From IMG/VR virus record IMGVR_UViG_3300025828_000014: DNA of 64,000 nt; one strand, written 5' to 3'. How positions within the stretch are numbered: position 1 is the first letter of the stretch; each line of letters starts with the position of its first letter. This DNA comes from a virus. A program made the position numbers and the translations under genes. Under the pieces are notes generated by a model that saw only the letters and a list, made by a program, of their open reading frames with translations, did not search any database and was not told the origin of the DNA. This document shows positions 1-64,000 of the stretch, piece by piece.

Positions 1-1
1 C

Positions 2-322
2 TATGAAAAATCATCAACCTACATCATGGGCAAGATGGATCAGCGCACAGGTATGGTTCGTCCAGACCATTCAAAGAGCTATAAGACAATGGCAGCTGCC
101 CAAGCTGCGCTCACACGTATGAGCAAACGTTATAGAGCAGACCTGCTTGAGACTGAGAACGATCCTGTGTTCCGTTATGGTATAGCAGAGGCCAACTACT
201 TCCACAAGACTATCGAGCGTAAGGTCGCTAAACGAAACTTGAGCTCGGGTATTGTATATGAGGAGACAATCAATACTCCTGCGCACATGAGCCCTGCCTC
301 AGAAACTTATTGGTCAATGTAA
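2..322 (+). CDS. Early-region hypothetical protein (5'-truncated by window edge)
   Basis: Frame is open from base 2 (YEKSSTYIMGK...); C-terminus TPAHMSPASETYWSM resembles small early phage proteins. Confidence 0.75.
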   Translation, partial: YEKSSTYIMGKMDQRTGMVRPDHSKSYKTMAAAQAALTRMSKRYRADLLETENDPVFRYGIAEANYFHKTIERKVAKRNLSSGIVYEETINTPAHMSPASETYWSM

Positions 323-330
323 AAAAGAGG

Positions 331-359
331 TTGACAACGTTTGCCCTGTATGCTATATT
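331..359 (+). promoter_or_regulatory. sigma70-type early promoter
   Basis: TTGACA-17 nt-TATATT, preceded by an A-rich tract. Confidence 0.85.
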
Positions 360-393
360 AAGTATATAGGGCAACAGACATAAGAGGGTAAAC

Positions 394-618
394 ATGTCTA
401 CAGATTTACGCAGCAGCACACCGGATGTAAGCCTAACAAGATTTTGGGCAGGCTTAGAGCAAAAGGTTCAAGTCACTACACCCCGTGCGTCAAACCTAGG
501 TCCGCTTACCACAGCAGACAAATTTTTTCAATCAATACAGCTCACACGTGACGAAGCCCGCAGCCTTGCGTTGGACTTGTTCCGTTTTGCTGAACATCAA
601 GAGTTGGAGGATGTATAA
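394..618 (+). CDS. Small early hypothetical protein
   Basis: 74-aa ORF, SD-like GAGG, directly after promoter. Confidence 0.8.
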   Translation: MSTDLRSSTPDVSLTRFWAGLEQKVQVTTPRASNLGPLTTADKFFQSIQLTRDEARSLALDLFRFAEHQELEDV

Positions 619-782
619 TGGACTATCGTGATCAACTGATTGAAATGATTGAGGATGGCATGCTTGATCCTATGATGGCAGTCACCATGTGCGTCAAGTG
701 GATGAGCAACGATGAAGTTGGTGAAATGCTTGATGCCAACGAACTATCAGATCGCTTTATGGAGACGGAAGATGCAGACTAA
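618..782 (+). CDS. Small acidic hypothetical protein (54 aa, not in ORF track)
   Basis: MDYRDQLIEMIEDGMLDPMMAVTMCVKWMSNDEVGEMLDANELSDRFMETEDAD; GGAGG SD; TAATG overlap with previous stop. Confidence 0.8.
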   Translation: MDYRDQLIEMIEDGMLDPMMAVTMCVKWMSNDEVGEMLDANELSDRFMETEDAD

Positions 783-945
783 CGATATCCTAGAACGCTT
801 GGACAACCTGTTGGATGATGTAGACGAGTGCATCCAACAGCTGCCAATCAAAGCAGAACGCAAGAAGCAACTCACCAGCATGGTATACGAACTGTGGATG
901 CAAGTAGAAGATGATGTTACTGTAACACCAGGAGACTTCGAATGA
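772..945 (+). CDS. Small helical hypothetical protein (57 aa)
   Basis: MQTNDILERLDNLL...; start moved to ATG 772 with GGAG/GGA upstream. Confidence 0.7.
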   Translation: MQTNDILERLDNLLDDVDECIQQLPIKAERKKQLTSMVYELWMQVEDDVTVTPGDFE

Positions 946-1073
946 GCAAGAGTGAATGGCGTTCAGAGATTGCGGGATACATCGTCATCACCATCTTCGC
1001 ATTAGGCTGGATGGACGTAGGCTTTGGTCCAGAATACACTTGGTGGAATTTAATTTACCAAATCGCCAATTAA
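942..1073 (+). CDS. Small membrane peptide (43 aa, not in ORF track)
   Basis: MSKSEWRSEIAGYIVITIFALGWMDVGFGPEYTWWNLIYQIAN; ATGA overlap, GGAG SD, one hydrophobic stretch. Confidence 0.7.
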   Translation: MSKSEWRSEIAGYIVITIFALGWMDVGFGPEYTWWNLIYQIAN

Positions 1074-1077
1074 ATGG

Positions 1078-1106
1078 TTGACACATCCTAGAGCTGTGTT
1101 AATATA
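1078..1106 (+). promoter_or_regulatory. sigma70-type early promoter
   Basis: TTGACA then TAATAT/AATATA at 16-17 nt. Confidence 0.75.
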
Positions 1107-1140
1107 AGTTATAGGGCAACAAGACATAGAGGAGCAACAC

Positions 1141-1497
1141 ATGTCTTACACTGTAGCAGAACTTAAGAAGATCATTGATGAAGCCAAAGCTGTAGCATAC
1201 ATGGAAGCTGATGCTTTTGAAAACAAATACTTTGCCGACGGTGGCTGGGGTGCATGTGGCTTTGCTTGGGTAGACATCTACAAGCACAATGATGTGCCGC
1301 TTAAAGGCAACACCAAACTAGGTAAGGCACTGAAGGCAGCAGGTGTAGAGCAGAACTGGCAGCGCACCTTTAGCATTTGGAACCCCAGCAAGTATCCTAC
1401 ACAGAACATAGATACACTAGAAGCTGGTGCTAGAGCAGCAGCAGAAGTGTTCCGCAAGTATGGCTTCACAGCTTACGCAGGTTCAAGACTGGACTAA
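1141..1497 (+). CDS. Phage hypothetical protein (CGFAWV motif)
   Basis: 118 aa, GAGGAG SD, GACGFAWV motif, ends SRLD. Confidence 0.85.
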   Translation: MSYTVAELKKIIDEAKAVAYMEADAFENKYFADGGWGACGFAWVDIYKHNDVPLKGNTKLGKALKAAGVEQNWQRTFSIWNPSKYPTQNIDTLEAGARAAAEVFRKYGFTAYAGSRLD

Positions 1498-1537
1498 GGT
1501 CATACATAATTCGCACAAGACGGCGTATGACCGTAGG

Positions 1538-1569
1538 AGGCAATCAGAAATGGTTGCCTTTTTTCTTTT
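1538..1569 (+). terminator. Rho-independent terminator ending the early block
   Basis: AGGCAATC-agaaat-GGTTGCCT stem followed by a T-tract. Confidence 0.85.
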
Positions 1570-1719
1570 GGTCGGTCGGTAAGAAAAAAAATTTTTTGGT
1601 CGGGGGGTCGCTTAGTAAATTATAAAATAAAATCAAGCACTTAGCGTAGTAGTGGGGTTGCAAAATCACCACCGTGAAACTGTAAGTAACTCCCTATAAA
1701 AAATTGCGCAGCAAAATTT

Positions 1720-1911
1720 TTACCCTGTAGGACCCTTTTCGGGAAAAAACTCTTTGGTAGGTCCATCATACCATGAATCAATCCAATCAGGTGGATTCTG
1801 CATTATATCACATATTGCACAATCCCAACTTATTGTAACAATCACACCCAGCATTATCACTATCAGTGCTACTACTGCTTTATAGTGTTTTGCGTCTTCA
1901 TTATACATCAC
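1720..1911 (-). CDS. Small membrane protein
   Basis: 63 aa with one strong TM segment (AVVALIVIMLGVIVTISW) and CxxC. Confidence 0.55.
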   Translation of the reverse strand: MMYNEDAKHYKAVVALIVIMLGVIVTISWDCAICDIMQNPPDWIDSWYDGPTKEFFPEKGPTG

Positions 1912-2117
1912 ACTGTATATATACTCTAGGTCTACCTTTCATCCTATTACGTGGACGCAACTGTTCGTCTATGAGTATAACACTAGGTATATAGAACATC
2001 AGTAATATAGGAATTACGGTGTATTTCATATTGTATATATAAAAAATCTCACATATAACGAGTGACGTAGTCTAACGAAGTTATCGAGCTTGCGAGATAT
2101 TCAAGGTTAAATATTGT

Positions 2118-2372
2118 ATGACACATTGGTTTATACGTGTAATACGTTCTAGCACTGATCCATTCAATTATCCTTATTTGGGTAAAGTTCAGTATTTCCG
2201 TATAGAACTCAAATATCATGATTTCGCAATAGTGGAGCATCCTGATTATCCTGGTCCATATCGTGCTAGGTTTATAGTAGCACATCCTTTAGAATCACGT
2301 ATAAGCTATATGGCTATGAAATATCACGATCGTATACCATTCTTATATGATAAAATAGAGTCTTTTGCATAA
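2118..2372 (+). CDS. Hypothetical protein
   Basis: 84 aa; TAAATA late-type box 4 nt before ATG. Confidence 0.65.
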   Translation: MTHWFIRVIRSSTDPFNYPYLGKVQYFRIELKYHDFAIVEHPDYPGPYRARFIVAHPLESRISYMAMKYHDRIPFLYDKIESFA

Positions 2373-2375
2373 CCT

Positions 2376-2417
2376 TGTCGTTAGCTACCGTATGACATGT
2401 CGTTAGGCACCGTATGA
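2376..2417. repeat. Tandem direct repeat, 2 x 20 bp, 22-bp period
   Basis: TGTCGTTAGCTACCGTATGA / TGTCGTTAGGCACCGTATGA. Confidence 0.85.
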
Positions 2418-2547
2418 GCCGGTGTGTGTAGAATTTATTTTGTATATTGGTATAGTAGTGTGGCTTGTGATTGCGTATTACCGCAAGCTGCTGTGCAGAT
2501 TTTTTGCTTAACCGTAAACGGCTTTTGGCGGCTGCACCGCTTCGCGG

Positions 2548-3663
2548 CTATTCGGGACCATACACACTCCAAGTTTTGCGCAACTGTCGTAATTCTCTGG
2601 GCAGTGGATTTGCACTCACACGATTCCGCAGTGTCTGTTGTGCTCCTGGTATGTCAATAAGGCGGTCTTGTGATTCCACACTACGCATAAAACGGTTGAG
2701 TCTCAGTGGGATCTGATCTTCCAAATCCCAGTGTGGCGGGTCTACAGGATAGCCCATTTCCACCAACTGATGATAGTAACCAACCTGTCCAAACGCAATG
2801 GTGTGTTGTCCTGCACATATACTGCGCCACAGTTTTTCTGTGTGGATCATGTGTGCATGTGTTTTGGTAGCAGCACTGTCTGCTACTATGTTTACTCTAG
2901 TTGCTTGATGCACACCTAGCAAACCTTCAGCACCGTATATGTCACCTGCATCTGAATGACAATACTGTTGTTCAAAACAATCGGGCAGTTTTTCAAAACA
3001 GTCCAAACTGTTCATCTCAGCTTGATTGTCAAACCAACGGATAGCAGCTTCTGGTTCTGGATACCAATGCAGTCTTTGTTCTACCCATCTAGCATAATCA
3101 GGACCTGTATTTTCATCTCCCCAATAGTTTCTCCAACCAACACTGCACATTGCATCAAGACCTCTGTTGCGGATTGTGTAGTATAGCCACATTCTGTCGT
3201 GTGTGGTTCTTCTGGCCAAATACAGGTATTCATTCATAAACCTCTGTTTGGGACGAGGCTGTTTGGTCCAGTGTCCACACATTTTCCATGTTTCATGTTC
3301 CCAGTGATTGTGTATCCAGTATGCACCAGGATAGGTATCCACTGCTAGTCTTCCTTGTGCAGGTGATAGCACTGCAAAGAATCGATCACCACGTATGCTT
3401 TGCACCAAGCGATGCAGATCTGGTTGATCGTGTCGCCATTTATTCCAACTCACAGCTTCTGTGCCTGCATACAGTATCACAGGTGCACCACTCTCAGCAA
3501 TAGAATATAGTTCTGGTTCGATATGGTCAAACATGTGTTCAACATCAAGTATATACACACCCAACCCTGAGGTGTCTGTGCTTGGTTCAATTGCCAAGTA
3601 TTCAATTCCGTTTATGTAAGGTAGATGTTGAGGTGGTATTTTAACAGGTAGCATGAGGTTCAC
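2548..3663 (-). CDS. Hypothetical protein, possible GT10-like glycosyltransferase fold
   Basis: 371 aa; HTEKLWRSI resembles the TEK motif of GT10-type proteins. Confidence 0.55.
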   Translation of the reverse strand: MNLMLPVKIPPQHLPYINGIEYLAIEPSTDTSGLGVYILDVEHMFDHIEPELYSIAESGAPVILYAGTEAVSWNKWRHDQPDLHRLVQSIRGDRFFAVLSPAQGRLAVDTYPGAYWIHNHWEHETWKMCGHWTKQPRPKQRFMNEYLYLARRTTHDRMWLYYTIRNRGLDAMCSVGWRNYWGDENTGPDYARWVEQRLHWYPEPEAAIRWFDNQAEMNSLDCFEKLPDCFEQQYCHSDAGDIYGAEGLLGVHQATRVNIVADSAATKTHAHMIHTEKLWRSICAGQHTIAFGQVGYYHQLVEMGYPVDPPHWDLEDQIPLRLNRFMRSVESQDRLIDIPGAQQTLRNRVSANPLPRELRQLRKTWSVYGPE

Positions 3664-4675
3664 AGTATTGTTTCAGTATGTTATTTACAGGCTCAAGATC
3701 CAATTGGTATTCATTTTGGAGCCAAGCATGGAATTGGAGAAATTGTTCAAATCGATTTTCTCCAGTTTGCCACATGTGATCCAATATTTTTTGATTGAGT
3801 ATATGAGGCGCATACAGTTGTTTTAGATCCTCAGGCATACAACTGAGATTTTGCCATTCTGGTGATTGTATCATTTCGTAGTGTATTTGCCACGTGGGAT
3901 AGTGCTGTGCAAACCAAGATTCCATTGGTTGTTGATCCAATGCATTGTATATACCCACTGCACTGTTTATAGCCAAATCAACTGCGGGTCTAGTTTGTGC
4001 AAGATCGGTCCACCAATCAAAGTGCGGTCTTTCTTGAGCTAGTGTGGGTGCACCTGGTCGCTGATACTGATTCACACAATCCAATCCATCTCTGCTAACA
4101 GTAACATGCAGTTGTTTGCAGCTGGTGAATATAGACTGTAGATAATCAGGAACTGGCACACTGTTGTTGGTATTGATTTCAACAGCAATTGTTTGCCAAT
4201 CCACATCAACCCATTCAACAAATTCTCGCAATCCGGGTGATATAAGAGGCTCACCTCCAAAGAATTTCACACGTTCTACTTGAGACCAATTGATGTTTTT
4301 GTAGTTCTCGTTGCGTAGTATGCGTTCTCCTGTAACACTGTATCCTAGGTATTTGATTTCACGTCTACTGCAACGATTGCTGTATTCGCTGCTGCACATC
4401 AAACATTCGTAATTGCACACATTGTCTACGCTGAGATCCACACTGGTTATTGCACCAGTAGCAGGTAGCTTTTGATTGAACCAATCACGCAATCCAGGTT
4501 GATTGCTACACACTGCACAGCCTGTAGGTGTTTCACCACGTAGCATTTGATCTTTGATAGATTGTCTGTCAAACTCAAGAGTATTAGGCCATGCACAGCA
4601 AGGAGTAAATGCACCCTCGGGTGTTATATGCACATTACTCCAAACTGCACTGCAAAATGTTTTACTCTTCTCCAT
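3641..4675 (-). CDS. Radical SAM protein with N-terminal twitch/SPASM-like Cys motif
   Basis: CNYECLMC (CxxxCxxC), FGGEP, N-terminal C...PCC...CxxC; start may extend to 4717. Confidence 0.85.
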   Translation of the reverse strand: MEKSKTFCSAVWSNVHITPEGAFTPCCAWPNTLEFDRQSIKDQMLRGETPTGCAVCSNQPGLRDWFNQKLPATGAITSVDLSVDNVCNYECLMCSSEYSNRCSRREIKYLGYSVTGERILRNENYKNINWSQVERVKFFGGEPLISPGLREFVEWVDVDWQTIAVEINTNNSVPVPDYLQSIFTSCKQLHVTVSRDGLDCVNQYQRPGAPTLAQERPHFDWWTDLAQTRPAVDLAINSAVGIYNALDQQPMESWFAQHYPTWQIHYEMIQSPEWQNLSCMPEDLKQLYAPHILNQKILDHMWQTGENRFEQFLQFHAWLQNEYQLDLEPVNNILKQYCEPHATC

Positions 4676-6308
4676 ATATATGTCTACGCCATTGTGAGAA
4701 CGTGTAGAGTTTTGCATCTACACAATTTATATAGTCACTGTTGTTTTGATGACGTATCACACCTGACCCTGAAACAATATCACCGTCTCTATACTTGAAA
4801 GGCTTTTGCACAGTAACGTCCACATACTCACCATAGTTGGTGCCCAGTGTAAGAAACGTAACATAGCGTCCGTTGCGTCCACGGAAGGTTCTACCATTGG
4901 CTATAACGCCTGCGAAGTTTACTCTTTCAAGAAACTTTTGTTTTACACCCATGCCAGGAGGAAAGCCTCTATGCCACCATCCTGGGTTTGAGTCTAGTCC
5001 ACGTCTATGTGCTTCGCACTGATATACCCATGGCTTGTATGAACCTTGGCAGTGTTTGAGATTGGCTCTCCAAAATGCTTCTGGGTTGTGTGCTTTTTGA
5101 TATGCAAGTGCCCAGATGAGTCTTCCGAGATTAACAGCATGAGCCCTGCAAAGTCCGAATCCACTAAGTTCTTGAAGGGCTGCCATTGCTTCTGCTTTTC
5201 TAGGATTGTTACCCAAACGTTCCACAAATTCAAGTATCTTTTCATCATTCTTTTTAGCAAATGCTCTCCTATACATATCGGCTTCATACATGTCTACACC
5301 GATGATGTTACTTATGATGTCAATGGCATCGTCCTCAAACACTATTGAATCCTGTATAACTTCTTGTGACCAGTCTTGAAACATAGCTGCTTTCTGTCTG
5401 CCCGACATAGCAACAGGTCTTACCATTGCTGTAGCAAACACACAATCCTGCACACAGGTGGGTTGTATAGCTCTAAACAGTCTACGCATAGCAGGCGATT
5501 CTCCTTGTGTAACACCTAGCACATCGCCTCTAGCAAGCAATTGACTGGTTGCTTTGTCAGTTTCTGGATAGTCTTCCAATGCTGTGTGCGGGTCTATCTC
5601 TAGTAGTTGTGATAGTCCTCTATTTGCTAGTATGTCTACCTTGAGATGTTCAAGGTCTTCTACTTCGTATTTGTCTAGTAGTATTTGATTGTCTTGTGAT
5701 ATTAATGATTTTGGTAATTGTCTAGTGAACATAACGATGCCTCCACAGTGTTTTGATATTGCTCTTTTCTTGCCTAGTAGTTTTCTTTCAATACGTTTTG
5801 CTTCAGTAGGATCAACGCCTACTGATTCATATGTAAAACCTCTAGGAAGATTACCTGTGGCGCCCAAGCGTTTGGCCGCTTCGCGTCTGGCACTCTTTGT
5901 TTTATACGTGACATAGTTGCTTAACCTAGCCGTTCTGCCGGGCCACTTTTTGAATATGCGATTCATAACTTCACCTTGTCGCCAATGTTCAAAGTCGATA
6001 TCAACATCAGGTAGGTCGTCACGGAGTGGGTTCATAAACCTCGCCACAGGAATCTTCCACTTGATGGGATCCACGTCTGTAATCCCAAGCAAGTAACACA
6101 CAAGACTGCTGCCTGCCGATCCACGTGTCATGTGCGTGAGATCCTCAGTTAGGTCTATGATATCACAAATTTGTAGGAAATAATCAGTGAAGCGTTGGTT
6201 TATTATTAATTCAAACTCTTCTACTATTCTTAATTTATATTCTGGATCATTTGGTATGGGCCTTTTAAATCTGTCCAGAAGCCTTTGCACGTTTTCTAAA
6301 TCTGTCAT
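4662..6308 (-). CDS. dnaE: C-family DNA polymerase (DnaE/Pol III alpha-like), PHP-less, C-terminal OB fold
   Basis: RGSAGSSLVCYLLGITDVDP, RFMNPLR, PDVDIDF, KVDIL, ESPAM, ADMYRRAF, CRAHA motifs. Confidence 0.92.
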   Translation of the reverse strand: MTDLENVQRLLDRFKRPIPNDPEYKLRIVEEFELIINQRFTDYFLQICDIIDLTEDLTHMTRGSAGSSLVCYLLGITDVDPIKWKIPVARFMNPLRDDLPDVDIDFEHWRQGEVMNRIFKKWPGRTARLSNYVTYKTKSARREAAKRLGATGNLPRGFTYESVGVDPTEAKRIERKLLGKKRAISKHCGGIVMFTRQLPKSLISQDNQILLDKYEVEDLEHLKVDILANRGLSQLLEIDPHTALEDYPETDKATSQLLARGDVLGVTQGESPAMRRLFRAIQPTCVQDCVFATAMVRPVAMSGRQKAAMFQDWSQEVIQDSIVFEDDAIDIISNIIGVDMYEADMYRRAFAKKNDEKILEFVERLGNNPRKAEAMAALQELSGFGLCRAHAVNLGRLIWALAYQKAHNPEAFWRANLKHCQGSYKPWVYQCEAHRRGLDSNPGWWHRGFPPGMGVKQKFLERVNFAGVIANGRTFRGRNGRYVTFLTLGTNYGEYVDVTVQKPFKYRDGDIVSGSGVIRHQNNSDYINCVDAKLYTFSQWRRHIYGEE

Positions 6309-6355
6309 CGTTGCCTCTTTTGTGTCTTGTAATGCCTAGCGTTTTTAAACGCAAG

Positions 6356-6589
6356 TTATTTAGCTTCGACAAGACTAGGATATTTGATTTTTAGAAAAGT
6401 TAAATGCTTTTTTTCTACATCGCAATAAAATGTGATGTTGTCTTTACTATATTCTTTCCATACACGACTACTATATTTTACTACATCATCAACAAGAGCA
6501 TCACCAACTTCATCTCTTAATGCATAAACATCTGTAGATTGATAATCAAAACAATGATTCATATCAATTCTTGCAACTAGTAATTTCAA
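6356..6589 (-). CDS. Hypothetical protein
   Basis: 77 aa, ATGA-coupled to the helicase gene. Confidence 0.7.
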   Translation of the reverse strand: MKLLVARIDMNHCFDYQSTDVYALRDEVGDALVDDVVKYSSRVWKEYSKDNITFYCDVEKKHLTFLKIKYPSLVEAK

Positions 6590-7998
6590 ACTTCGGTGCC
6601 CAAGTTGTTTATAAAAGCTCTCAACTGTGTGCTATCAGTATCTGCTTTGATTTTGCCTACTGTATCACCTTCACTTGGATCTTCAGTTAATGTTTCGTTT
6701 GTGCGTTTGAGTTGATCAAATACAGTTGACTTGCGCTTGTTAAATTCTTGATATTCTTCATCCTCGCCCAAATCACGTATACGCAAGCTGTCTACATCAA
6801 ACTCCAAATCAATCTTTTGTCCTACACCCGAACTACTACGTGTTTTCATCAACTGTATTTGATAGCGTCCACGTTCACGCATAGCTCTACTTGTAAAAAT
6901 ACCAATCAAGTTATCTGCTGTATTGATCTTTGAAATACCACCGGATATGTGGCTGTGATCAAATTCAATCTCTTCTACACTACTACGATTCAACTGCGAT
7001 GCTGTTACAAATAATGTATTAAGTTCCATAGCCAAGTTACGCAGTTCTTCAGACACATACTTGTCTTTGACAAACAAATTCTCTGCACTAATCTTAGCTG
7101 CAATAGGATGCATCAAATCCAAATAGTCAACAAGCAATACGTCTACCTTCTTGCCTGTTTTAATCTCATATTCTTTTAAATAACTTCTAATGTCATTTGC
7201 GTTCTTGCCAGTTGGCATATACTTGACTTGGAATGCACCTGCTTTCTTTCCAATCATTTTAACTTTCATTTCAACATCATCAATTGTTTTAAAGATGTCT
7301 CTACTTGGAATATCTGTAGTCATACTATCTACACGCATACTAACCAAGTTTTCACTAAGCTCAAATGTCAAATAGATTACATTCAATCCTGCCAATGCCC
7401 AGTTCACACCTAAGTTAGCTAAGAACAAACTCTTACCTGAACCCGAGCCGCCTGCAAAGATGTTAAGTTCGCCTCTGTTGAATCCACCAAATAATTTCTT
7501 ATCCAGTGCTGGCCAGCCTGTGCTTACCTGTCCGTTTTTGTCTTTAATTGCTTCTAGTCGTGCTCTTGGATCTTCCCAGTAATCTGTGCCTAAATCTTTT
7601 TGCAAACCAATTTGCACAGCCTTCTTAACTAAATCTTCAACTGGACCATATTCTCCTTTTTCCAACAAGTCTGCACTCTTAAGTATTGCTGCTTCTAGTG
7701 CCTTGTGCCTACTAAAAGTTTCAAACTCTTGTAGCAGCCAGTCATAATGATTCTCTGCTAAAGCGCCTGGATTTTTTAAGTCACTTTTAGTTGCAGCATT
7801 AACCATATCAAATGTTGGAAGTGCATTGTGTTCAACTACATAATCGTTGATAAACTTTGCGGGCTCTACTAAACGTCTGTCAAATGTGTTTGCATCAAAC
7901 ACAGATTGTGCCCGCACAAAACTTTCTGCATCTGTTAAAAACATTTCAAGATATACTTTTTGTATATCATATCCATAATCTGTGTTTTGTCTTGTCAT
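6586..7998 (-). CDS. dnaB: Replicative DNA helicase (DnaB/T4 gp41-like)
   Basis: Walker A GGSGSGKS, LVDYLDL, TASQLNR, KTR motifs. Confidence 0.95.
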   Translation of the reverse strand: MTRQNTDYGYDIQKVYLEMFLTDAESFVRAQSVFDANTFDRRLVEPAKFINDYVVEHNALPTFDMVNAATKSDLKNPGALAENHYDWLLQEFETFSRHKALEAAILKSADLLEKGEYGPVEDLVKKAVQIGLQKDLGTDYWEDPRARLEAIKDKNGQVSTGWPALDKKLFGGFNRGELNIFAGGSGSGKSLFLANLGVNWALAGLNVIYLTFELSENLVSMRVDSMTTDIPSRDIFKTIDDVEMKVKMIGKKAGAFQVKYMPTGKNANDIRSYLKEYEIKTGKKVDVLLVDYLDLMHPIAAKISAENLFVKDKYVSEELRNLAMELNTLFVTASQLNRSSVEEIEFDHSHISGGISKINTADNLIGIFTSRAMRERGRYQIQLMKTRSSSGVGQKIDLEFDVDSLRIRDLGEDEEYQEFNKRKSTVFDQLKRTNETLTEDPSEGDTVGKIKADTDSTQLRAFINNLGTEV

Positions 7999-9449
7999 GA
8001 AAATACCTTTACGTTATACATATTAGCAAAGTCTTTTGCGTCTGTCAAGTCGTTAACAATTGGTTTTCCTTTGATATTAAGTGATGTATTTAATAATATC
8101 GGACACCCTGTTTCCTCATACCAACGTTCTAGCAGTTTTCGTATTCCGCTGTCATCTGGTCCAACCGTTTGGACTCTGGATGTTCCGTCTGCGTGACAGA
8201 TGGCAGGATACAGGTCTGGATAGGAGCAACTGGAGGTAAACTGCATATATGGATTTGCATATCCTTTAAAGTTATCATGATAGTGTTCTGCGAGCACAAC
8301 GGGAGCAAAAGGTCTAAATTTTTGTCTTCGCTTGATTTCGTTGACTCGGTCTTTGATATCGCTGCCTCTAGGGTCAGCAAGTAAACTCCTATTGCCAAGA
8401 GCCCTAGGACCAAACTCTGCCCGGCCATTAGCCACACCAACAATCCCTGTGCTTTTAAGTTCCTGTATAAGTTTTTCAACTGGATATTCTCCCTCTATGT
8501 TATATCCTGTGTATACATGATCCATAGACATATGTTGTTGTTTGTGTGCTAACACACACCCTATGGCTGATCCAGCATCACCTGGGTTAGGCATTATCCA
8601 TACGTTGTCAAAAAACTTGTATGCCAACTGGTTAGCTGAACAATTTAGTGCGCACCCTCCCATGAGAACAAGATTAGAACTCCAACCTTGACTTTTGGCC
8701 GAGTGTAAAATACCGCAAAATAGTTCTTCATACAGCTTCTGGGTAGCAGCAGCAATGTCAAAATAGTCCTGCTCTGTAGTTAGATCAGGTCGCCACCACA
8801 TACACCCTCTATGTAAATTGTCTTTGAATGTTATAGGGTCGCCGTTGACGTTGATAAAATCTTCTTTTATTCCGGCGTATAATCTATCAGGGTCACCATA
8901 GGCTGCCATACCCATGAGAATATATTCGTCTTCCTGTGGCTTTAAGCCAATACGCTGTGTCATAGCACTATACCATAATCCTACACTGTGTGGATAGGTT
9001 TGTGAATATTTCTTTTCTAATTTATCACCCTTGCCATGCCACATAGTAAGTGTGTCAAATTCTCCTATGCTATCAATACAAATAACAGTAGCATCATTAA
9101 AATCGCTAGTATAGTAGCCGGCAGCAGCGTGGCTGAGATGATGATCAATATAAGTAATAGGACAAACAATTCCATAATTTTTCAAATACCTCTTGATATT
9201 GTTTTCACGTAGATTAATTCCTTGCCCTGCTCTAAATTGTCTCCATGTTTTCACCAGTGGACGTTCATACCAATACACACGGTCTGGTTCACCCCAACGT
9301 TTAGCATAGTCAATTAATTGACTGTTCAAATGCGCATCATTCTTTACACCACTGAAGCGTTCGCTGTGGCTGGCAAATTCTAATCCGTCTTTTGTAAATA
9401 CAGCTAAAGCAGCATCATGGCTGTTAGCACTAATACCCCATTCAATCAT
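7995..9449 (-). CDS. Carbamoyltransferase (CmcH/NodU family)
   Basis: HDAA, ERFS, HHLSHAA, GGCALNC, EFGPRALGNRSLLADPR, FRPFAP, LLNTSLN. Confidence 0.95.
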   Translation of the reverse strand: MIEWGISANSHDAALAVFTKDGLEFASHSERFSGVKNDAHLNSQLIDYAKRWGEPDRVYWYERPLVKTWRQFRAGQGINLRENNIKRYLKNYGIVCPITYIDHHLSHAAAGYYTSDFNDATVICIDSIGEFDTLTMWHGKGDKLEKKYSQTYPHSVGLWYSAMTQRIGLKPQEDEYILMGMAAYGDPDRLYAGIKEDFINVNGDPITFKDNLHRGCMWWRPDLTTEQDYFDIAAATQKLYEELFCGILHSAKSQGWSSNLVLMGGCALNCSANQLAYKFFDNVWIMPNPGDAGSAIGCVLAHKQQHMSMDHVYTGYNIEGEYPVEKLIQELKSTGIVGVANGRAEFGPRALGNRSLLADPRGSDIKDRVNEIKRRQKFRPFAPVVLAEHYHDNFKGYANPYMQFTSSCSYPDLYPAICHADGTSRVQTVGPDDSGIRKLLERWYEETGCPILLNTSLNIKGKPIVNDLTDAKDFANMYNVKVFS

Positions 9450-9751
9450 ACTTCTATATCTATAATTTGTCCTTGGACTTCTAATTCGCTGACTGTGCTT
9501 AGATCTCTGTTGTATCTAAGAGCGGCCTGCTGTCTAAGATCAGCAATTTCTTGCATACGATCTTCTATTGCTTTTTGCCAAGCTAGTTTTACTTCTGTCC
9601 TGCTTGCTGCTTCAACTACACGTCTACGATCTTTTTCTATAGGAGGTGTAATGTTTTCGCTGTTTGCGTAAACTTGTTGATGTCCGTATAGTTGTGCTTG
9701 TATTTGTTGTTGCACATTAAACGGTGCCCCGTTTGTAGGTAGTGCTTTCAT
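9446..9751 (-). CDS. Hypothetical protein
   Basis: 101 aa, AGGAG SD, ATGA overlap; ends GQIIDIEV. Confidence 0.75.
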   Translation of the reverse strand: MKALPTNGAPFNVQQQIQAQLYGHQQVYANSENITPPIEKDRRRVVEAASRTEVKLAWQKAIEDRMQEIADLRQQAALRYNRDLSTVSELEVQGQIIDIEV

Positions 9752-9752
9752 A

Positions 9753-9854
9753 TCAACTCCTGTCTATTGCCATCTGCATTAATTTTTCTGGTAAACTACA
9801 TAACCAAATATATGGCACCCAGAATAGAATGTTATAGATTATTAGTTCTGTCAT
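9753..9854 (-). CDS. Small membrane peptide (33 aa, not in ORF track)
   Basis: MTELIIYNILFWVPYIWLCSLPEKLMQMAIDRS; GGAG upstream; fills the gap in the operon. Confidence 0.55.
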   Translation of the reverse strand: MTELIIYNILFWVPYIWLCSLPEKLMQMAIDRS

Positions 9855-9990
9855 TGTGAACTTTCTCCCAATACTCGTCATTTGTCATCAGTGGACGTTT
9901 TGCTATTTCAGCTTCATGTGCTATTCTACGTTTACGTGCTTGACGTATACCCCACCAGAAATATAATCGCCAAAATAACTTTGTATCCAT
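9832..9990 (-). CDS. Small basic protein (52 aa, not in ORF track)
   Basis: MDTKLFWRLYFWWGIRQARKRRIAHEAEIAKRPLMTNDEYWEKVHNDRTNNL; TAATG overlap. Confidence 0.6.
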   Translation of the reverse strand: MDTKLFWRLYFWWGIRQARKRRIAHEAEIAKRPLMTNDEYWEKVHNDRTNNL

Positions 9991-10205
9991 TATGCGTTTT
10001 TTGATATCCATAACCTATCCAATACAAAAAACCATACAGCATTTAACAAAGGTTCTACTACTGCATCTGTTAATGCAATATAAAAAGGTGCACCTGTAAA
10101 ATACATAACACATCCAGCAGCAATAAGAAAGTGTCCTATTGTGTATACTATAGTGCGTAACAGTGTGCCTTTTAGTGCTTGATATGACCTTGTAAATTCA
10201 CTCAT
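9990..10205 (-). CDS. DUF2061-like small membrane protein
   Basis: 71 aa, two TM segments, RTIVYTIGH...EP...WFFVLDRLW pattern. Confidence 0.7.
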   Translation of the reverse strand: MSEFTRSYQALKGTLLRTIVYTIGHFLIAAGCVMYFTGAPFYIALTDAVVEPLLNAVWFFVLDRLWISKNA

Positions 10206-10324
10206 TTGTAAATAAACGGATCTCTTTTTCTTAATTCTTTTAGACGTTTTCTATATCTACGTTCTTCTTGTATTTTTGTATAAGGCCAAATAAGTATTTG
10301 CCAAATTTTCTTTAAGTAAACCAT
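10202..10324 (-). CDS. Small basic peptide ending DPFIYK (40 aa, not in ORF track)
   Basis: MVYLKKIWQILIWPYTKIQEERRYRKRLKELRKRDPFIYK; overlaps the primase stop and the next ATG. Confidence 0.65.
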   Translation of the reverse strand: MVYLKKIWQILIWPYTKIQEERRYRKRLKELRKRDPFIYK

Positions 10325-11304
10325 TTTTTAGCTCTCAATCTAATTTTAAGTGGCGAACTCTCTGCTGAATTCGCAATACTGTATAATGTATATAGCCTTC
10401 CATATTTTGCTACTGCATCACCTATGTCATTTATTCCTATATCCCAATCTGGCATACTAACATGCCAACCTCGATCAATAGCTTGTTCAACTAGTTTAGC
10501 ACCGGCACGATCTCTGTCGGGCACAACATATATATCCTTGCCCAGTCTGTTGAGTAGCAGTGCTTGAGCATCATTTATATCACTGCCTGTAAGTGCGCAA
10601 CCGTCAACATGTAGCGCATCAATAGGACCTTCGCATAGTATAGTAAACACCTTGTTGTGCCCTTGTTCGTCTAAATTAAACACAAAACCTGGCTGTGAGT
10701 CAGTAAGATACTTTACTCTATTATCCCCTACTGTGCGGGCTGTATAACCCACTACACGCCCCTCGTAGTAGAAGGGTATAATAAGTCTATCTCTATAAGC
10801 AAGTGTTGGCGACCAGTGATAATCTATGTCCTCAATATTTAAATCACGTTCTAACATATACTGAAAGCAACGTGCGATTCTTTCATCTAAATGACCAGCC
10901 TCTGCCCACATGTGTTTGGACAATGGCTCTGCACCTTCTGGTAGTTGTGTTGTAGCAAATTCAGGTAGTTCAACTCTGTGCTGCTGGACTTCTACACCTT
11001 CGTTTTCACGCATAACATCTAGTGCTAGTTTTGTAATATCAGCATCAGGTGCGTTTAACCATTCTAACAGTTTCTTAAACTTGTAACTTAGATTACGTCC
11101 TGGTTGCCAACTTGCTTTGAAGCCACAGTTGAAGCAATGATAACTTACCAAGTCACCTTCATATATTACACCGCCACGTCCTCTTGTGTCTGCATTTTCA
11201 TTGTTATGCACACAACAAGGCGCATTAAAACTAGTCCACCCACTGGGTGTTGTTTTGCGCTTTGCAGGCAGATATAAAGTCAAGGTGTCAGATACGATGC
11301 TCAT
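10312..11304 (-). CDS. DNA primase (Zn-binding + TOPRIM)
   Basis: CC...HCFNC zinc motif; CEGPIDA and PDRDRAG TOPRIM motifs. Confidence 0.9.
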   Translation of the reverse strand: MSIVSDTLTLYLPAKRKTTPSGWTSFNAPCCVHNNENADTRGRGGVIYEGDLVSYHCFNCGFKASWQPGRNLSYKFKKLLEWLNAPDADITKLALDVMRENEGVEVQQHRVELPEFATTQLPEGAEPLSKHMWAEAGHLDERIARCFQYMLERDLNIEDIDYHWSPTLAYRDRLIIPFYYEGRVVGYTARTVGDNRVKYLTDSQPGFVFNLDEQGHNKVFTILCEGPIDALHVDGCALTGSDINDAQALLLNRLGKDIYVVPDRDRAGAKLVEQAIDRGWHVSMPDWDIGINDIGDAVAKYGRLYTLYSIANSAESSPLKIRLRAKKWFT

Positions 11305-11310
11305 AATATA

Positions 11311-11339
11311 ATTATAGCATCATGTAATTACAATGTCAA
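11311..11339 (-). promoter_or_regulatory. Consensus sigma70 promoter of primase (leaderless geometry)
   Basis: TTGACA-17-TATAAT, then 6 nt to ATG. Confidence 0.9.
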
Positions 11340-11704
11340 TGATTAAGTTTTATACTTGCGATATTGCCGTCAGTCCAATTTTCTACATAAGCTCTTACCC
11401 AAACGTAATTACCTGTAAAGTTATAGATAAAACTGCCACTGCTACCGGTATATGTTTGGTCCGTGGCACTTACATCAAACCAGTCACCTGTATCTGGAGT
11501 GGTTGCCAAACTTGCTTGAATTACAATACGGCCTCTAAAAGTATTGCTCTTACCGTCGCCACTTAGATTGTATTGTATTGTGTGCAACCCATCTGCTCTA
11601 CTGTAATATCCATCGCCTTTGTATTTGTCACCGGTCACTGTTTGCGCACTGCTGTCGCCTGGATGAGATTGTAAAGATAATATTGTTTCACTATTTGCGG
11701 CCAT
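11336..11704 (-). CDS. Hypothetical beta-rich, probably virion protein
   Basis: 122 aa; IQASL...W...NFTGNYVWVRA resembles the C-terminal domain of the neighbour; late box 4 nt upstream. Confidence 0.75.
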   Translation of the reverse strand: MAANSETILSLQSHPGDSSAQTVTGDKYKGDGYYSRADGLHTIQYNLSGDGKSNTFRGRIVIQASLATTPDTGDWFDVSATDQTYTGSSGSFIYNFTGNYVWVRAYVENWTDGNIASIKLNH

Positions 11705-11716
11705 ACTGTATTTACC

Positions 11717-12505
11717 TTAATTTCTAATTAGCACCTTAGTGACTTTGTTTGTAGGATCTGCTGTTGCTTTTAGACGTAGGTAACTGAACACACCGTTTAG
11801 ATTAGCAGGAACAGGTTGAGTTTCAGTGCCTGTAAATGTTAATGTATTCAATGTTGTCCAATTATTATTACCTGTGATTTGGTTATCTAACGTGCCTTGT
11901 ATTTCAATATCGCCTATATATGCATTAGTGTATACAGCAATTGTATGTAAAGCATCATTTCCGTTTAATCCTGGTTGTGCATCAATTTTGTTAACATCAT
12001 CGCTGCCCGCATACCAAGCACTATTTTCTTCGTAGAAATTAGTAATTTCAATACTACTCTTAGGGCCAGGATATGCAGCACCGTCAAGATAAATTATTCC
12101 AGCACTTTCAAAATTTCTATCAGCGTATGTAACTGTGTTTGTTGTTCCGTCTGACATATAGATGTTGTAATGTAGATATTGTTGATTCAAATTTAATAAA
12201 TCATTTTCAGTAATAGTTATAGCAAACATTCCTTTTAAACTGGCAGAGCTTCCATCGTCTTGAATTGTGCAAGCACGTTCTAATATTTTGCTATTGTTTT
12301 CATCAAACACTACAATATATGGTGTGTTGGTTACTCTTACTGGTTTTTGGTCTGCGTTTAAATATCTAAACTGAATTGTATTATCTATACCTCTATAAAT
12401 TTTTAATTGTCTACTATACACTGGTCTATACTCCACGGTGAACCCAGAATCGTTAGCGATTACATCTACTTTGTTTTCGACTAAATATCTAGGAATAAGT
12501 TGCAT
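11717..12505 (-). CDS. Hypothetical, probably structural protein
   Basis: 262 aa, beta-rich; TAAATA box upstream. Confidence 0.75.
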   Translation of the reverse strand: MQLIPRYLVENKVDVIANDSGFTVEYRPVYSRQLKIYRGIDNTIQFRYLNADQKPVRVTNTPYIVVFDENNSKILERACTIQDDGSSASLKGMFAITITENDLLNLNQQYLHYNIYMSDGTTNTVTYADRNFESAGIIYLDGAAYPGPKSSIEITNFYEENSAWYAGSDDVNKIDAQPGLNGNDALHTIAVYTNAYIGDIEIQGTLDNQITGNNNWTTLNTLTFTGTETQPVPANLNGVFSYLRLKATADPTNKVTKVLIRN

Positions 12506-12538
12506 TGGGGATCCTTTTTTGTATAAGTATTTATCGGC

Positions 12539-12913
12539 ATGTTATTAAAAGAAATAGAAGATCAGTATCCGTATATTAGTGTAGTCGCATATGGCGGACA
12601 AGAATACGTGGGCATAATTTCAAATCAAGATCAATTTGTTACAAGTATGTTTGTATATACAGTTTTAAAAACTGAGTATGATAAAAAATTACTTTTAGAT
12701 TTAGGTGATGTCTGGTGGTGGGAATCCAACAGAATGATTCCAATTAATATATTTTTGAAAAAAGAAATTGAAAACTTAAATTATTCTTTATTAACTATGA
12801 ACAGTAAAAATGTTAAAATTGTTATTGGACCATGTGTAAATGTAAACAATTTAGCAATAAAAAGAATAAAACGCAAAAGTGTGCAACTAATTAAAAAAAC
12901 TGTTAAGCAGTAA
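12539..12913 (+). CDS. Phage hypothetical protein
   Basis: 124 aa, WWWESNRMIPINIFL motif, basic C-terminus. Confidence 0.8.
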   Translation: MLLKEIEDQYPYISVVAYGGQEYVGIISNQDQFVTSMFVYTVLKTEYDKKLLLDLGDVWWWESNRMIPINIFLKKEIENLNYSLLTMNSKNVKIVIGPCVNVNNLAIKRIKRKSVQLIKKTVKQ

Positions 12914-13463
12914 ATTGTTCACAAATTAAATTCATATGAACTACAACACTTACAGCATATGCAACTGCATGTGCTTTTTTAAAGTAGTAACTATTATCCT
13001 CTGGCTTTTTCCATACTTCTGTTTCGATCGTTTGCCATGTTTCGTTGACAAGATGCCTCTTCGCAGGCCGTATTATCGCTAACACTGCTGCTAGTTGTTC
13101 CACCGATATCGGCTTGAGCTTTCTTAGTATCTCCCCATGTCCGCTGACGTGAAACAGCAAGTTGGTAAAATCGTCGTGCTCCAGTAAGTCCCATTGTGGT
13201 TCCTTTTCCATTAGTTTGGTTAGGTGTTGTTCATCTTTAACATCATTGTAGATACTTACATTCAAAAAGTCAAGTTTGAAATAGCCTCTGTCTTCTGCTG
13301 TTTTGTAATCAATAGTAGCTAAATTGTCCACAGGATTATGAGGACACTCTGTGACATATACACCAGTGTTGTGTTTTTTACCTGTATCTAGTTTTGCTAC
13401 ACGATGAGGTATTTTTTCTAATATAACACTGCGATCAGCAAAGTCTATATCAATATCTGGCAT
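12903..13463 (-). CDS. Miniature/split DNA polymerase III alpha-like protein
   Basis: Starts MPDIDIDF; HNTGVYV, GYFKLDFLN, LAIIRP, FKKAHAVAY in DnaE order within 186 aa. Confidence 0.85.
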   Translation of the reverse strand: MPDIDIDFADRSVILEKIPHRVAKLDTGKKHNTGVYVTECPHNPVDNLATIDYKTAEDRGYFKLDFLNVSIYNDVKDEQHLTKLMEKEPQWDLLEHDDFTNLLFHVSGHGEILRKLKPISVEQLAAVLAIIRPAKRHLVNETWQTIETEVWKKPEDNSYYFKKAHAVAYAVSVVVHMNLICEQFTA

Positions 13464-13470
13464 ATCATTC

Positions 13471-13761
13471 CTAAATTAAAAATAACTGTATCATTGCAAT
13501 ACTGTTCATAACAACAAACCAAGCACACAATACTATTGCAAATGCTGCTTTACGAATCACAGTGCTAATAACTCCAAGTATACTTCCTAACAAATACATT
13601 GGAATAAAAATCTCAGTAGCAGGATCTAAAACTGTAAATGTTAAAACAGCACTTGCTGCAATTAATATTGTTGTTTCTGCCATTTCACAATAAAATGCAA
13701 CAGGTGATAGTCTATAACTTTCTTTACAAAAGTTTACAATATATTTAATCCAATTCTCCAT
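13471..13761 (-). CDS. Small membrane protein (3 TM)
   Basis: 96 aa, highly hydrophobic. Confidence 0.75.
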   Translation of the reverse strand: MENWIKYIVNFCKESYRLSPVAFYCEMAETTILIAASAVLTFTVLDPATEIFIPMYLLGSILGVISTVIRKAAFAIVLCAWFVVMNSIAMIQLFLI

Positions 13762-14152
13762 TGCGCCTCATTTCTGCACGGATTTTTGTTGCACTTATGT
13801 TGTGTATTTCTTGGCCTAAGTTATGTTCGGTAAAAGTATAACCAACACCTCTACCATAACTGATATCAACAATATTGGGCACTATCATAATAACATATTC
13901 TTTGCCGTATGTAAAGCCCTCTTTTTGTAATTCTTTTTTGATATTTTCTTCGACATCTGTAACAATAAATGGGTTATCGTCTTGTATCATAGTTCGTCCA
14001 CCTGAGGCATCTTGATCTTGTGGAACAGTTCTAATCATAATACAAACTTGTCCTGTTTCTGCTAGAGCACGTTTGAATAGTTCTGTATGACCTGGATGCC
14101 AAGGTTGCCAACGTCCAAGCATTTGTGTAGTAGGTTTAAATCTATCAAACAT
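13745..14152 (-). CDS. HxGH-family nucleotidyl(cytidylyl/adenylyl)transferase
   Basis: GRWQPWHPGH and ISATKIR motifs. Confidence 0.85.
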   Translation of the reverse strand: MFDRFKPTTQMLGRWQPWHPGHTELFKRALAETGQVCIMIRTVPQDQDASGGRTMIQDDNPFIVTDVEENIKKELQKEGFTYGKEYVIMIVPNIVDISYGRGVGYTFTEHNLGQEIHNISATKIRAEMRRNGELD

Positions 14153-14570
14153 TATTTCTTTCCATCCATCTTTTCACAACAGGCAAAAGTTGTTCGTGTG
14201 TATCGTTAAACCAATCTTCTACGTGATAATCACAATGAGCAGGTGCTACAAACATTTTGTTTGTATCTTCAAATCTACCTTCTTTGATTGTGTCCATCCA
14301 TACAGTAAAGTCAGCATTGAATTCCATACGTGCTTGATCTGTGGGCGCAACAAAATCAGCAACAGCAATCTTTCCTGCCCGCACAACACCGTCTGCTAGG
14401 TAACGCATACGCCACGCTTGGCGCATCCGTCCTTCTGGTGTAAAATCCCAGTCTGCATAATGACTGCGTATTTCATCGGCATTGATATGCACACCGCCTA
14501 TAAGTTCTGCAAACGGTTTAGCAAGGGTAGTTTTACCACTCCCTGGTAAACCAAAAACTAATATTTTCAT
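14145..14570 (-). CDS. Adenylylsulfate kinase-like P-loop kinase
   Basis: GLPGSGKTT, NADEIR, DFTPEGR. Confidence 0.8.
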   Translation of the reverse strand: MKILVFGLPGSGKTTLAKPFAELIGGVHINADEIRSHYADWDFTPEGRMRQAWRMRYLADGVVRAGKIAVADFVAPTDQARMEFNADFTVWMDTIKEGRFEDTNKMFVAPAHCDYHVEDWFNDTHEQLLPVVKRWMERNNV

Positions 14571-15169
14571 TTTTCCTCCATCAAGTTAGGCAAACATATT
14601 TTCCATTGATCTTGTATTAAAGCAAAAGTTTTTCGACCATTTATATATACACCGTCTTTTATTTTTTCAACACGAACACTTTTATTTTCATACAAACTTT
14701 GACAACGAGATGCATAGTATTTGTTTTTAAAATGCGCTGGTATATTTTCATTTACTAATATTTGCAATTCCACATCATAGCTTAACCATAACAGTTGATT
14801 TTCTACTCTGTTGTCTTTAAAAATAACGTAATTAAGTTTTTGTTCTGGCATATAAGGAATACATAATAGTCTTTTTATTCCAGGTTCCAGTTGCATATAA
14901 TTTTCTTTTCTAAACAAACATATAGGATCCTCTATTTTTTTATCTACGTAAAGCATCAAAAATAAATCAACCCAAGACTTGTGATGGGTATCTACAATAA
15001 TTGCATCTGTGTTATTAAAGGTTTTTTCGATCAGATTGTTCCATCTATTTTGAACTACTAAATGATGAAACTTTTTATAAAAATTGTATGAGCTTATTCT
15101 GTAAAAATTAAACCAAATTTGTTTTTTAGCTTCTAATATTTCTTGACGAGTTGTGATAGGTAAATTCAT
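14567..15169 (-). CDS. Hypothetical protein (AT-rich insert)
   Basis: 200 aa, ATGA overlaps at both ends. Confidence 0.7.
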   Translation of the reverse strand: MNLPITTRQEILEAKKQIWFNFYRISSYNFYKKFHHLVVQNRWNNLIEKTFNNTDAIIVDTHHKSWVDLFLMLYVDKKIEDPICLFRKENYMQLEPGIKRLLCIPYMPEQKLNYVIFKDNRVENQLLWLSYDVELQILVNENIPAHFKNKYYASRCQSLYENKSVRVEKIKDGVYINGRKTFALIQDQWKICLPNLMEEK

Positions 15170-15861
15170 AGCTGTGCCTTCGCAGCTATTGTTTTTACAA
15201 GTTCTACATCTTTAGATTGTCTTTTAAAACGCATAGCCCAATGACTTGGATCTAACACACTTCCAAGCATGGTTAATTGTTCTTCATTTAAATTAGAAAG
15301 TGCTTGTTTTCCGCTTTTACAATTTAAAACAAGCCACGGTGATATTTTTCCATCTTTAATATCCCATGTTAATCTATTACTACTTACATATGAAAAATAA
15401 TGATTGTATACACTTGACTTTTCTTTAGCCCAAGATTCCATTGTGCTAATACTACGTTCTAGTGCTGTTTCAACTCCTTCTTTGCGTATTAAATTTATTG
15501 CATAAGATTCATACAACTCGTTTCGACACCAGTGATCGAGTTTAACATTACTTGTAACTACGTAATCAATATACTTGTCAGGATACAGAGGACGCACATT
15601 ATTAACAAAACTACCAAACTTAACAAAGGCATTGTAGAAGGATGATTTAACAAAGTCTTCATATGTTTTTTCATTTTTGTGTCCTGCACTTAATTTATAA
15701 AATCTTTGGAATGCATAAAAACCTACCTGTGTTGGTTTTTCATCTTTTTGCAGCCAACGTCTCTTAGGCTCACATACGTGAGCTAACAGTGTGCTTTCTT
15801 TTACATAACTTTTTCCACAGTATTCGCATGTGTGTTTAGATGTCGACTTTGTCAAATCCAT
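15166..15861 (-). CDS. Phage protein with N-terminal zinc finger
   Basis: CEYCGKSY...LLAHVC motif; start uncertain (15861 vs 15909). Confidence 0.75.
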   Translation of the reverse strand: MDLTKSTSKHTCEYCGKSYVKESTLLAHVCEPKRRWLQKDEKPTQVGFYAFQRFYKLSAGHKNEKTYEDFVKSSFYNAFVKFGSFVNNVRPLYPDKYIDYVVTSNVKLDHWCRNELYESYAINLIRKEGVETALERSISTMESWAKEKSSVYNHYFSYVSSNRLTWDIKDGKISPWLVLNCKSGKQALSNLNEEQLTMLGSVLDPSHWAMRFKRQSKDVELVKTIAAKAQL

Positions 15862-16306
15862 GTTGCTCAGCAAGCTCTTTGATTTCTTTTTTTGTAGATA
15901 TTCTAGCAAGTGTTTCTACCTCATCCATTTTCATTTCTGGATATATTTGTGCCAACAGTTTTACGGCTTTACTGCTGTCGTCTTTCTTTTTCTTCAACCC
16001 TATCCAAGGATGGAATTGTTTCTTTCCTGTTTTGCCAGCAACACATAATAGTTGCCATTGCAGTTTAACATGATTGGTGCCGCCTAGCACATTCCAATTT
16101 TTATTGTAGTATTCATTAATCTTAAACACTGCAAGTGCAGTTTTTTCATAGTTGCCTTTAACACTGCTGATATAACGATTGAGATTCCACAAATCGCCTT
16201 TGATATCTTTCTTGCCATCTTCGCCGGCAGCATCATACAGTTCTTTGAAGCCCATGTCAATGCTTGGGATAAGTTCTTTGAATAAGTCTAATTCTTTGTT
16301 AGGCAT
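15836..16306 (-). CDS. Probable clamp-loader small subunit (T4 gp62-like)
   Basis: 156 aa; NRYIS...NEY...LQWQLL...HPWI pattern; replication context. Confidence 0.6.
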   Translation of the reverse strand: MPNKELDLFKELIPSIDMGFKELYDAAGEDGKKDIKGDLWNLNRYISSVKGNYEKTALAVFKINEYYNKNWNVLGGTNHVKLQWQLLCVAGKTGKKQFHPWIGLKKKKDDSSKAVKLLAQIYPEMKMDEVETLARISTKKEIKELAEQHGFDKVDI

Positions 16307-16967
16307 TTTGTTTGTGCCACTTCACTACATCTTCTGGAGAGTTGATTTCGATGCCATCAAACTCTACTTCTACTACACCAATTTTTTGTCCGTTTTGTAT
16401 CCAACGCAATTGTTCTAGTTTTTCAATATCTTCTTCTGGAAACTTTGTGCTTGTTGTATAAACAATCTTTGACTCTCTGTTATATCCGTATACACCCAAA
16501 TGATGATCTCCATATTCTAAACTAGCACGTAAGAACCAATGCGCTCTACCTCTGCTGTGTATCATTTTAACACTGTTTGGATCATTTCGCAAGTTAAAAT
16601 CCATTGGTGTATAAGCAGTTGCTACATCGCTGTGCTGTAATGCGCCTTCTACAGCACGGATAATTTCAGGTGTAATGTCAGGCATATCGCCTTGCACATT
16701 TATATATCTATCATATTGTAAAACTTCATCAATAACACTCATACACCTGTCGGTGCCATTTGCCAGTCTGTAGTCTGTCATTATAGCACGATCACCAAAC
16801 AATGCCATTACTTCTTCGCTGTCAGCCAATACATATGTATCCAATCCAGTCTCAACACATCTGTCATACACCCGTTGAATCAATGGCACACCGTTGAGTG
16901 GGCAAAGCATTTTACGTGGTAATCTTGTGGCATTAAGTCTAGCGGGTATTAGTATTGCTGTGGTCAC
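16299..16967 (-). CDS. kdsB: CMP-Kdo synthetase (3-deoxy-manno-octulosonate cytidylyltransferase)
   Basis: IPARLNATRLPRKML, GTDR, INVQGD, HLGVYGY, EKLEQLR. Confidence 0.93.
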   Translation of the reverse strand: MTTAILIPARLNATRLPRKMLCPLNGVPLIQRVYDRCVETGLDTYVLADSEEVMALFGDRAIMTDYRLANGTDRCMSVIDEVLQYDRYINVQGDMPDITPEIIRAVEGALQHSDVATAYTPMDFNLRNDPNSVKMIHSRGRAHWFLRASLEYGDHHLGVYGYNRESKIVYTTSTKFPEEDIEKLEQLRWIQNGQKIGVVEVEFDGIEINSPEDVVKWHKQNA

Positions 16968-17734
16968 CGAAAACTCCTTACAGTTAGATTTATTTGATAT
17001 AGTTGACGAACTGTTTCGGCAAAGTCTTCTAGTCGTAGCATGTTAGGTCCATCACTAGGTGCGTTATCTGGATCAGGATGAACTTCTAAGAAAAAGTTAT
17101 CAACGCCCATGCCAGCAGCAGCACGAGCAAGAGCTGGAACATAATCCCTATTCCCACCACTACTGTCACCTTGGCCTCCTGGCTTCTGGACTGAGTGTGT
17201 GACGTCAAATACCACAGGAACAGGAAAATTGTCACGCATATACTGGATGCCAGTAAAATCAGTGACCAAAGTATTATATCCAAAACTAGTTCCTCTCTCT
17301 GTGATCCAAACTTCTCGAGCGCCTTCAGTTTTACTTAGTATGCCTTTGACATCCCAAGGTGCTAGGAATTGTCCTTTTTTAATGTTGACAATACAATTGG
17401 ACTTACATGCTTCTACAATTAAATCAGTTTGTCTACACAAGAAAGCAGGTATCTGTAATACATCTACTACGCCTTTACATCTACTTATTTGTCCTACAGT
17501 GTGAACATCGGTTAATATTTTAAAACCAGCGTCTCTAATCTTTTGAAAGTCAGGCAGTGTGTCATCAATACCTACACCACGCTTACCAGACATACTGGTG
17601 CGATTTGCTTTGTCATAACTTGCTTTGAAATAATATTCAATATCAAACAAATCACATACACGTTTACACTCTGTGGCAATTTCTAAACTTTGTTCTAGTG
17701 ACTCGTGTTGACACGGTCCAGCAATAATTCTCAT
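16964..17734 (-). CDS. kdsA: Kdo-8-phosphate synthase
   Basis: IAGPC, KASYDKANRTS, QIPAFLCRQTDL, KKGQF, ERGTSFGY, DVTHSVQ, SDGP. Confidence 0.96.
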   Translation of the reverse strand: MRIIAGPCQHESLEQSLEIATECKRVCDLFDIEYYFKASYDKANRTSMSGKRGVGIDDTLPDFQKIRDAGFKILTDVHTVGQISRCKGVVDVLQIPAFLCRQTDLIVEACKSNCIVNIKKGQFLAPWDVKGILSKTEGAREVWITERGTSFGYNTLVTDFTGIQYMRDNFPVPVVFDVTHSVQKPGGQGDSSGGNRDYVPALARAAAGMGVDNFFLEVHPDPDNAPSDGPNMLRLEDFAETVRQLYQINLTVRSFR

Positions 17735-17735
17735 G

Positions 17736-18020
17736 TTAGTCTCCATCCTTTATAATATAATAGAGATTTAATGTTTTGTCAAGTTGTTTTCTTAGTGTAG
17801 GATATTCATCTGCTAAAGCAAATAAATGTTTCCATTGATCATAACTTACTATGCCTAGAGCCTCGTTTACTGCTTCTGGATCTCCGCCTATTACCCAACG
17901 CCCGTTGTATGTGGTCTTTTTGGGCTCGTCTCTAAATCTAGCATATACAACACCATTGGCACGTTCGTATATTAAACTTTCGTGTGCTAGATCTTGTTTG
18001 GGCGGACATTCTATTATCAT
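17736..18020 (-). CDS. Phage hypothetical protein
   Basis: 94 aa, LIYERANGVVYAR motif. Confidence 0.75.
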   Translation of the reverse strand: MIIECPPKQDLAHESLIYERANGVVYARFRDEPKKTTYNGRWVIGGDPEAVNEALGIVSYDQWKHLFALADEYPTLRKQLDKTLNLYYIIKDGD

Positions 18021-18808
18021 TTGCGCATACCTGAAAATGTTGTGGTTTTTAATTTTTCGTTGTCATTCTTGATGCTGTCAATAAGATCAAATTCAAGTCC
18101 GTTTTGTTTTAGAGTGTGCGCCAGTGCTGCTACATCTTTGGGCAAGCACATTCCTCCGTAGCCACGCAATCTATTGTTTACATCCAAGTATATGTTTTTG
18201 GTTTTGCCTGTTTGAACATACGCATCTTTGACTTGTGAATAATCACAATCAAACTTTTCACACAATTCGTAAAACACATTGGCAAACACAATACGCAATG
18301 CCGCATAAGAGTTGTTGAAGTATTTTAATATTTCAGCTTCTGTTGGTGCTAGTTGTTTAACTGCTTTGGGTAGGTGTCCGTGTGCTTCTACAATTTTTTT
18401 ATACACATACGGATCATCTGTTCCAATTGCTAATAATTCGTGATTGTTGATAAAGTCATCTGCTGCTGCTCTTTCACGCAAAAACTCTGGAGCACAACAG
18501 ATTGTTAGTGACGGATATTCATCAATCATGCGTTCTGTAAACCCTGGCTCAACTGTGCTGCGAATACACACAACACCACCATAGTTGATTTGTATCAGAT
18601 CTTGTAGCACACTTTCAATTACCGTAGTATCACAAGCACCGTTTGCCTCTGGAGTAGGCAAGCACAAGAACACCACTTCTGTATCTGCTAGGTCTTTTAT
18701 CTCAGTATCAAACTTGATGTCGTGTTCAACAACATCATGCTCTAACAATCTAAAGCCTGTTGCGTTTGCGTTTCCTACAACGCCCATTCCAATAATACCT
18801 AGTTTCAT
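18017..18808 (-). CDS. ugd: UDP-glucose/GDP-mannose dehydrogenase family (short form)
   Basis: GMGVVG, CLPTP, RSTVEPG, PEFLRE, GYGGMCLPKD; lacks the C-terminal domain. Confidence 0.88.
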   Translation of the reverse strand: MKLGIIGMGVVGNANATGFRLLEHDVVEHDIKFDTEIKDLADTEVVFLCLPTPEANGACDTTVIESVLQDLIQINYGGVVCIRSTVEPGFTERMIDEYPSLTICCAPEFLRERAAADDFINNHELLAIGTDDPYVYKKIVEAHGHLPKAVKQLAPTEAEILKYFNNSYAALRIVFANVFYELCEKFDCDYSQVKDAYVQTGKTKNIYLDVNNRLRGYGGMCLPKDVAALAHTLKQNGLEFDLIDSIKNDNEKLKTTTFSGMRK

Positions 18809-19668
18809 AATAAACTTTCCACTGTCTTTTTAAGCCCTACTTCCAAAGGCGTATAATCTGTAAATCCTGTAAGTGTTTGCACTAGTGTTGTGTCAGGACA
18901 TCTACGAGTAGCACTGCCTTTTGGTCCAGGCAATATTTCTAACCTGTCTGGATTAATGCCTATATAACCCATTATCATTTTTGCAACTACCGAAATACTG
19001 ATTTCGTTGTCGTTGCCTACATTCACAGTTTGATTACTTCCTGTTTTAATTAACACGTCTGTCATACGCACAGCATCATCTACATAACAAAAACTTCTTG
19101 TGTCATTGCCGTTGATGTAATACTCGCCTTGCTTACAGCGTTCTACAAATTCATTTACAAAGTGATCAATCTGTCCTGGTCCATACACGTTAAAGTAGCG
19201 TATGATGAGATATTCTAAACCACTGTTTGCTACCAAATTTTCACCTAGAGCTTTCGGAATGCTATAACTCCAACGTGGGTTTGTAATGTCATTATACATC
19301 ACAGGCACTGATTCGTCTGTGGGCACATGATAGTATCCGTTGTCAATTGTGCTGTTGAATATTTCACAAGTGCTGGCAAATATGAACTTAGTTTTTGTGC
19401 TGTGATAGCGTTTTATTAAGTTTATAGTTGGCAGTGTGTTGTTGATACAAACATCTGTTGGATGTTGATAGAATAATTTAGTGCCGTTGGTTGCTGCTAG
19501 ATGAACAACTACATCAGTGTCAGGCAATTGGTTAGCCACGTCAGAACATTTTAAATCACTTTCAAAACCATCTTTTTGATCGTAACCAATTACATCATAT
19601 GTATCCTTTACATAGTTGTAATAATGACTGCCTATGAATCCTTTATGTCCGGTGACTAATATTTTCAT
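18805..19668 (-). CDS. NAD-dependent nucleotide-sugar epimerase/dehydratase
   Basis: VTGHKGFIG, HLAA, YSIPK (YxxxK), RYFNVYGP. Confidence 0.92.
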   Translation of the reverse strand: MKILVTGHKGFIGSHYYNYVKDTYDVIGYDQKDGFESDLKCSDVANQLPDTDVVVHLAATNGTKLFYQHPTDVCINNTLPTINLIKRYHSTKTKFIFASTCEIFNSTIDNGYYHVPTDESVPVMYNDITNPRWSYSIPKALGENLVANSGLEYLIIRYFNVYGPGQIDHFVNEFVERCKQGEYYINGNDTRSFCYVDDAVRMTDVLIKTGSNQTVNVGNDNEISISVVAKMIMGYIGINPDRLEILPGPKGSATRRCPDTTLVQTLTGFTDYTPLEVGLKKTVESLL

Positions 19669-20351
19669 ACCCAATTTGCCTCTTCTAATGTTTGACTAAT
19701 AGTATAATGATCTTTTGCATTTTTGAATGTATGGTGGATGTCAATATTTCCATTCATATGCTGTATCATATAATTAGCAAATTCTCTGTTTTGAGTATCA
19801 CTCATATGGCAACATCTAAAGTCATTGTGTTCTGATAATTTTAGATGATTCCAATCAAGTCTACTAATGTTTATCATTCCTACATCACTACGATTAGGAA
19901 AAGGAAATGCATATACTATATGCGCATCAGGCCGACGATATAATATACTATCTATATAAGCGTTATGATATACAATATTACTATCATAATTTTTTATTTT
20001 GTTAATTTCGTTTTCTATAAAAGGCCAGATTTTTTTATTGTATTTTTTAAAACTTTTTAATTCTGTTCTGTCCATTTTATCTATATTTGAAAATTTTATA
20101 TCTTCTATATCTGCATCTTGGTAAAAAGCTATATGCACAGATTTATTATTTTCTAAAGTAAAAATACTGCCTCTGTGAAAACTACTAACAATAAAAATAA
20201 TTTTGTCAAACTGTTTGTGTGTTTCTAAAAATTTATAATAGGAATAATCAATACTACTGCCGCCTTTATTAAAACAACGAAAATCACTGTTTATATAATC
20301 AACCCACGAATCACCTGGCTCTGCATAACTATCTCCGTATATTCCTATCAT
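19665..20351 (-). CDS. SGNH/GDSL-like hypothetical protein
   Basis: IGIYGDSY at N-terminus, His near C-terminus; AT-rich. Confidence 0.6.
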   Translation of the reverse strand: MIGIYGDSYAEPGDSWVDYINSDFRCFNKGGSSIDYSYYKFLETHKQFDKIIFIVSSFHRGSIFTLENNKSVHIAFYQDADIEDIKFSNIDKMDRTELKSFKKYNKKIWPFIENEINKIKNYDSNIVYHNAYIDSILYRRPDAHIVYAFPFPNRSDVGMINISRLDWNHLKLSEHNDFRCCHMSDTQNREFANYMIQHMNGNIDIHHTFKNAKDHYTISQTLEEANWV

Positions 20352-21124
20352 TCAATTAACCTTTCAAAATACCCTGACACTAAATTTTTTTTAGTTGGAC
20401 CTTTTTCGTGTGTTAAAAATTCATTCATTGGACAATGATTTAAAGGAGTATGTGTGTCTACATCATACATTGTAAATGATAAATCATTTACATTTTTAAA
20501 TTTTTTTGCTGCATACATGCATACTTGTCCGTCATACCATCTTTCAATTTCTTTTGGTTTTTGTTCATATGATACCTTATATTGTTTAACAAACTCTTTG
20601 TAATCTACATGATTCTGGTTTACTACAACAAACCCAGATTCTGCACTTATACCTAAATTTAAATAATCGTGACTAAACAATCCTATTAGATGTTTTTTTG
20701 AACAAGCATAATTTAAAAAACTAGTATCAATTTTTTGTTTAAAAAATATATCAGCATCTACCCAGATAATATAATCGCCTTTTATATTTTCTAATGCATG
20801 TAAAAAAGCAAAACCTTTTTTTGCAAATTTGACTTCTTTTTTATTTTCTGTTTTGTTGCAAAAATCTTTCCAATTTTTTAAGCATACATGATTCCAGTCA
20901 TATACTTTTAGTTTGTCTGTTTTTGTAAACTTTGAGTTTATTTTTTCAGCATATAAATGTAACACAAAATTGTCAGGTGTATTTTTTAAAAAACTGTCAA
21001 TCATAAAACAACCAAACCTATCAAAATAGTATTGGTCCATAGTAGACACAAATTCACATTTGAGTCTTGGATTATTACCTTTTAGTTCAATTGGTAAACT
21101 TCGTTTTTTAAATTTCTGAACCAA
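20348..21124 (-). CDS. GT-A fold glycosyltransferase
   Basis: IIWVDAD, ESGF, WYDG, C-terminal HEKG; paralog of 25550-26374. Confidence 0.78.
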   Translation of the reverse strand: MVQKFKKRSLPIELKGNNPRLKCEFVSTMDQYYFDRFGCFMIDSFLKNTPDNFVLHLYAEKINSKFTKTDKLKVYDWNHVCLKNWKDFCNKTENKKEVKFAKKGFAFLHALENIKGDYIIWVDADIFFKQKIDTSFLNYACSKKHLIGLFSHDYLNLGISAESGFVVVNQNHVDYKEFVKQYKVSYEQKPKEIERWYDGQVCMYAAKKFKNVNDLSFTMYDVDTHTPLNHCPMNEFLTHEKGPTKKNLVSGYFERLIE

Positions 21125-21452
21125 CTGTTCGTCTCACAATATCATTGTGATTAAATTCTGCCCAGTATAATTCAAAAGCTACACCGTCTTCTAGTCCTTC
21201 AAACTGATGAATAACACCCGGCTTTACCTGTGTAAAATCGCCTGGACCTAAAATAGTTTCATCAATTAAATTATAATCTTTTTGCCATACACGAACAAGC
21301 ATTTTGCCGGACTCTACAAAAAATCCATTCCATTTAAATCTATGTTCATGCTCACTACACTTGTAGCCGCCTTTGAACTCAATTCGGTGAAACTCTAACA
21401 CACCGTTGGCGTGAATAAGTTCAGTTTGTCCCCAAACTTTACCTGCAATCAT
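21108..21452 (-). CDS. Cupin protein (sugar isomerase-like)
   Basis: KVWG, CSEHEH, PGVIHQF; AAGGAG SD before ATG 21452. Confidence 0.8.
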   Translation of the reverse strand: MIAGKVWGQTELIHANGVLEFHRIEFKGGYKCSEHEHRFKWNGFFVESGKMLVRVWQKDYNLIDETILGPGDFTQVKPGVIHQFEGLEDGVAFELYWAEFNHNDIVRRTVGSEI

Positions 21453-21462
21453 TTTACTCTCC

Positions 21463-21969
21463 TTATAATAGTAGACCAAAGTCTATAATTTCACTTTGCC
21501 TATTGATATCTTTTACAAAATACACACAGTCTGGATTCTTACTATCTGTAATTGGAACACATAACAAATGTCCATTACGCATCTTAGGAAAATACCATTT
21601 TACGTCATTGTAAAAGTTTGTTATTTCAATTTTAGCAAATCTTGGATGTGTTCCAGTTAAAGGATTAAATAAAAATGCTTCAAATCCTCTTTCGTTTAAA
21701 CTAGTTAAAGGCAAAACTTCTAAGTCACTACCTGATTCGCTACAACCTACAGCAACACACCAATCTAATGGCATTGTGATTTCATTTCCTGCTATATTCA
21801 AAACTACAGCAGGTGCATTAAATGATTCTAAAAAAATCAAAGGATTAAAAAAGAAATCAGGATCTTCAGGATTACTATTATCCAATACCGAAAATCTTAA
21901 ATCATCTTCAATCACTTCTGGTAATGAATTTAATGAAAAACTATGGTTTTCAAGTGTTAATATTCTCAT
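21463..21969 (-). CDS. Phage hypothetical protein downstream of UvsW
   Basis: 168 aa, tight operon spacing. Confidence 0.75.
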   Translation of the reverse strand: MRILTLENHSFSLNSLPEVIEDDLRFSVLDNSNPEDPDFFFNPLIFLESFNAPAVVLNIAGNEITMPLDWCVAVGCSESGSDLEVLPLTSLNERGFEAFLFNPLTGTHPRFAKIEITNFYNDVKWYFPKMRNGHLLCVPITDSKNPDCVYFVKDINRQSEIIDFGLLL

Positions 21970-23433
21970 TTATTTCCAATCCACTTTCTCAATTGTGAAT
22001 GGGTATTCTGCTTCCTTATAAAACTTTTTACGTTGGGTAAGGTGCCGCTTCGCAAACTTACAAGTGCTTGTAAGATCCCATATTTGCACGAAGTCTTTGT
22101 CCTTTGCCTTTCTAACGCCTCTACCTATACTTTGAATAACTCTAACAAAACTTTTTCCGGGCTCAATAAGAACAAGGTTAAAAATGCGAGGAATATTAAT
22201 ACCAACAGCAGCGACACCATAAGTGGCAATAACCACGTGATTAGTTCCTTCGTTGATTTCGTCATACGCATCTTTTCTATCCTTTAGTTTTACGTCTCCT
22301 TTTACAAAGACTGATCCTGGAATAAGTTCTTGTAGCATTTCGCCTGCACTAATTCTATCTACAAGTATTAGAGTGTTGCCTGATTCTTTTACTGTGTTTA
22401 ATAATTTGCCTAAGTAATTTATTCTGTCTTGATTTGTAACTAGATATTTTAATTCTTCTTGATAGCCTCTATGTGCCACTGTATCAATAAGTTGCACAAT
22501 GTTTACGTGACACTGTGATAGCACACCTTTGTCTTGTAATTCTTTTGCTGTAATCTCACCAATAACTGGACCTAAACTTGCATGTATTGATTCAAACTCA
22601 AACTTCTCTTTAGGAATAGTTCCTGTTAGTCCCCAACGTATTGGAGCATTTTTTAAGTTGCGTGTAAGCAAGTTTTTCAACACTTCTGCTTTTGCTTGGT
22701 GAACTTCGTCTACAATAATTGTGCTCACACCATCTAAGAACTCTGCTAGTGATAATACTGCTGATCCGTCCTTGTGCTTCTTGTCCAGTATGTTTAATGA
22801 CTGCCAAGTGCAGATGGTGTGAGTCTTACCTAACTCTTTTCTGTCTCCAAAATAAACGCCAACATCAAGTCCGCAATTTATATAGTCTTCTTCTGTTTGT
22901 GTTACAAGTGACTTGTTAGGCACAATAACTAAACTGCGTCCATACTTTTCACTCATATGTGATAGTGTAGCAGTTGTAATAGTTTTACCTGCGCCAGTTG
23001 CAATCTGTTGCAAGCTCTGGGGATTGTTTGCAAAGTTGTTGATTGCTTCTACTTGATAGTCACGCAGAATGATTTCTTCACCTTCTGCAGGATGCCCTTT
23101 GGGCCAACGCACACCTTGATCAGCCCAGTAACGTTCTGTAACTTGTGGAAAATTTAATTTTATTGGATGTCGTCGGTCTTCAATGTCAACAATTTGGACA
23201 CGATTTTTTTCCAATACAGAAGTAATAACATCAAGATGATTAACGTAGCCTGTGCCGCCAATACCAAAGAAAGCAACTTTACCGTCCCATCGTCCCAATT
23301 TATACTGGGGCATGTATCGAGCATAAGGCACTTCAAATTTAAGAGCATTGGAGAGCTTTCGTCTGACATCTACGTCTAGTCCTTCTAGTTTAATATTAAC
23401 TTCGTCTTCTATAATTAATTTGCAACTAGCCAC
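21970..23433 (-). CDS. uvsW: SF2 DNA helicase (UvsW-like)
   Basis: LRDYQ, ATGAGKT, VDEVH, GLTGT, QSIGRGVR. Confidence 0.92.
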   Translation of the reverse strand: MASCKLIIEDEVNIKLEGLDVDVRRKLSNALKFEVPYARYMPQYKLGRWDGKVAFFGIGGTGYVNHLDVITSVLEKNRVQIVDIEDRRHPIKLNFPQVTERYWADQGVRWPKGHPAEGEEIILRDYQVEAINNFANNPQSLQQIATGAGKTITTATLSHMSEKYGRSLVIVPNKSLVTQTEEDYINCGLDVGVYFGDRKELGKTHTICTWQSLNILDKKHKDGSAVLSLAEFLDGVSTIIVDEVHQAKAEVLKNLLTRNLKNAPIRWGLTGTIPKEKFEFESIHASLGPVIGEITAKELQDKGVLSQCHVNIVQLIDTVAHRGYQEELKYLVTNQDRINYLGKLLNTVKESGNTLILVDRISAGEMLQELIPGSVFVKGDVKLKDRKDAYDEINEGTNHVVIATYGVAAVGINIPRIFNLVLIEPGKSFVRVIQSIGRGVRKAKDKDFVQIWDLTSTCKFAKRHLTQRKKFYKEAEYPFTIEKVDWK

Positions 23434-24641
23434 TAGCTAAATACTCCTGCATAAGTTGGAAAATAGCTAGGACTATCATCATGATATATATGTAAATCAC
23501 AAACATCATTAACGTATATTCCTAACTGAGTCATCATTCTTGTGCTTGATAATGACAATACACATTGTGGCTTCCAGTCTACAGTAAGTAATAGTTTTGG
23601 AAGTTTAGACTTACTTATATATACAATTTTTGTTGATTTGTCAACCCAATTGTTAAGTTTTTTCTTGTGAATATATTCGTTAAAATTTTTATCTTTTTCT
23701 CTTGTGTTTTCTTTTCTATATAATACTGATTGATTTTTGTTTTCTACTATATTTCTAAATGCAGTATGTAATGTAACCAGTTGATCATATTCTTCTTCTT
23801 TGTCTAATAAACAAAGAATAGGAAATCTTTCTAACACCAGTAAACTTTCTACAATACTGTCAATTGTGTGGTTTTTAGGATCTATACAAATTGCTGTCTT
23901 ACTACGATGCGCAATATAGTTAGCAAGTGTTGCATCTTTATCGCATGTTATATAATTTAATCCATACTGTCTTTTTCTGTCTAACAGATGTAATCTTTCT
24001 TTTTTGTCAATAAAGTTTATACCTTTTTTTGGAATATTTTTTAGTTGATTATTCCATAGTCCTGCAATGTGTTTGCCAGGTTCTTGTTTTATTTCTAAAA
24101 TTTGTTTGTAATATTCTATTAGTTTTTTATCTATTTCAAAATCTTTTTTGACAAATATTTCACACACATCAAATACTGTAGATTCATTTAATTTAAAATA
24201 GTGTTCATGTGAACCTTTTTCATGCCAATATTGTTTACGGTTTTTGGTTGCTACAGCATCAATTTTTAAAATATCTTTTTTGCTAAAAGGAAATCTAATT
24301 TTGATCCATTCTCCTTGTGAATCTGGTTTGGGAGAACCTTCAATAATTTTTACATATTTGCTACGGTCAATTTTACGTAGTGGCATACGTAAACTAGAAA
24401 TTGCTGGTTGAAAATTGTTATATCCGTTACCAACAAACTGTGATTCATACATAGATAGTTTGGTTTGCATCAATGAAAATTGTCTGTCTGTTAATGCTTT
24501 ACCTTTAAAAACTTGTCGGGCAATACTGTTTATAATAGTTTTATCATCACTGTCTATATTAAATTTGCATAGAGCATGAGTCCGCACTAAGCCAGTAATT
24601 ATTTCTAAACAATCTTCGATAGTTTCTAATTTTGTATTCAT
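23433..24641 (-). CDS. Phage hypothetical protein upstream of UvsW
   Basis: 402 aa ORF with its own sigma70 promoter. Confidence 0.8.
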   Translation of the reverse strand: MNTKLETIEDCLEIITGLVRTHALCKFNIDSDDKTIINSIARQVFKGKALTDRQFSLMQTKLSMYESQFVGNGYNNFQPAISSLRMPLRKIDRSKYVKIIEGSPKPDSQGEWIKIRFPFSKKDILKIDAVATKNRKQYWHEKGSHEHYFKLNESTVFDVCEIFVKKDFEIDKKLIEYYKQILEIKQEPGKHIAGLWNNQLKNIPKKGINFIDKKERLHLLDRKRQYGLNYITCDKDATLANYIAHRSKTAICIDPKNHTIDSIVESLLVLERFPILCLLDKEEEYDQLVTLHTAFRNIVENKNQSVLYRKENTREKDKNFNEYIHKKKLNNWVDKSTKIVYISKSKLPKLLLTVDWKPQCVLSLSSTRMMTQLGIYVNDVCDLHIYHDDSPSYFPTYAGVFS

Positions 24642-24646
24642 AATAT

Positions 24647-24675
24647 ACTATAACACTTTATAAACATTTAGTCAA
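24647..24675 (-). promoter_or_regulatory. sigma70-type promoter (leaderless geometry)
   Basis: TTGACT-17-TATAGT, then 5 nt to ATG. Confidence 0.75.
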
Positions 24676-25515
24676 TCTTTTCAATGGCATACCAGCAGCT
24701 ATTTCATCTACTGTGTATTCTGTCCAAGCATAATCATTTAACCATTGTGTTCTATCAGGCATCAAAGGATTTTCAATATCATGTAAAAAATCTATATCAT
24801 TGCCTACATCATAAGCAAGAGAAGAAGGACTAACAAAAGCAGGAACGCCTTGGATGATACTATGACACCCAGGATTGCTACTGTAACTAACAGTAGCAAA
24901 TATATTACTAAACCCCATATCAAAATCATCATAAGTGCCTGCAATATGTCTTGGCTCCTGTCTTTCAACATAACGCAATCCACGTTCTATGTGTTCTAGC
25001 CTACAACGTGGATGTGGTCTAAACAAAATAGGACGGTCAGTATACTTGCGTATTTCGTCATATGTATTTAAGAACCAATTGCTCATGCGTGGCATGCCTT
25101 GCCATTGTAGACTTTTATCATGCTGTCCGCATATAAGAATATATTCGCCATTTCTACGCCAAGGCTGTAATTCAAGTCCTAACGCTTTTGCTCTCGACTC
25201 ATCATTTCCTCTATCACCGAAGTAGGCATCACGGTTGATTCCATTGATTCCAACCTTCCACGTTTTGCCTCTTTTGATTCCTCCGACTTCAAGGACGATA
25301 ATCGGTCTGTTATGGGAAACACAATAGGACCAAACACTTTGGTTCCTAGCCATTCTGCCATGAAAAAGAACGCTCCAAATAACATGAACATCGGCATGCC
25401 CAAGATTATCACTGTTGCTAATACTCCAGCCATTGCGAACAATAGAATCGCCAAAAGCCCGAAAAATATCTTTGGAATTAAGTGCACCGTATTCTGTCCA
25501 TAATCTAAATTTCAT
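24658..25515 (-). CDS. KpsS/capsule-synthesis-like glycosyltransferase
   Basis: ILICGQ...D.S, FRPHP, VSYSSN...IIQGVP pattern. Confidence 0.65.
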   Translation of the reverse strand: MKFRLWTEYGALNSKDIFRAFGDSIVRNGWSISNSDNLGHADVHVIWSVLFHGRMARNQSVWSYCVSHNRPIIVLEVGGIKRGKTWKVGINGINRDAYFGDRGNDESRAKALGLELQPWRRNGEYILICGQHDKSLQWQGMPRMSNWFLNTYDEIRKYTDRPILFRPHPRCRLEHIERGLRYVERQEPRHIAGTYDDFDMGFSNIFATVSYSSNPGCHSIIQGVPAFVSPSSLAYDVGNDIDFLHDIENPLMPDRTQWLNDYAWTEYTVDEIAAGMPLKRLTKCL

Positions 25516-25549
25516 AGTTAAATAGTAGCATATTTATCAAGGATTGTCA

Positions 25550-26374
25550 ATGTCAATTACAGTGGTTTCAACATTTCATCAACCAGTTTATGAATTATAC
25601 GGAAAAAGATTTTTAGAAAGTTTTAGTCAAAACATTGACAAAGATATAAATCTAATCCTATACGCAGAAGATTGCGATCCTAAAATCAAAGACTCTCGTA
25701 TACAAATATTAGATCAAAAACAAAGTTTGCCAAAACTAGTTGCCTTTAAAGAACGTTGGAAAAATGAACCTAAAGCAAACGGAAAATGTCCGCCTGAAAT
25801 AAAAGCACGTAGACCTAAAGACTGGCACAAAGAATTTAAATGGGATGCAATACGTTTTGCAAATAAGGTATATGCTGTTTTTGATGCTGCTGAACGTTGT
25901 AACACAAATTGGATTGTGTGGATGGATGCTGATACTTTTGTGCATAGTCCATTTCCTTACAAAGCATTTAAAAATTTGTTACCAGACAGAGCATGGTTAG
26001 CTTATATGGGCAGAGGTAAAAAATGGCCAGAGTGCGGGTTTTATGGAATAAACTTGCGTAATGAAATTGGTCTTGAATTTTTACAAGAATTCGAACACGT
26101 ATATGAACATGCTGAATATGGTATTTTCCGTATGGAAGAATGGCACGATAGTTATGTGTTTGACGAAGTTTTAAAGAAAATAAAAAGAAAACACCCAAAC
26201 GGCATCATCAATAATATCAGTGGTAATCTAGTTAATGGTGAAGGTCATCCTATTATTAACAGTGAACTAGGTGCATATCTTGATCATCTTAAGGGCGATA
26301 GAAAACAAATTGGTAAAAGCAACAAGCCTAGAGATTTAATAGTAAACCGTCAAGAAAGTTATTGGACAAACTGA
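25550..26374 (+). CDS. GT-A fold glycosyltransferase
   Basis: WDAIRFANKVYA, IVWMDAD, ECGF, EWHDSYVF, DHLKG. Confidence 0.8.
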   Translation: MSITVVSTFHQPVYELYGKRFLESFSQNIDKDINLILYAEDCDPKIKDSRIQILDQKQSLPKLVAFKERWKNEPKANGKCPPEIKARRPKDWHKEFKWDAIRFANKVYAVFDAAERCNTNWIVWMDADTFVHSPFPYKAFKNLLPDRAWLAYMGRGKKWPECGFYGINLRNEIGLEFLQEFEHVYEHAEYGIFRMEEWHDSYVFDEVLKKIKRKHPNGIINNISGNLVNGEGHPIINSELGAYLDHLKGDRKQIGKSNKPRDLIVNRQESYWTN

Positions 26375-27285
26375 CGCATATGACGCCAACAACTACCGTC
26401 TTCTAATTCCCGTAAACTCCAATGAAACATACTAATCCGTTCTAGCCAACGTTCTCTATCAAATTCTTTAGGTGACTCTAAGTTTTCAAATCCGTGATGT
26501 GCAACTTCTGCGCATTGACTTTTACTTGGATCAGTGATAAACGCTGGATACCCTTTTATAATTGGTCCTACAATACTGCTGCTATTATGATTAACTACGG
26601 CATAGCATTGCACTAGATCAGCTTCTAATGGAGTGCCTTGTCTGCTGATACTTACATTTGGCATTTTTGCAATTGGAGAGTTATGAGGGTGTAAATAAAC
26701 TCCAGCTTTCTTATCACCTGGATGTGCTCTTACAATAATATGTCTTGGACTGTGTTTCCTTATTTCTTTTACAACATTTTGAATCCAAGACACAACATCA
26801 TATCCTCCCATGCTCCATCCTTTATTACGCTGACAACACAATACAATATGTCTACCTCTTTTAGGATCTTCTAATCTAATTCCTAAATCATTTTGTATTT
26901 GTTGCCAACGTTTTGGATCAGGGTTAGTATCGCAATAATTTCCTGTGTTTGGAAATACGCCATCAAAGCTATATCTCAAATAACAATGTGGTTGATTTGT
27001 TTTTGTATGATATAAAAACAAATTGCTGTCTGCTGTAATGACATGTTTGTTTTGTGTTCTGTCAATTACACTTTGACGTAATTTTAAATGTGGTGCATTT
27101 TTTCCTACTTCGTGCTGCCAGCCTTGTATAACTCCAACATCACAATCGATTAAATTATTACTTTTGTGTAAGATGCCTATATCACCAGCTGAATTTACGC
27201 CATTTACAAACTTTTCTAAAAGTAAATATTTTTCTTTGTTGTTGTTTATTGTAGGAACAACATTGTAATAACTAACGACTTTCAT
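26359..27285 (-). CDS. KpsS/capsule-synthesis-like glycosyltransferase
   Basis: IVLCCQ, IVRAHPGD, VVNHNSS...IIKGYP, HWSLREL; paralog of 24658-25515. Confidence 0.65.
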   Translation of the reverse strand: MKVVSYYNVVPTINNNKEKYLLLEKFVNGVNSAGDIGILHKSNNLIDCDVGVIQGWQHEVGKNAPHLKLRQSVIDRTQNKHVITADSNLFLYHTKTNQPHCYLRYSFDGVFPNTGNYCDTNPDPKRWQQIQNDLGIRLEDPKRGRHIVLCCQRNKGWSMGGYDVVSWIQNVVKEIRKHSPRHIIVRAHPGDKKAGVYLHPHNSPIAKMPNVSISRQGTPLEADLVQCYAVVNHNSSSIVGPIIKGYPAFITDPSKSQCAEVAHHGFENLESPKEFDRERWLERISMFHWSLRELEDGSCWRHMRQFVQ

Positions 27286-28945
27286 TTAAAATACGCCATG
27301 CTGTTCCGTTACGCATTTCTTGTGCCGTGAATTGGCAATATGCTAAGTGAGCTGCGTAAGCATATATTTGATCAGGATCGTGTATATTCAGCTTGTTGAG
27401 TTCACTGATTTTTGTGTTACACAATACTGTTGCAGCATTAGGTGCTAAAGCAATAGCTGGTCTGTTTGCAAGTATTGCTTCTGTAGCAGCTATACTATTG
27501 TATGTAATTAAACAGTATGCTTTATCAAGTGCTTTCCAAATTGTGTCTGTTGTAACTCTTACACTACGATCAGGTTTTTTTCTAATAACTATTTGTCTAT
27601 CAGTGTGGGCTCTAATCTGGGCAGTAGTTATTCTAATCCAGTCTTCTAAACTTTCTCCGTAAAACTTCATTACTTTTTCGCTCGGAGGACATACTAAAAT
27701 GTATTCGCCTTCTCTGTATTTTGGAACTTTATAACGCCATTTTGATATTCTGTCGTGTGGACGAGAAATGATTTCGCCTTGCTGTTGTAAAGCATTTTTA
27801 GTTATACGATGATATTCTTTTTTTGTTGTAGGTTGATAATATCCTGTATCGATAGCATAATAATCTCTATTGTTTTCAATACAATATTTCAGTGCTTTTT
27901 GGCCACCCCCGCCTAGTCCTCTAATAATTAATGTATTATCAGTTCCTTTTTCTCTAGTAAATTCACTGATATAACCGCCGGCACCGATTATAAAATCGCT
28001 AATATAAGGATCATATTCTAATCCTTTCTTTTCGTAATTAAATTCGCCCTGTGTTGGTGCTATGCCTGCAACTTTGATTCCCATTTTATTTTCCTCAAAT
28101 GTTTTAATTTCTTCCTTAGATTTAAAATAGTTTTCACTAGGATCAATCCAACTGTTTACTTTTGCTTTAAAGTAATTTATGATATGAGGAGGATAACTTA
28201 AATCATTAACAGTAATTACTTTGTTTATATTAGCTTCTAATTTTTTTTTTGATTCCTCTAGTTCGTATTCTAGATAGTTTGCTTTTCCTTTATACCATTC
28301 TTTTGCGTATTCACAGTCTTGATATTCTTCAAACCACGGACCGCCTTCGGTGTAGTGCAATGCTTTTGGAGTGCCGTCTTCTGGTTCCTTATACCAACCA
28401 ACAAGCCAATTCCATTCGTGACTAATTTCTCCAATTTCTTCGTCCTTTAACCAACTAAATCTATGTAAAAACGCACCAGTTTTACGTTCGTCATTTACAA
28501 AATCTTTTGTCACAACAGCATTTGCTGGATGTTCACAATTAATTAGCATCATGCTTGACCAATTTTTTCTTGGATATTGTGTTTGTTGCTTTCCGTCCAT
28601 TTTAACACCTTCCTTAGGTGTATAATCGTGCTGGGCACACATTATAGCATACTTGTCGTCTCTTTGGTCGTATAACTTTTTTATATCATCTAAAAACACA
28701 AAATCACAATCTATAAAAAGTGCCCAACCTTTAAAATTACACAGTTCTGGTATTAAAAATCTTGTAAAGGTAAATTCTGTAGATGCAAGTGCGTCTACAG
28801 GTCTAGTGTATATGCCGGCTTTCCTCAAATCTTTTTGTTTTAATGGTTGTATGTCTACCGGAATGCTAGACTTTTCAATAATAGTTTGCTTTGCAACTTG
28901 ATAAGCAATATCTTCTCTGCTGTCCCAGCCTACAAATACTTTCAT
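27272..28945 (-). CDS. Bifunctional glycosyltransferase: GT8-like N-terminus + KpsS-like C-terminus
   Basis: STEFTFTRF, FIDCD, YPRKNWSS, HYTEGGPW; C-terminal IRKKP, TYNSIAA, LAYCQF. Confidence 0.8.
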   Translation of the reverse strand: MKVFVGWDSREDIAYQVAKQTIIEKSSIPVDIQPLKQKDLRKAGIYTRPVDALASTEFTFTRFLIPELCNFKGWALFIDCDFVFLDDIKKLYDQRDDKYAIMCAQHDYTPKEGVKMDGKQQTQYPRKNWSSMMLINCEHPANAVVTKDFVNDERKTGAFLHRFSWLKDEEIGEISHEWNWLVGWYKEPEDGTPKALHYTEGGPWFEEYQDCEYAKEWYKGKANYLEYELEESKKKLEANINKVITVNDLSYPPHIINYFKAKVNSWIDPSENYFKSKEEIKTFEENKMGIKVAGIAPTQGEFNYEKKGLEYDPYISDFIIGAGGYISEFTREKGTDNTLIIRGLGGGGQKALKYCIENNRDYYAIDTGYYQPTTKKEYHRITKNALQQQGEIISRPHDRISKWRYKVPKYREGEYILVCPPSEKVMKFYGESLEDWIRITTAQIRAHTDRQIVIRKKPDRSVRVTTDTIWKALDKAYCLITYNSIAATEAILANRPAIALAPNAATVLCNTKISELNKLNIHDPDQIYAYAAHLAYCQFTAQEMRNGTAWRILNESR

Positions 28946-29709
28946 TAATCTCTTCTTTCTATATCATCTTCAGTCAGCTCTTTGCCTAGCCAAACTTCAA
29001 TTACTTTAGCATCTTTGTTATCTATGTTTACTGCTTTATGCCACCAACCTACAGGTATATCAATACTGTCTCCTGGGACTAGCAAGGTGCTAGTTTTGTT
29101 ACCTCGTTTGTCTTGTAAAAACATATTAATAACACCGTCTACAACGTGCCAGTGTTCACTGCGTTTAAAGTGTCGTTGATCGCTAAGAGATTTGCCCTGG
29201 TAAAATGTAAGTTCTTTGACTTGCCATTCGCCGTTGCGATCTAATACCTTGTATTCACCCCAAGCACGTTTAGTTATAGGCTTGTCCCAGTTTTTTAGAA
29301 TCCAACTACTGCTGTTCTTTTTATCTTCTCCACCTACACCAAAAACAAACTCAACATCAGGATGATTACCGTATACTTTTTGTTCCGGTATGTCTCCGTT
29401 GATTCTATCTCCACCGTTAGCAACAATTATTTTTCCAGTAGTTGTTTGTAGTAAATATCCAATAGCTTTGCTAGTTCCTCCTGTATCATCGTCAGAAACT
29501 AGCATTACGTTGTCAACCATTTCTAAATTTTCAATAATTTTAGCACGTTCTTCAAAGGGCATAAATGCTTGCCCTTTTTTACGAACCAACCATGGATCGC
29601 TATTCACTCCAACTACGAGAGTGTCTCCTAATTGTTTTGCTGCTTTAAAATATTCAATATGTCCGCTATGAAGTGGATCAAATCCGCCAGATACAAATAC
29701 TGTTGTCAT
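28945..29709 (-). CDS. HxGH cytidylyltransferase (RfaE-II/TagD-like) fused to a type II mannose-6-P-isomerase-like cupin
   Basis: SGGFDPLHSGH, NGGDR, KNSSS; RAWG, LSDQRHFKRSEHW. Confidence 0.88.
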   Translation of the reverse strand: MTTVFVSGGFDPLHSGHIEYFKAAKQLGDTLVVGVNSDPWLVRKKGQAFMPFEERAKIIENLEMVDNVMLVSDDDTGGTSKAIGYLLQTTTGKIIVANGGDRINGDIPEQKVYGNHPDVEFVFGVGGEDKKNSSSWILKNWDKPITKRAWGEYKVLDRNGEWQVKELTFYQGKSLSDQRHFKRSEHWHVVDGVINMFLQDKRGNKTSTLLVPGDSIDIPVGWWHKAVNIDNKDAKVIEVWLGKELTEDDIERRD

Positions 29710-29721
29710 AAAGATATTTAA

Positions 29722-30345
29722 TCAACGCCACCCAAAGATATAGTCTTTTCTGACATTGGTAATTTCGTATGCACCATATGATTTTAAAAACATACCTGCA
29801 CATTCATTTGTGTCGGCTTGTTGTTCACAAACTATAATTGGTTTGTATTTAAGTATTGTGTTCATTGCACCTTTTAAAACTTCAAGTTCATGTCGTTCAC
29901 AATCTATTTTAAGTAATCCAAATTTTGGCAGATTTAAATCGTCTAATCTTTTTATTTGTATACTACCAGTGCCAACTTCACTTACAAAACTACCACCTGT
30001 GTTTTCTGCATCGTATACCATTTCAACTGTGCTGTTTACACTGCCTAATGCAAATCTATTGATATCGACTGGCAATCCGTTTACATTACGCTCAAGACAA
30101 GTATATACTTGTTCGAGTGGTTCAAATGCAATTACACGATCAAATTTTCTAGTTAAAGGTTTTGCCCATAAGCCTACATTTGCGCCAACATCAATTGCTA
30201 AACTAAAATCATCAACGTATCTATACGCTACATCTCTTACATCGTCTTGATATTCAGGCGGCCCACCTTTTTTGATACGCTTTGCAATCAAGCGTTCGAA
30301 ATGATTATCTGAATTAGGCATCCAATAGTTATAAACTAATTTCAT
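29722..30345 (-). CDS. FkbM-family SAM methyltransferase
   Basis: IDVGANVG, AFEP, LKIDCE. Confidence 0.9.
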   Translation of the reverse strand: MKLVYNYWMPNSDNHFERLIAKRIKKGGPPEYQDDVRDVAYRYVDDFSLAIDVGANVGLWAKPLTRKFDRVIAFEPLEQVYTCLERNVNGLPVDINRFALGSVNSTVEMVYDAENTGGSFVSEVGTGSIQIKRLDDLNLPKFGLLKIDCERHELEVLKGAMNTILKYKPIIVCEQQADTNECAGMFLKSYGAYEITNVRKDYIFGWR

Positions 30346-30884
30346 TTTTTTAACACTGTAATATACTTTTGAACATAGATTCCAAATTTTTCTACAAGTT
30401 TTTTCTTTGTAGTTTTTTCATACTGTGTATTCCATTTATACTCAGAAAGTTTATGTTTCCACCATGTAGGTTCTTCAATAATTAAGTGTGCATTTCTACC
30501 ATCACTTAATTTCTTCTTAGCTGGATGACAAGCAATTAGATGATATTGATATTTTTGTGCTCTTGCAAAAAGATCTTTTAATGTAGCTTCTAATAAGTCG
30601 GGTTCTATATGCTCTAAAACATCGCTACTATATATTAAATCAACTTGATCTGGCAACTGTATAGGACTTGTTACTGGATCATATGTGTATAATTTAATAT
30701 GTGGATATTTTTCTTTTATTGTTAATGATGTTAGACCTTTACCACTACCAAAGTCTAACATACTTTGTATTTCGCCTGAGTCAAGTAATTCTACAACAGG
30801 TTTTGGTATTTCTTTACCACTTCCAAATGCAGACTTACTATGTAACTTTTCAAGTTCTTTTAAATATTCTTTACTATGTGCCAT
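30342..30884 (-). CDS. Class I SAM methyltransferase
   Basis: LDFGSGKG, YDP, DVLEHIEP. Confidence 0.88.
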   Translation of the reverse strand: MAHSKEYLKELEKLHSKSAFGSGKEIPKPVVELLDSGEIQSMLDFGSGKGLTSLTIKEKYPHIKLYTYDPVTSPIQLPDQVDLIYSSDVLEHIEPDLLEATLKDLFARAQKYQYHLIACHPAKKKLSDGRNAHLIIEEPTWWKHKLSEYKWNTQYEKTTKKKLVEKFGIYVQKYITVLKK

Positions 30885-31339
30885 TATAATGTCGCGTCTT
30901 CCATTCCTGCTACACGTAATTTTACAACATTAGTTATCTGCCATTGCTTTTGATCGAGAGCTTTTAAAACGCCTAACCATTTGTTACGTAATAATGCAAA
31001 TTCGTTTATAATCTTTTCATAATCAACAACGTCAGCTTCTCCGTCTACGTAGCGTTCTACATCGCGACTGCTTAATGCACGTTGATAGTTTTCAAGATAT
31101 TTTTTAAAATAAGAGCTACGCAATCTGCGTAGCTCTATATTTAAATAGTTTAGAATTGCTTCAATTTCTTGAAGTTGATTGAAACGATGTTCAACAATAC
31201 CTGGCATTTCAGCTGCTGCTTTTTCAACATTACCTACTAACTTACATTCTTTTCTTGCTAAATCTAATTCAGTTTCAAAGTGTTGTATTGCAGAAGGAAT
31301 TTTGCCAATGTTTCTTGATACTTCAGAATACCATCCCAT
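30884..31339 (-). CDS. uvsY: Recombination mediator UvsY-like
   Basis: 151 aa helical, ends LRVAGMED; located near uvsX. Confidence 0.75.
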   Translation of the reverse strand: MGWYSEVSRNIGKIPSAIQHFETELDLARKECKLVGNVEKAAAEMPGIVEHRFNQLQEIEAILNYLNIELRRLRSSYFKKYLENYQRALSSRDVERYVDGEADVVDYEKIINEFALLRNKWLGVLKALDQKQWQITNVVKLRVAGMEDATL

Positions 31340-31572
31340 TATTCATCCCATTCGTAGTCATCATCGTAGTCAACATCGCTGTCATCTTCTAAATAGTATT
31401 GTATTGCGGCATCTAAAATTTTATCTGTGCCTAAGCATTCTTTTAATGTTAAATCATCAACACCATAGTCTGCTAACATATCAATAAATTTTTCTGCTAC
31501 AATATCGATTTGTTTTTTGTCTAAATAATTTTTAAACAAGTTCCAAACATCAACTATTTGATCTTCATTCAT
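31339..31572 (-). CDS. Small acidic hypothetical protein
   Basis: 77 aa, coupled to uvsX and uvsY. Confidence 0.75.
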   Translation of the reverse strand: MNEDQIVDVWNLFKNYLDKKQIDIVAEKFIDMLADYGVDDLTLKECLGTDKILDAAIQYYLEDDSDVDYDDDYEWDE

Positions 31573-32653
31573 TGACTACAGGCTCCTCGTCATGGTCTAC
31601 AACTTCTTCGATTGCATTGTCGGTATTTACCATCTGTGCTTCTTTTTGCGGCATATCTGCCATGACCATTTCGAGTAGTTCACCTGTCCAGTTCTTGCGA
31701 TATTCTAGTGTTTCTTCTCCGGCGCTATCAATATACTTGTAGCGATTACCTTGTTTTTCTAATAGACCTTTTGCTTCAAACAAATCAAAAAGTCCACTAT
31801 ATGGATCCATTCCTGTTTCATAAGGAATTTTTACTTGCACACCTTCAAACGGTTTAGCGTAACGTGTTTTCATAACTTTACACCCTGCACGAATACCGTT
31901 GACTGTGCTAGTTTTATTACCATCTGCATCTTCTTTTAATTTTAGCTTCTTCATGGCAACAACAATACTAGAAGCATAGATAAAGCCTTGACCGCCTGAA
32001 ATCTTATCATCCGGATCAAACATATCTTGCGATGCATATGTATGGTTAGTTGCAACTAGTCCAACGTTGTGTGAACCAAACATGTTTACACAATTACGGA
32101 CCAATGCAGTAAGTGCCTTGGGCTTTCTACCCATGTCACCTTTCATGTCACCTTTGCTAAACTGATCAACATCAGTAGGTGTCAACAACATACCTAAACT
32201 ATCAATAACAAATAATACTTTAGGACGATCGTCTTCATCCATGCTTTTGTAATCTGCCATAAATGTTGATACTGTTTTAGCAACGTCATCGATCATTGAC
32301 ATGTTTAGTTTAAGTAGTTTGCTCTCAGATGTATCTACATCAAGAGCTTGCAACCATGCTTCGTCTAATGCATTTTCGCTGTCAATAAGAACAACAAAAA
32401 TACCTTGATCTTGTGCATGTTTTACAATATTTCCAGAACAAAAGTAACTTTTACCTGCGCCACTTTCTCCTGCAAAAACAGACACTTTACCTAGTGGAAT
32501 ACCTTTTTTAAAGTCTCCACTAATTAAATAGTTAAGTGCATAAGAACCTGTGCTGATCCAATCTGTTGGATCATTAAAGCCTGCACTCATACCAGTGATA
32601 CTCTTTGTAAGTTGTGTCCTAAACTTACTAGGATCAAAAGATTTTGTAGCCAT
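31565..32653 (-). CDS. uvsX: RecA-like recombinase (UvsX)
   Basis: AGESGAGKS, DSENA, IDSLG, NHTY, SGG motifs. Confidence 0.94.
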   Translation of the reverse strand: MATKSFDPSKFRTQLTKSITGMSAGFNDPTDWISTGSYALNYLISGDFKKGIPLGKVSVFAGESGAGKSYFCSGNIVKHAQDQGIFVVLIDSENALDEAWLQALDVDTSESKLLKLNMSMIDDVAKTVSTFMADYKSMDEDDRPKVLFVIDSLGMLLTPTDVDQFSKGDMKGDMGRKPKALTALVRNCVNMFGSHNVGLVATNHTYASQDMFDPDDKISGGQGFIYASSIVVAMKKLKLKEDADGNKTSTVNGIRAGCKVMKTRYAKPFEGVQVKIPYETGMDPYSGLFDLFEAKGLLEKQGNRYKYIDSAGEETLEYRKNWTGELLEMVMADMPQKEAQMVNTDNAIEEVVDHDEEPVVNE

Positions 32654-32677
32654 ACATACCTCCTAAAAAGCGTAAAG

Positions 32678-32713
32678 GCTGTAGACTTGTTTACTAAAAA
32701 ACAAGCCTACAGC
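32678..32713 (-). terminator. 15-bp hairpin between gp32 and uvsX (terminator or processing site)
   Basis: GCTGTAGGCTTGTTT/AAACAAGTCTACAGC on - strand, T-rich downstream. Confidence 0.65.
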
Positions 32714-32720
32714 GTTGTTT

Positions 32721-33701
32721 TTACTGATTTTGACGTGCTCTGATCATTGCAAGAATGTCGCTTGCGCCGCCTGCAGATTCAGCAGGTGCTGCTGCTGGAG
32801 CAGGTGCTGCTTCTGCTGCTGCTTCTTCAGTTGACTTAAAAGGAATGTCATCTTCTACTGGAGAAGGTGTTGGTGCTGCTGGTGCTTGTGCTACTGGGTC
32901 ACCTGTTCGTGCAGCCATTCCGCTAGGACGGAAATAATTGCTCCAACGATCTGGATCATATACTTCACCGTCTACACTTGCTTCAAACATTTCAGTAAGA
33001 ACTTTAAGCTCAACTTCGCCTGGTTTTTTAGGAAGGAAGTCGTTTAGATTAAACAGACCGTGTGTGTTTACTGCTGCCATCTCTGCATCACCTAGTGGAC
33101 GCTCTCTACGTGCCCAATTACTTGCGCCATAATCTGCATAACCGCCTTTGGTTCCTTTTGACAAACGGAAATCTACACCAGCAGTATAATCTGTTGGTAG
33201 TTCTTCCATATCAGGATCCATTAGTGCTGCTTTGATTAATTGGAAAATTTGTGGACCAATGATGAATCTACGAATGGGATTCTCTGGTTGAGAATCTTCT
33301 TTTAATGGATCATCTACAACAAAACCTTGGAAGATGTAAGAACGCTTTTTCCAATACTTACGACCCATGTCTTCAAGACTTGGATCTTTGAACCAACCAC
33401 GCACCTCTTGTAGGATTGGGCAAGATTCACCATACATTTCCATACATGGAACTTGCACTTGAACTGGGCGTGAACTTGTATCGCCTTTTACACCCGCAAA
33501 TGGAAGTTTGATCATCAAACGTTCTTTCCAGAAGAAAGTGTTTGATGCATCGCCATCAGGCAAGAAACGCAACGTTGCAGTGTCGCCTTCTTTCATATTC
33601 CAAAATGGGTAAATTGCGTTGTCGCCGCCGCTTGAACTTGTGCCTGATGCACGGTTCTCTTGTTCTTTTAGTTTTGCTCTAATTTCAGCTAATGATGCCA
33701 T
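32721..33701 (-). CDS. Single-stranded DNA-binding protein (T4 gp32-like)
   Basis: LRFLPD, CPI, YWKKRSY, Ala/Pro acidic tail; next to uvsX. Confidence 0.88.
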   Translation of the reverse strand: MASLAEIRAKLKEQENRASGTSSSGGDNAIYPFWNMKEGDTATLRFLPDGDASNTFFWKERLMIKLPFAGVKGDTSSRPVQVQVPCMEMYGESCPILQEVRGWFKDPSLEDMGRKYWKKRSYIFQGFVVDDPLKEDSQPENPIRRFIIGPQIFQLIKAALMDPDMEELPTDYTAGVDFRLSKGTKGGYADYGASNWARRERPLGDAEMAAVNTHGLFNLNDFLPKKPGEVELKVLTEMFEASVDGEVYDPDRWSNYFRPSGMAARTGDPVAQAPAAPTPSPVEDDIPFKSTEEAAAEAAPAPAAAPAESAGGASDILAMIRARQNQ

Positions 33702-33761
33702 AGTTATGCCTCCTTATAATTGCCTATGCATTTGTGCCTAAGTGTGTAGCACATAATAGTT

Positions 33762-33790
33762 ATACTACACAATCTATTTATCATTGTCAA
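33762..33790 (-). promoter_or_regulatory. Dual gp32 promoter: sigma70 with nested late TAAATA
   Basis: TTGACA-atgaTAAATAgattgtg-TAGTAT. Confidence 0.75.
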
Positions 33791-33826
33791 GTGTTTTTTT
33801 GACAATAATATTAAAAAGTTAGCCGA

Positions 33827-35773
33827 TTAACTTAAACCGGCTAACGATTTTAATCTATCTAGTGCGCCTGGTTTTTTTGGTTCTTGTGCTTTTGGTAGCT
33901 CTGCTGATTTTTCAGTGTCTTGTGCTGCCATACGTTTTTTGTCTCTGACAAGTTCCATATACTTAGCACCGTCAGTAGCAATTAAGTCTAATTTTTCTGC
34001 GTCTGCGCTTGCTCGTTTACCATGACCTAATGGATATGTTCTTTTCACTTCCATTGTAGTTGGATCATACAATACGATGCTATTTCTGTATAATTCAAAT
34101 TGTGAACGTTCGCCAATTTCGCCTTGTTTAGCCAGTTCAGTTTCTGGATAGCGGCTGTTTGCCGTTTCTTCAGCCTTTTTGTGTGCTATAGTAGTTTCTA
34201 CTTTTTTCATAAATTTAGCAGCCGGTTCAACATATTGCTCGCCGTATTGCTTTTCTACCATGGTTAATACTGCTGTTTCGCCTTTAGGAAATGTTCCGTT
34301 TTCTCTATCAAAGTAAGATAGAATGAACTCTCCAATTGGTAATTCTGGTTGTTGAGGTTGATCCATTGGTTCCATGCCTTGTGGGCCTACTTTGACATCC
34401 ATTGTATCATCGTCTGATTCTTTTTTATCTTTATTACAATCACAGTGTTCGCATGTTGGAGCACATGTGCAATCTTCTGCTTTTACGTCTGCACCACAGC
34501 AATCGTCTGAGCAATACCCTGGTTTTGCTTTTGCTTCGTTTACTTCTTCAGCAAACTGACCCATTAGTTTATCAATTGCTAATTCTACAATTCTATTGTA
34601 GTCAACTTTGTTTGTTGATTCAAATGCATCAGGAACACCATTGCCGTCTGCGTCTCTCCACCACGAACCAGTTTCGTCATGAGAATCATGTGAACAATCA
34701 CATCCTGGTTTACAGTTGTGCATTTGGCATCCGCAGTCTTTACAATGATATTCTTTATAGCCTTTCATATAGCCTTCGTCTAATATATCATCTAAGTCAA
34801 TTGTTTCTACTACGCTTGTGCCTACTAAATTATAAATGTATGGAAACACATCTTTTAATTCTTCGTTAAACTGCTTGATAGTAAGTTGATCAACCCATGC
34901 ATCAGATACATTGGTTGGAACTTCTTCCATGACAGCAACTTCATAGTTTTCACTTGCTTCTTTGTAATAGCCTGGTTTTTGTAAGTTTTGTATTTCTTGT
35001 CTTACTTCTTTGATACGCCCTTTTACAATATCTGTGTAGCCTTCTAATGTTTCTGCCATTACACTACTGCGATTCATGTATTGGCTAAACTTGCGCAATT
35101 TAGACATTTCTTCTGACAAACCGGAGATGTATTTGCCAAAGTCGTCATACATATGACCGCCTTCGTTTACATGTAATGCCATTGCTCTTGCACCAGCTAA
35201 ATGCTTGTATGGATATTTAAATCTTTCACCTGTTGGTGATTCAATATAAATTGAGCCAATTTTGCTGGTTCTGCTATTAGAACTTTCTACATTGATTGGA
35301 GCAGAATGCTTGATTGCTATTCTTGCCTTTCCAATTTTTTGATAACTTCTTGTTTCGTTACCATACATTTTAGATTCTGACATTGTATTTTCTCCGGGGC
35401 GATTTTGCGCTAAGTATTCATAATCTCTTTTGTCTAGGTTTGATTTGTTAATATCTCTAACGTCAAATTTAAGCATACGTTTTTTGGCAAAATATCTTAA
35501 TTCTTTTAAAAAATTATACCAATCATCTTGTATTGCTTCTACTTGATTTAACACTAAATCTTTTGCAACAATTACTGTTACGCCATTTTCTTCGTCTAAC
35601 GATACACTTACTTTGCCCAATTCATTGCCTTGAGCGTTGTAACTGAACTCAAAAAACCTTGCATCCTCAGGTATATTTGTTACATTACCATTTTCGTCAC
35701 CAATGGTAACGTCGGTAAAACGTCCTCTAATTTTATTGAACATATCAGATGCAAATGTTTTAAACTTATTCAT
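33827..35773 (-). CDS. Putative head-internal (prohead core) protein with Cys-rich inserts
   Basis: 648 aa, late promoter, next to terminase; several xxE sites; ends RLKSLAGL. Confidence 0.7.
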   Translation of the reverse strand: MNKFKTFASDMFNKIRGRFTDVTIGDENGNVTNIPEDARFFEFSYNAQGNELGKVSVSLDEENGVTVIVAKDLVLNQVEAIQDDWYNFLKELRYFAKKRMLKFDVRDINKSNLDKRDYEYLAQNRPGENTMSESKMYGNETRSYQKIGKARIAIKHSAPINVESSNSRTSKIGSIYIESPTGERFKYPYKHLAGARAMALHVNEGGHMYDDFGKYISGLSEEMSKLRKFSQYMNRSSVMAETLEGYTDIVKGRIKEVRQEIQNLQKPGYYKEASENYEVAVMEEVPTNVSDAWVDQLTIKQFNEELKDVFPYIYNLVGTSVVETIDLDDILDEGYMKGYKEYHCKDCGCQMHNCKPGCDCSHDSHDETGSWWRDADGNGVPDAFESTNKVDYNRIVELAIDKLMGQFAEEVNEAKAKPGYCSDDCCGADVKAEDCTCAPTCEHCDCNKDKKESDDDTMDVKVGPQGMEPMDQPQQPELPIGEFILSYFDRENGTFPKGETAVLTMVEKQYGEQYVEPAAKFMKKVETTIAHKKAEETANSRYPETELAKQGEIGERSQFELYRNSIVLYDPTTMEVKRTYPLGHGKRASADAEKLDLIATDGAKYMELVRDKKRMAAQDTEKSAELPKAQEPKKPGALDRLKSLAGLS

Positions 35774-35786
35774 AGTAAAGTATTTA

Positions 35787-37373
35787 TCAATAGTTGCTGC
35801 TAACGAAGATAGGCATTGGCATTTCGTAATCTTCGTCTATAGAGGATTCCATTTGTGTGAAACTATTATAGATTGATGGATCCCAATCTTTCATCACTCC
35901 AATCATACGTAATGCAAGTAACATACTGCTAATCAAATCGTCAGTTGCACCCGGTTTTGCTTGATAGCTACTTCCTGTTGCAACAAATGTTTTGAGTTCA
36001 CTTATAAATGGCTTGCTATGTATTTTTAATTTTTCATTTTCAATCATAGTTTTCATTCTTGCACATGCAGTGACTTTTGCACTATGAGTTGTATTAAACC
36101 CTTTACGAAACTTGCGCACATGACCTTTGCGTATAGGTTCGCTTATAAACAGTCCTGGAATATTTTCTTCGCCTAAATCTTGAATGACAAGTAGTGCAGC
36201 TTCTCCAAGACCGTTGTTTTCAACGCTCCAATAAATTCCATTATCGTCATGTCTTTCTGTTTCTAAGTATGTGCATATGTCTTTAAGCACACGAATTTGT
36301 CCTGGTATACTGGTTGTATTATGCTGCCATTCAGCTACTTGTTCATAACTTGGTAACTCTACAACTTGTATAGCGGCATTATCTCCTCCAGTGCCCATAC
36401 TTGGATCTAGTGCTACAGCGTAATTTTTTCCTGGTTCTGGTTTTTTATACCAACGTGTTTGTCCCATGTTTATTACAGGAGAAACACCTTCCATTACAGT
36501 AAGGTGCAAACTACTAATTAAAGTTTCATCAAATACTAAAAATTCACAGCCATATTCACGTCTAAATTTTTCTTCACCAATACGCCCAATTTCTTCTGCT
36601 TTCCATTTATCGTCACGATCAGGATGTTCCCACCAGTCTGCCCTAAATGCATGAAATCCGTTTATACCAACATTATTTTCATTACCGTATTCGTCAAATT
36701 TATCTTCTGCTTGTTTCCAAATAGTAGCAAAAGTATCTTCGTCTGAGTTAGGTGTGCTAGTAATAATAGCACGACCACCTGTTGCTAGAGTAGGAGATAT
36801 TGAAGTCCAAAACTCTTCCGCAATGTTAGGTTGCACAAACGCAAACTCGTCACAGTATAGTAAGGAAATAGATAAACCACGTCCTGTATTACCTGTAGTG
36901 GTTTGGCTAATAATACGTGATCCGTTTTCAAATTCTATGCTGCCTTTGTTATAACTTGTAACACCTGCACGGATGTAGTTTGGACAGGTTTCGTATACAT
37001 ATCTAATACGTTGCATGATTTCTTGAGCACCTGTGTATTTGTGTGCTGCAATAAGAATAGTTTGATCTGGATTAAACATAGCATACCAACACAAATAGAT
37101 ACTTGCACATGTAGTCTTTCCTGTTTGTCTAGGCATCATATTAATATTAAATCTAAAATTATGATAACTTTCTAATAATCCTAATTGATACTCATATGGG
37201 TCAAAAAGTAATTGTCCTTTTACAGGATGTTGTATATGAGCAAAGTGTTCTGCAAAATACAAATATCCATCATCAGGATCCATACACTTTAGTAAGTGTT
37301 CTACTTGTGCTTCTGTAAATGTTTCTTGTTTGTTGGCTTTTTTAATTAATACGCCGTCTAATGATGTTGCCAT
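35787..37373 (-). CDS. terL: Terminase large subunit (T4 gp17-like)
   Basis: YQ motif, PRQTGKT, CDEFAF, STPN, LDPSMG, ENN, DDL. Confidence 0.95.
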   Translation of the reverse strand: MATSLDGVLIKKANKQETFTEAQVEHLLKCMDPDDGYLYFAEHFAHIQHPVKGQLLFDPYEYQLGLLESYHNFRFNINMMPRQTGKTTCASIYLCWYAMFNPDQTILIAAHKYTGAQEIMQRIRYVYETCPNYIRAGVTSYNKGSIEFENGSRIISQTTTGNTGRGLSISLLYCDEFAFVQPNIAEEFWTSISPTLATGGRAIITSTPNSDEDTFATIWKQAEDKFDEYGNENNVGINGFHAFRADWWEHPDRDDKWKAEEIGRIGEEKFRREYGCEFLVFDETLISSLHLTVMEGVSPVINMGQTRWYKKPEPGKNYAVALDPSMGTGGDNAAIQVVELPSYEQVAEWQHNTTSIPGQIRVLKDICTYLETERHDDNGIYWSVENNGLGEAALLVIQDLGEENIPGLFISEPIRKGHVRKFRKGFNTTHSAKVTACARMKTMIENEKLKIHSKPFISELKTFVATGSSYQAKPGATDDLISSMLLALRMIGVMKDWDPSIYNSFTQMESSIDEDYEMPMPIFVSSNY

Positions 37374-37387
37374 AGCAATATTTATTC

Positions 37388-37414
37388 AAAAAAATAGCGC
37401 CAACAGGCGCTATT
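37388..37414 (-). terminator. Rho-independent terminator
   Basis: AATAGCGCC-tgtt-GGCGCTATT followed by a T-tract on - strand. Confidence 0.85.
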
Positions 37415-37434
37415 GAAGTATCTGGGGGGATGAG

Positions 37435-37920
37435 TTATTTCTTAAACTGCGGAGGCATTTTGCCTTTTTTTGCTTTTTTATCTTTGATGGCTTTTTTCAT
37501 TGGTTCTTTTTTATCGCCATCTTTGTCCATATCTAAGAAGTCTGGTTTTGCTTTTTTTTCTTCTAATGCTTGCCATAAACGATCTTTGATTGATTCCATT
37601 GCCATTGGATTATCGCCTTGGCTTGCTGGTGGATACATAGTTTTCTTTTTATGCAAGTCATCACCGCTTGGTAGCACATCGTCAAGATCCATATATTCTT
37701 CTTCTGGCTCGTTGTCATATTCTTCAACTTCTTCTTCTTGTGCTTCAGCATTTTGCACCATTTGTAGTGCTTGAAGTAGTTGTGCCATTTGTTCTGCATC
37801 GTTTAATGCAATGTTAATACTTGGTTGTTGACCCATTTGTCCATCAGCTTCCGGAGGACATTCTGCAACTGATTTTTCAACTGCATCAAAGTTTCTTAAG
37901 ATATCTAACATATTGCTCAT
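37435..37920 (-). CDS. Putative internal head protein
   Basis: 161 aa acidic; VAE/AME/LEE sites; DxDxDG motif (DMDKDGD), Lys-rich tail. Confidence 0.7.
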   Translation of the reverse strand: MSNMLDILRNFDAVEKSVAECPPEADGQMGQQPSINIALNDAEQMAQLLQALQMVQNAEAQEEEVEEYDNEPEEEYMDLDDVLPSGDDLHKKKTMYPPASQGDNPMAMESIKDRLWQALEEKKAKPDFLDMDKDGDKKEPMKKAIKDKKAKKGKMPPQFKK

Positions 37921-37922
37921 AA

Positions 37923-38471
37923 TTAGCTCCCTATTGTGCTTTTGTTATTTTGTGGATCTTCTTTTGTTGTTTCCATTTTAAATCCATCTTGTGCATCTGC
38001 TCTTTCTTTACGTGCAGTTTCTAATTCTTTTAGCAAATCCATAATACGTGATTCGCCTGCTTGGTCCTGTGCAGAAACGCCTTCTAACTCTTCTTTGGTT
38101 AACATAGGCTCATACGGACCATCATCTTTTTTCTCTTGATATTCTTCTCTTGGATCGGTAGGACTTCTTACAATGATATGACTTTGTTCAATACCGCAAC
38201 AGTTTCCAATATATTCTTGAATATAGTCTGGGGTGCTTGGATACTGTAATTCTGCTTCATAGTAATACACTTCGCAGTTTTCCAATTGTGGAAAGTCTAG
38301 TGGACGCTCTTGAATCGGAGTTTTCTTTGGCGCTGACAAACTTTTTACAGCATATTTTTCAAGGCATTTTTTAAGATTTTCTTCACACTTGTCAGGAAGT
38401 TCTCCTGCAATGCCAATTTTAAATGGATACACTTTATGTGTTTCTGTTAGATATTCTGTAAAACTTTTCAT
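37923..38471 (-). CDS. Putative internal head protein with capsid-targeting sequence
   Basis: N-terminus MKSFTEYLTE resembles the T4 CTS (MKTYQEFIAE type). Confidence 0.72.
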   Translation of the reverse strand: MKSFTEYLTETHKVYPFKIGIAGELPDKCEENLKKCLEKYAVKSLSAPKKTPIQERPLDFPQLENCEVYYYEAELQYPSTPDYIQEYIGNCCGIEQSHIIVRSPTDPREEYQEKKDDGPYEPMLTKEELEGVSAQDQAGESRIMDLLKELETARKERADAQDGFKMETTKEDPQNNKSTIGS

Positions 38472-38490
38472 TGTAATTTTCCTATATAAC

Positions 38491-38976
38491 TTATTTATCT
38501 TTATCTAGCCCTTTAAGACGTTCTAACAAGCTATTTCTGTCTGTGACTACATAGCCTTCGCCTTCGGTCATTCCGGTAGGACTAGCAAAATTATCTCTAT
38601 CCATTTTTTCTTTTTTAAGTTGTAGTTCTACCATTTTAAGTTTTTTATCTAATTTTGCAACTTTAGCATCAAGGTTTGTTTTAAGCATAGTGCCTGCAAC
38701 TTCAAATACTCTACCACTGTAACGGCTTTCAACATTCATACCGAGGTCCATTAAATCTTCATATGCTTGCATTGCTTTTTCAGATACTTCGTTGAGTTCT
38801 GCATCTGCTAATTCGCCTAAACCTTTTACCTGCGGTAGTGCAGCTTCAATTTTATCTAAGTCAGCAATATCTCTCACAGTATCTTGATGTGCTGCAGGCA
38901 CAGATTGTGTTTTTTCTTCTTCAATTATTTCTTTAGAATCAGGTAAATTTAACAAATCTTCAAGTTTTTTAGTCAT
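38491..38976 (-). CDS. Probable terminase small subunit-like protein
   Basis: Helical/coiled coil, ends DRNSLLERL; size and position near terL. Confidence 0.5.
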   Translation of the reverse strand: MTKKLEDLLNLPDSKEIIEEEKTQSVPAAHQDTVRDIADLDKIEAALPQVKGLGELADAELNEVSEKAMQAYEDLMDLGMNVESRYSGRVFEVAGTMLKTNLDAKVAKLDKKLKMVELQLKKEKMDRDNFASPTGMTEGEGYVVTDRNSLLERLKGLDKDK

Positions 38977-39017
38977 AATAGTTTCCATTAAATACTACTA
39001 TTATTTAGTATAAAATA

Positions 39018-39452
39018 TTATCCTCTTCTTCCTGTATGAAAGATATCATTTTCAGTAACTACTCTAAAGCGTATTTTATTTTGTTTACAATATGCATTTG
39101 CAGCTGACCATTTTGCTTGATTTAACAAATAATGTGCTCTATTATTTTTGCTTGTAGCTTTTTCTTGAACTGTTTGATTAAACGGTTTGACTTCTATTAA
39201 TTCAACATGCTTTTTACTGTTTGCATCTGTGTATACAATAAAAAAGTCAGGCACATATATAGTTTGTTTTCCAGTAAATGGATTTCGATAAGGTATTTTT
39301 ACTGCTTCACTTGCCCATTTTTCTACACTTGGATGTTCATCGCAAAAACGCATGAATGCAAACTCCCAACTACTACGATAAGTTGGTGTTCTATTTGACA
39401 TATATTTTTCAGGGTTTTTTAGATTATATTTTCCTTGAGCATATTTGGCCAT
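39018..39452 (-). CDS. Head completion nuclease (T4 gp4 / TnsA-N-like)
   Basis: YRSSWE, WASE, YVPDF, IEVKP, KWSAA. Confidence 0.9.
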   Translation of the reverse strand: MAKYAQGKYNLKNPEKYMSNRTPTYRSSWEFAFMRFCDEHPSVEKWASEAVKIPYRNPFTGKQTIYVPDFFIVYTDANSKKHVELIEVKPFNQTVQEKATSKNNRAHYLLNQAKWSAANAYCKQNKIRFRVVTENDIFHTGRRG

Positions 39453-39817
39453 TATACTATGATGTTTCTTGCTGTTAAATTCTCTGCACTGTTATTGATT
39501 TTTTTCACACCAATTTTGCTAATTTTTGATCTATTAGCATTTAGTATAGCTGTAATTAAATCAGTAAGTTTAATTCTGTCAAGTGTTTTAATATCTTCTA
39601 AAAGTTCCATAATATTTACACCATCAACTTTAGCTTGTGTCAACAACACACTTGCAACACTTTGAGCAGCAGTAGTTTCAAATCCACGTGATTGAAAAAA
39701 TCCAACAACAGCATCTACTGAATTACTTGGAAAACTTATTGATTTTTTGTTTTGATTACTGAAAACTTCTCTAGTTTCTACTAAAGAGTCTTGTAGTATT
39801 TGTTGAATTTCTGTCAT
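39452..39817 (-). CDS. Hypothetical virion-module protein
   Basis: 121 aa in late operon. Confidence 0.7.
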   Translation of the reverse strand: MTEIQQILQDSLVETREVFSNQNKKSISFPSNSVDAVVGFFQSRGFETTAAQSVASVLLTQAKVDGVNIMELLEDIKTLDRIKLTDLITAILNANRSKISKIGVKKINNSAENLTARNIIV

Positions 39818-39819
39818 AA

Positions 39820-40905
39820 TTAAAATACCTTAGGTCGTGCGTTTGTAACACCTCTAGAGGATGCTGCACTTGTAAAATTTGCATTGCCAACAGCATCAAC
39901 TAATAAATTTTCTCCCCCAGCAATTACTTCAGACACAAGACTACTAAAACTTAAATTCCTTGCGTTTCTAAAAGTATTAGCACCAGTAATTAGAGCACCT
40001 AAAACATTACCTTGCTGGAGATTGTTAATGGTAGCAGTTGTTCCTGCTAACACACCTCCAGTTCCAAAAAAACTACTTGAGCCGCCGCCGTTTATACTCA
40101 AAGGACTAGGTGAGGTGTCGTATCTTGAATCTCCAAATCCTGCCGGCACTACACCTACATCAGTGAAGTTTCTGTCCATAATGACTGCTTCATAACTGAA
40201 TCTCATTGAGTTTGAACTAAACGCTGTAGATGCTGTATCAGCTTGCTGATGATCCCAACTGTCTACTAGAGGATTAATATATGTAAAACTTGTGTTTGTT
40301 GGTTTGCCATCTTGTGGGTGCAATTGAAAAACTTGTATGCTTGTAAAAAAATTATTAACTTTACCAGGTCTATCCAAACCAAATTTATAGTTTTGAAAAA
40401 CACTTCCTGTTCCATAGCCGGTGTTTCTGCCTGCTTCTCTTAGATATGCAGGATCTCCTATTTCGGGACTAGTTCCATTTGATGTTGTATGAGTAGCATC
40501 ACTGAAATAATAATTAAAATAACTTTGCCATAAAAAATTACTTATACCAGCATTATCATCATGCCATTCCATGCTAACTGGAGAGTATTCAACTCCTGTT
40601 TGCGTGACTTTTTTCCTATTATACTGGTTTAGTGTTGTTGTAGAAATATTATAGGTTGGTAAGTCGATTCTTTTACAAAGTAAATTTATTTCTCTTTTTA
40701 CTGAATTGTTAAATGTTCCAAAATTACTTAGAGTTATTTGTGGATTAATATTTAAAACTACATGAAATAAGTTTTCGTTTTTTGGAGCAAGACGCATGTT
40801 TCCGTCTACAAAAACATTAGATGCGTGAGAATAGTCTCCTAAATTACCTTTAGGACTTAACGCACCTTTAATTAAATTATCAAAAAAACCACTGAATATT
40901 GCCAT
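39820..40905 (-). CDS. Tail tube-like baseplate/tube initiator (gp48/gp54-like)
   Basis: Tube fold pattern (IDLP...NQYNRK...HDD...FSYE); next to the tube gene. Confidence 0.7.
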   Translation of the reverse strand: MAIFSGFFDNLIKGALSPKGNLGDYSHASNVFVDGNMRLAPKNENLFHVVLNINPQITLSNFGTFNNSVKREINLLCKRIDLPTYNISTTTLNQYNRKKVTQTGVEYSPVSMEWHDDNAGISNFLWQSYFNYYFSDATHTTSNGTSPEIGDPAYLREAGRNTGYGTGSVFQNYKFGLDRPGKVNNFFTSIQVFQLHPQDGKPTNTSFTYINPLVDSWDHQQADTASTAFSSNSMRFSYEAVIMDRNFTDVGVVPAGFGDSRYDTSPSPLSINGGGSSSFFGTGGVLAGTTATINNLQQGNVLGALITGANTFRNARNLSFSSLVSEVIAGGENLLVDAVGNANFTSAASSRGVTNARPKVF

Positions 40906-40943
40906 ATTGTATTTATCACTTATTTAAACTGCGTATAAAATAA

Positions 40944-40973
40944 AAAGGAGTATATATTTCTATATACTCCTTT
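40944..40973 (-). terminator. Terminator after tail tube gene
   Basis: AAAGGAGTATATA-gaaa-TATATACTCCTTT plus T-tract. Confidence 0.85.
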
Positions 40974-41001
40974 ATTATAATAGCAATCTGTATTTTAAGT
41001 A

Positions 41002-41625
41002 TCAGCCACCGCCTGTGACGTTTGTGCCTAACGATCTGCCTACTAATGTTCCAACACCTGTGTTTTCAGGAGTTTGAATTGCATTGTCGTATTGAATACT
41101 TAATGTAATATTTACTGGTTCGTTGTTTGCATAAGCAAGTGAGTTATAGTTTGCTTCAGTAATAAAACAACCATAACATTCCCAAGTCTCTAAAACATTC
41201 ACGCCAAGTGCACCATTTCCGCCATCTAATATTTCGATGCGAGTGACGAATTTGTAATCCTGTCCTGAGTTTGCACTTGCTTGTTCCATAAAGTCAAACT
41301 GTTTCTGTAATTGTTCACCAACTAGTTTTTGCACATTGTTGTTTACGTCTTCACGTAGATTTAAACTCAATGGACTCCATGTGTGTTTACCAGCTAGATA
41401 AACTTTACTGTTATAGATTGGTATTTCCATGTTTTCAAATGTTAGCGTAGGACGAGTTATATCCATAACTTGTTTTGTTAACTCTGTAGTTGGAGTTGAT
41501 ACGCCAAAATTTTCAAGTGTAACACGGAAACGATATTGCAGTTTTGGCATTAACAAACCTTGACTGCTTGCGCTGTCATTTGTTGCTAATGGAACTGTTA
41601 ATTTTGATAATGATGAGATTGCCAT
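41002..41625 (-). CDS. Tail tube protein (gp19-like)
   Basis: PKLQYRFRV, AGKHTW, WECYGCF, IQYDNA; follows the sheath gene. Confidence 0.88.
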   Translation of the reverse strand: MAISSLSKLTVPLATNDSASSQGLLMPKLQYRFRVTLENFGVSTPTTELTKQVMDITRPTLTFENMEIPIYNSKVYLAGKHTWSPLSLNLREDVNNNVQKLVGEQLQKQFDFMEQASANSGQDYKFVTRIEILDGGNGALGVNVLETWECYGCFITEANYNSLAYANNEPVNITLSIQYDNAIQTPENTGVGTLVGRSLGTNVTGGG

Positions 41626-41692
41626 TTATTACTCCTATTCACAAGTATTTATCATTTGTAGGGGATTATCAAAAACCCCCTACTTTATGATA

Positions 41693-44600
41693 TTATAGAC
41701 TTGCAATTTCTCCTGTGTTTTTAAGACGTAGTGGAATGTAGATAAATTCTACTGCTTTCACTGGTTCAATAGCAATATCTACATAAAGCTCGTTTCTGTC
41801 AATTCTTGCAGGTGTGTTGTTTGTTTCGTCACACACTACCAAGTAGTCAAAAATTGCTCTAAGTCCTACAAGTTCTACCATCAAACTTTCAACCTGTTGT
41901 TTAATTTCATCACGTGTGATTTTGTCATTTGGTTCAAAGATATATGGTTTTGCAAGTTTCTTAAGTTGGCTGCGTAGATATACTGTTAGACGTGCAACAT
42001 TGATTCTGTCTAATGCACTTGCATTAGCAGCTCTTGTTTTCTGTCCAAATACAACTAACCCAGCACCATTAATAAATGTAATTGGGTTTACTGCATTACT
42101 GTATAGTGTATCTCTTTGTCCTTCATTAAGTGCTACACTTACAAATTCGCCTTCGCTATTAACATAACCACTTGCTGTTGCGTTAGTAACACTACCACGT
42201 CTTGTGCCTGCTGGTGCAAACCATGGATACGCAACTTGGTCGTTAAGTGCAATAGTTCTTAGTGCCATGTGTGATGGTGGAACTACAACGTTGTTTCCTG
42301 CATTGTCACTTGTAAATCCACTTGGATAGTATACACCCAAATATTCATTTCTTGTAACAAGTCCGTTGTCATTGTCTTCTACTGCAAGGTTAACATTAGA
42401 ACTCCAGTTTTGTAAATCGGTTGTTGAAGATGCAAGTCTAAATGGTGAGTCACCAACAACAAATGCTGTTAAGCCTCTGTCAGTGTTAAGTGAGTTCATT
42501 TCACCAATTAGTTCTGGATATCCTGGTGCAGCAATCAAGTTAAAGTTTCTTGATTCATCATCGCGGATGTCTTCGTTGCTGTTTACACTTGCTTGTAATG
42601 CTTGCACTACAACTTTACGCTGTGCATTGCGTCCAAAGCTACCTGAACCGTCTGCATTATTTGCACTTTCTGTAACCCAACGATTTGCATGATAACCGCT
42701 CATTGAGGCATCACTTTGTCTTGGGTTTGTGCCGTTTACATCAATGTAATCACGCTCATAACGTTTTACATTGAATCCACTTCTACGTGTGTTCCAAAGT
42801 AGCATGCCTTTTGGATATAATGCTGGATCTGGAGCATCTGGATCTAAGAAGTTGTTGTCAATCAAATCTGCAATAGCACCTGCTTCGTTGCTGTTAGCAC
42901 CTGTAGTGTTGTAACGTGCATCAGCAAAAAGCACACCTGCTTCTGTTGTTTGATCAGTTTTGTCAACTAATACCCATTTACTTGTATCACCGTTATACTT
43001 GTAAATTGTAGGATAGTTTTCAAGATCTGCTGTGCTAATCCACAAGTCTCCGTTCTGTAATGCAGTTGTTCCGTCACTTTGTGTTGTTGGTTCGCTTGCA
43101 CTTACAATTGGACCGTTATCGTCAATTGCACTTGATGCTCCTGTGTTTCCGTCGCCGGCATGATCAAAGTTTCTATAACCTACCCAAGTAGTTCCGTTAT
43201 GAATCATCATATCTACTTCATCAATTACGCTGCTATACCAAAGTTGTCCTGTAGCTGGTGTTGCTGTAGGAGCAGTTGCTTTGGCTGTGTATGTAAGCAC
43301 ATTCCAATTACTTGCATTGAATTGTCTTGGTGATGTATTAGTATCTGTGCCTGGTGTAAAATAGAAATTGTTGGTTGAATTTGGATTTGTTGAATCATAC
43401 ACTGTAAACATAGTGTTTAATGGTGTGTTTGTTCCGTCAACAAATCTAATTTCGCCGCCATTTGCATGTGAAACAATAACTTGGTTTTTGCTATTTACAC
43501 TTGCACTTACATTAGCAACTCCTGCGCCGTTGATTGCTCCTGCAATTTCGTCAGCGTCTGTTGTTGCGCCAGTAAATGTCATGCTAACAGTAGTAAGTGA
43601 ACTTAGACTTGCACTTCCTGTTGAAGTTGCTTGCATTTGGAAGTTTGCAGCGCCTGCTGGGAATGTAGATGATGTGATTGCAGCACTTGTGATGCTTGTT
43701 GCACCTGATGCTGCTCTTACCATAATTTGGAAAGTTGCTTTGCCTCCTAACACATCTTCTGCAACGTTTGATCTTACATATACGCTACCTGCTGCAATTC
43801 CTGAGCCGCCGTTGCTTGAATCTAAAGCTGCAATAGCAGCATGGCTTGTTGCATACATTGGAGCACTTACTGTAGTCCATGCGTCTGCTGAAGCACTATA
43901 CTGTTTTACACTCCATTTTGCACCCAAATTTGGATCGGTTGATTTAAGCCATACGCTACCTGTTGGTGCTGGACTTGAATCACGTGTTTTCCATTCTGGA
44001 ACACTTGTATGTGGTGCATTTGCAAAACTTGTATATCTGTAAGTGCCTACAGCAATACCGCAATCAGTTAATACGTCACTTGTGGTTGACATTACAATTG
44101 TATCTACTGCTGTTGTACGCCCATCATAAAACAAATTCAATTTGTTTCCTGTTGAACTTGCACTAATACCTACTCCTGCACCGGCTGTGTTAATATCTGA
44201 AACAATTTGTGTCACAGTTGTGCCAGTTGTTGTTACTGCTGTTGCAACACCGTTAATTGTAAATGTAATTGTGCCTGTGCTAGAAGCACTTGCTCCTGCT
44301 GTTCCGCTTGCAAATGGCCAGCTTGCTCTCCAAGCATCAGAACCTACCTCTACCCAAGCACCTGAGCTATTTTTATACCATAGACGGTTTACATTGGATA
44401 CTGCAACAACAGCGTAGTCTCCAATTGCACCTACGCTTGTTTTTGGAGTGTAAGGAGCACTGCCGCTTGTTTGTGACGAATCTGTAATAATTGTTGGAAC
44501 TTTATTTGAGAAAGTTTGTCCGTTTGTTGTGGTCGCTGCTGCGCCGTTCCATTCAAACACGCCATATCTTGTATCATCTGTATCATACCACCATGCACCA

Positions 44601-44995
44601 TCTGCTGGTTTGCCTGCTGCCTCGGTCGCACTTCCTGAGATTTCATTTAAATCTAAATCTGCTCTAACTACATACGCTCTGTTTGCTACTCCTAAGAATG
44701 AGTATGCTGCCTGTAGTCCGTATTCGTTTTGTTCTCCGGCATGCACTGGGTTGTTACTTGCATCAGTTATGAAAACTGGATCCCCAAATGTTTCTGATAG
44801 TTCACGTTGTGAACTCATCAAGTAAACTTTACCTGCATTTGCTTTTGTTGTGCCCGGGGCTACACCTGTGCCTCCTGGGTTTGTCTTATCTTGTGCAGTT
44901 GCTACAAAGATAAGAGGTGTTGTGCCTGGTTCTGCTGGAGTGTAAAAACTCTCGTCTATAACGCTAACCTGAACACCTGGTGATGTTAATGCCAT
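41693..44995 (-). CDS. Tail sheath protein (gp18-like) with large insertion domains
   Basis: SPGVQVSVIDES, FGDP, WFAPAG, NPI, RINVARL, FEPND, EFIYIP. Confidence 0.95.
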   Translation of the reverse strand: MALTSPGVQVSVIDESFYTPAEPGTTPLIFVATAQDKTNPGGTGVAPGTTKANAGKVYLMSSQRELSETFGDPVFITDASNNPVHAGEQNEYGLQAAYSFLGVANRAYVVRADLDLNEISGSATEAAGKPADGAWWYDTDDTRYGVFEWNGAAATTTNGQTFSNKVPTIITDSSQTSGSAPYTPKTSVGAIGDYAVVAVSNVNRLWYKNSSGAWVEVGSDAWRASWPFASGTAGASASSTGTITFTINGVATAVTTTGTTVTQIVSDINTAGAGVGISASSTGNKLNLFYDGRTTAVDTIVMSTTSDVLTDCGIAVGTYRYTSFANAPHTSVPEWKTRDSSPAPTGSVWLKSTDPNLGAKWSVKQYSASADAWTTVSAPMYATSHAAIAALDSSNGGSGIAAGSVYVRSNVAEDVLGGKATFQIMVRAASGATSITSAAITSSTFPAGAANFQMQATSTGSASLSSLTTVSMTFTGATTDADEIAGAINGAGVANVSASVNSKNQVIVSHANGGEIRFVDGTNTPLNTMFTVYDSTNPNSTNNFYFTPGTDTNTSPRQFNASNWNVLTYTAKATAPTATPATGQLWYSSVIDEVDMMIHNGTTWVGYRNFDHAGDGNTGASSAIDDNGPIVSASEPTTQSDGTTALQNGDLWISTADLENYPTIYKYNGDTSKWVLVDKTDQTTEAGVLFADARYNTTGANSNEAGAIADLIDNNFLDPDAPDPALYPKGMLLWNTRRSGFNVKRYERDYIDVNGTNPRQSDASMSGYHANRWVTESANNADGSGSFGRNAQRKVVVQALQASVNSNEDIRDDESRNFNLIAAPGYPELIGEMNSLNTDRGLTAFVVGDSPFRLASSTTDLQNWSSNVNLAVEDNDNGLVTRNEYLGVYYPSGFTSDNAGNNVVVPPSHMALRTIALNDQVAYPWFAPAGTRRGSVTNATASGYVNSEGEFVSVALNEGQRDTLYSNAVNPITFINGAGLVVFGQKTRAANASALDRINVARLTVYLRSQLKKLAKPYIFEPNDKITRDEIKQQVESLMVELVGLRAIFDYLVVCDETNNTPARIDRNELYVDIAIEPVKAVEFIYIPLRLKNTGEIASL

Positions 44996-45090
44996 TTTAA
45001 TTTCTCCTCGTGGATATGTTGTTGCTATTAATATTTATCAGTATGCGGTGAAAATACCGCGATTTTAGCGGTTATATGCGTAGTTTATGC

Positions 45091-45119
45091 TTGACAATTG
45101 TAAAAAACTCTGTTATATT
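45091..45119 (+). promoter_or_regulatory. sigma70-type promoter
   Basis: TTGACA-17-TATATT. Confidence 0.85.
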
Positions 45120-45143
45120 AAATGATACTAAGAGGAGCATTAT

Positions 45144-45419
45144 ATGAACATTGATTATAAGTTTGACGAAAACAAATACATTGAAGAATTTTCAAAATAT
45201 ATTGATAAAACATACGATGGGCATTACAGCAGTAATAAATTTCAGTCAACAGAAGTAATCATTGATAGAGGTCACGGAACTGGCTTTTGTATGGGGAATG
45301 TTGACAAATATGCAAACCGTTATGGAAAAAAAGGAACCCGTGATGATGCTCGTAAAGATTTGTTAAAAATTTTACATTACGCACTAATACAACTTTATGT
45401 GCATGATAATGATCTTTAA
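45144..45419 (+). CDS. DUF3310-like protein
   Basis: HY...GFCMGNVDKYANRYGKKG...DLLKILHY; AGGAG SD. Confidence 0.75.
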   Translation: MNIDYKFDENKYIEEFSKYIDKTYDGHYSSNKFQSTEVIIDRGHGTGFCMGNVDKYANRYGKKGTRDDARKDLLKILHYALIQLYVHDNDL

Positions 45420-46174
45420 CCTATAAGAAATCCGTAGCCTGTTCCACCAGCTAATGCTAGTGCAGCTTCAGCTTCTAGTTTTTCCATTTCACTTTGTGCT
45501 TCTGCTTTAAGACTCGCTCCATTAAGGCTAGTGCCGCCTTGAGGACCTGCGATAGTCGCAAACTTTTCACGTGCCTCTCCTAGCATATATTTACAACCAG
45601 CAAGTGTATAATCTTTGATCCATTGTTTGGCTCTATAATCGGTTAGCAATTGACTATCTGGTCTATAATTATAGCACCATAGTAACACTTCTTCGTTTGC
45701 TCTAGGACGTTGTAAAATTGTTAACAACTTTGTTGAGCTATTCCATGTAAATTCAATAAAACTACCAAACATACGTCCAACTAATTCTTGACGTTGAGCA
45801 AACAATTCATACGAAGCTAGTCCTCCTACTCCGCTGGCTGCTAACAAATAAGTGTTAGTGTAAGCTAAATTGAATGGCTCAAATAAGGAACCTCCGTCAC
45901 CACCGCCAGTGCGTGAGCCTACACTACGTCTATATATTTGTCTAACTTCTTCAACTTCGTGTGGCAATGTATAGTTGTTTTTATCTTCTTCTAATTTTAG
46001 AGAAATATAACTTTCTTCTACGCTGTGTTCTGTGCGTTGTCTATATTTTGAAAGTGCCTTAATCAAAGCACTTTCGTAATGTATAGGATCAAGTTCCACA
46101 TCGACCATGCCTCCGCCTAAGAACGCATTTACATAATCAAATATTTCTTGTTTTTGTGTTACTAAATCGGCCAT
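45416..46174 (-). CDS. Neck protein (T4 gp13-like)
   Basis: LGGGMVDVEL, WIKDYTLA, KF...GPQGG.SLNG. Confidence 0.85.
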   Translation of the reverse strand: MADLVTQKQEIFDYVNAFLGGGMVDVELDPIHYESALIKALSKYRQRTEHSVEESYISLKLEEDKNNYTLPHEVEEVRQIYRRSVGSRTGGGDGGSLFEPFNLAYTNTYLLAASGVGGLASYELFAQRQELVGRMFGSFIEFTWNSSTKLLTILQRPRANEEVLLWCYNYRPDSQLLTDYRAKQWIKDYTLAGCKYMLGEAREKFATIAGPQGGTSLNGASLKAEAQSEMEKLEAEAALALAGGTGYGFLIG

Positions 46175-46190
46175 TGATCTTCTCCAATAG

Positions 46191-46205
46191 TATTTATGCT
46201 AAATA
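46191..46205. promoter_or_regulatory. Back-to-back late promoters (TAAATA on both strands)
   Basis: TATTTA-tgc-TAAATA between the divergent neck genes; the same box precedes many late genes. Confidence 0.75.
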
Positions 46206-46210
46206 TACAT

Positions 46211-47368
46211 ATGCCACGTTTATCATTATATAGACCAAATAAAACAAATGACTACGAATTCTTAGATAAAATTATCTATGAACAGTTTAGTATTGGCGGC
46301 ACTGATATTAATATTCACAAATATTTAGGGTCAGTCAATCCAAGCGATGTAGATGCAACTGCAACAACACCACAATACGATGCTGTAAAAGAAACAAATA
46401 TACAGGATTTGCTATTTTTAGAAAATCGTGATAGAAAATATGACACTGATGTTTATACTATGCGAGCAATTTATAATGTTGCAGACACTGATTTTAATTT
46501 AAGTCAATTTGGACTATTTTTACAAAATGATACATTGTTTATGACAATACATATTAATAGCAGCGTGAAGACTCTTGGTAGAAAAATTTTAAGTGGTGAT
46601 GTTATAGAATTTCCTCATTTAAAGGATGAATATGCACTTAATGATTATAGTGTTGCTTTAAAAAGATATTATGTAGTAGAAGATGTAAATCGTGCAGCAG
46701 AAGGTTTTTCACAAACTTGGTATCCTCATTTATATAGAGTAAAATTAAAACAAATTTATGACGGACAAGAATTTAGCGAAATTCTTGATTTGCCTGCAGG
46801 TGACGAAGAAGGAAACACATTACGTGATGTGTTAAGCACGTTTGAAACGGAAATGAATATCAATAATGCTATTGTTCAACAAGCAGATGCAGATTCAGCA
46901 AAAAGTGGATATGATACAAGTAATTTATATACATTACAAGTAGACAACACTGGAGTTCCTGAGCTTGTTACAGCAGATATTAATACGCTTGATGTATCTC
47001 AAAAAAATATACTAGCTGATAGAATAAATCAAACACCTGCTCGAGAAGGATATAAAGGTTATCTCATAGGAGATAATATTGCTCCTAATGGTGAAGCATT
47101 TGGTAGTGGTATAACTTTTCCGACATCTAGTTTTTCAGGAGACTATTTTTTAAGAACAGATATGTTTCCAAACAGACTATTTAGATATGACGGAAGTAGA
47201 TGGGTGAAAATGGAAGACGGCGTCAGAATGACATTAAGTAACACAGACGATCGTAGAACACAAAAGACCTCTTTTGTAAACAATACAACTACATCGACAA
47301 TAGGTGGTGAAAGTGTTACAGAAAGACAAAGTATAAGTAAAGCGTTAAAGCCAAAGGCAGATAACTAA
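46211..47368 (+). CDS. Neck/head closure protein (T4 gp14-like)
   Basis: LSQFGLF, GDVIEFPH; start MPRLSLY 5 nt after the late box. Confidence 0.7.
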   Translation: MPRLSLYRPNKTNDYEFLDKIIYEQFSIGGTDINIHKYLGSVNPSDVDATATTPQYDAVKETNIQDLLFLENRDRKYDTDVYTMRAIYNVADTDFNLSQFGLFLQNDTLFMTIHINSSVKTLGRKILSGDVIEFPHLKDEYALNDYSVALKRYYVVEDVNRAAEGFSQTWYPHLYRVKLKQIYDGQEFSEILDLPAGDEEGNTLRDVLSTFETEMNINNAIVQQADADSAKSGYDTSNLYTLQVDNTGVPELVTADINTLDVSQKNILADRINQTPAREGYKGYLIGDNIAPNGEAFGSGITFPTSSFSGDYFLRTDMFPNRLFRYDGSRWVKMEDGVRMTLSNTDDRRTQKTSFVNNTTTSTIGGESVTERQSISKALKPKADN

Positions 47369-48858
47369 TGCAACATTTTTATGACGGACAAATTAGAAGA
47401 TATATTACACAAATTATTAGATTGTGTAGTAACTTTACATATAAAGATGGCAATGGAACAATTAAAAGTATTCCTGTCACCTACGGTGATTTAACAAGAC
47501 AAGTTGCAAATATTATTAGAGACAACAGTGAAAATAAACTGCCTAGTGTTCCACGTATGGCTGTATATATCACTAACTTAGAATTAGATAGAGAACGTTT
47601 AGCAGATGCTAGTTATGTAGAAAAAGTTAATATCAGAGAACGTGCATACGACGAAAACGGTAATGAGTATTTAAACACACAAGGCAAAAATTATACAGTT
47701 GAACGTATTATGCCTACACCTTATATGTTGAGAGTTAACTTAGATATTTGGAGCAGCAACACTGATCAAAAATTACAAATTATGGAACAAATATTAATGA
47801 TGTTTAATCCAAGTTTGGAAATACAGACAACTGATAATTATGTAGATTGGACAAGTTTGACTGCTGTATATTTAGAACAAATTAGTTTTTCTAACAGAAC
47901 ACAACCGATTGGCGTAGACAGTGAAATTGATGTAGGCACACTTTCTTTTAGCACACCTATCTTTATTTCACCACCGGCTAAAGTTAAAAAACTTGGTGTT
48001 ATTACTCAAATTGTTACAAATATATTTGACGAAACTAGAGGCACAATTAACTTAGGTGACTCATTTCCAGAACTTAGTGCATATGCAGATACTCCTGTGC
48101 CTATTAAGAAAACCACTTCAATAAATAGCGATCCAGCAACTAAAACAGATATTACAGCGACAGTATCACAAAGGTCAACAGTGGCACACAATTATAGAAA
48201 TTATGGTGTTTATATTTTAGGAACCACAGCTAGATTAATTGATAAAAATGTAGTTGGTAAAACCAATTGGAGAACAGTAATTGAATCTTATCCTGGAACA
48301 TATACAGCCGGATTAAGCCAGATACGTTTGCAGACAGCAAGTGGTAGTTTTGTAATAGGAGATATTACACTAAACAGTTTAGACGAAACGCAATTGGTTG
48401 TCAACTGGGATACAGACACTTTACCTACAGGAGATATTATTGAAGGACCTGCAAGAAATTCAAACAGCTACACAAGTTTTGATAAAATTGTTGAACCTTC
48501 GATATACAATCCAACTAATGATAAAACACCTGGACTCAGACTGCTATTGTTAGAACCATTAAATCCAAGCGAAAATGTAGGAGGAGACGTAGGTGATACT
48601 CCATATAACTATCTATATGATGGTCCAGACGCTTGGAAAAATTCCAACGGCACAGATTTTGTAGCAAATGCAAATGATGTTATTGAATGGGACGGAAGCC
48701 GTTGGCACATTGTAATTGATAGCACAGATAGCACAAATGGTATTAATCAAAGAAATTTAGCCACTAATGTTATGTATACATGGACAGGCGAAGAATGGAT
48801 ACAAAGCTACGAAGGTGAATATTCAGTAGGAACATGGGAAATATACCTTGATCCATAA
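47368..48858 (+). CDS. Tail sheath stabilizer/terminator (T4 gp15-like)
   Basis: HFYDGQIRRY, VPRMA, PTPY, QIMEQILMMFNP. Confidence 0.82.
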   Translation: MQHFYDGQIRRYITQIIRLCSNFTYKDGNGTIKSIPVTYGDLTRQVANIIRDNSENKLPSVPRMAVYITNLELDRERLADASYVEKVNIRERAYDENGNEYLNTQGKNYTVERIMPTPYMLRVNLDIWSSNTDQKLQIMEQILMMFNPSLEIQTTDNYVDWTSLTAVYLEQISFSNRTQPIGVDSEIDVGTLSFSTPIFISPPAKVKKLGVITQIVTNIFDETRGTINLGDSFPELSAYADTPVPIKKTTSINSDPATKTDITATVSQRSTVAHNYRNYGVYILGTTARLIDKNVVGKTNWRTVIESYPGTYTAGLSQIRLQTASGSFVIGDITLNSLDETQLVVNWDTDTLPTGDIIEGPARNSNSYTSFDKIVEPSIYNPTNDKTPGLRLLLLEPLNPSENVGGDVGDTPYNYLYDGPDAWKNSNGTDFVANANDVIEWDGSRWHIVIDSTDSTNGINQRNLATNVMYTWTGEEWIQSYEGEYSVGTWEIYLDP

Positions 48859-48866
48859 TTATATAT

Positions 48867-49301
48867 ATGAGTCAAATTATTTGTAGTGGTGCACTATTTT
48901 ATACATTAGATACACAAAGATTTTTATTCCTACATAGAACACAAAGTAAGAATAAAAACGTGTGGGGTCTTGTTGGTGGAACCAACGAAGACAAAGAAAC
49001 TGCTTGGGAAGGTTTACGTAGAGAAATCAGAGAAGAAATAGGCAGTATTCCTGAAATCAAAAAAACAATACCATTAGAAACATTTATAAGCAAAGACGAA
49101 AACTTTTTATTTCATACATATCTTTGTGTAATTGAAAAAGAATTTATCCCAGTTTTAAATAATGAACACAACGGCTATGCTTGGGTATCATTTAACAGTT
49201 GGCCAAAGCCTCTGCACAACGGATTAGCAAATACATTACGCAGTAAACAAAACCAACAAAAATTACAAACTGTTTTTGAACTTATTGAATTGTTCGTATA
49301 A
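48867..49301 (+). CDS. NUDIX hydrolase
   Basis: Nudix box GGTNEDKETAWEGLRREIREEIG. Confidence 0.9.
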   Translation: MSQIICSGALFYTLDTQRFLFLHRTQSKNKNVWGLVGGTNEDKETAWEGLRREIREEIGSIPEIKKTIPLETFISKDENFLFHTYLCVIEKEFIPVLNNEHNGYAWVSFNSWPKPLHNGLANTLRSKQNQQKLQTVFELIELFV

Positions 49302-52300
49302 CCAATCAAAGTCATTAATTTTATTTAAATAATCTAAGTTTTTCGCAGCATATTCACCGTATTTTTTGCCTTGATTAGCACCGTTAATCGCCGCATTACC
49401 AAACGGTTTATCTTTACCTCTTGTGCACCAAGCATTCAATCTAAATTCAGTTTCTTCATCTAGTTGTCCGTCAATTGCACGTGAACTTAACTTTACACAT
49501 TCTCTAAAGGCACTGCGCCATGTGCTGAATTCGTCTGTATCAAATTTTGTAATATTAGAAATCTTGTTTACTACTTTGAACAATGGACTTATACTTGTTG
49601 TCATATCAGGTTTGTTAGTATCCATATTCAATGTTAACTCTCTAGGCAATAGTTTTACAGCACCATAACCATAAATTAGTCCATTTATTGGATTTTTAGA
49701 TTTCCAAACGTGAACGGTGCGTTTGCTATCAGGATCGTAATTAGGAATGTAGTAATCAAAGTTAAAATCATCTACAATTTGTGCATCAGCATCTACTACA
49801 TAAAACATCTCAGTTTCAGCAGTTTTTGCAGCCATGATATGTGCTTGATGAATGCCTTCAATGCCATGAACTCTGTGTATTGTTTTGTCTGGAAATTGAT
49901 TTAATAATCTTTCAAAGTTTTCATCTGCACTTTTTTCATCTTTGCTAATAAACACAATATCATAAGGTTTTGGTTGACTAGCTGTAATATTGTATTCTTT
50001 TTTGTTTGCAAAAAACCGCATTTGAATTTCTCGTTCTGTAATATTAGATTTTTTGCTTACTAGTGCTACACCATCCCAAGCATTGCCATTTTTAAACACA
50101 TGATTTGTAGATCTTTCAAAATCTTGGTCATGTGAAAAATACAAGTCAAAATCAAAATTAGGTTCTATATTGACTTCTCTTGGTATAATCCAAAACATTT
50201 CTGTCTTTGACATGTTATATGCTTTTTTGTAATCGTTATATGTGTTAATTGTAAACCTATCATACACTACAGGGCCACTAGCAACAATATCCCATTCTTT
50301 ACGTCTACCTATAGTTCTATACTCAATTTCTTTTTGTGTTAACGGTGCATGTTTTGTAAACAAAAATAATCCGTTGTATTTTTCTTTACCGTTCACGCTA
50401 TGCTTAAAAGCATGGTTAATTGTTCTATCATAACTGTTGTGTATATCAATATACATGCGCATATCAAAATCTTCACGTATTTTAATATTAGGTGTAGTTC
50501 CCCAGAACATATTTGACGGTGATTCATCAAATGCATTGAGATAATCATTATATGTTTCAATATTATATACAGGAAAAGGTTTTGGTGTGCTTGCAACTAC
50601 ATCATGTTTCTTACTGTTAGCATAAAATCTATGCTCAACTTCTTGCTGTGTCACAGGAGCATGTGTTGACATAAGAGCAATGCCATCCCAAAATTTGCCA
50701 TTTTTAAACACATGATTTGTATTCCTATCAAAAACATTATCATGAGTAAAATACATTTCAAAATCAAAATCAATATCAACTTCCACATCACTAGGTATAG
50801 CCCAAAACATTTCAGTTGTTGCACTGTCCATTGCAGACAAGTAGTCAGTGTAGTTGTTTACTACAAATCTTTCGTATTTTACAGGTATACTAGCAACCAC
50901 AGGCCAATTTTTTGCTTTTACTAAATGTCTGTGTTCAATTTCTTTTTCTGTAACAGGTGCGTGTTTGCTGAACAAAAACAAACCGTTTCTATATCCTTTG
51001 TCATTAACTTCATGTAAAAATGTATGGTTAATTTTTCTATCGTATTCATTATCGTGAGAGAAATAATAATCAAAATCAAAAATACTTGTATCAATGTTAT
51101 TTGATAATCCCCAGAACATTTCTGTATCGCTTGCTTTTAAAGCATCTAAGTATTGACCATATGTTTCAATAACAAATTCATCATACATACATTCTTTACT
51201 GGCAACTATATCCCAATGTTTTGCATCAACTATATGTCTATATTCGATTTCTTTTTGTGTTACTGGTTTGTGTTTGCTTAATAAAAATACACCATTATAC
51301 AATTGCATTCCTTTTACTTCATGTATAAATGCATGATTTGTAAATCTATCAAATCTATTGGTATGGTCAAAATGTAAATCAAAATCCCAGTTATCAGTGT
51401 TAATGTTTCTACTTACCGCAAAAAATAATTCAGTAACACTTTTTTCCATTGCTTCTAAATATTCATCGTATGTATCTATAAAGTGTATATCATACTGAGC
51501 ATATCTGCTTGCAACAACTTTCCATTCTTTTACATTTAAAATGTGTCTGTGTTCAATTTCTTTTTCAGTCACAGGAGATTTTTTACTAAACAAAAAATAT
51601 CCATTGTAATTTACACTGTCAAATCCTTGATTGAGAAATGCATGATTTATACTTCTATCATATTTGTTATCGTGTGTAAAACTCAATGTAAAATCAAAAT
51701 CTTCGTCATCTTCTAAATTACTACACACTCCCCAGAACATTTCGGTTTTGCTGTGCGTAAACGCATACAAATAATCGCTGTATGTGTCAATGATAAATTT
51801 ATCATACTTTACAGGAAAACTTCCTACAACACTATGCTGTTTGACATTAACAAGATGCCTATGCTCAACTTCTTTTTGTGTTAAAGGGCTGTGTTTACTA
51901 CATAAAAATAATCCATTATACAAACAACCAGCATGATCATCTACTTTGTGTAAAAATGCATGATTGATATTCCTGTCATATGTATTGCTATGTTCTAACA
52001 CAAAATCAAAATCAAAACCACTTGTATTGATATTTCGACTGCTCATCCAAAACATTTCTGTCCTTGAAGTTTTAAGTGCAGTTACATATTCGTCGTAATC
52101 GTCAATTTGAAAATATTCATAAGGTGCAGGCACACTCATAATTGTGTTGTGCTCTTTCCTGTTTACAGGATGTCTATGTGATATTTCATTTTCAGTTAAT
52201 TTTATACTTTTAGGAACTAACATAAGCCCATTAAAATTTGAAATACCATCGTGGTCGTGCTCAAACACATGAACTTGATTTCTGTCTATGATATCATGAT

Positions 52301-53753
52301 GACTGATATAAAATTGATCTCTTGCGCTTTGATAATCGTTTATTTGTGGACTAGAAAGCCAAAACATATCTGTTGTAGCAGAACTTTTTGCATGTATATA
52401 ATCTTCGTAAGTTTCTACTTCAAAAACATCAAAAGGTTTTGGTATACTATAAACTTCTTCCCATTGTTTCTTCTTAGAATAAAATCTGTGTTCTACTTCT
52501 TTTTTTGATAACTTTGTATTAACATTGTATAATACAACGCCGTCGTAGGTTTTTTTATTTAGAAAAACATGTGTAATATTTCTGTCGTATTGATTGTGAT
52601 GTGAAAAATATAAATCTAATTCTTTCACTACATCTACATCACTTGGTATACCCCAAAACATTTCTGTGGTTGTATTTTCCATAGCACGTTTGTAGTCAGA
52701 CCAAGAATTAACTACAAACGTATCAAACTTTTTTGGCCGGCTTGCTACCACCTCGTGTTCTTTTTTCACTACAATAAATCTGTGTTCAAATTCTTTTTTT
52801 CCTATAGGACAATGTTTACTGAACAGCATAACACCGTCATAACTTTTGTCATTTAAGAACACATGATTTATATGCCTATCGTATTGATTCATATGATCTA
52901 TATAAAAACTTAGATCAAAGTTTTCTTCAAGTTCAACGTCATTAGGTATCCACCAAAACATATCACCCTCGATATTATCTAATACTTTTCTGTATTCTTC
53001 GTATGAATTAAAATTGTATTGTGGGAATTTTTTTGGTTTACTTGCTACAATGCTTACATCTTTTTTCTCAGCGTAAAATCTGTGCTGTAATTCGTTAGTT
53101 GTGGGATTATAATATTTACAGCCTAAAATGATTCCATCTTTACTACGTGCAGAACCATTGCTGAACACATGAATATACTGTTGACTCCAATCATCGGGCA
53201 TATATGAAAATTTAAAAAATTCACTGACTTCAACATCATTTGGCACTAACCAAAACATATCAGTATCTGATTTATTTTGTGCATCGTAATAATCTTGTGC
53301 AATTTCAATGTTTGGAAAACGTTTGATTAATTTTTGATATTCATCGTCGGATTCTTTACCAATAAAAAATATGTTGAAACTTTCTTCGCCACATAAAACG
53401 TCATATTTTGCACAAATATGTTTTTGTTCAATTCTGTGTTCTGTATCAATTTTTGTAGGAACCAGTTTAACTTTGTCCCAACTTATTATTCTTTTACTAC
53501 GTTTATACACATACGGAAAACAATGAATTCCAACTTCTGTAGGTCTAAAATGCCAAGGAAAAGTGCGTAATGTTTCTATATTTTTATCTACTATCCATAC
53601 ATAATCATGATCTTGATAATCTTTTACAACAGAATAATCCATTGTATCTTTTGTGTAATGTATAGGATATGAATGTAAAAAATGATTTTTTAGAACATCT
53701 TGTCCGTTGTAAATTTTTTGTCCATAGCGTTCAAATCTATCAAATGCTCTCAT
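49263..53753 (-). CDS. Giant repeat protein: about 11 degenerate GT-like repeats + C-terminal GT-A domain
   Basis: Recurring TEMFW...DR..NH.F...(N/D)G..L.SK...EIEHR units of about 100 aa; final unit TEMFYVVDAD. Confidence 0.85.
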   Translation of the reverse strand: MRAFDRFERYGQKIYNGQDVLKNHFLHSYPIHYTKDTMDYSVVKDYQDHDYVWIVDKNIETLRTFPWHFRPTEVGIHCFPYVYKRSKRIISWDKVKLVPTKIDTEHRIEQKHICAKYDVLCGEESFNIFFIGKESDDEYQKLIKRFPNIEIAQDYYDAQNKSDTDMFWLVPNDVEVSEFFKFSYMPDDWSQQYIHVFSNGSARSKDGIILGCKYYNPTTNELQHRFYAEKKDVSIVASKPKKFPQYNFNSYEEYRKVLDNIEGDMFWWIPNDVELEENFDLSFYIDHMNQYDRHINHVFLNDKSYDGVMLFSKHCPIGKKEFEHRFIVVKKEHEVVASRPKKFDTFVVNSWSDYKRAMENTTTEMFWGIPSDVDVVKELDLYFSHHNQYDRNITHVFLNKKTYDGVVLYNVNTKLSKKEVEHRFYSKKKQWEEVYSIPKPFDVFEVETYEDYIHAKSSATTDMFWLSSPQINDYQSARDQFYISHHDIIDRNQVHVFEHDHDGISNFNGLMLVPKSIKLTENEISHRHPVNRKEHNTIMSVPAPYEYFQIDDYDEYVTALKTSRTEMFWMSSRNINTSGFDFDFVLEHSNTYDRNINHAFLHKVDDHAGCLYNGLFLCSKHSPLTQKEVEHRHLVNVKQHSVVGSFPVKYDKFIIDTYSDYLYAFTHSKTEMFWGVCSNLEDDEDFDFTLSFTHDNKYDRSINHAFLNQGFDSVNYNGYFLFSKKSPVTEKEIEHRHILNVKEWKVVASRYAQYDIHFIDTYDEYLEAMEKSVTELFFAVSRNINTDNWDFDLHFDHTNRFDRFTNHAFIHEVKGMQLYNGVFLLSKHKPVTQKEIEYRHIVDAKHWDIVASKECMYDEFVIETYGQYLDALKASDTEMFWGLSNNIDTSIFDFDYYFSHDNEYDRKINHTFLHEVNDKGYRNGLFLFSKHAPVTEKEIEHRHLVKAKNWPVVASIPVKYERFVVNNYTDYLSAMDSATTEMFWAIPSDVEVDIDFDFEMYFTHDNVFDRNTNHVFKNGKFWDGIALMSTHAPVTQQEVEHRFYANSKKHDVVASTPKPFPVYNIETYNDYLNAFDESPSNMFWGTTPNIKIREDFDMRMYIDIHNSYDRTINHAFKHSVNGKEKYNGLFLFTKHAPLTQKEIEYRTIGRRKEWDIVASGPVVYDRFTINTYNDYKKAYNMSKTEMFWIIPREVNIEPNFDFDLYFSHDQDFERSTNHVFKNGNAWDGVALVSKKSNITEREIQMRFFANKKEYNITASQPKPYDIVFISKDEKSADENFERLLNQFPDKTIHRVHGIEGIHQAHIMAAKTAETEMFYVVDADAQIVDDFNFDYYIPNYDPDSKRTVHVWKSKNPINGLIYGYGAVKLLPRELTLNMDTNKPDMTTSISPLFKVVNKISNITKFDTDEFSTWRSAFRECVKLSSRAIDGQLDEETEFRLNAWCTRGKDKPFGNAAINGANQGKKYGEYAAKNLDYLNKINDFDWLYEQFNKFKNSL

Positions 53754-54325
53754 AATGTAAAACTCTTTGTTCCATAATGTGCTACATTATTACTTAATGT
53801 AGCGTCTACAAAAATGTCAAATCCTGCATCGTTTACATTTTTGCAAAAGTATATATCTTCACCCATCAACGATTGTGTTGCCTTATAATCAACATATTGA
53901 TAATACGGTTGTTCTAAATATTCATATACTTTAGTGTTTACTAACATACAACCCATTCCTACTGCCCAAACTTTATGTAATCCATTTGTTTCAGTAAGTC
54001 TTTTGTTAAAGTCATTAGAATCTACAAATGCTACGCTTTGATGCGGCGGCATACGTGTGCTATAGGTTGCTGCTACTATTTCTTTATCATGCGCTAATAA
54101 TTTTATTGCTGTGCTTTCAGGAACATGCATGTCGCTGTCAAGCCATAATATATGTGTGGCATTTTTTTCTAATGCTTCTTTTACCAACTGATTGCGTTGT
54201 TGTGGAATGATGGTTCCTAAGTTAATTAAAATTTCACAATCAATTGTTTTAGATATTTTAGCTAGAGAAAGAGCAAATCCTGCATGAACAAGATCTCTTG
54301 CCGGCACACATATAGCAAGTTTCAT
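53750..54325 (-). CDS. Glycosyltransferase family 2-like
   Basis: ICVPARD, QRN, ILWLDSDM, GMGCMLV, GEDIYFC. Confidence 0.85.
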   Translation of the reverse strand: MKLAICVPARDLVHAGFALSLAKISKTIDCEILINLGTIIPQQRNQLVKEALEKNATHILWLDSDMHVPESTAIKLLAHDKEIVAATYSTRMPPHQSVAFVDSNDFNKRLTETNGLHKVWAVGMGCMLVNTKVYEYLEQPYYQYVDYKATQSLMGEDIYFCKNVNDAGFDIFVDATLSNNVAHYGTKSFTL

Positions 54326-54702
54326 TAGGTAATTTTTTCAGAAATTGTATCAGTGTTTAGTGTTGCCTCTGCGGCTACTGTTTGATCGTTGAGTGTTCTT
54401 GCTTTTCCAACTGCTAATGCGACTGCTTCTGTAAAATCTTCTTCTGATAGTGCTGCCATTTCTACCATATTTTCTGGTTGCACTTTTCCTAAAGCAAGTA
54501 GGTCTGCTGCTGCTTTATGTGCAATGACATTGATCCAATGATATCTGTCGTCATCTTCTGGAATATCCATTGCATTAACCATAGCAGTAGCTTCGTCAAA
54601 TGTAATTTGATCAAGTTCTAATGCTGCTAATTTTGCATGTTTACGTGCTTTAGTATATTCTTGCGCCAAGTCAATATTCATGACTTCGTATAAACTTTTC
54701 AT
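54325..54702 (-). CDS. Hypothetical helical protein
   Basis: 125 aa, AGGAG SD, TAATG-coupled to GT2. Confidence 0.8.
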   Translation of the reverse strand: MKSLYEVMNIDLAQEYTKARKHAKLAALELDQITFDEATAMVNAMDIPEDDDRYHWINVIAHKAAADLLALGKVQPENMVEMAALSEEDFTEAVALAVGKARTLNDQTVAAEATLNTDTISEKIT

Positions 54703-54716
54703 AATATAATATGCTC

Positions 54717-54881
54717 CTATGTTCCTAGGCCACCAAATGATGCGCTTAAACTAATCGAACCAGAAGAAATACCAATATAAGCACCTAACGTGCCTCTTAA
54801 TAAAATAGGCGTAGCAGTGCCACCAAAGTAATTTCTTACTTGAGACATTGTAATTGTATTTCCTGTGTTCGGTAACGCCAT
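54717..54881 (-). CDS. 54-aa Gly/Ser/Thr-rich peptide (not in ORF track)
   Basis: MALPNTGNTITMSQVRNYFGGTATPILLRGTLGAYIGISSGSISLSASFGGLGT; AGGA SD; own promoter. Confidence 0.8.
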   Translation of the reverse strand: MALPNTGNTITMSQVRNYFGGTATPILLRGTLGAYIGISSGSISLSASFGGLGT

Positions 54882-54899
54882 TTAGATTCCTATTTTATA

Positions 54900-54928
54900 A
54901 TAATAACATACTATTTAATGTGTGTCAA
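54900..54928 (-). promoter_or_regulatory. Dual promoter: sigma70 with nested late TAAATA
   Basis: TTGACA-cacatTAAATAgtatgt-TATTAT. Confidence 0.72.
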
Positions 54929-54930
54929 CG

Positions 54931-54957
54931 GTGTTGCCGGATTATTCCGGCATACAC
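54931..54957 (-). terminator. Hairpin right after the fibre stop codon
   Basis: GTGTaTGCCGGA-ataa-TCCGGCAACAC; no strong U-tract. Confidence 0.5.
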
Positions 54958-57900
54958 CTATTTATCGAGTAGTTTTTTCACCATTTCTTTCAATTCTGCA
55001 ATTTCAGCTGCTTGCGCTTCAATCTTAGCATCTTGTTCTTTGATTGCTTCAATAAACAACGGAGCAAGTTTTTCATACTTAACTGTGATATAGTTTTCGC
55101 CTGATTTACTCTTATACTCTTTTGCTTCGCTATCCCATTCTGTATCAAATGGTGCTTTCGCAATTGCTTGTGGTAACACTGCTTCAACTTCTTGTGCAAT
55201 AACACCAGCATCGTTTTTCATTGTTACTGGATGGAAACCTAAATCATTAACTTCTGCTTTCCAATCAAAGTTTACACCATGTAGAGATTTTACTTTATCC
55301 AATGCGTTTTCAATTGGAACAATGTTTTCTTTGAGTCGTCTATCAGATGAATAAGCAGTAACTTCGCCTACAGCACTAAGACTACCACCCATTTGAGCAT
55401 TGTTGTTTGTTAAGTTCCAATAAGCTGGCCACTGACTGTTTACCTGTGTCCAACTGGTTGAGTCATCTGCACCACGTAGAATATAGAACAAGTCGCTATT
55501 GGTATGTAGCATAGCAACATTGTGATCAGTATCACGGAAATATAATGTTGGTGATGTATTTCTGATGTAAATGTTTTGACTTGCTGTAGCAGTGCTTCGT
55601 ATAAAGCCTGTGCTGTCAATACCATCGAGTGTATCAGCATCAGAAGCTGTAACACCAGTAATACCACTACCGTCACCTGTAAATGTAGCGGCTGTTATAT
55701 TGCCAGTAATGTTGATACTACCTGCGCCGCTGATTGTTCCAGAGAAGCTGTCGTTTGCATCACTGCGTAAGAAACTACCGCTATCTACTCCGTCCAATGT
55801 ATCTGCATCTAGTCCACTTGCAGAGCCATCATTACCAGCATGCCAAACTGTATAATTTGTTCCGCCAACATTGTAAGTTAAACCATTTACACCACTGTTG
55901 ATATCAAGATATTCATCAGTTCTATCATTGTAGATACGCATTGCTCCACCATTTACATACTGAATATAACCTCTGCGAGTTCCTGCTTGATAGAAACTAA
56001 TGTATGGACTTTGTGTCGAACCTTGTGTTTGCAAACGTAGTTGCTCACTGTTGTTGCGATTTATTGTAAGCAATCCTGTTGTAGTATCGTTTTCATCACT
56101 GCGTAAGAAACTTGCGCTATCAATGCTGTCTAGGGTAGCAGCATCAACACTAGTTAATCCACTACCATTACCAGTAAATGTGCTTGTGCCAATGTTGATG
56201 TTTCCAAAATTACTGGTAATGCTACCTGCATCAAGTGCACCAGTTCCTGTTAAGTTGCTGTATGTTCCGTCAATACGTGCATTTGGAACAGTTCCTGTGC
56301 CTAAGTTGCTTGCATTTAGGCTTGTAAGTCCGCTACCGTTACCGTTGATTGTGCCATTTACATATACATCTTTAGCAATGCCAACACCACCGTCTACAAT
56401 AAGAGCACCATTTGTTGAAGCTGTTGATTGTGTTGTATTATCAATGTTAACAACTGTTGAACTGTTAAAGTTAATGCTTACACCATTGTCTGCACCAATT
56501 GTATCCAATGCAATGCTACCAACATTAGTAATGTTATTATCGTTAAAGCTGGTTGCACCTAAACTTACACTACCTGTCGCTGTAAGATTATCAGCACCAA
56601 TATTAATTGAACCAAATCCGCTAGTGATACTACCTGCATCAAGTGCGCCTGTGCCTGTAATATCTAATTGGTGCTGAACAACACTGCTTGAACTGATTCT
56701 ACCATCTGGAACAGTTCCGCTTGTCAAATTGCTTGCATTGAGTGCAGTTAAGTTTGTGCCTACACCACTGAAACCATTTGTTCCGCTATATGTAAAACTT
56801 GTGGTAGTAACAGTTGTGTTAACACCAGGAATACTTAAACTATTGTTTGATGCATTACCAATTTGCATAAAGTTGCTTGTTGTGTTTGTAGCAGTTTCAA
56901 TACCTTTACCAATCAAGATATTGTTACTACCCGAAGTAAGTGTTCTACCTGTGCTTGCACCAAGCACTGTGTTATCACTACCTGTAACAATCTCAAGAGC
57001 TTGATATCCTACACCGGTGTTATCATCACCAGCTGTGCTGTTTGCCATTGTGTCTGCACCAACACTGGTGTTGTTATTACCTGCATTGGTTCTTTGTTCT
57101 TGGCTGTCTGAACCAATAGCAGTGTTATTGTTAGCACTTGTAAGTGCGCTCAGTGCCACATAACCTACAGCAGTGTTTTTATCACCGCTTAGAGCACCAT
57201 GTATACTACCACTACCAATACCAGTATTATATTGTGCACCAGTAGTAATACTATCACCATCGCCAAATATTAAGTTGGTTGATTCAGCTAATGCACCTTG
57301 ACCAATTCTAAATCCATTTACAGTAATATCGCTTGTAAATGTTTTACCTGCTTGACTAGTTGGCAATCTAGCATCGTTTACAGTTCCACTTGACAAGTTA
57401 GTTGCATTAAGTGTTGTGAGTCCGCTACCGTTACCGTTAAGTATTCCACCTACGTGTAAGTTTTTAGCAATACCAACACCGCCATCTACTATAAGTGCAC
57501 CATTTGTTGAAGCTGTTGATTGTGTTACATTGTCAATGTTTACAACAGTTGAACTTGCAAAGTTCATACTTGAACCATTGTCTCCGCTGATTGTATCAAG
57601 TGCTATGCTACCTACATTAGTAATATTATTATCACCAAAACTTGTAGCACCTAGTGTAATAGTTCCTGTTGCTGTAAGATTGCTTGTTCCAATATTAATG
57701 TTACCAAAGTTGCTTGTAATACTACCACCGTCAAGTGCGCCAACATTTTGCAAACTACTGTTAATAACATTTGTTCCAAGTGTATTTGCACTTAGAACTT
57801 CTGTGTTATTAATGCGATACACTTTTCCGCTTATGATGTTTACATGCTCACTGAAGTCCCAACTATCGTTAGCATTTGACCATGTAATAGTATGATCTGT

Positions 57901-60900
57901 TGCGCCTTTAAGTGTAATACCGCCGCCATCTGCTGTAGTATCAGTTGGAGTAGCGACAGTTCCTAATTCAATGTTTTTGTCATCAATTTGTAGTGTAGTT
58001 GAATTAAGAGTAGTTGTTGTTCCGTTTACAGTTAAGTCACCTGTTACAACAACATCACCAGCTATGTTAGTGTTACCAGTTGCATATGCAATAGTAAATT
58101 TAGTTAAACTATCTCCAAAACCTAAATCACCAGTTGCACCAATTTGCATACGCTGAGTGCCTGCTGTTAAAAAATCGAGCTCGTCATTATCGGCACCAGC
58201 ACTTGTCTCTGGTCTAATAAGTGTGTCTTGGTCAACGTCTTTAACACCACCTAGTGAACCCCAGTTACTTCCATCGTAACCTTCAAATGTGCTGTCGCTT
58301 GTATTATAGCGAATTTGACCTTGTGCAGCAGTTACATATATACCTGCTTCACCTGGACGCTGCGCACTTGTTCCTACAGGAACTTTTATACCAGTTGTAT
58401 CTGTGAACTTTGTATATCCAGTTACAGTCATAACACCTTCTGTATCAATACGCATACGCTCTGTAATGGTTTGTAGTGCTTCTCCTGTAGTGCTTTCTTC
58501 GCCAGTTTCAACAATAAAGTCGCCGCCGGTTGCATTACCAGTTCCAATGCCTGGACGTAGCGTCAAAGAACCGCCGCCTATATTTGTGCCAATGCCGCCT
58601 TCGCCTTTAATTAGTGCAGGTAATGGACTTGTTCCGAATTCACCACCACCAATTACAACGTTTTGGTTTTTAATAACAATAGTATTTTCTTTTGATATTG
58701 TTCCAATCTGTGTCACAGCTGGATTAGCGTTTACGTTGTTGTTTGTTCTAATTGTAAAAGAAGTAGCATTTTCAGTTGCACCAATAACCGGCCATTGTCC
58801 GTCAAGATTTGCAATCCCACTACTTGCAACAATAACTGTATCTCCTACTCTAACACCAAGTGTTAATGGTGTATTTGTAAAAGTAATAGTTGTTCCTGTT
58901 AAAACACTACCTGTTAAATCTTGGCTTAAAAATACTTCGTCATCTGTGATACCAGTTACAGTTGTGTTAGCTGGAATACTACCACTACCGGCCACAGTCA
59001 TGCCAAATGCAACTTGAGAGGTATCACCAAACAACAATACCTTTTCGCCGTTTGCACTTGCAGAAGAAGTTGATAAATTAATAGCTGATAAATTAACAAC
59101 TACATCTTGAGTGTTAGTTGCTTCATATGTATCAACACTTGTGCTAATATTTCTGCTATCACTGTTTTTACCTATTTTTACATTTTCAGCATCGCCACCA
59201 ATTTCGAGTGTAGAAACGTTTTGATTGTAAACTTGGCCTAGTGATGTGCTGCTAGAACTTAGTTTAGCTGATCCAACATCCAAACCTTCTGCAAGATCAA
59301 GTGCTGTGCCCCATTCGGGGGTAACACCATTTGATTTTAAGAATGTGTTAGCTCTACCAATGTTAAGTGTATTCAAACTTGCAGCTGATTGTGCATACAA
59401 AAGATCACCAATTGCATAAGTTGTGATATTGGTTCCACCTCTATTAACTGGCACAGGACTAGTTAGGTTAGCAGGGTTTAAGAAATAAGCACTATCCAAG
59501 CTGTCCAAGGTTCCTGCATCTACAACACCGTCTTTGATGAAAACTTCACCACTACCGTTTGAGTTAACATCAAATTGGGTTTGTAGGAATCTACTTGTTC
59601 CAAGTGTTGAGAATGTTCCAAGTGGATCGTAGTCAGCGTTAGCTATACCAATGTTTACTGGATCACCGTAGAATTCAGCATTTGAACTTGATCCTGTTAA
59701 GGTGATTGGGTTATCTGTTGTGTTTGCTTTTTTTAGACTTTGAACAACAGTGTCATATCTGCTATCACCAAATAGAACTGTGTCGCTATTAGCAACCCCA
59801 CTTGAACCAAGTCTACTTGGAGAAATAGTTCCAGAAATAATGTTTTCTGCATCAATATTTGTAGCAGCTAGTGTGTTCCAGTTTGACTTAATTCTACTTG
59901 AAGTGTTTACAATTTCAGTTACTCTTGTATTACTTGGCGTAATTCTTGCAGCACCTACACCTTTTGTTCCGATGTCTTTTCTGTTTGTAACAAGTCCGTT
60001 AATACTACTCAACGCATCTGAACGTAGTGTGTGTAATGTAAACGAGTTTGTAGTTACTGATCCTACAAAGAATCTTGATCCGTCTACAATTTCTTTACCG
60101 TCAATGTTTGGAAGAGCGTTAGAAGTAGACCCATCTGTTAATGTGTTAATTCTTATAGCATCAGCTGTTGTAAGTCCGTGGTTTTGAACTATAATACTAT
60201 CGTCTGTTAAGTTAACAGCATGTCTACTAAAATTATGATTGTTGTTTAACGGAGTTGTTAGGAATTCAATTTTATTTAACAAACTGTAATCTTCGTAGAC
60301 TTCGATAGTATCGACATCAATGCGTTTAGCATAATACACACTACCATTTAAAAGACCGCCAATAGCAACATTGCCCAATGTATCGTATGTAAGCGGATCG
60401 CCGTCTAGCAATCCGTGTCCAGCAATAGTAATTCTGTTTGTAGTGTAATCAACACTACCACCACCTGCAGTTGTGCCTGCTAAGAAGTTCAAGCTAATTA
60501 CATTGTCAAGTCCTATATCAAATGAATTGTTTACAGCATCAACGTCTTCGATAAAGTCAATACTTGAACTAGATGCAACAAACAATTCTCCGCCAAGAAT
60601 ATTTACATATATACGTTTTTCTATAGCAGATACATCTATTTCAAAACTACTACCTGTGCCACCTATGTCTGCTGCGTTTGCACTTAATCTATCTCCAACA
60701 ACATACCCTGTGCCACCTCTCCTAAGGTCTACATCGCTTACTGCGCCTGCCGTTACAGTAATATCTGCTTTTGCACCTGATCCAACACCTGTTATACTTG
60801 TTAAAGAAACATTTTCGTAAATTTTATTACCTTGTGTTGGAGTATACCCGCTACCGCCAGTGATATTTGCGTTGTCTACATTAACAGCAACACCGTATCT

Positions 60901-63900
60901 TTCTTCTGTAACTGCACCTTGTGCATTACCGTCAGCACTTGTTACAACACTGAAAACATTGCCTGTTCTACTAATAGTTGAAACATCTATACCAATATTA
61001 GCAATCGTAAAAGAAGTCGATGTAGGAGTAGATAAAACTTCGCCGTTTACGTTGAATGTCTCGTCTTCAACACATTCGACTCTTACTTGGTTACCAACAT
61101 ATAATCCATGAGCAGAACTTGTAACAATAGTTTGAATATTACTTGCTCTAGATACACTACTTAGACTTACAATTGTAAAATTATAATCAAGAGAAGGATC
61201 TAATATCAAATACTGACTGGTGTTGGAACTTTTTAGGAAGTAGTTGTCAATAATAGCAGTTGATGCACCTTTGCTTGTTGGATAAACTCCTGAGTCTACA
61301 CCATCAACAAACAAGTTTAAGTTGTTTGTGATATCCCAAGGATCGCCAACACTGTCGTCTGTTTCGTCCCAAGCAAGTCCTGTTGTTGCAACTAAAATAT
61401 TTCCACTGGTGCTAAATGTTCCTTTTGCGTATCCAGTAGCACCAGTTACACCTGGTTGTGTAATAACTGCACCATCTGATGCTGTGATATTGCCACTAAG
61501 AGTCAATTGGACTTGTTCAAAGTTTTCTGTTCCGATATCACCAGCAGACAAATTAACTGCTGGAATTTCGTCGACTTGTGTTAGTCTTGAATTATATCCT
61601 TCTGTGTTTGTGTTGGTAAACTGACGTGTTGCAGGAATAAGTTCGCCGTTGAGCTGACCATTTGTGTTCAACTGAACAATAGCACCTGGAACAGCAGCAG
61701 TTGACACAGTTTTGTCAACAAAGCCACCTAACCTGTTTGAAATAAAACTTCTTACTGCTAATTGTGTTGAAAGTCTAGCATTACTCGGGCCGCCAATTTC
61801 GTCATCACCCAAGTTCACATCTGTTGAAATTTCTTCAATAGCAACATTAGACAGACTTAGTTTTAGAGCATCTAGTTCGTCCACCTGAACTTTGTTTCTA
61901 AATGTAATGTTACCAGTTCTGTTAAACGCTGTAATAAAGTCACCAACTTTAAAGTCACCAAGTTCGTTTGTTCCTGATGAATAAACTCGTCCTGGCAATT
62001 CTTCGTATTGTTCGTATTCTGCTCTTGTGTTACCACCGTTTTGTGGAAGTGCGTTATAGTCTGTTCCTGAACCAGCATATTCCCAAGTGTGTGCAGATGA
62101 GTTAACAATACTCGGTCTGTGGAACCATATTTGTTTTTCTGGTAGATTGGCAGTATTTGTAACACTGCTACTACCGTCTGTAGCTGTAATAGAGAATGTT
62201 GCTGTGCCTAATCCAGTTTTTGCAGATACTTCATTGATTGCAATAGTTGTATTTGGACTAGGAGAATGGTCTTGTGTAATTGTGCTGGTTGCATCAAATT
62301 GAATTCTCAATACGCTTGATCCTACAGCTACTTCTTCAATACTTACAATAAGTCTACGTTCTTCTGGTTCCCAACTATGCACAAATGCACTGTTGTTGTT
62401 TGCACCTGTTGTTCCTTGAATTGCTCTACCAGGAACAAAATAATAGCTTTCAGATCCTGATTCGAGAATCAATGTTTGATATGTTTGGTGTGAACTTAAA
62501 ATTTCTTCAACATAGAATTCTATAATGTCTGTTCTAAAAATATGTGTGCCACTATTTGTAGCATTTGTAAATAGATCTACTGGAAATTCTAAGCTGTCAT
62601 CAAATGTTAAACTGAATGTATTTTCATCTAACACATTAGCATAGTATGTTTGTTCGTCGTTTAAACCACCAATAGACGGATTTCCATTGTTATCGTAAAT
62701 TAATTTTTCGCCGTTTGTAAATCCATGTCCGGTAATAGTAAACACACCTGTGCCTAAATTAATATCTGTGGCCGCATTAAAGTTTGTTGTAGTAGGAGTT
62801 GGAATAAAGCTGTTTGTTATATCGCCTTCACTTGTTACTTCTGCAGGTGATGGAATTTCTTCTGGAGCTCTAATTGCTTCACTTACAATATTAAATCTAC
62901 CTTGGACAAAATCTTCAATAGCAGTTGTAATTCCAGTTTTACCTGTAATCACTGCATTTGTATAAGTAGCAGCTTGTTGGATAGCTGCAATTGTTTGCAA
63001 TTCTTCGCCTGCAAATACACTTCTAGTTGAGTCTGCTAGGTTGGCAGTAAAGTAGCTTAAACCTGCACTACGAGAATATCTATTACCTGTATCCCAAGTG
63101 TCTTTTGCTACTGCATCAATAATTAATTTTGTATCACGTAAACATTTGCTTTGATCGTATGTAAAGTTATACCATTTTGCTGCATCAATACTTTCGTTAA
63201 TATAACGTGTGACTCTTTGCGCAATGTTTGCTTGTCCAACTGCGTCTAATCTGATAAAGTCATCTTGTAATGTTTGTGATACACCTAATGCATTTAAATC
63301 AGGCTCAATTAGAGTTATATCAACTGTGCCATCTTGATCTAAATAGCCAACAATTTCTCCAATTCTTGCTTCAACAAAAGACTCTTCAGTTACAGTTGCT
63401 GGTGTTCCGCTAGTGTCTTGTGTTAAAACGTTTCCTGTTGAAACTGCTACTGCTGTTTCTGTAACAATTTCACCAACAACAATTTTTAACCTATTGTATG
63501 CTGCAATAGTTTCATCTTTTTCACCTGACCCAAATTGTGCATTTGTTCCAACAAAATATTGTATAGCTGCATCTATAGTTTGTAAGTTACCATTAGTAGA
63601 TAAGTCATACACAAGTGCATCAATAATCAAACCAACATCATTTTCACATTTTGCTGCGTTGTATGTAAACGTAGTTGAGAATGGAGCAGTTCCTGCTGAA
63701 ACTTGACTTGCAATCCATGCAGTAATTTCTTTTTTAATAAATTCTTTGTTTGCAATAAGTTGGTTTCTTGCATTTAATGCATTTGTATTAATTGCAGTTG
63801 GTAATACTCTAGCGTCTACTAAATCATCTCCAGCAACACTTGCACTACTTCCAGCATCTAATACTTCTACTATTTCGTCCCAAAGTGCATCAGATCTTGA

Positions 63901-63999
63901 TTCAAAAGTTGCATCTTGTATAATTTGTGCTGTAAATGTTTTAGCATTTTGGTAAGCATCAATATGTTGCTCTTTTTGAGTAGCAAAAAGAGTTGGATC
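54958..63999 (-). CDS. Giant tail fibre/structural protein with C-terminal peptidase S74 intramolecular chaperone (5'-truncated, >3000 aa)
   Basis: Frame stays open to the window end; Gly/Thr/Ser-rich fibre repeats (DADTLDG.DS..FLRS), KC.RD repeats, SSDRRLKENI...GVIAQEVE...LFIEAIKEQ. Confidence 0.9.
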   Translation of the reverse strand, partial: DPTLFATQKEQHIDAYQNAKTFTAQIIQDATFESRSDALWDEIVEVLDAGSSASVAGDDLVDARVLPTAINTNALNARNQLIANKEFIKKEITAWIASQVSAGTAPFSTTFTYNAAKCENDVGLIIDALVYDLSTNGNLQTIDAAIQYFVGTNAQFGSGEKDETIAAYNRLKIVVGEIVTETAVAVSTGNVLTQDTSGTPATVTEESFVEARIGEIVGYLDQDGTVDITLIEPDLNALGVSQTLQDDFIRLDAVGQANIAQRVTRYINESIDAAKWYNFTYDQSKCLRDTKLIIDAVAKDTWDTGNRYSRSAGLSYFTANLADSTRSVFAGEELQTIAAIQQAATYTNAVITGKTGITTAIEDFVQGRFNIVSEAIRAPEEIPSPAEVTSEGDITNSFIPTPTTTNFNAATDINLGTGVFTITGHGFTNGEKLIYDNNGNPSIGGLNDEQTYYANVLDENTFSLTFDDSLEFPVDLFTNATNSGTHIFRTDIIEFYVEEILSSHQTYQTLILESGSESYYFVPGRAIQGTTGANNNSAFVHSWEPEERRLIVSIEEVAVGSSVLRIQFDATSTITQDHSPSPNTTIAINEVSAKTGLGTATFSITATDGSSSVTNTANLPEKQIWFHRPSIVNSSAHTWEYAGSGTDYNALPQNGGNTRAEYEQYEELPGRVYSSGTNELGDFKVGDFITAFNRTGNITFRNKVQVDELDALKLSLSNVAIEEISTDVNLGDDEIGGPSNARLSTQLAVRSFISNRLGGFVDKTVSTAAVPGAIVQLNTNGQLNGELIPATRQFTNTNTEGYNSRLTQVDEIPAVNLSAGDIGTENFEQVQLTLSGNITASDGAVITQPGVTGATGYAKGTFSTSGNILVATTGLAWDETDDSVGDPWDITNNLNLFVDGVDSGVYPTSKGASTAIIDNYFLKSSNTSQYLILDPSLDYNFTIVSLSSVSRASNIQTIVTSSAHGLYVGNQVRVECVEDETFNVNGEVLSTPTSTSFTIANIGIDVSTISRTGNVFSVVTSADGNAQGAVTEERYGVAVNVDNANITGGSGYTPTQGNKIYENVSLTSITGVGSGAKADITVTAGAVSDVDLRRGGTGYVVGDRLSANAADIGGTGSSFEIDVSAIEKRIYVNILGGELFVASSSSIDFIEDVDAVNNSFDIGLDNVISLNFLAGTTAGGGSVDYTTNRITIAGHGLLDGDPLTYDTLGNVAIGGLLNGSVYYAKRIDVDTIEVYEDYSLLNKIEFLTTPLNNNHNFSRHAVNLTDDSIIVQNHGLTTADAIRINTLTDGSTSNALPNIDGKEIVDGSRFFVGSVTTNSFTLHTLRSDALSSINGLVTNRKDIGTKGVGAARITPSNTRVTEIVNTSSRIKSNWNTLAATNIDAENIISGTISPSRLGSSGVANSDTVLFGDSRYDTVVQSLKKANTTDNPITLTGSSSNAEFYGDPVNIGIANADYDPLGTFSTLGTSRFLQTQFDVNSNGSGEVFIKDGVVDAGTLDSLDSAYFLNPANLTSPVPVNRGGTNITTYAIGDLLYAQSAASLNTLNIGRANTFLKSNGVTPEWGTALDLAEGLDVGSAKLSSSSTSLGQVYNQNVSTLEIGGDAENVKIGKNSDSRNISTSVDTYEATNTQDVVVNLSAINLSTSSASANGEKVLLFGDTSQVAFGMTVAGSGSIPANTTVTGITDDEVFLSQDLTGSVLTGTTITFTNTPLTLGVRVGDTVIVASSGIANLDGQWPVIGATENATSFTIRTNNNVNANPAVTQIGTISKENTIVIKNQNVVIGGGEFGTSPLPALIKGEGGIGTNIGGGSLTLRPGIGTGNATGGDFIVETGEESTTGEALQTITERMRIDTEGVMTVTGYTKFTDTTGIKVPVGTSAQRPGEAGIYVTAAQGQIRYNTSDSTFEGYDGSNWGSLGGVKDVDQDTLIRPETSAGADNDELDFLTAGTQRMQIGATGDLGFGDSLTKFTIAYATGNTNIAGDVVVTGDLTVNGTTTTLNSTTLQIDDKNIELGTVATPTDTTADGGGITLKGATDHTITWSNANDSWDFSEHVNIISGKVYRINNTEVLSANTLGTNVINSSLQNVGALDGGSITSNFGNINIGTSNLTATGTITLGATSFGDNNITNVGSIALDTISGDNGSSMNFASSTVVNIDNVTQSTASTNGALIVDGGVGIAKNLHVGGILNGNGSGLTTLNATNLSSGTVNDARLPTSQAGKTFTSDITVNGFRIGQGALAESTNLIFGDGDSITTGAQYNTGIGSGSIHGALSGDKNTAVGYVALSALTSANNNTAIGSDSQEQRTNAGNNNTSVGADTMANSTAGDDNTGVGYQALEIVTGSDNTVLGASTGRTLTSGSNNILIGKGIETATNTTSNFMQIGNASNNSLSIPGVNTTVTTTSFTYSGTNGFSGVGTNLTALNASNLTSGTVPDGRISSSSVVQHQLDITGTGALDAGSITSGFGSINIGADNLTATGSVSLGATSFNDNNITNVGSIALDTIGADNGVSINFNSSTVVNIDNTTQSTASTNGALIVDGGVGIAKDVYVNGTINGNGSGLTSLNASNLGTGTVPNARIDGTYSNLTGTGALDAGSITSNFGNINIGTSTFTGNGSGLTSVDAATLDSIDSASFLRSDENDTTTGLLTINRNNSEQLRLQTQGSTQSPYISFYQAGTRRGYIQYVNGGAMRIYNDRTDEYLDINSGVNGLTYNVGGTNYTVWHAGNDGSASGLDADTLDGVDSGSFLRSDANDSFSGTISGAGSINITGNITAATFTGDGSGITGVTASDADTLDGIDSTGFIRSTATASQNIYIRNTSPTLYFRDTDHNVAMLHTNSDLFYILRGADDSTSWTQVNSQWPAYWNLTNNNAQMGGSLSAVGEVTAYSSDRRLKENIVPIENALDKVKSLHGVNFDWKAEVNDLGFHPVTMKNDAGVIAQEVEAVLPQAIAKAPFDTEWDSEAKEYKSKSGENYITVKYEKLAPLFIEAIKEQDAKIEAQAAEIAELKEMVKKLLDK

Positions 64000-64000
64000 A

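Follow-up and report, generated by a model that had tools for sequence, protein, structure and literature searches.

The 186-aa protein P0001, encoded in a stretch of viral DNA of 64,000 nucleotides from IMG/VR record IMGVR_UViG_3300025828_000014 (hereafter the window), is by sequence a member of the family phrog_11778 and the C-terminal unit (C unit) of a split minimal DNA polymerase III alpha subunit (Pol III alpha) of the type found in Rak2/PA5oct/Atu_ph07-type ('group 2.2') jumbo phages. It probably forms an active heterodimer with a separately encoded N-terminal unit (N unit), and this heterodimer most likely works on DNA. The family has already been described by Iyer, Anantharaman, Krishnan, Burroughs, and Aravind (Viruses 2021, PMC7824862). 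In 'group 2.2' jumbo phages, these authors recognised a minimal Pol III alpha that comes as two separate units, the N-terminal one binding NTP and the C-terminal one binding Mg and DNA. In their survey, the split version accompanies a family B DNA polymerase (PolB) and the phages that have it carry no other Pol III domains; the split enzyme was proposed as a model of the ancestral one, and a role in DNA replication or repair was suggested (PMC7824862). The main interpretation of the initial annotation, made from the sequence before any database search, is supported by the data below but had been anticipated in that work.

No smaller version of the catalytic core of the bacterial replicase is known than the split mini-Pol III alpha. 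The family is very widespread, yet its activity, partners and role are not covered by any report that we found, and a literature search retrieved no experimental study of either unit. The split units are undiscussed in the PA5oct omics paper, in a 2026 review of jumbo phages, and in two surveys of bacterial C-family polymerases. They also went unrecognised in the RsoM2USA and Sharanji genome papers, the latter of which lists a gene annotated as Pol III DnaE.

Coding sequence and conserved motifs

The coordinates of the features discussed here are collected in Table 1. As read directly from the sequence, P0001 begins M-P-D-I-D-I-D-F, in agreement with the initial annotation, which had described a 186-aa protein starting exactly at PDIDIDF. 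The in-frame codons that precede it are TAA TTT AGG AAT GAT, and the reading frame cannot be extended upstream because of this TAA, five codons before the ATG. The 96-aa gene located upstream has its stop codon at 13473-13471, so that the genes are tightly packed and read in one direction.

Alignment with E. coli Pol III alpha equates D3 and D5 with the metal-binding carboxylates D401 and D403, D7 with D405, K63 with K553, and D65 with the third catalytic carboxylate, D555. Residues 30-35 pair with KHCGGI of a second C-family polymerase encoded in the window (P0002, see below). The KLDFL, HxxGV, IRP and FKKAHAVAY motifs listed in the initial annotation were all located, within residues 31-169, and the profile alignment to the E. 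coli structure (2hnh) pairs the three aspartates with D401, D403 and D555 as it had proposed.

Table 1. Features of the C-unit locus and of related sequences (window positions, unless a locus name is given)
Feature	Position	Strand	Description
C unit of split minimal Pol III alpha (CDS)	12903..13463	(-)	P0001, 186 aa; phrog_11778; AF2 model
Shine-Dalgarno-like site AGGA of P0001	13469..13472	(-)	5 nt from the ATG; direct reading of the sequence
PDIDIDF, residues 2-8	13440..13460	(-)	aligned to E. coli 399-MPDFDVDF
HNTGV, residues 31-35	13359..13373	(-)	strand that follows the thumb in DnaE
FKLDFL, residues 62-67	13263..13280	(-)	aligned to E. coli VKFDFL
IRP, residues 131-133	13065..13073	(-)	finger-base motif; E. 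coli F-R-P at 638-640
FKKAHAVAY, residues 161-169	12957..12983	(-)	E. coli 756-FNKSHSAAY
Convergent 124-aa gene	12539..12913	(+)	phrog_11637, E 7.1e-30; 11-nt overlap with the C-unit 3' end
Complete PHP-less compact DnaE	4662-6308	(-)	P0002, 548 aa; PF07733 E 6.9e-42 and finger domain PF17657
Sugar-nucleotide cluster	13745-14570 and 16299-17746	(-)	upstream of the C unit
Fused N+C form	L203:1066-2193	(+)	P0252; ENA ERZ28653423 scaffold_211374, one 2.4-kb contig
Extra N-terminal region of an N unit	L094:1174-1488		P0003, residues 1-105

Fold and relationship to bacterial DnaE

The AlphaFold2 model of P0001 has a pLDDT of 96.7 and a pTM of 0.89, and its 17 best Foldseek matches were all Pol III alpha or PolC. 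Structural alignment with VIA-align gave a Z of 9.7 with residues 461-838 of Taq alpha (rmsd 3.7, 184 aligned residues) and of 9.1 with residues 400-781 of E. coli alpha (rmsd 3.8, 180 aligned residues); the next unrelated chain had a Z of 2.9. A profile of 78 family members aligned with E. coli Pol III alpha (2hnh) in three pieces, the first being 399-MPDFDVDF, the second 539-641, which includes K553-F-D555 and F-R-P, and the third 739-769, which includes FNKSHSAAYA.

The 186 residues of P0001 thus correspond to a span of ~380 residues in DnaE, about half of which is missing. Only five residues (25-29) part strands 21-24 and 30-36 of the model at the position of the DnaE thumb, which indicates that the thumb has been deleted; its placement follows the DnaE domain boundaries reportedly laid out by Lamers and colleagues in 2006. 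In place of ~97 residues of finger sequence in E. coli (642-738), P0001 has ~27, and the conserved finger arginines of DnaE sit in the segment that P0001 is without. By these alignments, P0001 represents the second half of a Pol-beta-like palm together with the base of the fingers.

Compared with bacterial DnaE/Pol III alpha (2hnh, Taq 3e0d) and PolC, P0001 has a palm half and finger base that superpose (Z 9.1-9.7) and retains the equivalents of the catalytic residues D401, D403 and D555 and of K553. In contrast, it is 186 aa long against ~1160 aa, its chain starts after the GS loop, leaving a palm with no GS loop of its own, and it is without the PHP domain, the thumb, the distal fingers, the clamp-binding/HhH region, the OB fold, and the tau-binding domain. 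Sequence alignment and structure comparison accordingly found no counterpart in P0001 for several elements that the initial annotation had listed as missing (PHP, the RGS motif of the GS loop, thumb, HhH, and OB). Since the chain begins after the GS loop and a Pfam search of the 186-aa protein yielded no match to PF07733, P0001 is not a canonical complete C-family polymerase in one chain.

Family membership, conservation, and selection

P0001 matches phrog_11778, annotated as 'DNA polymerase' in PHROGs, with an E value of 3.9e-63, residues 3-183 covering positions 8-194 of the 197 in the profile; in Pfam, a single weak, sub-threshold match to a finger domain was obtained (E 0.12). Homologues at 37-50% identity occur in 96 sequenced phage records, all of them jumbo phages, of the Rak2/121Q/PBECO4, PA5oct, Atu_ph07/Phosso, SCTP-2, and Vibrio 2.275.O types. 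Metagenomic data extend the family to at least 547 relatives in IMG/VR and to 421 representatives of 50%-identity clusters among 1.84 billion proteins. A megablast of the 6 kb around the gene against phage records returned no match.

P0001 resembles the C units already described (121Q gp16, Atu_ph07 gp074, and that of PA5oct) in its length, its start at DxDxD, its conserved residues, and its gene block, made up of a convergent small ORF, a structural protein, primase, and DnaB. It differs from those of the isolates in belonging to a marine/estuarine metagenomic lineage with 37-50% identity to them, and its phage differs from the described split-unit phages in also encoding a complete compact DnaE.

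In an alignment of 78 C units with identities down to 30%, D3, D5, K63, D65, R132 and P133 are invariant, and D7, H31, G34, W91, K162, H165 and A170 are conserved in at least 90% of the sequences. Poor conservation of the Asp motifs among homologues, which the initial annotation had named as damaging to its own reading, is contradicted by the invariance of D3, D5 and D65. The other weakness that it had named, decay from a full-length dnaE, can be dismissed almost with certainty. P0001 is indeed short and spans part of DnaE only, but the length of the C unit stays at ~185-200 aa across hundreds of lineages, and in comparisons of P0001 with 43 relatives the median dN/dS is 0.10 (values from 0.05 to 0.19; a rough ratio, dS being saturated). 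Moreover, identical P0001 occurs on at least 24 contigs from independent samples, the gene has a clean start and a ribosome-binding site, and the fold is predicted with high confidence. These conservation data rule out P0001 as a pseudogene. A search for longer relatives yielded two partial matches, both probably artefactual.

The N unit in related genomes

A PF07733 search of the whole 121Q, Atu_ph07, and Phosso records revealed one match in each, at profile positions ~16-98, in ORFs of ~180-185 aa distant from the C unit. Their products end in G-x-G-R-G-S ... Y-x-L-D-x-x-E-F-L, with one extra residue before the stop in two of the three. When the IMG/VR contigs G001 and G002 are added, the common C-terminus is GxGRGS...EFL(R/N/K/E)-stop, and GxGRGS is kept in all N units examined. 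The end of the N unit is the point where DnaE continues into PDxDxD, and where P0001 begins.

An N unit was found in every related genome that was searched whole or largely (121Q, Atu_ph07, Phosso, G001, and G002). In G001, the C unit (80% identical to P0001) lies at ~61 kb, and the N unit, of 185 aa, is found ~122 kb away from it, at ~183 kb, with an 892-aa PolB at ~211 kb; the PolB proteins of G001 and G002 measure 892-899 aa. The N unit matches phrog_11127 (E 6.1e-37), and a word-limited search collected 7993 N-unit proteins at E <= 1e-5. Among sequenced phages, the genus tallies of N and C units are equal for Escherichia (34), Salmonella (8), Erwinia (8), Xanthomonas (4), and Yersinia (4), and stand at 10 against 11 for Klebsiella; the surplus N-unit matches are full-length DnaE-like genes of actinophages and Bacillus phages. 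The neighbours of the N unit include nucleotide-metabolism genes (MazG, NT5C, Thy1) and an RFC-like clamp-loader gene. One N unit, P0003, has an extra N-terminal region of ~105 residues with no Pfam match, strongly conserved in the marine clade and with no counterpart in the compact DnaE P0002.

No N unit was detected within the 64-kb window when all six frames were scanned for the motif and three N units were used as tblastn queries; all that came up was a weak match to the N-terminus of P0002. The longest contig with identical P0001 measures 155 kb and ends ~13 kb downstream of the gene, and in G001 the N unit is located ~122 kb downstream. P0013, present on 30 contigs and 86% identical to the N unit of G001, is a candidate for the N unit of this phage. 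The sample lists of P0013 and P0001 do not coincide, and the matches listed in a metagenome scan included neither an exact P0013 nor any sequence from the samples of P0001. P0021, checked likewise, showed no link to P0001. By analogy with its relatives, the genome of this phage presumably encodes an N unit. The proposal of the initial annotation, that P0001 is one of the two halves of a C-family polymerase split without inteins, the RGS half being located outside the window, is therefore favoured by the N units of all five relatives. The window does contain an RGS motif, which belongs to a separate and complete DnaE, P0002, and not to the missing half. As for PolB, none was found among 10 large ORFs of the window that were scanned; the others are smaller than a PolB of ~890 aa or far larger.

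Evidence that the two halves act together

That the halves act together is supported by a split point that is complementary to the very residue, their common phyletic distribution, a fused form, and a complex model. The fused form, P0252, which is rare, came from a search of cluster representatives and is a 375-aa protein in which GVGRGS ... EFI is followed by an 11-residue linker, DFDID, and the remainder of a C unit. The small gene that neighbours the C unit has a convergent homologue here too (E 4e-8), which overlaps the 3' end of the P0252 gene, and for this reason P0252 is not an assembly chimera of distant loci. P0252 represents either an ancestor-like state that is not split or a fusion that arose secondarily; a natural N+C fusion constitutes genomic evidence that the halves act as one unit.

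The initial annotation had suggested modelling the heterodimer. With the N unit of G001 as a stand-in from a relative, the complex model with P0001 scored 0.92, the best of three controls reaching 0.01; alignments were supplied for both chains, and the mark used is reached by 58 of 80 solved complexes and by 2 of 110 mismatched pairs. Three runs agreed in 100% of contacts, with a partner pLDDT of at least 92. The tightest contacts bring residues 150-151 of the N unit, just before GRGS, against residues 6-8 of the C unit, as adjacent palm strands are arranged in DnaE. The extra N-terminal region of the N unit also touches the C unit, through residues 3-33 and 66-79, and its contacts include C-unit residues 37-45. 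This model suggests that the two chains pair physically. Its high score may nevertheless stem from the solved Pol III alpha structures, because the two chains make up a fold for which many single-chain structures exist, and it indicates likeness and not binding. The suggested heterodimer was thus recovered as a well-scoring model, whose score speaks for resemblance to DnaE.

Like the intein-split cyanobacterial DnaE (DnaE-n/DnaE-c), the phage enzyme is a C-family polymerase derived from two distant genes. In the cyanobacterial case, however, the split is healed by protein trans-splicing, whereas the mini-Pol III units are without intein ends: no C-intein precedes MPDIDIDF at the start of the C unit, and the N units stop right after EFLR, without an N-intein. 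An intein-split reading of P0001 was rejected in view of these missing ends and of a fused form joined by the 11-residue linker only. As the split point lies inside the palm, the two chains would have to stay non-covalently associated.

A complete compact DnaE in the same window

A second C-family polymerase, P0002, is encoded on the same strand as P0001, 6.6 kb away. Its PF07733 match spans profile positions 14-260 of 260, and it combines RGS, PDVDIDF and KVDIL in one chain. It belongs to the widespread phage DnaE-like family phrog_405, whose members (P0002 and those of Pbunaviruses and actinophages) are, like P0001, phage-encoded, PHP-less, and of the C family. They differ in that each is one chain, at least ~550 aa long, in which the palm is complete and is accompanied by a short thumb and by fingers, P0001 being a half. 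The two proteins of the window align weakly with each other (20% over 122 residues). The best match of P0002 in the isolate database is in an uncultured 484-kb phage (LR756508.1; 36-38% identity), in which no split N or C units were found.

The presence of this compact DnaE beside the split C unit is new, and contradicts the published rule that no other Pol III domains occur in phages that have the split version (PMC7824862). This rule is a stated correlate of the family and not part of its sequence definition, and the phage of P0001 departs from it. A homologue of P0002 with 89% identity occurs in the nearest relatives, G007 and G008; no P0002-like gene was found in the incomplete contigs G001-G004, G009, and G010, and in G001 the block is conserved up to DnaB with nothing P0002-like in the next 12 kb. 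Against relatives that also carry the compact DnaE, the C unit has a dN/dS of 0.11-0.13 (again rough, with saturated dS). Thus, one sub-lineage has gained a full compact DnaE and has nevertheless retained the split C unit, on which purifying selection acts; this argues that the split and compact enzymes are not simply redundant.

The proximity and common strand of the two genes, and the retention of both in the G007/G008 sub-lineage, raise the question of whether P0001 works with, or modulates, P0002 and not an N unit. This is highly improbable: the motif set of P0002 is complete by itself, most genomes with a C unit are without a P0002-like gene, and LR756508.1 has such a gene without the split units. 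From this distribution and its converse in LR756508.1, the C-unit family evolved without P0002. The N unit remains the preferred partner of P0001.

Proposed mechanism and alternative functions

Alone, P0001 is an incomplete nucleotidyltransferase fold of the Pol-beta type, without the GS nucleotide-binding loop. Pairing with the separately encoded N unit of ~185 aa (phrog_11127), which ends in GxGRGS...EFLR, would lay the N-unit strand beside GRGS against the DIDID strand, and create one palm sheet and one active site from two chains. To this site, the N unit would contribute the triphosphate-binding GS loop and a REF-type arginine, and the C unit the three carboxylates, K63, and the finger base (R132-P133, K162, H165). 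The resulting heterodimer is predicted to be a catalytically active nucleotidyltransferase, and the argument for catalysis is the invariance of residues on both chains. The fact that P0001 alone cannot complete an active site, having no GS loop, could also be taken to mean that it is a non-catalytic accessory or a decoy, which would bind parts of the host or phage replisome. We regard this as very unlikely, since a purely structural role needs neither the three carboxylates nor K63, which are invariant in 78 diverse sequences, and since the N units examined all keep GxGRGS.

The catalytic heterodimer would most likely act as a short-patch, non-processive DNA polymerase beside the main replicase of the phage. 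A role on DNA is the most likely one because the C unit belongs to a conserved block with primase and DnaB helicase; this block and the neighbours of the N unit appear to favour DNA replication or repair. Short, non-processive synthesis is at best to be expected, given that the thumb, the distal fingers, and the clamp-binding region are missing. Templated DNA synthesis by the N-C pair is not assured, with no thumb, no clamp-binding region, no OB fold, and most of the fingers gone, and a complete compact DnaE 6.6 kb away makes a second C-family activity look redundant.

The same features leave some room, although limited, for a heterodimer that is an active Pol-beta-type nucleotidyltransferase without being a templated DNA polymerase, and that could add untemplated tails to DNA or RNA ends, produce a nucleotide signal, or take part in DNA modification. 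The deletion of the thumb and of most of the fingers, with 186 residues spanning E. coli alpha 400-781, and the missing clamp-binding, HhH, and OB regions are compatible with such an enzyme. So are the PolB of the relatives and the compact DnaE of this phage, which seem to cover templated synthesis, and the MazG, NT5C, and Thy1 genes near the N unit. It is a serious rival but, in our view, an unlikely one, as R132-P133, K162, and H165, which are kept, are motifs common to C-family polymerases, and as the C unit is tied to primase and DnaB over a wide phylogenetic distance. A short-patch DNA polymerase thus remains the reading that we prefer.

Gene neighbourhood and the convergent 124-aa gene

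The block consisting of the C unit, the convergent ORF, a structural protein, primase, and DnaB is common to 121Q, Atu_ph07, Phosso, G001, and the window, and has therefore been kept from a coliphage to Agrobacterium/Sinorhizobium phages and to the marine lineage of the window. The convergent gene encodes a protein of family phrog_11637, with an invariant WWWxxNRxxP motif and a basic KRxKRK tail. It lies in a like convergent position in 121Q, Atu_ph07, Phosso, G001, 57 IMG/VR loci, and the fused form, and phrog_11637 is present in 89 phage records with genus tallies that match those of the C unit for most genera. Travelling with the C unit across very distant phages, the gene can tentatively be regarded as its associate. 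The AF2 model of its product has a pLDDT of 78.6, and its best structural match has a Z of 4.6; no fold could be assigned, a vague likeness to small beta-barrels being all that was seen and no match reaching Z 5.

One speculative extension, which we hold to be rather improbable, is a three-part enzyme made up of the N unit, the C unit, and the phrog_11637 protein. It would be a thumb-less C-family polymerase that has the basic protein as its grip on DNA. Coupled to primase, it would extend primers and then pass them on to PolB or, in the lineage of the window, to the compact DnaE. If true, such a primer extender would be the counterpart of the Pol alpha step in a bacterial virus.

The window also contains a sugar-nucleotide cluster, here in a jumbo phage, upstream of the C unit and in the same orientation. 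It includes a cytidylyltransferase-like gene of 135 aa (PF01467, E 3e-4) and a P-loop kinase-like gene of 141 aa, for which precomputed annotation of identical contigs gives weak APS_kinase/AAA_33 matches. Further on are CMP-KDO synthetase-like and KDO8P synthase-like genes (PF02348 and PF00793).

Follow-up and report, generated by a model that had tools for sequence, protein, structure and literature searches.

What does a viral protein do that ends in a single domain resembling a GT-A glycosyltransferase, and that devotes the rest of its length to a string of shortened modules with similar motifs? This question is raised by a gene at 49263-53753 on the minus strand of the window, the stretch of 64,000 nucleotides analyzed here (IMG/VR virus record IMGVR_UViG_3300025828_000014), which belongs to a large phage that is uncultured. 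The original prediction, made from the sequence, took the modules for degenerate relatives of the terminal domain and offered several functions for them, from a ruler for glycan length to an assembly line. The nature of the terminal domain, its relation to the modules and the state of their former active sites are considered in turn.

Architecture of the array protein

The reading frame at 49263-53753 (-) is open throughout and encodes a protein of 1496 residues (P0001), made up of a diverged N-terminal module, 11 units, and a GT-A-like head with a helical tail. The N-terminal module (residues 1-139, 53337-53753, minus strand as for all parts of the gene) is a diverged copy of a unit and reads DYVWIVD...H.FPY...KVKLVP. 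It is followed by units 1-3, of type A (residues 140-436, 52446-53336), by the histidine-rich units 4-8, of type B or B-like (residues 437-955, 50889-52445), and by units 9-11, of types A, B, and A (residues 956-1259, 49977-50888), which are covered by the folded models. Units 1-3 and 9-11 are positionally conserved in relatives, and units 4-8 form a block that expands and contracts. The predicted GT-A core of the head (residues 1260-1405, 49539-49976) carries FIS..E, GIHxAH, DAD, VHVW, NPxN..YGYG.VKL.P, and DMTTSIS, with the DAD motif (D1321-A1322-D1323, 49785-49793) placed at the end of the MFYVV strand and both of its aspartates invariant. The helical part that closes the head (residues 1406-1496, 49266-49538) has the invariant elements FRECxKL, R..L..W, and G...G.

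A motif search with (T/G/S)(E/D/N)(M/L)F(W/F) located the unit motifs at residues 164, 263, 363, 461, 565, 670, 774, 877, 980, 1080, and 1184, spaced by 98-105 residues, that of unit 7 reading TELFF. The TEMFYVVDAD of the head begins at residue 1314, which is 130 residues past the last unit motif. The 11 units align end to end with pairwise identities of 23-57%, which bears out the earlier count of about 11 units of about 100 residues with MFW-type motifs. The unit profile aligns in phase with the DYVWIVD region (hhalign 91.6%, E 8e-7), which had previously been regarded as a diverged copy.

Assembly records contain the identical protein in 52 blocks, and the four places displayed correspond to four different samples. 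Given that it recurs across assemblies from different samples, the array is not an assembly artifact. A DNA tandem-repeat search found no DNA-level tandem repeats and no repeat of long period, and the duplications are therefore old.

Fold of the terminal domain

The model of unit 11 together with the head (pLDDT 94.2, pTM 0.88) was compared with known structures. The top Foldseek matches of the head are all GT-A enzymes, namely WrtF, RmlT, PcManGT, ppGalNAcT, and SunS (E 3e-6 to 1e-4, probability 1.0). In the VIA comparison, residues 101-246 of the model match B4GALNT1 with a Z of 11.8 and an rmsd of 2.8 over 140 residues, and the head matches STIV A197 and PBCV-1 A64R with a Z of about 10. 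In BFVD the matches are to viral GT-A enzymes, the Che8 glycosyltransferase among them, and most of the top matches there are glycosyltransferases. Taken as a group, the GT2-like GT-A enzymes (SpsA 1h7l, WrtF 9omh, RmlT 8bz4, B4GALNT1 9h6k) are the best structural matches of the head (Z 10-11.8, rmsd about 3, approximately 140 residues, Foldseek E about 1e-6) and share with it the Rossmann-like core and the DxD. The head differs from these enzymes in that only three strands precede the DxD, in a helical tail of its own, and in the private invariant motifs GIHxAH, NPxN..YGYG, DMTTSIS, and FRECxKL, and it is preceded by up to 17 miniature copies of itself.

No substitution of D1321 or D1323 occurs in the aligned homologues (148 and 128), and five further motifs of the head are invariant as well. 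The DxD stands at the C-terminal end of a hydrophobic strand (MFYVVDAD), and strand 1 is followed by FIS(K/Y)xE, where a glycine-rich loop is absent. Family scans of the whole protein returned no glycosyltransferase family from Pfam (E up to 1), PHROGs, or NCBIfam (up to 0.01), and neither phmmer nor a profile search found a significant sequence match in the PDB, the best profile match being MobA with E 0.2. The models indicate that the head has a GT-A fold with GT2-like matches, outside the membership of curated sequence families. The earlier assignment of the terminal domain to GT-A thus stands, on the model, the Foldseek and Z values given above, and the invariant DxD.

Relation of the units to the head

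An HMM derived solely from the 11 units matches the terminal domain at residues 1302-1372 (i-E 8e-8), as well as 1183 units in 240 homologues. Aligned with hhalign, units and head give 97.3% with the 11 units and 98.5% (E 3e-15, 89 columns) with 395 units, while the terminal domain, used as a single query, cross-matches units of other phages with E 1e-8 to 1e-4. The profile of the N-terminal module likewise cross-matches units of other arrays and finds 69 representatives in 1.84 billion proteins, counted by profile match alone; the array-length hits among them have 5-12 matched stretches. These comparisons uphold the proposed homology between the repeats and the terminal domain, and the descent of the units from the fold of the head is argued mainly from such profile homology.

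The head carries an insertion of 30 residues, strand 2 and helix 2 with the invariant GIHxAH, that the units lack. The units are also devoid of two loops, NPxN..YGYG and DMTTSIS, and of the helical region at the C terminus, each of which is invariant in the head. Because most of the motifs invariant in the head are missing from the units, an array of pseudo-enzymes, as originally proposed, is the best reading of this part of the protein.

A model of three units folds as one body (pLDDT 95.5, pTM 0.85) and superposes over 301 residues on the ESM Atlas model of a relative (TM 0.81). When single units were compared with 48,161 chains, each aligned over approximately 100 residues with an rmsd of about 3 and Z of 4.3-6.8 (5.9-6.8 against the GT2-like GT-A enzymes), and the best 50 of these chains are all GT-A or NDP-sugar-transferase folds, although Z stays below 8. 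Foldseek with the three-unit model gave no match at E <= 0.001, the best E being 0.1. The complete nucleotide-binding half, that is strands 1-3 with their helices, is not present in the units, strand 2 and helix 2 being missing. With structural scores that are middling, the modeled unit is probably a cut-down GT-A core without one strand-helix pair, and the stalk of 12 modules is predicted to be rigid.

Two types of unit and their conservation

The units of P0001 fall into two types, in agreement with the original prediction. Type A comprises units 1-3, 9, and 11, and type B comprises units 4, 5, 7, 8, and 10; unit 6 is B-like, with asparagine replacing histidine at column 63, so that the order reads AAABBxBBABA. 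Type A is characterized by P-N/S-D at the site equivalent to the DxD, N63, and D72. Type B has S/T-x-N at this site, H63, N72, and a loop insert of four residues, which leaves asparagine at both acidic positions of units that are rich in histidine. The two types co-vary across columns and are both present throughout the family, and the DxD-equivalent site co-varies with two neighboring strands. A test for the DxD motif in the repeat units found it absent from both types. The earlier description of the units as DxD-less is nonetheless only partly right: the DAD is replaced, but type A, which at this site reads (P/W/Y)-x-D, keeps the last aspartate. Since this aspartate is kept, residual binding of metal or nucleotide by type A is conceivable. 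In the common family forms of approximately 350 residues, the single unit reads W-D-D.

The conserved histidine that had been noticed earlier lies at column 59, where it is found in 1178 of the 1183 units; H59 and E87 were called invariant across this set. The invariance of these two residues, the two co-varying states of the site, and the histidine-rich B units do not look like free decay, and a plain spacer leaves them unexplained.

Units 1-3 and 9-11 can be matched by position to orthologues with 55-70% identity in relatives that have 9-16 units, while the relative with six units (P0073) keeps clear counterparts for units 1-3 and 11 only. The family pattern can be written AAA-B(n)-ABA, in which n alone varies as middle B units are gained and lost. 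At equal distance, orthologue identity is 68-79% for the head versus 43-57% for the middle B units, so that the head is under the stronger constraint.

Gene neighborhood

The array gene is the second-last member of a conserved series. In the fiber-adjacent relatives, the order is fiber, small ORF, 125-residue gene, Anp1-like glycosyltransferase, array, and NUDIX gene. In the window, this series is headed by a giant tail-fiber gene (54958-63999, minus strand; 3567 residues in the full contig) with a C-terminal Peptidase_S74 chaperone domain. Between it and the 125-residue gene (54325-54702, minus strand; phrog_1409) lies a Gly/Ser/Thr-rich ORF of 54 residues (54717-54881, minus strand), in whose place the relatives have a small ORF of 53-60 residues. 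The Anp1-like protein (53750-54325, minus strand) is a small GT-A enzyme of 191 residues with DSD and GED motifs of its own (Pfam Anp1, E 4.5e-7; phrog_1574 and phrog_12406), and its stop overlaps the start of the array gene (ATGA). On the other side, a convergent NUDIX hydrolase gene (48867-49301, plus strand), conserved in the fiber-adjacent class, overlaps the end of the array gene with its 3' end.

The family occurs in two contexts, either behind a giant tail fiber or in islands of radical-SAM and sugar-nucleotide genes, and the N-terminal module is limited to the fiber-adjacent class. The Anp1-like glycosyltransferase is present at 22 of 23 loci with the N-terminal module versus none of 57 without it, and the 125-residue protein always accompanies the two. 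A complex prediction for the Anp1-like enzyme, the 125-residue protein, and the N-terminal module scored 0.00, which speaks neither for nor against binding. The Anp1-like enzyme was also considered as a member of the array family, and no relation was detectable (hhalign probability 0.45%).

The neighbors in 26 IMG/VR loci include 29 Radical_SAM ORFs, 10 SPASM, 8 Anp1, and 3 UDP-glucose/GDP-mannose dehydrogenases, and in some relatives a DegT aminotransferase and a UDPG dehydrogenase adjoin the array. SPASM radical-SAM proteins, which are typical of peptide maturation, belong to the island context of the family. Across six phages, the number of units (5-16) does not correlate with the length of the adjacent fiber (3529-3961 residues; r = 0.02), and a ruler in which the array tracks fiber length is therefore unsupported.

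Distribution of the family

The head defines a family of 3057 short and 1897 longer clusters at 90% identity, with at least 600 stretches in IMG/VR, and the number of units among its members ranges from 0 to 17, so that the comparison of repeat number proposed at the outset reveals wide variation. The architecture is common in environmental phages. The family has no match in Pfam, PHROGs, or NCBIfam, and full-text literature searches retrieved no description of such pseudo-enzyme arrays. A tblastn search of 50,697 phage records gave one match, a head-only hypothetical protein of 233 residues (gp348) from Ralstonia phage RsoM2USA, whose gene neighbors are uninformative apart from a radical SAM gene. 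Feature searches of a protein atlas returned uncharacterized viral clusters only, and the named matches, to glycosyltransferase families, score at most 0.86 and serve as leads only. Several members bear the JGI name 'CYTH domain-containing protein'; no CYTH domain is found among their precomputed Pfam domains, and P0001 has no CYTH match.

Functional interpretation

The reading that we favor, with a probability of roughly 0.55, is that of an active glycosyltransferase head carried on a rigid, non-catalytic stalk of 12 modules, acting late in infection and possibly on glycans of the virion. The activity of the head, the inactivity of the units, the role of the stalk as spacer or binding surface, and the target are what we infer, while the architecture, homology, folds, family variation, and gene contexts described above are what the analysis shows directly. 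The stalk modules would descend from a cut-down version of the fold of the head that was duplicated many times over. The head (residues 1260-1496) is predicted, most likely, to use a nucleotide sugar as the donor in sugar transfer to an acceptor, while the stalk would set a distance or hold an extended substrate, and the former active-site region of the units, in its two conserved polar forms, may still bind metal or glycan. Late action is probable because the gene is co-oriented with the giant fiber gene and translationally coupled to the Anp1-like glycosyltransferase, and the protein would most plausibly make or attach glycans on parts of the virion. Some viral GT-A enzymes are described as glycosylating virion proteins (Freeman et al. 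2023, as cited in PMC12619734).

A bolder and more tentative proposal is that the units form a new class of rigid, modular repeats that evolved from an enzyme fold and serve in binding. Each would hold a single repeat of a glycan or glycoprotein in extended form, and the array would then work like a comb or a ruler, determining the site or the length of the product made by the head. The pocket for metal and diphosphate would then have been remodeled into an acidic form (D, N, and D in type A) or a histidine-rich one (N, H, and N, with up to four more histidines, in type B), and in the fiber-adjacent class the Anp1-like enzyme may be recruited at the far end of the array.

Other explanations shift the function to the virion itself or to another chemistry of the head. 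The gene belongs to the module for tail and neck, and in every fiber-adjacent relative it follows the giant fiber gene immediately and in the same orientation. This position, together with the predicted rigidity of a modular array and a copy number that varies among relatives, as is typical of fibers and decoration proteins, could point to a structural protein such as a side fiber, whisker, or decoration, with the pseudo-enzyme rod as shaft and the GT-like head as a lectin-like tip that binds glycans. This is nonetheless doubtful, because the head retains the DxD and many invariant polar motifs in the manner of a catalytic site, other members (with 0-14 units) are located apart from structural genes, in islands of radical-SAM and sugar-nucleotide functions, and the models of units and head contain none of the beta-helix, collagen, or coiled-coil elements of known fibers. 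Somewhat less probable still is a head that belongs to the same fold superfamily as an enzyme of another kind, a nucleotidyltransferase or a phospho-sugar or polyol-phosphate transferase, engaged in radical-SAM tailoring. The Z values of IspD, MobA, and other nucleotidyltransferases (10.4-10.7, about 10.5 for the IspD type in VIA) come near the 11.8 of GT-A and express a likeness at the level of the superfamily; the sole PDB profile match is the weak one to MobA, and no glycosyltransferase family model matches. A DxD that ends a hydrophobic strand is, however, the signature of GT-A, whereas in IspD and MobA strand 1 leads into a glycine-rich loop of the GxG(T/S)R type and the DxD is lacking. 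In the head the DxD is invariant and FIS(K/Y)xE takes the place of such a loop, and the leading Foldseek matches are glycosyltransferases throughout in the PDB and for the most part in BFVD.

The remaining two explanations concern what the array itself would do. Were the units, or at least those of type A, active transferases that add one residue each, their number would set the length of the glycan. The invariant H59 and E87, the last aspartate of type A, the W-D-D of the forms of approximately 350 residues, and the co-variation of the site with two neighboring strands, which resembles a functional pocket, agree with this idea. Against it stand the size of the unit, which at 100 residues is less than half of a normal GT-A core, the asparagines at both acidic positions of type B, and the conservation of the middle units, which is lower than that of any other part of the protein. 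As the units also lack the GIHxAH pair, the NPxN..YGYG and DMTTSIS loops, and the helical tail, the histidine-dependent assembly line that had been considered as an option is improbable. The least probable of all, in our judgment, is a glycosyltransferase that modifies hydroxymethylated bases while the array binds along DNA. Some phages are known to encode glycosyltransferases for DNA hypermodification (Pyle et al. 2024, as cited in PMC12619734), and ThyX occurs near one array gene, but the protein and nearly all of its units are acidic (pI 5.8 for P0001 and 4.8-6.8 for the units except unit 3), no base-hydroxymethylase is found in the neighborhoods examined, and the late structural context and sugar-tailoring neighbors fit a protein or glycan target better.

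Comparison with known systems and significance

An active GT-A head on a stalk of silent modules can be set beside several known systems. The minimal viral GT-A enzymes, PBCV-1 A64R (2p6w), STIV A197 (2c0n), and the glycosyltransferase of mycobacteriophage Che8 (Q855A2), are, like the head, small virus-encoded GT-A domains (Z 9.6-10.4 against the head; BFVD E 2.6e-5), and A64R serves in capsid glycosylation. They are single domains without tandem pseudo-domains and have no sequence similarity to the array family. The chondroitin polymerase K4CP (2z86), the heparosan synthase PmHS2 (8viw), and CHSY3-CHPF (9q8z), which are among the structural matches of the head and units, resemble the array protein in having more than one GT-A domain per protein or complex. 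CHPF and Cosmc are examples of a catalytically silent GT-A-like module that supports an active one. Whereas K4CP, PmHS2, and CHSY3-CHPF have two full-size domains, the array has 12 shrunken domains of approximately 100 residues, in two co-varying types, and the copy number in the family runs from 0 to 17.

The coiled coil of WbdD sets the length of the O9a O-antigen and offers a possible analogy, namely a rigid element of heritable length on a glycan enzyme, to which an AAA-B(n)-ABA array that varies in n would correspond. Unlike that coiled coil, the putative ruler here consists of globular pseudo-enzyme modules, and the length of the array does not scale with the fiber. The glycocin S-glycosyltransferases SunS and ThuS (7msn, 7msk; Z 10.8 against the head, 5.9 against a unit) also have a GT-A domain followed by a helical part, which in these enzymes binds the substrate. 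Their genes lie near a small peptide gene, as the array gene lies near the ORF of 54 residues. They have no sequence relation to the array protein and no repeat array.

The family provides a natural series of 0-17 copies in which an enzyme fold appears to have been trimmed to approximately 100 residues and put to new use as a rigid module, and it bears on how pseudo-enzymes arise and why they are kept. It touches two little-understood traits of large aquatic phages, the tailoring of virion or other glycans and the large radical-SAM islands. Should the stalk determine how long a glycan grows or where it is placed, the family would represent a new type of molecular ruler; should it bind glycans, the units would amount to a new lectin-like repeat whose valency can be tuned.

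Architecture of the array

The open frame at 49263-53753 (minus strand) encodes P0001, a protein of 1496 aa with 11 (T/G/S)(E/D/N)(M/L)F(W/F) motifs placed 98-105 aa apart, and a motif search places the TEMFYVVDAD of the terminal domain (the head) 130 aa past the last of them. With unit boundaries set 24 residues ahead of each motif, all 11 units can be aligned end to end, at pairwise identities of 23-57%, in agreement with the original prediction of about 11 units ending in one GT-A domain. Given that no long-period tandem repeat was detectable in the DNA of the gene, the unit duplications are old. Public assemblies record the identical protein in 52 blocks, and four listed occurrences belong to four different samples; for this reason, the array is no assembly artefact. 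The arrays of two relatives look recently amplified, in contrast to the old, diverged array of P0001: a MTSPNL segment is identical in nine consecutive units of P0013, with a fixed period of 103 aa, while P0057 has ten type-A units (one of two unit classes described below) with an exact period of 100 aa.

An HMM trained only on the 11 units matches aa 1302-1372 of P0001 (i-E 8e-8). In profile-profile comparison the 11-unit profile matches the terminal domain with a probability of 97.3% (E 2.6e-11, 62 columns), and a profile of 395 units from relatives does so with 98.5% (E 3.3e-15, 89 columns), in an alignment that covers the entire unit and in which the terminal domain carries an insertion of 30 residues. 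Used as the sole query, the terminal domain matches array units of other phages (E 1e-8 to 1e-4). The N-terminal 139 aa (DYVWIVD...) line up with the unit profile without a shift in register (91.6%, E 8e-7), and a profile of this region, searched against 1.84 billion representatives, matched 69 proteins, with 5-12 stretches per array-length protein that are the units themselves. The homology of the repeats to the terminal domain and the diverged N-terminal copy, both proposed from the bare sequence, are thereby borne out. To judge from these unit, terminal-domain and N-terminal profile matches, P0001 is a chain of 13 homologous modules.

Predicted folds of the head and the units

The model of unit 11 with the terminal domain (aa 1160-1496) has a pLDDT of 94.2 and a pTM of 0.88. 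Its top Foldseek matches in the PDB (WrtF, RmlT, PcManGT, ppGalNAcT, ArnC, TarS, and SunS) are all GT-A glycosyltransferases, with E 3e-6 to 1e-4 and probability 1.0. In VIA-align, model residues 101-246 fit B4GALNT1 (Z 11.8, rmsd 2.8, 140 residues) and other GT2-type enzymes, with the viral A197 and A64R at Z about 10; the head model also aligns with IspD-type nucleotidyltransferases at Z about 10.5. Among viral models, two distant uncharacterised relatives come first, and most of the best matches after them are enzymes annotated as GT-A. The terminal domain is thus of GT-A type, as had been supposed, and the models place it in the same fold superfamily as GT-A glycosyltransferases, like which it would work. 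Since the head fails every sequence-family test, it represents a new family, outside GT2 and the other curated families.

In the models, each unit consists of a strand, a helix, the MFW strand, a short strand, a short helix, the H.F strand, the G..L strand, a helix and a long strand, which is the order of the head without its second strand-helix pair. Three consecutive units (aa 853-1159) were modelled with a pLDDT of 95.5 and a pTM of 0.85, and all three match an ESM Atlas model of a relative, obtained independently, in a superposition of 301 residues (TM 0.81, rmsd 3.3); this confident model and the superposition argue for a rigid array. The expected resemblance of single repeats to GT-A folds was recovered in part. 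Foldseek gave no significant match for units without the head (best E 0.1), while exhaustive alignment of single units against 48,161 chains aligned about 100 residues each at middling scores (Z 4.3-6.8); the best 50 rows are all GT-A or NDP-sugar-transferase folds, and the proteins at their top are those that lead for the head as well. The unit is read as a GT-A core trimmed to its sheet, mainly on the basis of profile homology, with the structural matches supporting it.

Two GT-A domains in one protein and silent GT-A-like partners both have precedents (K4CP, PmHS2, CHSY3-CHPF), which appear among the structural matches, whereas the family of P0001 has up to 17 miniaturised pseudo-GT-A modules. 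To our knowledge no such arrays are known, and a literature search for a description of miniature pseudo-GT-A arrays found none.

Conservation of the head and the units

Scored over 128-148 homologues, the invariant positions of the head comprise FIS..E after strand 1, GIHxAH (aa 1300-1305), D1321 and D1323, VHVW (aa 1347-1350), NPxN..YGYG.VKL.P (aa 1354-1370), DMTTSIS (aa 1383-1389), FRECxKL (aa 1416-1422) and further helical positions. In the units, GIHxAH is absent together with its entire segment, and so are the NPxN..YGYG loop, DMTTSIS and the helical tail. Over 1183 units of 240 proteins, E87 (unit-alignment numbering) is present in all 1183 and H59, the conserved histidine already noticed in P0001, in 1178; F28, W29, G73, and L76 occur in >95% and T25, K79, R91, K97, and S104 in >90%. 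Given this conservation, the unit sequences are not in free decay.

The two subtypes seen in P0001 extend across the family. Type A units have (P/W/Y)-x-D at the DxD-equivalent site, N63 and D72, and type B units have (S/T)-x-N, H63, N72 and a 4-residue loop insert, the strongest coupling in the unit alignment being among columns 32, 34, 63, and 72. Describing the units as DxD-less holds for the full motif, which is absent, but type A retains its last Asp. In B units, His occupies columns 49, 80, 90, and 92 in 41-84% of cases, and the His content of those of P0001 is 4-9%. At equal evolutionary distance, identity is highest in the head (68-79%) and lowest in the middle B units (43-57%).

Family size and copy number

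Members that consist of the head with no unit (about 227 aa) or with a single type-A unit (about 350 aa) account for 3057 clusters at 90% identity, with 1897 additional clusters at >412 aa; 216 clusters were found at 822-2618 aa, with 5-17 full units. IMG/VR holds at least 600 stretches with the family. The comparison of repeat number across relatives gave 0-17 units, and 80 loci include each count from 0 to 7 as well as 9, 11, and 14. Unit order in the clade of P0001 is AAA-B(n)-ABA (AAABBxBBABA in P0001 itself). In relatives with 9-16 units, orthologues of its units 1-3 and 9-11 stand at corresponding positions (55-70% identity), and P0073, a relative with 6 units, keeps clear counterparts only for units 1-3 and 11. 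In these alignments, gain and loss affect the middle B units.

Several members (P0011, P0013, P0014, P0038, and other relatives) carry the JGI label 'CYTH domain-containing protein'. This name was rejected: the precomputed Pfam domains of the members so named include no CYTH family, and for this reason the naming looks like an annotation error, which could spread.

Genomic context

The virus is a large myovirus, and the window is its structural region. By sheath, the nearest phages are Atu_ph07 and PA5oct (45-48% identity), and for related IMG/VR fragments the genome size implied by CheckV estimates is about 350 kb. Among the tail genes, an ORF of 144 aa (39018-39452, minus strand) has a precomputed Pfam match to Tn7_TnsA-like_N, an endonuclease fold.

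The gene order is giant fibre, 54-aa ORF, 125-aa protein, Anp1-like GT, array, convergent NUDIX gene and gp15, and every relative with the N-terminal module in its array shows it again. The fibre gene (54958-63999, minus strand; 3567 aa in the full contig) has a Peptidase_S74 intramolecular chaperone domain at its end, as do those of six related phages (3529-3961 aa), among which fibre length does not follow array length (5-16 units, r = 0.02). Between it and the 125-aa gene lies a Gly/Ser/Thr-rich ORF of 54 aa with two FGG motifs (54717-54881, minus strand), just downstream of a strong sigma-70-like site (54900-54928; 11/12 matches, with TG); in each of the six relatives with an examined gene table, a small ORF of 53-60 aa holds the equivalent place. 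The 125-aa protein (phrog_1409; 54325-54702, minus strand) always occurs with the Anp1-like GT and with arrays that have the N-terminal module, has 20 invariant positions over 22 orthologues, GK.QP included, and could be a chaperone or adaptor. The Anp1-like GT-A (191 aa; 53750-54325, minus strand), whose stop overlaps the start of the array, is not detectably related to the array family; its own DSD and GED motifs are invariant, and it has a conserved Cys/His set (C6, H14, H79, H117, C126, C161, H183). It lies upstream in 22 of 23 loci with the N-terminal module, the remaining one being cut at a contig end, and in 0 of 57 without it.

Members without the N-terminal module lie in islands with an abundance of radical SAM and SPASM genes (loci L006, L010, and L011, and many IMG/VR loci, L031, L048, and L080 among them). 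Island operons hold as many as seven radical SAM, SPASM or B12-radical-SAM genes, together with UDP-glucose/GDP-mannose dehydrogenase, DegT aminotransferase, AMP-binding, TauD and amidinotransferase-like genes, and a second, unit-less family paralogue of about 300 aa is often adjacent.

Proposed function

The head has all the GT-A active-site marks and the strongest constraint, and would be an active glycosyltransferase. The other twelve modules, in which most of these marks are missing, form a confidently predicted rigid chain, and their number varies in the middle block only. The units would be non-catalytic, and may form a stalk that sets distance or holds an extended substrate. A plain spacer would not explain the two conserved polar pocket states and the His-rich B units, and because of these features the units may have a metal- or glycan-binding role. 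Binding of DNA is disfavoured, given that P0001 is acidic (pI 5.8).

As for the putative glycosyltransferase with its stalk, the gene would act late in infection, together with the Anp1-like GT. Phage and chlorovirus GT-A enzymes are known to glycosylate virion parts (Freeman et al. 2023, as cited in PMC12619734; A64R), and glycans on virion parts are a plausible target here too.
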